From: Promethearchaeota archaeon
GTDB taxonomy: Archaea > Asgardarchaeota > Odinarchaeia > Odinarchaeales > JBHLKK01
Direction of reading: 5' to 3'
DNA: 9,618 nt
Assembly (NCBI GenBank): GCA_048939465.1
Contig: JBHLPL010000073.1
Span: 1-9,618 of the forward strand
In this document: positions 1 to 9,618 of the stretch, piece after piece
Numbering within the stretch: the first letter of the stretch is position 1
Layout of the letters: the number at the start of each line of letters is the position of its first letter
Position numbers and translations under genes: made by a program
The notes under the pieces: model-generated
Databases searched by the model: none
Told to the model about the DNA's origin: nothing
Seen by the model: only the letters and a program-made list of their open reading frames with translations

Positions 1-2043
1 GGGATAACTAATCTGAGTCAAGTGGCAGCTTTGGATAATGACACTCAAAGCCCGTGGCCAGGAGGAGAGCCTGACTCTGTAGAAAACGGTGGCGGTAATT
101 ACACTGTAGAGCTTTTCACCACCGGTATGACAGGAGGTAACTACACAGTCAAGATCTATTTGCTGAAGCCTGGCTTTGAACCTGGAGTAGTTTATGTCAA
201 TCTAACTCTTACAGGAACCCCTACCCTCATGACCATCCTAAGCGGAGCCGATAACTCATCCGGTTTCTGGGAGACACATAATGATACAAACCCGTATGTT
301 AATGATACCCGAAAGAAGATTGAATTCTCATATAAGAACAATGTGACGGGGGAGGGGCTGGAGCACGGAATTGTTACAGCATCTTTCAAGTATCCTAATG
401 GAACACAGGTACCGGGTAAGGAGAGTCTAGCTTGGCAGGATATGTTTCTGATATCAAATCAAGCACCCGAGTACAAAGGCATCTACAGGGTCCAACTTGA
501 CACCATTGGACTGCATGTAGGGAATTACACTCTGACAATCAGAGTTCAAAGGCAATGGTATCTATCAAGTGAAACTGATATCGTTGTTCATGTGGACCCG
601 ATTCCATCGAGGCTTTTAGTTACCGTGAGAACCGCCGAAGATGGAAACTTAACTGTTTATGAAGATGAATTGTTCGAACTGACGGTAATCTTTTACGATA
701 CATTTCAGGGAAAGAACATTGTTGATGGCAGTGTTAACTGCTCACACGGAGAAGTCAATTATACCTTAGACGAGGAGTCTTTTGGTTCCCTAAAAACGGG
801 AGTTTACAGAAAAGAGATGAATTCAAGTGATCCCGATTTAAACCTGACCAGCGGGAATAACTCAATACTGATTAGGGGTAACGCTACGGATTATGAGAAT
901 GCTAATTATAATCTAGTAATACCTTTCCGTCTCAGATCCGATGCCAGTTTGATTCTCTCTGCGCTTCCTACGGAGATAATGGTTGGCGAGGATTTGATTG
1001 TAGAAGCGACTCTGACATTTGAAGATGGAAGTCTTAATGTTACAGGTAAAAAGATCGAATTCTTGTATTGGTTCGATGGGGAGCAAAAACCAGTAGTTGA
1101 TAGTTACACAAATGCAGATGGAAAAGCCTCTTTGACCATAACAGCACCAGTAGGTGTGACCAGGATTCAGGTAACAGCGATCTATGATGCTGAAGAAGAC
1201 AGATATGCAAATCCGACTTCCAGTGAAGCCTACACCTCATCAGGGAAAGACTATGTTTTGGTTACCACCGTTTTGGGTAAGATACTCGGAATTTCTCCAT
1301 TCCTTGGAGCAGGAGCTTTGGCAGCAGTTGCTGCAGGCTTTTCATACCGGCAATTTGTTATTGTTCCCAAAAGAAAAAGAAGATTGGCCGCCATGGAAAA
1401 GGTCGCTGAGACATTCAGTAATTTAAGAAATATTCAGGACATATTAATTCTTGAGAAACAAAGCGGGCTGGTCCTGTTTGAGCGGCCTTTTAGAGAGAAG
1501 CCTTTCAACCCAGACCTATTTGGCGGCTTCATTCAGGCGATTTCTTCGTTTGGAGGGGAAATCTCCGATGCAGAAGATGTTTCTTTGCAGGAACTGACCT
1601 ACAGAAACTTCAGAATCCTTTTGAACGATGGGGAATATGTGAGAGTCGCGTTGATTCTTTCAGGCAGACCAACGGAGACGCTTTTAGTAAAACTTAAGCT
1701 TTTCACAGCCGCCTTTGAGGAAACATACCGCAAGCAAATCTCAGAATTCAATGGTTCCGTCGAGGCCTTTGATCGCGCATTTGATATCGTGGACGATATC
1801 TTTGAGCTCACGCTCATACTGCCCCACAAAATCCCAATAGAAACAACAATGGCAACAGATCTTACACCCCTTCAGAAGGACTTGGTAAGATTAACAAAAG
1901 AACTACTCAAGGGCAAGGATTACTTCTATCCAAATGAGCTCATATCTTTCGCCATGACGGTGAGAAAAGAAACCATGCTGGAGATAGCTGAGGCAGTGTA
2001 TTATCTGGTTAGAAATAGATACTTTGTTCCAATAATTCTCTGA
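1..2043 (+). CDS. Large single-pass membrane protein (5'-truncated): sequon-rich beta-sandwich repeat ectodomain, TM helix, cytoplasmic longin-like domain, C-terminal winged-helix-like domain
   Basis: The frame is open from base 1 (GITNLSQVAAL...), so the GTG at 22 is probably not the true start. There are 19 N-x-S/T sequons before the TM segment ILGISPFLGAGALAAVAAGFSY (~1282-1347), which is followed by the basic stop-transfer cluster KRKRR (1369-1383). The cytoplasmic part (ILILEKQSGLVLF...LFGGFIQAISSFGGEI...FEETY...FNGSVEAF) resembles Asgard longin-like domains. Confidence 0.85.
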   Translation, partial: GITNLSQVAALDNDTQSPWPGGEPDSVENGGGNYTVELFTTGMTGGNYTVKIYLLKPGFEPGVVYVNLTLTGTPTLMTILSGADNSSGFWETHNDTNPYVNDTRKKIEFSYKNNVTGEGLEHGIVTASFKYPNGTQVPGKESLAWQDMFLISNQAPEYKGIYRVQLDTIGLHVGNYTLTIRVQRQWYLSSETDIVVHVDPIPSRLLVTVRTAEDGNLTVYEDELFELTVIFYDTFQGKNIVDGSVNCSHGEVNYTLDEESFGSLKTGVYRKEMNSSDPDLNLTSGNNSILIRGNATDYENANYNLVIPFRLRSDASLILSALPTEIMVGEDLIVEATLTFEDGSLNVTGKKIEFLYWFDGEQKPVVDSYTNADGKASLTITAPVGVTRIQVTAIYDAEEDRYANPTSSEAYTSSGKDYVLVTTVLGKILGISPFLGAGALAAVAAGFSYRQFVIVPKRKRRLAAMEKVAETFSNLRNIQDILILEKQSGLVLFERPFREKPFNPDLFGGFIQAISSFGGEISDAEDVSLQELTYRNFRILLNDGEYVRVALILSGRPTETLLVKLKLFTAAFEETYRKQISEFNGSVEAFDRAFDIVDDIFELTLILPHKIPIETTMATDLTPLQKDLVRLTKELLKGKDYFYPNELISFAMTVRKETMLEIAEAVYYLVRNRYFVPIIL
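94..897 (+). repeat. Three degenerate protein-level repeats in the ectodomain (Ig-like/beta-sandwich units)
   Basis: GNYTVELFTTGMTGGNYTVKIYLLKPGFE (94-180), GIYRVQLDTIGLHVGNYTLTIRVQRQWY (478-561) and GVYRKEMNSSDPDLNLTSGNNSILIRGNATDYE (799-897) share G-x-Y-x-x-x-h...GN-x-[TS]-h-x-I...[YF]. Confidence 0.65.
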
Positions 2044-2076
2044 GGATTACCTCACAAATGGGTAATCTGTCTTTTT
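2044..2076 (+). terminator. Hairpin plus T-tract after the membrane-protein stop codon, in the convergent intergenic gap
   Basis: GATTACC (2045-2051) and GGTAATC (2061-2067) form a perfect 7-bp inverted repeat with a 9-nt loop, followed by TGTCTTTTT (T5 at 2072-2076). Confidence 0.55.
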
Positions 2077-2118
2077 ATAACGCCTTCAACTTCGAAGAAG
2101 ACATATCTACTATTGGAA

Positions 2119-3111
2119 TCATTTTTCGGAATGGGCAAGATGATTCTTTATTATTTCGAGGGCTTTCGACATGCCCTTCTTCAAATTCTTTGTACCGTTA
2201 CAGCCCGCAGCAGTAGGATGCCCTCCTCCCTCACCACCGATTATCGGACCCACAGGAATCATGACATGCTTTCCAAGATGCAAGCCCGTGCTCTTATACA
2301 CTTTTGTTCTGGACCTTCCACTTATCCGTACTACTTTGTCCTGTTCAGCCCCAACGATGGCTATATCTGCACCGATGTCGATAAGAGCTCTACAAGCGCT
2401 CGCTTCATATGCACTTACTCTAGAGGTTGCAACAATCCAGTCATCAATTCTATGAAGTTTCATCCTTTGGGCAGCTTTGAAACGAGCAGTTCTTTCAGAA
2501 TTATCTAAAGGCGTCTGAAGCATTGAAATAGCTTTAGCATAATTCGCGCCGTGAGCTATTAGCTGAACCACGTTAAGAAACGTATCTTTGCTAGTAATAA
2601 GGAAACGTCGTGAGTCGTAAACCATCGCGGCTAGCAGAGCAAACGCCTCGCTTGAGGTGATTCTTACTCCCGCTTCTCGATATAGACGACAGATTATCTC
2701 CGCAGTTGAATTGCATTTCTCGTCTAATAGCTGAAGAGCGGCTATCTCATGTGCTTGGGGGTGGGGAGTATGGTGATCAATTATTACGATTGGTGCTTCC
2801 AGATTTTCCAGACTTTCTTTCAATGCACCAAGTTGCGCAACATTATTTGTGTCCACCAGAAACACTATGCCAAAGTCTCGTGAAGGAATCTCAGCCTTCA
2901 GATCAATTTTTAGATAATCAGTAAATTTCTTCGAAACCTTATTTTGGCTCTCAGCAACCAGCTCCGTTTTAACCTTTGAAAACTTCTTGCTCAGAAGGTT
3001 CGCAAGTGCAAATGCGCTCAGGACAGCATCGGGATCTGCATTTTGATGACATAAAAGCAACGCGTTTTTTGGCTTTAATTTGTCCAACAGTCTCTTCAGC
3101 TTCTTGAACAC
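2119..3111 (-). CDS. DHH/DHHA1 family phosphoesterase (NrnA-like nanoRNase/pAp phosphatase candidate)
   Basis: Motifs CHQNADPDA (I), LVDTNN (II), IIDHH (III), YDSRRF (IV) and C-terminal GGGHPTAAG (DHHA1). GTG start with GAGGGA 9 nt upstream. Overlaps the upstream gene by 16 nt. Confidence 0.9.
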   Translation of the reverse strand: MFKKLKRLLDKLKPKNALLLCHQNADPDAVLSAFALANLLSKKFSKVKTELVAESQNKVSKKFTDYLKIDLKAEIPSRDFGIVFLVDTNNVAQLGALKESLENLEAPIVIIDHHTPHPQAHEIAALQLLDEKCNSTAEIICRLYREAGVRITSSEAFALLAAMVYDSRRFLITSKDTFLNVVQLIAHGANYAKAISMLQTPLDNSERTARFKAAQRMKLHRIDDWIVATSRVSAYEASACRALIDIGADIAIVGAEQDKVVRISGRSRTKVYKSTGLHLGKHVMIPVGPIIGGEGGGHPTAAGCNGTKNLKKGMSKALEIIKNHLAHSEK

Positions 3112-3407
3112 CGTGTGATTTCCCTCAGTTTTTCTTCTATGGCTCCAAATGCTATATCCACAGCTTCTTGGGCTAGCGAATCACTGTCAAGTCGGCTGAA
3201 AGGAGAGAGTTCAATATTGACCAAGATGTCAATATTCAACTCTTCATCGTATGATGTTTCGATTGTTATGTCGAGTCCTGCTATTTCCCGCTTTGATGTT
3301 CTTTGGTGTATATATTTGCGCGCGGCTGCTTCACTCATCAGACATAGGTGTTCAATCTGTTCGGGAGTCAATTTTGGTAAATTCATTCTTTTGGATTTCA
3401 TTCTCAT
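3096..3407 (-). CDS. DUF3194-like conserved archaeal protein
   Basis: LTPEQIEHLCLMSEAAARKYI...LDITIE...IDILVNIEL...LAQEAVDIAFGAIEEKL pattern, and its usual position right after pfdB. Start moved from the ORF-track position 3467 (inside pfdB) to the ATG at 3407, 4 nt after the pfdB stop; the ATG at 3401 is also possible. Confidence 0.75.
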   Translation of the reverse strand: MRMKSKRMNLPKLTPEQIEHLCLMSEAAARKYIHQRTSKREIAGLDITIETSYDEELNIDILVNIELSPFSRLDSDSLAQEAVDIAFGAIEEKLREITRCSRS

Positions 3408-3411
3408 CTCT

Positions 3412-3777
3412 TCAGGAAGCGCCTGCCCCTCGTCTTTCCAATTTTGCCTGGAGCTTCGTGGTAGCATCCTGAATCTGCTTTCTGAGCTGCTCTTCCTGTC
3501 TCTTTAGGGTCTTCACACGGATTTCCAGAGTCTCTTTCTGATCAGATAGTTCCTTCTTGGTGGGATCTCGATCAACTTTTATCAAAAGAGTTCCTACAGA
3601 CTTATAGACTGTTGTGTCAGCATCTATGTTTTCGAGTTCTGTCAGTGCTCGCTCTGTTTCCCTTAATTGGAGTTCGGATTGATTCCTTTGAGCAGCTATA
3701 AGTTCGTACTGTTGCTGCATTTGTTGAAGACGTAGAATCTCTTGCTGCATTTGAGGTGGTAATTCACCTACGGACAT
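3412..3777 (-). CDS. pfdB: Prefoldin beta subunit
   Basis: ELPPQMQQEILRLQQMQQQ...ELENIDADTTVYKSVGTLLIKVD...LEIRVKTLKRQE: coiled coil, beta-hairpin, coiled coil. SD GAGGT 7 nt before the ATG. Confidence 0.95.
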   Translation of the reverse strand: MSVGELPPQMQQEILRLQQMQQQYELIAAQRNQSELQLRETERALTELENIDADTTVYKSVGTLLIKVDRDPTKKELSDQKETLEIRVKTLKRQEEQLRKQIQDATTKLQAKLERRGAGAS

Positions 3778-3782
3778 TGAAC

Positions 3783-4034
3783 TTACCTCTTTTTCATCAA
3801 ATATAGGTTTTCGATCAGTTTAAACCAACGAAGATATGTATTAACTATAGCCCTCAACGCTGTTACATCTTTGGCTTCAACTCTTAGGTTTAGTGTACGA
3901 CCTCTTTTTATAAGTATTGTTTTTGCTCTGCTGCTCGATGAAGTGGGAAGTTCCGGAAGGACCGCAAGGTAGGCCACCTTAGTGGAATCCTCGTCAGGAA
4001 AAGTAACTTCAATGGCAGCATGTACCTCTGACGT
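3783..4034 (-). CDS. pcc1: KEOPS complex subunit Pcc1 (apparent ACG start)
   Basis: The C-terminal LRVEAKDVTALRAIVNTYLRW is the Pcc1 signature. The frame extends upstream of the ORF-track GTG (3977) as (T)SEVHAAIEVTFPDEDSTKVAYLAVLPE, which matches the Pcc1 N-terminal strand and helix. It is bounded by TAA at 4037-4035, and the first codon is ACG (4034-4032), giving 83 aa. The gene call is strong; the start is inferred. Confidence 0.85.
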   Translation of the reverse strand, partial: TSEVHAAIEVTFPDEDSTKVAYLAVLPELPTSSSSRAKTILIKRGRTLNLRVEAKDVTALRAIVNTYLRWFKLIENLYLMKKR

Positions 4035-4037
4035 TTA

Positions 4038-4604
4038 CTACTCCCCCTCTTTAGTGTCGGCTACCCTCCTAGCGCACAGAACGGGTCCCAGTTCCTGCAG
4101 AGTAGGAATCTCGATAAATTCGAGAATTGCAGGATAGTTGTGAGATTTACTAATAAAAAGCGCAATATTCCCGCTTTCTGAAAGACCAGGTCTTAGTTTA
4201 CCAGGATAAACTGAAGAGTTGAGGTGGTTGGCTAGCTGGTTGGCCAATTTCCCAATTGTGGATGTTGTCTGATGTTCATGGGTTATCACCAATTTTGGTC
4301 TGGCCGGAGCCCGACGCTTCTCAATCTCTCTTCTGAGAACAACCTTACCCAGCAGTAGTTCGGGAGGTACAAAATTGTAACCTTTCGAGGTTACAGACAG
4401 AAAGGACACTTTACTAGGATTACCCCTAAAAGTATCAATGACAATAGCGATCCTGGAATCCAATTCAATCGTTTTTAAGGCGAGCTCGTACATGCTCATC
4501 TTCCCGCGACTGACTCGTATGGCATCTGGAATTACTCGAGCAAGATCATTACATAGAGTCCTTGTGCGTCTCGCTGGACGGTGGGATGTTGTAATCAGAG
4601 GCAC
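4038..4604 (-). CDS. Brix/Imp4-domain ribosome biogenesis protein
   Basis: N-terminal LITTSHRPARRTRTLCNDLARVIP...RGKMS and C-terminal ELGP motif, in the conserved position between rpl37ae and pcc1. GTG start; ends in tandem TAG TAA. Confidence 0.88.
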   Translation of the reverse strand: MPLITTSHRPARRTRTLCNDLARVIPDAIRVSRGKMSMYELALKTIELDSRIAIVIDTFRGNPSKVSFLSVTSKGYNFVPPELLLGKVVLRREIEKRRAPARPKLVITHEHQTTSTIGKLANQLANHLNSSVYPGKLRPGLSESGNIALFISKSHNYPAILEFIEIPTLQELGPVLCARRVADTKEGE

Positions 4605-4623
4605 CGTTTACCCAGACCTGCTA

Positions 4624-4902
4624 TTATTCGGTTTCCGCCTTTTCTTGCATTCTCTTCCCCATACGGGCAGCCATTTTTCCAGCATCAGTTTGGGGTATCC
4701 AGGCCCCTCCTGCGAATGAAAATCCACACTTTTTGCATATCCATATACCTACGCTTGCTCGACGGAGGGCTTTCGTTTTGCATTGAGGACAAGCGTAGGG
4801 AGCCTTAAGCTTTTTCTCGATGGTATGTACTCTCTTCCTTAGGGTCGAGCCGTATCTTACACCAAATCTGGCAGTAGAACCTGTTTTCTTCGTTCGTCCC
4901 AA
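4624..4902 (-). CDS. rpl37ae: 50S ribosomal protein L37ae (eL43)
   Basis: GRTKKTGSTARFGVRYGSTLRKRV and the C4 zinc finger CPQC...WICKKC. The TTG at 4902 is preferred as start because SD GAGGGTG lies 6 nt upstream and homologues begin M-G/A-R-T-K-K. The ATG at 4926 (ATGA overlap with rrp42) is the alternative. Confidence 0.95.
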   Translation of the reverse strand: MGRTKKTGSTARFGVRYGSTLRKRVHTIEKKLKAPYACPQCKTKALRRASVGIWICKKCGFSFAGGAWIPQTDAGKMAARMGKRMQEKAETE

Positions 4903-4922
4903 TATTTTCACCCTCTGAGATC

Positions 4923-5729
4923 TCATCTTTTGGGCAGCTTTTTTGATAGTTCTTTGGCCTTTTTGACCCCAATCTCAATAGCATTTATGGCATCTTCATA
5001 AGGTAAGGCCCCAGTCCCACCTTTTTGGATGGAAGTTACATTCCCATCTTTGTCCACTGAGATCGTGATTCTCCCGTCCATAATGAGTTCCTCCTTCAAG
5101 ATGGGATCTACAGCGAATAAGTTGTTAATTCTAGCCATAGTAATCGATACGACTTCGTTCTCGATCGGAAGAGGTTCTGATTCGTCTAATACTGTTACTT
5201 CGTCTCCATCGACCTTCACTTTTGGAATTCTGGCCGTTAACAGTGCAGACACAGCTGCCAAGGTGGAAGCATCAAATAGATTTCCGTCATAGTCCAAAGC
5301 GTAGACATCGACAAATATAATCCAGACCTTCTCTCCGGGGATTATGCATAGTTTTTCTTTGTTAACAATCTCGGCATGTCTTATCCCTCGATCAACAACG
5401 CGTGCAACTTCGATGGAATTCTCGTCAGGAGGGCCGAATTCAAACATTGGAGAAGCAAGTGGGGTCAATTCTGCATTGACCGTGACGACCCCGCTGTCGG
5501 GCGTGTCGGAATACGGCGATCCAATGTCTACCTTCACTCCCGCAACAACCTGAGTTTTACCCAATGTGACTCTTGCGGAGCCCTCAGCCTTTTCAACAAC
5601 ACCGGTTTCGATAGTGATTTCACGATAATCTTCAATTGAACGTCCATCTATTCTTTTTCCTTTGGCAAGTTCAGAGAGAATTCTTTTCTTCTCGATTTCT
5701 GAGACGATTCTGTACAGATTCTCGCTCAT
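4923..5729 (-). CDS. rrp42: Exosome complex RNase PH-like subunit Rrp42
   Basis: GKRIDGRSIEDYR...GSARVTLGKTQVVAGVK...PYSDTPDSG...ARVVDRGIR...DYDGNLFDA...IQKGG. SD GGAGG; ATGA overlap with rrp41. Confidence 0.96.
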   Translation of the reverse strand: MSENLYRIVSEIEKKRILSELAKGKRIDGRSIEDYREITIETGVVEKAEGSARVTLGKTQVVAGVKVDIGSPYSDTPDSGVVTVNAELTPLASPMFEFGPPDENSIEVARVVDRGIRHAEIVNKEKLCIIPGEKVWIIFVDVYALDYDGNLFDASTLAAVSALLTARIPKVKVDGDEVTVLDESEPLPIENEVVSITMARINNLFAVDPILKEELIMDGRITISVDKDGNVTSIQKGGTGALPYEDAINAIEIGVKKAKELSKKLPKR

Positions 5730-6508
5730 TTCGAATCTCCTCCAGTTTTTCCATTGTCATCTTCTGCAACTCTCTCCCGAATCTGAGTGTATCTTCTCCT
5801 CAGTGCGTCTCTCTGTAATTCATAGATTTCGTTTATACCTTTTGTCGCCATCTTTAGCCCCTCTTTGAGTTCTTCGACTGTTAATTGGCCGTCCATCTGA
5901 AAGAGGGTTATTTCCTTTTTACGAGGCATCATGGCGATAGGTACGTCAGCCTCTCCATATTTGTCTTCAGAGTCGCTCAAGTCAAGTATCATTTGTCCGT
6001 CTGCTTTACCTATAGCAACAGCAGACGTTAGATCTCTTAGAGGAATCCCTGCATCAGCTAGAGCCAAAGATGCACAGTTGATTGATGTGCAGCGTGTTCC
6101 TCCGTCAGCTTCCAAAACCTCGACGAAAACGTCAACAACAGTTCTTGGATATTGCTCTAGGAATGTCGAGGGCAGTAGAGCGTTAGATAGAACCATGGAG
6201 AGTTCAATTTCGCGTCTGCTTGGCGCCGGACTTTTTCTCTCAGAAACGGAGAAGGGCGTCATTCGGTATATACATCTTAAAACTGCCCTATCGGGCAGAG
6301 CAAGGTGTCTGGGGTGGATCTCTCGTGGACCATAAACAGCAACTAATATCTTATTCTTTCCTTGTTCCGTATAGGCAGAGCCATTAGCCTGCCATAAAAT
6401 CCCCACTTCAACCTTTATTGGACGCAGTTCATCTGCCTTCCTTCCATCTATCCTTATACCTTTCTTGTCAACCAGTGTCTCCGGTTGACTATTCCTTTTC
6501 AATGTCAT
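5726..6508 (-). CDS. rrp41: Exosome complex phosphorolytic exoribonuclease Rrp41
   Basis: RIDGRKADELRP, GSAY, VYGPRE, PSRRE, ADGGTR (phosphate-binding) and EDKYGEAD (catalytic Asp region) are all intact. SD GAGGT; ATGA overlap with rrp4. Confidence 0.97.
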   Translation of the reverse strand: MTLKRNSQPETLVDKKGIRIDGRKADELRPIKVEVGILWQANGSAYTEQGKNKILVAVYGPREIHPRHLALPDRAVLRCIYRMTPFSVSERKSPAPSRREIELSMVLSNALLPSTFLEQYPRTVVDVFVEVLEADGGTRCTSINCASLALADAGIPLRDLTSAVAIGKADGQMILDLSDSEDKYGEADVPIAMMPRKKEITLFQMDGQLTVEELKEGLKMATKGINEIYELQRDALRRRYTQIRERVAEDDNGKTGGDSK

Positions 6509-7191
6509 TTTTCGCTACCTCTTTTTCCTTCTATTATTCTCTTTATACGGTCCGTAAGACCGGACGTATGAGATTCTCGTTCAATCAATCGAACGATCTG
6601 AATGAAAAGTTTCGCATCAGCTGGCTTACTACTAGAAAACCATACCAAGCCATTTTGTCCGATTTTTACTCTCTGACCTAGCTGATCTTTTATCATTTTG
6701 ATCATGGAGCCCCGGCGTCCAATCAGACGAGGGACTTTTGGGGGGGACATTTTTATGATTTGGCCACCGTGAAGCTTTCCTAGTCCTTCATTTCTTATTG
6801 TTATTGTGGGGTCACGGCTTCTGTCGAATGAAATTACTTCTCCGACTACGAAGTCACCCACCTTGAATTCCGTTCTGATGGGTTCTCTCATGCTCCTACC
6901 GCGAGGCCGTTCTATCGGAAGTTTTCCGAGATAAGGCGAATTTATGTCAAGCCTTATGCTTACGGGAGAAAGGGAAACAATCTTCCCCAGCACAATATCT
7001 CCCACTTTTGGGTAATAGAAGCCTTCTAGTGGAACTACATATACTGTGTTTCCCCTTATCTCAGCAAGACCAACTGCTGAGGCGAATATCTTCCCATTTT
7101 CTTTGAATGCCCCTTCGCCTGCTCGAAAGCTGTTTTCAGACAGCAGTTCGCCAGGGACAACTATTTGATGTTTCTCAAAATGAACAGACAA
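6505..7191 (-). CDS. rrp4: Exosome RNA-binding cap subunit Rrp4 (S1 + KH)
   Basis: IVVPGELL, YYPKVGDIVLGKI (S1), KVPRLIGRRGSMI (KH GxxG) and HTSGLTDRI. The TTG at 7191 is preferred (GGAGG 7 nt upstream); the ATG at 7209 is the alternative. Confidence 0.95.
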   Translation of the reverse strand: MSVHFEKHQIVVPGELLSENSFRAGEGAFKENGKIFASAVGLAEIRGNTVYVVPLEGFYYPKVGDIVLGKIVSLSPVSIRLDINSPYLGKLPIERPRGRSMREPIRTEFKVGDFVVGEVISFDRSRDPTITIRNEGLGKLHGGQIIKMSPPKVPRLIGRRGSMIKMIKDQLGQRVKIGQNGLVWFSSSKPADAKLFIQIVRLIERESHTSGLTDRIKRIIEGKRGSEK

Positions 7192-7210
7192 TAAAGAGCC
7201 TCCTTTCATA

Positions 7211-7930
7211 CTAGGTTTTGCGTTTTATCTGCGCACTTCCCTTAGTAAGCTTACTTAGAGTATCTACAAAGGTGTTATAGAGACCTGCCGATACTTCGAC
7301 TGTGCCCGTCCATGAGCCATCTCTCATCCATTCTTCTTTGGAGACACTTCCTAATCGGGAAATGGCATTATATGCCTTGCCAGAATGTATGGCAGGAATA
7401 CGAACCTCCAGCTCTATTTGCTCCATCCGTATGGGGAGGATGGGTTGCAAATCCCTAATTATATCTTTGGCTTGTTCCTCTGGATTCCTAAACGGGTCGA
7501 TGGGGACCTTTGCTTCTTCAATTGCTCGCTCTATACGCTGAGGGGGGTGTGGTAATCTTGTCTGGGGGTTTATGCTATTCCGAGCTAGTATTGTTACTAT
7601 CCGCTTCTTTTTAGCTTCGACCATTTTGCTCCTTTGCTCAGAAGTTAGTTGCAGTTCGCCCCTTCGTAGTATCTCCTCAGCCACCTTCAAAAGATCGGAA
7701 GTGCCAAAGACCTCTTCCAGCTTCTCTGGCGAAGCTTTCTTGCCCTTTTTGGCATTCTCAAACACCATGTATCCTTTTAGAATTTCTGGTAGCTCAACCG
7801 ATTTACCGCTTCGAAAATCATATGCCCCCTCGGGTTCGACGAGTATTTCAAATCTTTCACCGTGGAATTCGAAGCGAGCGATTATCGTATTTTCGAATTC
7901 TACCCACTTATCACCCCTTATGCCAGCCAT
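7211..7930 (-). CDS. sdo1: Ribosome maturation factor SBDS/Sdo1
   Basis: ARFEFHGERFEILV...KGKKAS...FGT...GELQLTSEQR...INPQTRLPHPPQRIERAIEEAK...LPIRME...EEWMRDGSW. Confidence 0.96.
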   Translation of the reverse strand: MAGIRGDKWVEFENTIIARFEFHGERFEILVEPEGAYDFRSGKSVELPEILKGYMVFENAKKGKKASPEKLEEVFGTSDLLKVAEEILRRGELQLTSEQRSKMVEAKKKRIVTILARNSINPQTRLPHPPQRIERAIEEAKVPIDPFRNPEEQAKDIIRDLQPILPIRMEQIELEVRIPAIHSGKAYNAISRLGSVSKEEWMRDGSWTGTVEVSAGLYNTFVDTLSKLTKGSAQIKRKT

Positions 7931-7972
7931 AGAAATATCCCCACGTTTAGCTGAGTTCGCTGAGATTCAAAG

Positions 7973-8689
7973 CTAGGCAAGTTTCTCAATGTAGGTCTGC
8001 ACAGTGTCGGCGGAAAGCTTGTCAAACTTCCGTTCATCCGCGCGTACAACAGCAATCTCGACCTTGGTTGAGTCGAGTTTTCCCTCAATTACTTGTTTCA
8101 GTGCGTTTAACGAAAGCATAACACAATCATCGAGCTTTAGAGTATCACTATATTCCTTTTCCAAGAACTCCCTTACTGCCTGTGCACCTGCTCCAATAGC
8201 TTGTGCCTTATAGCTCCAGTAAGCTCCACTTGGATCTGTCATAAAGAGTTTTGATCCGTTATCATCTGCACCGGCAATGAGTAAGCTCACGCCGAAAGGG
8301 CGAACACCTGCATGTTGAGTATACAACTGTTTTAGATCACATACTTTCTTTGTCAGTGTGTCTACGGTAATCGCTTCATCATACGTTAACCTGTTTACCT
8401 GAGCTTCGATTCGTGCCTGGTTTATTAGTACTCTCGCGTCTGCGGTTAGTCCGGCAATTGCAGCGCCTGTGTGTTGATCAACAAAGAATATCTTTTCTAC
8501 GCTTTCCGGCTCTTGCAGCGAAAGGATTTTCTTCTCGACAGCCAATACTACGCCTTCTTCACATCTTATTCCAACAGCGGTGGTACCGCGTCTGACGGCT
8601 TCAAGAGCATATTCTACCTGGAATAATCTTCCGTCCGGACTGAATATAGTGATTGCACGGTCATATCCTAGCCCTGGAGGAGCAAACAT
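7973..8689 (-). CDS. psmA: 20S proteasome alpha subunit
   Basis: GYDRAITIFSPDGRLFQVEYALEAV signature, GLTADARVL, YTQHAGVRPFGVSLLIAG, TDPSG, AIGAG. SD GGAGGTG (8701-8695) 5 nt before the ATG. Confidence 0.98.
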   Translation of the reverse strand: MFAPPGLGYDRAITIFSPDGRLFQVEYALEAVRRGTTAVGIRCEEGVVLAVEKKILSLQEPESVEKIFFVDQHTGAAIAGLTADARVLINQARIEAQVNRLTYDEAITVDTLTKKVCDLKQLYTQHAGVRPFGVSLLIAGADDNGSKLFMTDPSGAYWSYKAQAIGAGAQAVREFLEKEYSDTLKLDDCVMLSLNALKQVIEGKLDSTKVEIAVVRADERKFDKLSADTVQTYIEKLA

Positions 8690-8694
8690 TCTTC

Positions 8695-8733
8695 CACCTC
8701 CTAAATGGGATCATCAATTTGATTCGATTTAGG
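8695..8733 (-). promoter_or_regulatory. psmA leader: SD GGAGGTG plus an upstream hairpin whose 3' arm overlaps it
   Basis: Minus strand CCTAAAT (8733-8727) and ATTTAGG (8706-8700) form a perfect 7-bp inverted repeat; its last two G are the first two of the SD. The SD is clear; a regulatory role for the hairpin is inferred. Confidence 0.45.
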
Positions 8734-8811
8734 CTGCTAGCCATTAAGTATTTCATCCCATTCTTAGAAGTTAAGGATTAAATACTCGCTAAATTGGTTC
8801 ATTGATAATCG

Positions 8812-8830
8812 CCTATAAACGTTTCCTTTT
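8812..8830 (-). promoter_or_regulatory. Candidate BRE/TATA promoter for the psmA operon
   Basis: Minus strand AAAAGGAAAC-G-like purine run followed by TTTATAGG (8819-8812), implying a leader of about 100 nt. Weaker AT-rich candidates lie at ~8787-8775 and ~8757-8743. Confidence 0.4.
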
Positions 8831-8892
8831 TGGTGAACGCGAAGAATCCTAGCGCCGGTTGAATCTTGTCTGAATAGAGCGTATTCATGTTC

Positions 8893-8914
8893 AGAAAACT
8901 CTTAAAGAGAAAAT
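8893..8914 (-). terminator. Candidate oligo-T terminator after the 4-TM protein gene
   Basis: Immediately after the TAA, the minus strand reads ATTTTCTCTTTAAGAGTTTTCT: T-runs flanking a 4-bp CTCT/AGAG stem. Confidence 0.35.
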
Positions 8915-9313
8915 TTAGGATTCTTGAGCAAGGTGCAGATAAAACGTGAATGCTGTGCAACCGGCGAGCGTAACCAGAACGCTTATCAGACCGAACATGA
9001 TGCCCGAAAGCAGCAGAGAGACTATCGCCAACAGAATGATGTCTCCCCACCCTGCTGTAGATACTCTATATTCTCGTACATTCGCTTCAGCCGTAATTGC
9101 AAATAAGAAAAAGAACGCTAGGATCAATCCTTTGACAAGACTATCGAGATAAGGACTTATGCTGCTCAATTCAGTTGTCATATAGCCAAAAACCGATATT
9201 GATGACCAAAGCATTATGGCAAAGGCGAGAGCGGCCCCAGCCAGAACGGCACAGATGACTATTGTTCGAATCATCAGTCTTTCTTCAGTTCGATACCTTT
9301 CTCTTTTGGTCAA
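8915..9313 (-). CDS. Hypothetical small integral membrane protein (about 4 TM helices)
   Basis: Four hydrophobic segments (TIVICAVLAGAALAFAIMLW; LVKGLILAFFFLFAITA; WGDIILLAIVSLLLSGIMF; GLISVLVTLAGCTAFTFYL) and a charged N-terminus. TTG start with GAGGT 8 nt upstream; the ATG at 9274 is the alternative. Confidence 0.8.
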   Translation of the reverse strand: MTKRERYRTEERLMIRTIVICAVLAGAALAFAIMLWSSISVFGYMTTELSSISPYLDSLVKGLILAFFFLFAITAEANVREYRVSTAGWGDIILLAIVSLLLSGIMFGLISVLVTLAGCTAFTFYLHLAQES

Positions 9314-9344
9314 TCCGGTTTACCTCATCTACGCACTTTATGGT

Positions 9345-9364
9345 AAAAACTTTATAAAGCTTTT
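9345..9364. promoter_or_regulatory. Near-palindromic bidirectional BRE/TATA element between divergent genes
   Basis: AAAAACTTTATAAAGCTTTT matches its own reverse complement at 18 of 20 positions. The core TTTATAAA (9351-9358) has an A-rich BRE-like run upstream on both strands and begins 28 nt before the ATG at 9379. Confidence 0.65.
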
Positions 9365-9378
9365 CTGAGAACACAATA

Positions 9379-9618
9379 ATGGGGGTAGGAGTGCCAGCCA
9401 AGGTTGATGTTTTGGAATTGAAAAGAGAGCATATAGGAAAAATCAGGAAGAGGACCTTGGAAAGCCTTCCAATAGAGACTTGCGCAGTCATGATTGGGAG
9501 ATTCAAGGAAGAGATTGGGAGGGTCAAAGAGAAAAGAGCGATTGTCAAGGACGTTGTCTTTCTAAGAAACACTATAAATTCGGCTGTAAGGTTCGCGGTA
9601 GACCCAAACGAGCTTTAC
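9379..9618 (+). CDS. JAMM/MPN+ (Mov34, M67-like) metalloprotease, N-terminal 80 aa, 3'-truncated; absent from the ORF track
   Basis: Translated by hand, open to the window end: MGVGVPAKVDVLELKREHIGKIRKRTLESLPIETCAVMIGRFKEEIGRVKEKRAIVKDVVFLRNTINSAVRFAVDPNELY. This fits the JAMM N-terminal pattern P-x-E-x-C-[GA]-x-h-x-G...V..V...N...S..RF.hDP.E. The HxH...D metal ligands would lie beyond the window. Confidence 0.85.
   Translation, partial: MGVGVPAKVDVLELKREHIGKIRKRTLESLPIETCAVMIGRFKEEIGRVKEKRAIVKDVVFLRNTINSAVRFAVDPNELY

Follow-up and report, generated by a model that had tools for sequence, protein, structure and literature searches.

The gene that opens the window, the whole stretch of 9,618 nucleotides analysed here, encodes a type I surface glycoprotein of an Asgard archaeon, whose parts follow in the order signal peptide, FG-GAP (integrin-alpha-type) beta-propeller, sequon-rich Ig-like stalk, transmembrane helix, basic cluster, juxtamembrane helix, longin fold and winged helix. 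The longin-winged-helix tail is what a phylum-wide, multi-copy family has in common: ectodomains of many kinds lie above it, and the module sits about 18 aa beneath the membrane. Small GTPases and longin/roadblock proteins of eukaryote-like type number in the dozens in Asgard archaea, and a longin-winged-helix module held so close under the membrane offers a concrete, testable link from the cell surface to this machinery. We confirm this layout, which is common among Asgard archaea; its function we infer.

Gene, topology and ectodomain

The features of the gene are as follows.

1..2043, + strand: open reading frame of the window, with its stop codon at 2041..2043, 5'-truncated
Contig C55 of the same genome: N-terminal 473 aa, comprising the signal peptide and the FG-GAP propeller
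1..1281, + strand: C-terminal part of the ectodomain (stalk), 427 aa, a sequon-rich beta-sandwich region recognised by collinearity with the homolog P0003 and by sequon count
91..663, + strand: beta-sandwich unit weakly duplicated within the ectodomain (aa 31-91 against 159-221, with shared G-x-Y-x-V and GNYT)
1000..1188, + strand: membrane-proximal Ig-like (Big_1/Invasin_D3-like) domain, aa 334-396, a weak match
1282..1347, + strand: single transmembrane helix, aa 428-449, ILGISPFLGAGALAAVAAGFSY, Kyte-Doolittle 19-aa mean 1.8
1369..1383, + strand: KRKRR stop-transfer (positive-inside) cluster, read directly from the sequence
1387..1431, + strand: juxtamembrane alpha-helix before the longin core (tail residues 2-16 in the AlphaFold2 (AF2) model), with a nearly invariant Asp/Asn13
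1432..1818, + strand: longin-fold domain, tail residues 17-145, from AF2, Foldseek, VIA and hhalign
1819..2040, + strand: C-terminal winged-helix subdomain of 74 aa, tail residues 146-219, pI 8.2, near-neutral

The reading frame is truncated at its 5' end solely because the contig ends at that point. A public contig of 7219 nt spans both C55 and the window contig (C142) and joins the two halves of the gene, and the join is further shown by 30 of 31 variant letters that agree with C55. The complete gene, composed of the C55 piece and window positions 1-2043, encodes about 1153 aa, and the ectodomain of the window is collinear with residues 478-861 of P0003 (1135 aa). P0003 itself lies on a short contig, the neighbouring genes of which are uninformative. 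An unbroken gene of 1163 aa from a genome of the same genus was considered as proof of the join and set aside, as it is the ortholog of the C39 paralog instead. The gene occurs in public runs from mangrove and sediment sites, and no RNA dataset is listed among the runs that contain it.

The initial annotation had proposed a type I topology with a transmembrane helix at about 1282-1347 and had advised that the upstream contig be retrieved for a signal peptide, and all three points stand. The strongest hydrophobic stretch by Kyte-Doolittle sits exactly at these positions and is the only segment of the reading frame above 1.6; it is followed by KRKRR and by a cytoplasmic tail of 219 aa (window aa 462-680) that runs to the stop codon, and the signal peptide is present on the C55 piece. 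Gly, Ala and Ser make up 55% of the helix, where the family averages 25%, and it contains several small-xxx-small spacings. The ectodomain, which had been called sequon-rich with good reason, carries 19 N-X-S/T sequons in 427 aa as compared to 5.0±2.0 expected (maximum 13 in 2000 shuffles), and with only 1 in the tail this distribution fits the outside-in type I orientation.

In Pfam searches the C55 piece matched FG-GAP_3 in three stretches (E 1.6e-13) and FG-GAP (E 3.5e-4), and it contains three D-x-D-x-D-G Ca-type loops; an FG-GAP propeller is also found at the N-terminus of the C39 paralog and of P0003. Nearer the membrane, the window protein matched Invasin_D3 (PF09134) at E 5.7e-5 with 24 bits, under the cutoff of 33, and the C39 paralog matched Big_1 at the equivalent position (E 2.8e-6). 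The best off-diagonal local alignment within the ectodomain scored 53 against 35.6±4.9 for shuffles (maximum 47). The earlier description of a repeat ectodomain is weakly borne out, by this one internal duplication and one weak Ig-like match only.

The N-terminal FG-GAP propeller, Ig-like 'leg' domains, small-residue-rich single transmembrane helix and basic juxtamembrane stretch recall integrin alpha, but as FG-GAP propellers are common across prokaryotes (PMC3192720), this likeness is a resemblance and not membership. Integrin alpha is defined further by seven blades, thigh/calf legs, pairing with a beta subunit and a short GFFKR tail; the tail of the window protein consists of two folded domains. 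Meheust et al. (PMC9258230) describe an 'integrin-like' family in Asgard archaea, which was also compared and is another one, integrin beta4-like and adjoining tubulin/FtsZ.

Fold of the cytoplasmic tail

The AF2 model of the tail, built on an alignment of 72 sequences, reached a pLDDT of 90.3 and a pTM of 0.83. It comprises strands at residues 17-24, 30-35, 70-73, 76-82 and 86-92 and longin-core helices at residues 43-60, 98-120 and 132-145. A longin pattern had been predicted at about 1420-1806, and the model places the succession beta-beta-alpha-beta-beta-beta-alpha-alpha at 1432-1818, with the three peptides quoted earlier forming alpha1, alpha2 and the start of alpha3. The element best conserved in the domain is alpha1, with the motif D-P-x-L-I-S-G-F-L-x-A-I-x-S-F, and residues G28, G83, R87 and E112 are nearly invariant.

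True longins were ranked at the top by two independent aligners. With VIA, the tail matched TRAPPC4 (2j3t_D, Z 13.3, rmsd 2.5, 122 aa aligned), Fuzzy (9rs8_A, Z 12.8), Sec22b (1ifq_B, Z 12.6), VAMP7 (Z 12.0) and a Lokiarchaeal longin (8yqg_B, Z 11.6, 131 residues aligned), and with Foldseek it matched zeta-COP (E 2.7e-5) and AP2 sigma (E 5e-5). TRAPPC1/C4 (Bet5/Trs23), the first longin of Fuzzy/Mon1/HPS1 and the SRX domain of SR-alpha are alike over the whole domain (Z 10-13.3, 118-127 residues). In longins a five-stranded antiparallel sheet lies between alpha1 on one face and alpha2/alpha3 on the other. The superpositions on longins, through which alone the packing of the sheet and helices was judged, span tail residues 15-145 and include alpha3. 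A GAF/PAS or enzyme fold, which would have displaced the longin proposal of the initial annotation, was considered for the tail and rejected, as the searches that it had advised against longin and roadblock folds returned longins instead. The predicted structure thus supports a longin fold for the cytoplasmic domain.

Sequence searches of the tail gave no Pfam match at E<=1, none in NCBIfam and no score above the cutoff of a longin family (PF19036, PF01217, PF13774 and others); its 72 aligned relatives gave only scattered chance matches in Pfam, with no longin family at E<=0.1. The profile search of PDB sequences with the longin-winged-helix module returned nothing significant, and the best scores of a language-model feature search (0.78-0.79) were under the meaningful level.

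We weighed whether the domain is instead a Roadblock/LC7 (MglB-like) one, a fold with the order alpha-beta-beta-alpha-beta-beta-beta(-alpha) whose N-terminal helix packs in the place of longin alpha3. Its Z-scores come within 1-2 units of those of longins at lower rmsd (Asgard Roadblock3 9jue, Z 11.9, rmsd 2.2; MglB, 11.3), and a helix N-terminal to beta1 exists in the tail model at residues 2-16, of which the last turn alone enters the Roadblock alignments. These alignments (Z 9.7-11.9) nevertheless end at residue 113-121 and cover 98-107 aa, whereas those of longins cover 118-131 aa and extend to 145; further, the order of elements after beta1 is that of longins, and paralogs match Pfam Fuz_longin_1 and Clat_adaptor_s and not Robl_LC7. 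A Roadblock assignment is on these grounds most improbable.

The initial annotation had only a longin-like domain in the tail and overlooked the winged helix that follows it. Modelled in isolation, this subdomain reached a pLDDT of 92.7 and consists of three helices and short strands. Its top VIA match was the RRE-type winged helix of TbtB (Z 9.8, rmsd 1.7 over 74 aa), followed by MecI, ORC/Cdc6, MCM, Rio2 and cullin WHB (Z 6-7.5), and with the isolated subdomain Foldseek gave no match at E<=1e-3 and a profile search of PDB sequences nothing significant. Its net charge is +1, the family mean being +1.5±2.9 with values down to -6, and only one Lys and one Arg are conserved basic residues in its consensus. 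A protein or peptide, and not DNA, is the most likely binding partner of the winged helix.

Binding to DNA would make the protein a membrane-tethered transcription regulator. Its winged helix would act at the membrane as in ToxR/CadC, or once freed by proteolysis, with the longin domain as sensor or dimeriser. The fold does resemble DNA-binding domains of MecI, Zur, LexA and AsnC type (Z 6-7.5), and some related soluble Atlas clusters are annotated HTH_47 or TrmB in 11-52% of their members. Against this, the subdomain is near-neutral in the window protein and in the family, its conserved positions are hydrophobic or Pro with no basic recognition helix, its best match is of the peptide-binding RRE type with no significant match in Foldseek, and neither a protease site nor a partner is evident, which together make such a regulator very improbable.

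The longin-winged-helix family and its paralogs

The module is found in 1030 representative sequences at E<=1e-3, and the genome search detected it in 140 of 151 genomes of the phylum, including all 72 of high quality, so that nearly every Asgard genome searched has it, in many copies and with many different ectodomains. A transmembrane-like segment is present within 50 aa upstream of the module in 130/142 family members, and at least 3 K/R lie within 20 aa after it in 129 of these 130 relatives. Conservation against the nearest ortholog is 82% in the tail as compared to 64% in the ectodomain, and the tail remains conserved at 35-38% in homologs whose ectodomain can no longer be aligned.

The genome of the window (2-Mb) contains 9 longin paralogs, among which soluble longin-winged-helix proteins occur (C20:5231-5935, C78) and two are longin-Arf/Rag-like GTPase fusions (C138:81464-82318, C31). 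In hhalign, the longin of the tail matched these two fusions at 97.8% and 98.5% (E 1.1e-12 and 3e-15). One of them, C138, is above the cutoff of Fuz_longin_1 (PF19036, 27.2 bits, cutoff 26.1), and behind this match come those to Arf (E 8.5e-18), Roc and Ras; paralog C105 scored 22.7 bits against PF01217 (cutoff 22.5). That a paralog fuses longin and GTPase is a classic sign of two domain types that work together.

The initial annotation had advised a search for GTPase or ESCRT genes near the locus, and no GTPase, ESCRT or other trafficking gene adjoins either the gene or its syntenic Hodarchaeota ortholog. Likewise, no GTPase, longin, roadblock or ESCRT gene adjoins the longin paralogs whose neighbourhoods were inspected.

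The tail shares its phylum and domain superfamily with the Asgard longin-GTPase fusions and 'NPRL2-like longin' families, as described in the accessible text of Liu et al. and Tran et al. (PMC10933270), and with the Lokiarchaeal longin of crystal structure 8yqg; to the two fusions of this genome it has direct profile homology. Asgard longins in print, according to the accessible text of 10.1101/2020.10.19.343400 and PMC10933270, are soluble or fused to GTPase, two-component, Vps28, adaptin or TRAPPC3 domains, and this text contains no mention of a longin preceded by a signal peptide, a giant ectodomain and a transmembrane helix; the word 'transmembrane' is absent from PMC10933270 and PMC12290439. 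Our literature search found no paper describing a receptor-like ectodomain-transmembrane-longin layout. The initial annotation had known no characterised example of this architecture, which agrees with that search, but 'NPRL2-like' longins with many fusions have already been published as abundant in Asgard archaea, as the accessible part of Liu et al. (10.1101/2020.10.19.343400) states.

Predicted tail dimer and candidate roles

A symmetric homodimer of the tail was predicted with a score of 0.49 as compared to 0.00 for the best of 3 controls, the mark for a dimer being reached by 20/30 proteins solved as one-chain pairs and 1/23 solved as single chains, a calibration that holds only roughly here since the tail's own alignment was used. 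The dimer runs share at least 90% of their contacts, and the partner pLDDT is at least 82. The two tails are predicted to pair through alpha1 and the beta3 edge strand, which is the canonical longin/roadblock dimer, and the model speaks for binding without demonstrating it. Helix and strand positions of this interface are conserved at 0.71 against about 0.54 for the rest of the longin domain (permutation p 0.0005), an enrichment that is not significant once the variable 61-69 loop is included (p 0.13). The dimer result may reflect the model's memory of the many solved longin/roadblock dimers, and the conservation of alpha1 can be explained by folding alone.

In Ragulator, lipid-anchored LAMTOR1 holds roadblock dimers on which Rag GTPases dock through their own roadblock domains. 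By analogy, the tail may be a membrane-held longin platform for docking or regulating small GTPases, a joint reading that we consider possible and prefer tentatively. The membrane-held dimer would act in the manner of the platforms that TRAPP, Mon1-Ccz1, Ragulator-Rag, SR-alpha/beta and MglB provide for small GTPases, and would recruit or regulate one of the organism's roughly 18 Arf/Rag/Ras-like GTPases, either by direct contact or through a longin-GTPase fusion, with whose homologous longin it would pair, as Rag roadblocks dock on Ragulator. Asgard GTPases mostly have no lipid anchors, and such a platform would give them a membrane address, with clustering of the ectodomains by ligand or contact controlling where it forms.

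The link to GTPases is indirect and draws on the homology of the tail longin to GTPase-fused longins and on the canonical longin/roadblock interface of the predicted dimer, and longin and roadblock dimers are established as GTPase platforms (PMC3747258, PMC10933270). The eukaryotic longin platforms are alike in their alpha1/beta3 dimer mode, predicted here for the tail, and in that a paralog lies above the Fuz_longin_1 cutoff; they differ in that each is a soluble or peripheral part of a multi-protein GEF or receptor and none is the tail of a type I glycoprotein, and the window protein itself has no Pfam longin match. In Ragulator-Rag, GTPases with a homologous domain land on a roadblock/longin-superfamily dimer fixed to the membrane, a logic that appears comparable, and the C-terminal domains of LAMTOR and Rag match the tail at Z 10-11. 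Ragulator, on the other hand, uses a lipidated scaffold and the roadblock variant, whereas the window protein has a transmembrane helix, an extracellular domain and the longin variant. Against the platform stand the neighbourhoods described above, which hold no GTPase, longin, roadblock or ESCRT gene beside the gene, its syntenic ortholog or the inspected paralogs. The initial annotation had suggested coupling of an extracellular cue to GTPase or membrane-remodelling machinery; the longin fold, transmembrane helix and signal peptide were borne out, and no GTPase or ESCRT gene was found beside the gene. As such neighbours and the GAP-type GP motif are absent, the GTPase-platform role is one that we infer.

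Longins also have functions without a GTPase role, in SNAREs and, as structural cores, in AP sigma/mu. The protein could similarly be a structural surface protein or adhesin mainly of the cell surface or of cell-cell contacts, whose longin-winged-helix tail serves only to fix it to a scaffold in the cytoplasm (cytoskeleton, a soluble longin-winged-helix adaptor, or export/sorting machinery) with no GTPase switch. This role parallels the longins of SNAREs and coat-adaptor cores and suits the large, heavily sequon-decorated ectodomain with adhesin-type modules (FG-GAP, Ig-like), the free exchange of ectodomains above a constant tail, the soluble paralogs of the same genome that could serve as adaptors, the lack of GTPase neighbours and the fact that the best structural matches include non-regulatory longins (AP sigma, zeta-COP, Sec22). 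However, of the relatives in which a second domain is known, those nearest in sequence are GTPase fusions, and a merely passive anchor would fit poorly with the near-invariant polar G28, R87 and E112, so that we regard this role as rather unlikely.

A GAP-type tail of the folliculin/SMCR8/NPRL2 class, in which the nearly invariant Arg87 would be an arginine finger beside the Gly28 loop, was weighed as well. Folliculin, SMCR8/C9orf72 and NPRL2/NPRL3 likewise have a longin followed by small domains, with a conserved Gly before beta2 and an Arg nearby, and in GAP longins the loop that leads into beta2 ends in the GP motif, with an Arg near the conserved Gly (PMC12290439). In the family, G28 closes the beta1-beta2 loop in 149/153 members, and R87, in 142/153, stands at the top of beta5, topologically adjacent to that loop; the GTPase-fused paralogs retain the Gly and have no Arg, and the abundance of 'NPRL2-like' longins in Asgard archaea, as given in the accessible part of Liu et al. 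(10.1101/2020.10.19.343400), would suit such a role. Position 29 is, on the contrary, T, V, L, I, A or S, Pro is not among its common residues and the window protein reads S-G-L, so that the GP motif as defined is absent. Furthermore, the tail has no DENN or NPRL2 C-terminal domain and no match to the Pfam NPR2, NPR3 and Folliculin families, the NPR2 (PF06218) and Folliculin (PF11704) models gave no match anywhere in the genome at E<=10, FLCN, NPRL2 and SMCR8 are absent from the top 50 structural matches, and a salt bridge to the invariant E112 may be all that R87 provides. A GAP function is improbable in view of these differences.

If the tail is a GTPase platform, it has a bearing on how receptor-to-GTPase signalling and membrane-trafficking platforms arose in eukaryotes. 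A wider version of this reading, that proteins with the transmembrane-longin-winged-helix layout are true receptors across the phylum, contact or ligand at the variable ectodomains, in this protein an integrin-alpha-like propeller, assembling the longin dimer and thereby recruiting or switching Arf/Rag-like GTPases, for instance through longin-GTPase fusions, is doubtful, though it would provide a prokaryotic forerunner of Ragulator-Rag, SR-alpha/beta, TRAPP and outside-in adhesion signalling and would explain how Asgard GTPases without lipid anchors reach membranes. Should the GTPase link fail, the family still ranks among the main classes of surface proteins in Asgard archaea and merits a name. 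With its 219 aa the tail is small, is confidently modelled and should express easily, and its candidate partners form a finite list of about 18 GTPases and the 9 longin paralogs.

The GTPases of the genome were counted as 18 matches to the Arf model, which also fires in ordinary prokaryotes. Five genomes (75-83% complete) of a lineage without the module (f17) keep 8-17 Arf-model matches per genome, which suggests that the GTPases do not depend on the module.

Topology of the target protein and recovery of its 5' half

The target ORF (window positions 1-2043; 680 aa) is open at its 5' end, where the contig ends. Its sole strongly hydrophobic segment and the basic cluster behind it are located as follows:

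1282-1347, transmembrane (TM) segment, aa 428-449
1369-1383, KRKRR basic cluster after the TM segment, followed by 219 residues (the tail) to the end of the ORF

The TM segment is preceded by 19 N-X-S/T sequons, against 5.0±2.0 in shuffled sequences, and followed by one. This asymmetry and the positive-inside KRKRR cluster orient the protein N-out, C-in, as a type I membrane protein, and the single-pass topology and sequon-rich ectodomain proposed in the initial annotation are thereby upheld. Its description of the ectodomain as repetitive is weakly true, in that a single internal duplication (z about 3.5) and one sub-threshold Ig-like match were detected. Gly, Ala and Ser make up 55% of the TM helix, compared with 25% on average across the family; the helix has several small-xxx-small spacings and leads into G-F-S-Y-R-Q-F and then KRKRR (1282-1383 as a whole). 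This recalls dimerising TM helices and the integrin alpha G-F-F-K-R region, a likeness which is probably a coincidence.

The 5' part was recovered from another contig of the same genome, C55, which encodes a 582-aa ORF running off the contig, its final 328 nt being 90% identical to window 1-328. The ORF begins with a signal-peptide-like segment, in line with the upstream signal peptide envisaged by the initial annotation, and holds FG-GAP repeats (FG-GAP_3, E 1.6e-13; three D-x-D-x-D-G loops). Full-length homologs (1135-1143 aa) align with the two pieces in collinear order. The join was tested by aligning public metagenome contigs to window 1-1500, and a single contig of 7219 nt was found to span positions 4-1500 unbroken and to extend a further 4345 nt upstream. 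Its mismatches to the window are restricted to positions 54-297, its sequence upstream of position 4 is that of C55, and it carries the C55 letter at 30 of the 31 variant positions. This bridging contig and its letters show that C55 and the window carry two parts of a single gene, about 1153 aa in length. Over its first ~300 nt the window differs from C55 (L012:2-329, minus strand) at 32 positions where all aligned public contigs carry the C55 version; from about nt 315 onward those contigs match the window exactly. It was at this strain-level variant, inside the ectodomain, that the assembly broke.

Longin domain and winged helix of the cytoplasmic tail

The 219-aa tail was not recognised by Pfam, NCBIfam or PDB-sequence searches. 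Its AlphaFold2 model, built on a 72-sequence alignment of tail relatives (A1), reached a pLDDT of 90.3 and a pTM of 0.83, with three parts (residues counted along the tail):

2-16, juxtamembrane helix
17-145, beta-beta-alpha-beta-beta-beta-alpha-alpha unit
146-219, three-helix unit with short strands, after a linker

Foldseek against the PDB ranked zeta-COP, AP-1/2/3 sigma, Fuzzy, TRAPP subunits, Mon1-Ccz1 and Sec22b at the top (best E 2.7e-5), with the roadblock proteins MglB, LAMTOR, Rag C-terminal domains and Asgard Roadblock3 just under the longins. An aligner independent of Foldseek agreed, as longins covered tail residues 15-145 at Z 10-13.3 (TRAPPC4 13.3, Fuzzy 12.8, Sec22b 12.6, VAMP7 12.0) and a Lokiarchaeal longin crystal structure gave Z 11.6. 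Z by itself barely separates longin from roadblock; the longin fold is favoured by the coverage of alpha3 (roadblock alignments end at residue 113-121), by the order of elements and by the Pfam matches of the paralogs. With a confident model and true longins leading both structure searches, the cytoplasmic longin-like domain claimed from the sequence is substantiated, and the fold searches assigned the tail neither to GAF/PAS or an enzyme nor to another unrelated fold.

The final 74 residues modelled in isolation form a winged helix (WH; pLDDT 92.7), whose closest structural counterpart is the RRE-type WH of TbtB, which binds peptide (Z 9.8, rmsd 1.7), with generic WH domains of MecI, ORC/Cdc6, MCM, Rio2 and cullin next (Z 6-7.5); Foldseek returned nothing significant for the isolated WH. 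A membrane-tethered transcription factor is possible on such a fold but less likely, as the WH is near-neutral in charge and its conservation mainly hydrophobic. The longin-plus-WH reading of the tail is confirmed. The structural interpretation in the initial annotation was right, and its observation is here confirmed and extended, with the architecture, fold and family of the target established.

Family, paralogs and genomic setting

An exhaustive HMMER search with the tail retrieved 1030 cluster representatives (E<=1e-3), most of which carry the whole 219-aa longin-WH module at or near the C-terminus of 1000-3000-aa proteins. The module was present in 140 of the 151 phylum genomes searched (72/72 high-quality ones), often in at least 19 copies per genome, and the ESM Atlas clusters matching it whole (TM-score 0.9) were all Asgard. 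Among the best 150 representatives, a TM-like segment lies within 50 aa of the module in 130 of the 142 with enough upstream sequence, and 129 of these 130 have a basic cluster after it; the median spacing between TM and module is about 18 aa. Tail identity exceeded ectodomain identity at every distance (82/64, 49/44, 46/40 and 42/39%), and ectodomains were beyond alignment once tail identity was 35-38%. These counts and the tail conservation indicate that TM, basic cluster, longin and WH form the constant element of the family and that the ectodomain is exchangeable. In the ESM Atlas, bacterial OmpA-family proteins of 760-800 aa also match about 150 module residues (TM-score 0.58; a cluster of 6862 members, mostly Pseudomonadota), and such envelope proteins may contain a longin/roadblock-like domain.

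The source genome encodes about ten copies of the longin module, including:

C39, full paralog with the architecture of the target
C20:17000-19246 (L028:5003-7246), minus strand, 748-aa polytopic membrane protein with a WH-like stretch and the longin module at its C-terminus
C138:81464-82318 (L009:1486-2340), longin-Arf/Roc/Ras-like GTPase fusion, 285 aa
C31 (L010:889-1863), minus strand, longin-Arf/Roc/Ras-like GTPase fusion, 325 aa
C105:1557-4989 (L030), 703-aa paralog with its N-terminus above the Pfam cutoff for clathrin-adaptor small chain (AP sigma-type longin; 22.7 vs 22.5 bits)

The 748-aa protein places the module on multi-pass membrane proteins, beyond type I glycoproteins; a KaiC-ATPase fusion and two or three soluble longin-WH proteins are also encoded. 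One GTPase fusion scored above the Pfam cutoff for Fuz_longin_1, and the A1 profile matched the longin domains of both over the whole core (97.8% and 98.5% probability, E 1.1e-12 and 3e-15). In both, the conserved Gly before beta2 is kept and Arg87, near-invariant among the membrane-tail proteins, is missing. The C105 gene lies directly downstream of an IS605 OrfB/TnpB (Cas12f-like) transposase gene. Two soluble longin-WH members, at C20:5231-7040 (L013) and C10:20921-23448 (L015), one of them a KaiC-type ATPase fusion, each have a class I SAM methyltransferase gene directly behind them, overlapping or at a distance of up to about 20 nt. These two methyltransferases are paralogous, with 30% identity across 305 aa (E 6e-44), and the arrangement looks like a duplicated pair of longin-WH and methyltransferase genes.

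The window is a complete contig from an archaeal genome bin (1.96 Mb, 91% complete), and its remainder is occupied by:

2119-9618, minus strand, DHH/DHHA1 phosphoesterase, then the archaeal exosome-proteasome superoperon
superoperon gene order: DUF3194-like, prefoldin beta, Pcc1, 188-aa Brix-like ORF, L37ae, Rrp42, Rrp41, Rrp4, SBDS, PsmA (proteasome alpha)
beyond PsmA, 132-aa membrane protein, then the beginning of a Prok-JAB gene

This arrangement is ordinary and fully syntenic with GCA_048886265.1. The closest named relative of the target, annotated 'Candidatus Hodarchaeota archaeon', has 82% tail identity and a locus gene-for-gene syntenic with the window, and this ortholog is broken in the same ectodomain region. 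The identity and synteny place the source organism among the Asgard archaea, within Hodarchaeota or close to it.

Longin and roadblock domains, their Asgard expansion, longin-GTPase fusions and fusions of 'NPRL2-like longin' to signalling domains are already published (10.1101/2020.10.19.343400; PMC10933270; PMC12290439). A limited literature search, in which absence is not proof, found no description of a signal peptide, giant ectodomain and TM before a longin-WH tail.

Predicted self-association and candidate GTPase platform

Modelling predicts that the tail self-associates. The two-copy model scored 0.49 at its interface, and the highest of three controls scored 0.00. Among proteins with solved structures, the mark was attained for 20 of 30 that pair two copies of one chain, compared with 1 of 23 solved as a single chain; the runs had at least 90% of contacts in common and a partner pLDDT of at least 82. 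The predicted interface is symmetric (alpha1-alpha1, beta3-beta3), which is the canonical longin/roadblock dimer, and as many such dimers are already solved the score may reflect likeness and not binding. Helix and strand positions of the interface are more conserved than other longin-domain positions (p 0.0005), an enrichment that is gone once the variable loop is counted (p 0.13); alpha1 also forms part of the core.

Held at the membrane, such a dimer would dock or regulate a small GTPase. This role is plausible but unproven for the target, and we infer it from published longin/roadblock dimers serving as GTPase platforms (PMC3747258; PMC10933270), from the GTPase-fused paralogs and from the 18 small-GTPase genes of the source genome. 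A GAP-type mechanism, as in FLCN/SMCR8/NPRL2, was also considered, because these proteins and some Asgard longins are described as having an arginine finger together with a 'GP' motif ahead of beta2 (PMC12290439). The tail family has a near-invariant Gly at the GP-motif spot and, beside it by topology, the near-invariant R87, but the Pro of the motif is absent, R87 may instead be paired with E112, which is invariant, and a whole-genome search with the Pfam models for NPR2 and Folliculin gave no match. Lacking both the Pro and these matches, folliculin/NPRL2 kinship of the family was not confirmed.

The initial annotation had suggested a possible link of the receptor to small GTPases or membrane remodelling and looked to neighbouring GTPase/ESCRT genes; no GTPase or trafficking gene adjoins the target, its ortholog or the paralogs inspected, which counts against the GTPase platform. 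Asgard GTPase and longin genes are seldom in operons (PMC10933270). Elsewhere in the genome, at C78:8628-12074 (L029), the large subunit of a class II-type ribonucleotide reductase contains an intein that bears a LAGLIDADG homing-endonuclease domain.

Follow-up and report, generated by a model that had tools for sequence, protein, structure and literature searches.

A conserved ACG codon as the probable translation start of the KEOPS subunit gene pcc1 in a class of Asgard archaea

The window, by which we mean the whole 9,618-nt stretch of DNA from an uncultured Asgard archaeon analysed here, carries genes of the archaeal exosome/proteasome superoperon on its minus strand (Table 1). Between rpl37ae and the gene for prefoldin beta lie a Brix/Imp4-like ribosome-biogenesis gene and, directly behind it, the short frame of pcc1. 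The Brix-like protein matches the NCBIfam model PRK03972 ('ribosomal biogenesis protein') with E=1e-22, which is under the curated cut-off, and has the C-terminal ELGP motif common to its relatives. Read on the minus strand, the junction between the two genes is ...GAGGGGGAG TAG TAA ACG TCA GAG GTA CAT GCT GCC ATT GAA GTT..., and the canonical codons that occur later in the pcc1 frame, beyond the GTG listed in Table 1, are TTG at codons 60 and 79 and ATG at codon 80.

Table 1. Genes and sequence features around the pcc1 start, with positions in the window
Feature	Position	Strand	Remarks
psmA	7973-8689	minus	archaeal exosome/proteasome superoperon
SBDS	7211-7930	minus	archaeal exosome/proteasome superoperon
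rrp4	6505-7209	minus	archaeal exosome/proteasome superoperon
rrp41	5726-6508	minus	archaeal exosome/proteasome superoperon
rrp42	4923-5729	minus	archaeal exosome/proteasome superoperon
rpl37ae	4624-4926	minus	archaeal exosome/proteasome superoperon
Brix/Imp4-like ribosome-biogenesis gene, 188 aa, GTG start	4038-4604	minus	stop TAG 4040-4038; same frame as pcc1
Shine-Dalgarno (SD) motif GAGGGGGAG	4041-4049	minus	6 nt 5' of ACG
In-frame stop TAA	4035-4037	minus	immediately 5' of ACG; second stop after TAG
ACG, proposed pcc1 start	4032-4034	minus	in 7/7 class genomes, 4-7 nt after SD
pcc1 coding sequence as proposed, 83 codons	3786-4034	minus	stop TAA 3785-3783; Pfam, NCBIfam and PDB matches
ATT, pcc1 codon 8	4011-4013	minus	start in the public record; rival start
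GTG, pcc1 codon 20	3975-3977	minus	first canonical in-frame start; rejected as start
Prefoldin beta gene, ATG start, own SD	3412-3777	minus	Pfam PF01920, E=3.2e-24; downstream of pcc1
DUF3194 gene	3096-3467	minus	same superoperon
DHH phosphoesterase gene	2119-3111	minus	same superoperon

The 83-codon frame matches Pfam PF09341 over residues 6-76 (E=4.9e-14; 53 bits against a cut-off of 20.9) and NCBIfam NF011470 (51.7 bits against a cut-off of 27), and also NF040853, there under the cut-off. Among solved structures, the top match overall was 8UP5, a tandem Pcc1 chain (3.6e-23), and other solved Pcc1 chains matched as well, namely 8UNK and 7A67 (both E=1e-10) and 3ENC (2.5e-10). It is the only Pcc1-family match in the whole assembly (1.96 Mb, 91% complete), which also contains the t6A-pathway partner genes kae1 (in two pieces), cgi121 and sua5; all three of these start canonically, and aIF1 of the same genome starts at ATG. 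By these matches to family models and structures, the frame is the Pcc1 subunit of KEOPS, the product of a small, essential gene for tRNA modification.

The agreement extends to the very N-terminus of the proposed product. Family models and solved structures align to it from residues 3-6 onward, and in the solved Pyrococcus Pcc1 chains residue 3 of our query is aligned to chain residue 5. An AlphaFold2 model of the 83-residue protein (mean pLDDT 81.5), which is a prediction based on a seven-sequence alignment, has strands at residues 4-11, 37-44 and 47-54 and helices at 15-28 and 57-82. The first of these strands, beta-1, aligns to residues 6-13 of solved Pyrococcus Pcc1, the family models being aligned from position 2, and the frame is conserved as protein with codons 2-19 included. 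The first-pass annotation of this DNA had held that the codons ahead of the GTG at 3977 encode the N-terminal strand and the beginning of the first helix and that 83 codons is a normal size for Pcc1; the family and structure matches bear out both points, and we show here that the N-terminal strand of Pcc1 is coding.

No canonical start codon lies ahead of this strand. The remaining particulars of the earlier description agree with the sequence: the first ATG, GTG or TTG in the frame is codon 20, the tandem TAG and TAA directly before the ACG block any 5' extension, and the ACG adjoins the upstream stop and follows the SD motif by 6 nt. The other end point that had been considered for the protein, the GTG at 3977, does not hold up, as a start there would delete beta-1 together with the first third of helix 1, and the codon is absent in the sister species. 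The 5-mers most enriched 5' of canonical starts in this genome are GGGGG, GGGGA, AGGGG and GGAGG, and the distance from SD to start is 6 nt in 68 genes, 7 nt in 52, 8 nt in 37, 9 nt in 32 and 10 or 11 nt in 9 genes each; the 6 nt found in pcc1 is the modal spacing of the genome. The 16S rRNA is absent from the assembly, and in the sister genus its 3' end reads ...GGAUCACCUCCU. No initiator tRNA was recognised among the 24 tRNA matches, most of them intron-bearing, in this incomplete assembly, and the leader around the pcc1 start showed no unusual RNA structure (z=-0.79).

The comparison set consisted of all seven species genomes of the class, which belong to two families: the genus of the window, with three species (the window genome, G000, and its sisters G001 and G002), and Candidatus Odinarchaeum as the sister family (G003-G006), where Ca. 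Odinarchaeum yellowstonii LCB4 encodes a matching protein. ACG stands at the head of the pcc1 frame in all seven, always with an SD motif 4-7 nt upstream, the seven being related by descent and representing about four effectively independent lineages. Aligning the 5' ends of related pcc1 genes, a check suggested in the first-pass annotation, thus returned ACG throughout and ATG in none of the seven. The junctions read GAGGAGGAG TAA GAC ACG in G001, GAGGAGGAT TAA GAC ACG in G002 and AAGGTGGTT TAA ACG in G004, and in G006, G003 and G005 they read AAGGTGGTTGAAA ACG, AAGGTGGTTGAC ACG and AAGGTGGTTGAA ACG, respectively. The motif AGGTGGT precedes the ACG by 4-5 nt in the Odinarchaeum family. Three genomes of this family have an in-frame GTG or TTG 2-3 codons before the ACG, within or abutting the SD; in G004 the upstream GTG runs into TAA after one more codon, and in G006 the upstream GTG/TTG is out of frame. 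Given their position in or against the SD, the stop in G004 and the lost frame in G006, these codons are therefore best regarded as part of the ribosome-binding site and not as a conserved start. A canonical codon able to yield a folded Pcc1 is lacking in four of the seven genomes (G000, G001, G002 and G004): the sole canonical in-frame codon of G001 and G002 is a TTG at codon 59, and the first in G004 is an ATG at codon 63.

This constancy of a single codon was set against the variation around it. Pcc1 identity between the two families is about 30%, and the residues that follow the ACG vary (TS-EVH, TR-GVY, TDYPIC). Of the 49 other Thr codons in the seven pcc1 genes, just 2 are ACG, a triplet with a 17.7% share of the Thr codons in the genome. 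Where a residue with a four-fold codon is identical, the codon was also the same in 8/18 and 9/17 cases between the window genome and its sister species, and in 1-3 of 5-7 cases between the two families. As a control, the Thr codon that immediately follows the start of a PIN-like gene was compared within the genus: it is ACG in one species and ACA in the other two. By these sequence comparisons, the ACG is conserved beyond coding constraint. A metagenome scan for pcc1 gave one distant locus, which has an ATG start, and a protein search of the genome contigs returned no further pcc1 relatives.

The first-pass annotation had put forward an ATG-to-ACG sequencing error or a strain variant as an alternative, which we reject because seven species keep the ACG. 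The stretch is, moreover, reproduced in mangrove/sediment metagenome contigs from other studies, one of them identical throughout and another differing at 3897 only. The differences listed for two more distant strains include none at 4032-4034, with 17 others outside that list. The sequencing runs listed for the locus include no RNA run.

A near-cognate start would not be a peculiarity of pcc1. We scanned the genome for an SD 5-mer followed at 4-9 nt by a candidate codon, with an in-frame stop no more than 12 codons upstream and no canonical start within 15 codons downstream. Besides pcc1, the matches included enolase, uS2, PurM, NuoC, CysK, FwdB and TFB, among others. In ORFs of at least 150 codons, near-cognates accounted for 26% of the non-canonical matches at 4-9 nt compared with 13% at 12-23 nt, and ACG and CTG together gave 8 matches at the right spacing compared with 0-1 at control spacings; a looser scan of ORFs of at least 80 codons showed no ACG enrichment, its 8 matches being at background level. 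Within the genus, CTG is found at the head of enolase (3/3 species; ATG in the Odinarchaeum family), of the PIN-like gene (3/3; canonical there, TTG/ATG) and of PurM (2/2; ATG there), in which the ACG preceding the CTG is GCG in G001. The uS2 gene has ATT or ATC in 3/3 species, 6 nt after GGAGGTGA, and GTG/TTG in the Odinarchaeum family, while CysK has ACG in 2/2, 6 nt after CAGGGAG, and GTG/ATG in that family. A 110-aa gene has CTG in the window genome and TTG in both sisters and was not found in the Odinarchaeum family, and the NuoC candidate, also an ACG, has no orthologue among the relatives. Several housekeeping genes of the genus thus appear to start in this way, and pcc1 probably belongs to a set of some 12 to 24 genes of this kind in the genome. 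The ACG of pcc1 alone is kept class-wide, the other five genes with an Odinarchaeum orthologue being canonical there.

Taken together, SD-led near-cognate initiation at the ACG is the best reading of the pcc1 start and, in our judgement, a probable one. It is preferred over ATT and the other candidates because of the class-wide conservation of the codon, the geometry of the SD and the integrity of the protein, and we infer that translation begins at the ACG and not at the ATT. ACG is absent from the start codons of NCBI genetic code table 11, where AUU, AUC, AUA and CUG are present as alternates. In E. coli reporters, ACG falls in the class with 0.1-1% of the activity of AUG, with Met at the N-terminus (bioRxiv 10.1101/063800), and aIF1 of Sulfolobus discriminates against non-canonical codons (PMC6237735, PMC4705826).

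The main rival to the ACG, though weaker and on balance unlikely, is the ATT at codon 8 (4013-4011), from which a 76-residue Pcc1 would be made, leaving the ACG and the next six codons as an untranslated spacer. Such a protein, beginning MEVTFPD, has been deposited for the window and likewise for the two sister species. Table 11 recognises ATT as a start, the codon is kept in 3/3 species of the genus, where uS2 uses ATT/ATC as well, and an SD-like GAGGT or GAGGAG lies 10-11 nt upstream of it in G000 and G001, the GAGGT of the window being at 10 nt. Distances of 10 and 11 nt are, however, rare in the genome (9 genes each, compared with 68 for 6 nt), an SD-like motif is missing upstream of the ATT in G002 (CCAAGAGTA), and Odinarchaeum genomes have TTA or CTA at the corresponding position, neither of which is able to start. 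The ATT is in itself uninformative where it lies within a beta-strand, because every Ile codon is near-cognate. Initiation there would also cost residues 4-7, half of beta-1, which are aligned in the family models and solved structures, and it would leave the class-wide nucleotide conservation of the ACG unexplained. A related protein from a sediment run (P0005, 82% identical, available as protein sequence alone) is annotated from a canonical codon at the position of codon 4 and begins MYADIEV. This places its N-terminus upstream of the ATT, and it counts against the ACG reading too.

It is very unlikely that pcc1 lacks an independent start and is reached by readthrough or frameshifting from the Brix-like gene or through an out-of-frame ATG (4021-4019), is made only in a truncated form from the GTG at 3977, or is decaying. 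In the genus the two genes do share a frame and are split by one or two stops only, and the out-of-frame ATG, at the boundary of codons 5 and 6, is present in 3/3 species. A readthrough fusion was nevertheless rejected, as G000 has two stops in tandem between the genes and the gene upstream of pcc1 is in a different frame in the Odinarchaeum family. Entry at the out-of-frame ATG followed by a frameshift was rejected as well, since only 2-3 nt separate it from the SD and in G001 its frame runs into a stop after 5 codons. The RNA structure of the junction is unremarkable, as described above, the GTG needed for the truncated form is missing in the sister species, and the gene is single-copy with its whole frame conserved as protein. 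Least credible of all is C-to-U editing of the mRNA, by which the ACG would become AUG and initiation would be canonical, as at the edited ACG start codons of plant organelles: it would explain the strict conservation of the ACG, and tRNA C-to-U editing exists in one archaeon, but mRNA C-to-U editing is not known in archaea, and the CTG and ATT/ATC starts in the same genus would be left without explanation. A search for DYW deaminases was silent in this genome and in the control genomes alike and is thus uninformative on this point.

For initiation at the ACG, we propose that the 30S subunit would be placed on pcc1 by GAGGGGGAG, six bases upstream of the codon. It could be delivered by direct binding of the polycistronic exosome-superoperon mRNA or as part of a ribosome coming straight from termination on the Brix-like gene, the stop of which is 0-3 nt from the ACG in the genus and 10 nt from it in Odinarchaeum. 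Re-initiation of this kind is compatible with the ACG, being a route of delivery and not a rival codon. Pairing of initiator Met-tRNA with the ACG would leave a single mismatch, in the middle of the codon; the product would be the full 83-residue Pcc1, presumably with Met first, and the output of Pcc1 would be low. A single C-to-T change would give ATG, and this has been fixed in none of about four independent lineages, which suggests that the weak codon is tolerated or favoured. It is plausible that the ACG serves to hold down the amount of this small KEOPS subunit, whose operon is highly expressed; given the near-cognate starts at several housekeeping genes of the genus, limitation of KEOPS dose is only one possible reason.

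A bolder idea, which we consider improbable, is that the ACG would serve as a homeostatic sensor: a fall in t6A37 on the initiator tRNA (or in start fidelity) would raise Pcc1 and KEOPS and so restore t6A. In yeast without t6A, non-AUG starts nearly doubled and the number of genes with ACG starts rose from 98 to 169 (PMC4717488), and an ACG-started KEOPS subunit could therefore rise as t6A falls; t6A on the archaeal initiator tRNA has been called unclear (PMC4705826). If true, such a sensor would give archaea a counterpart of the infC AUU / IF3 loop, and it would account for the class-wide retention of this ACG, in contrast to the remaining near-cognate starts of the genus, whose orthologues in the sister family begin with canonical codons.

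Initiation at the ACG would have consequences for annotation, since gene finders would then shorten or miss Pcc1. The public pcc1 record (76 aa from ATT) would be 7 residues short, and a caller limited to ATG, GTG and TTG would report a 64-aa protein here and no protein at all in the two sister species. The Pcc1 sequence of G004 is absent from the protein collection and was thus probably never called. Where such starts are missed, the Asgard proteomes used in studies of eukaryogenesis would be systematically clipped at these genes. With its short gene, single codon and strong SD, the pcc1 leader would also offer a clean test case for the start stringency of archaeal initiation factors in vitro.

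Near-cognate initiation itself is known, and in Haloferax about 30% of the putative alternative initiation sites are at near-cognate codons, which were set aside by the authors (PMC7261190). A full-text literature search, which covered few subscription journals, turned up no paper describing near-cognate starts, ACG among them, in Asgard archaea, and none on the start of pcc1. What appears to be new here is a conserved gene with an SD-led ACG as its only start throughout an Asgard class, and its confirmation would mean that a prokaryote using SD motifs has a naturally occurring and conserved ACG start.

Compared with the Pcc1 of Pyrococcus furiosus and P. abyssi (PDB 3ENC, 7A67, 8UNK), the protein described here is alike in family, size and beta-alpha-beta-beta-alpha order, and its gene occupies the same slot of the exosome superoperon, ahead of prefoldin beta. 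The start codon sets it apart, as pcc1 of Pyrococcus and most Asgard pcc1 genes sampled outside the class start with ATG, GTG or TTG. The closest bacterial parallels are infC and pcnB of E. coli, with which pcc1 has in common a single-mismatch codon (AUU in those genes), normal SD spacing and a conserved housekeeping gene; starts of that type are read by the initiator tRNA with weak output, as we propose for the ACG, and in infC the weak start codon is a sensor of a fidelity factor (PMC4705826). In pcc1, by contrast, the mismatch is at the middle position, the codon is outside table 11, and the host is an archaeon with aIF1/aIF2-type initiation. Asgard archaea are the archaeal group closest to eukaryotes, in which ACG and CUG starts are known regulatory devices. 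The ACG starts of eukaryotes and their viruses, such as that of yeast ALA1, are read by Met-tRNAi at low efficiency (PMC4717488), and the same is proposed for pcc1. Eukaryotic ACG starts rely on scanning and a Kozak context and as a rule yield an N-terminal extension of an AUG-initiated form, whereas in pcc1 the site would be selected by an SD inside an operon and the ACG would be the sole start of the sole product.

Orthologue comparison revealed six genes in the source genome of the window that lack a canonical start (ATG, GTG or TTG) and have a near-cognate codon in its place. In five of these, namely enolase, uS2, PurM, the PIN-like gene and CysK, we found a near-cognate codon to be retained in the sister species of the same genus, at a distance of 6–9 nt from the Shine-Dalgarno (SD) motif. 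For five of the six genes the Odinarchaeum family possesses an orthologue, which in each case carries ATG, GTG or TTG. The same scan for SD-led starts returned four further candidates; an orthologue of one, the NuoC-like gene, was not found among the relatives.

Putative near-cognate start codons in the source genome, from orthologue comparison and from the scan
Gene	Contig	Coordinates	Strand	Start codon	Basis
Enolase	C113	8718-10013	-	CTG	Orthologues; no canonical start
uS2	C69	12838-13473	+	ATT (sisters: ATC)	Orthologues; no canonical start
PurM	C35	17758-18831	+	CTG	Orthologues; no canonical start
PIN-like gene	C77	30609-31127	+	CTG	Orthologues; no canonical start
110-aa gene	C131	9008-9343	-	CTG (sisters: TTG)	Orthologues; no canonical start
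CysK	C84	5574-6506	+	ACG	Orthologues; no canonical start
NuoC-like	C71	9417-9890	-	ACG	Candidate, scan
FwdB-like	C16	20692-21987	-	CTG	Candidate, scan
TFB	C31	12851-13780	-	CTG or AGG	Candidate, scan
MFS transporter	C119	9791-11023	+	ATT	Candidate, scan

Directly 5' of the CysK ACG lies GATGAAAAACG (contig C84, about 5560-5580; about 111-131 of the extracted locus L036), which is the same in the sister species G001 and contains an ATG in another frame with an A5 run after it. Translation from this ATG could also reach the CysK frame via a +1 slip on AAAAA, a route that we consider unlikely because hardly any spacing separates this ATG from the SD.

A second gene of the t6A pathway, kae1, is in two pieces (contig C69, minus strand, about 30126-30153; loci L137 and L138), in which a stretch of 25 nt (AAACTCTGCCAACAGTTTGCTGAAA) after ...AFSQGPGL disrupts the frame ahead of GPCLRTAAVAARALA... 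We regard this insert as a candidate small mRNA intron of the tRNA (bulge-helix-bulge) type. Across the whole assembly there are just 24 matches to tRNA models, the majority 90–140 nt long, and introns are therefore very common in the tRNAs of this genome; the assembly yielded neither an initiator tRNA nor a 16S rRNA.

As listed, the DUF3194 open reading frame (window 3096-3467) shares 56 nt (3412-3467) with the end of the prefoldin beta gene. Its Pfam match starts only at residue 30, so the true start probably lies further in.

The two same-genus MAGs are labelled 'Candidatus Hodarchaeota archaeon' and 'Promethearchaeota archaeon' at NCBI. Genome kinship comparison placed both in the class and order of Candidatus Odinarchaeum yellowstonii, and this lineage appears to be a family of mesophilic sediment dwellers that is sister to Odinarchaeum.

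In public records, for the window (3783-4013) as for the sister species, Pcc1 is 76 aa long and begins at ATT, which is translated as M. No Pcc1 of the sequence of G004, a genome from the sister family, was found in the protein collection, and in O. yellowstonii LCB4 Pcc1 is annotated as 88 aa, with a GTG start that lies within the SD motif.
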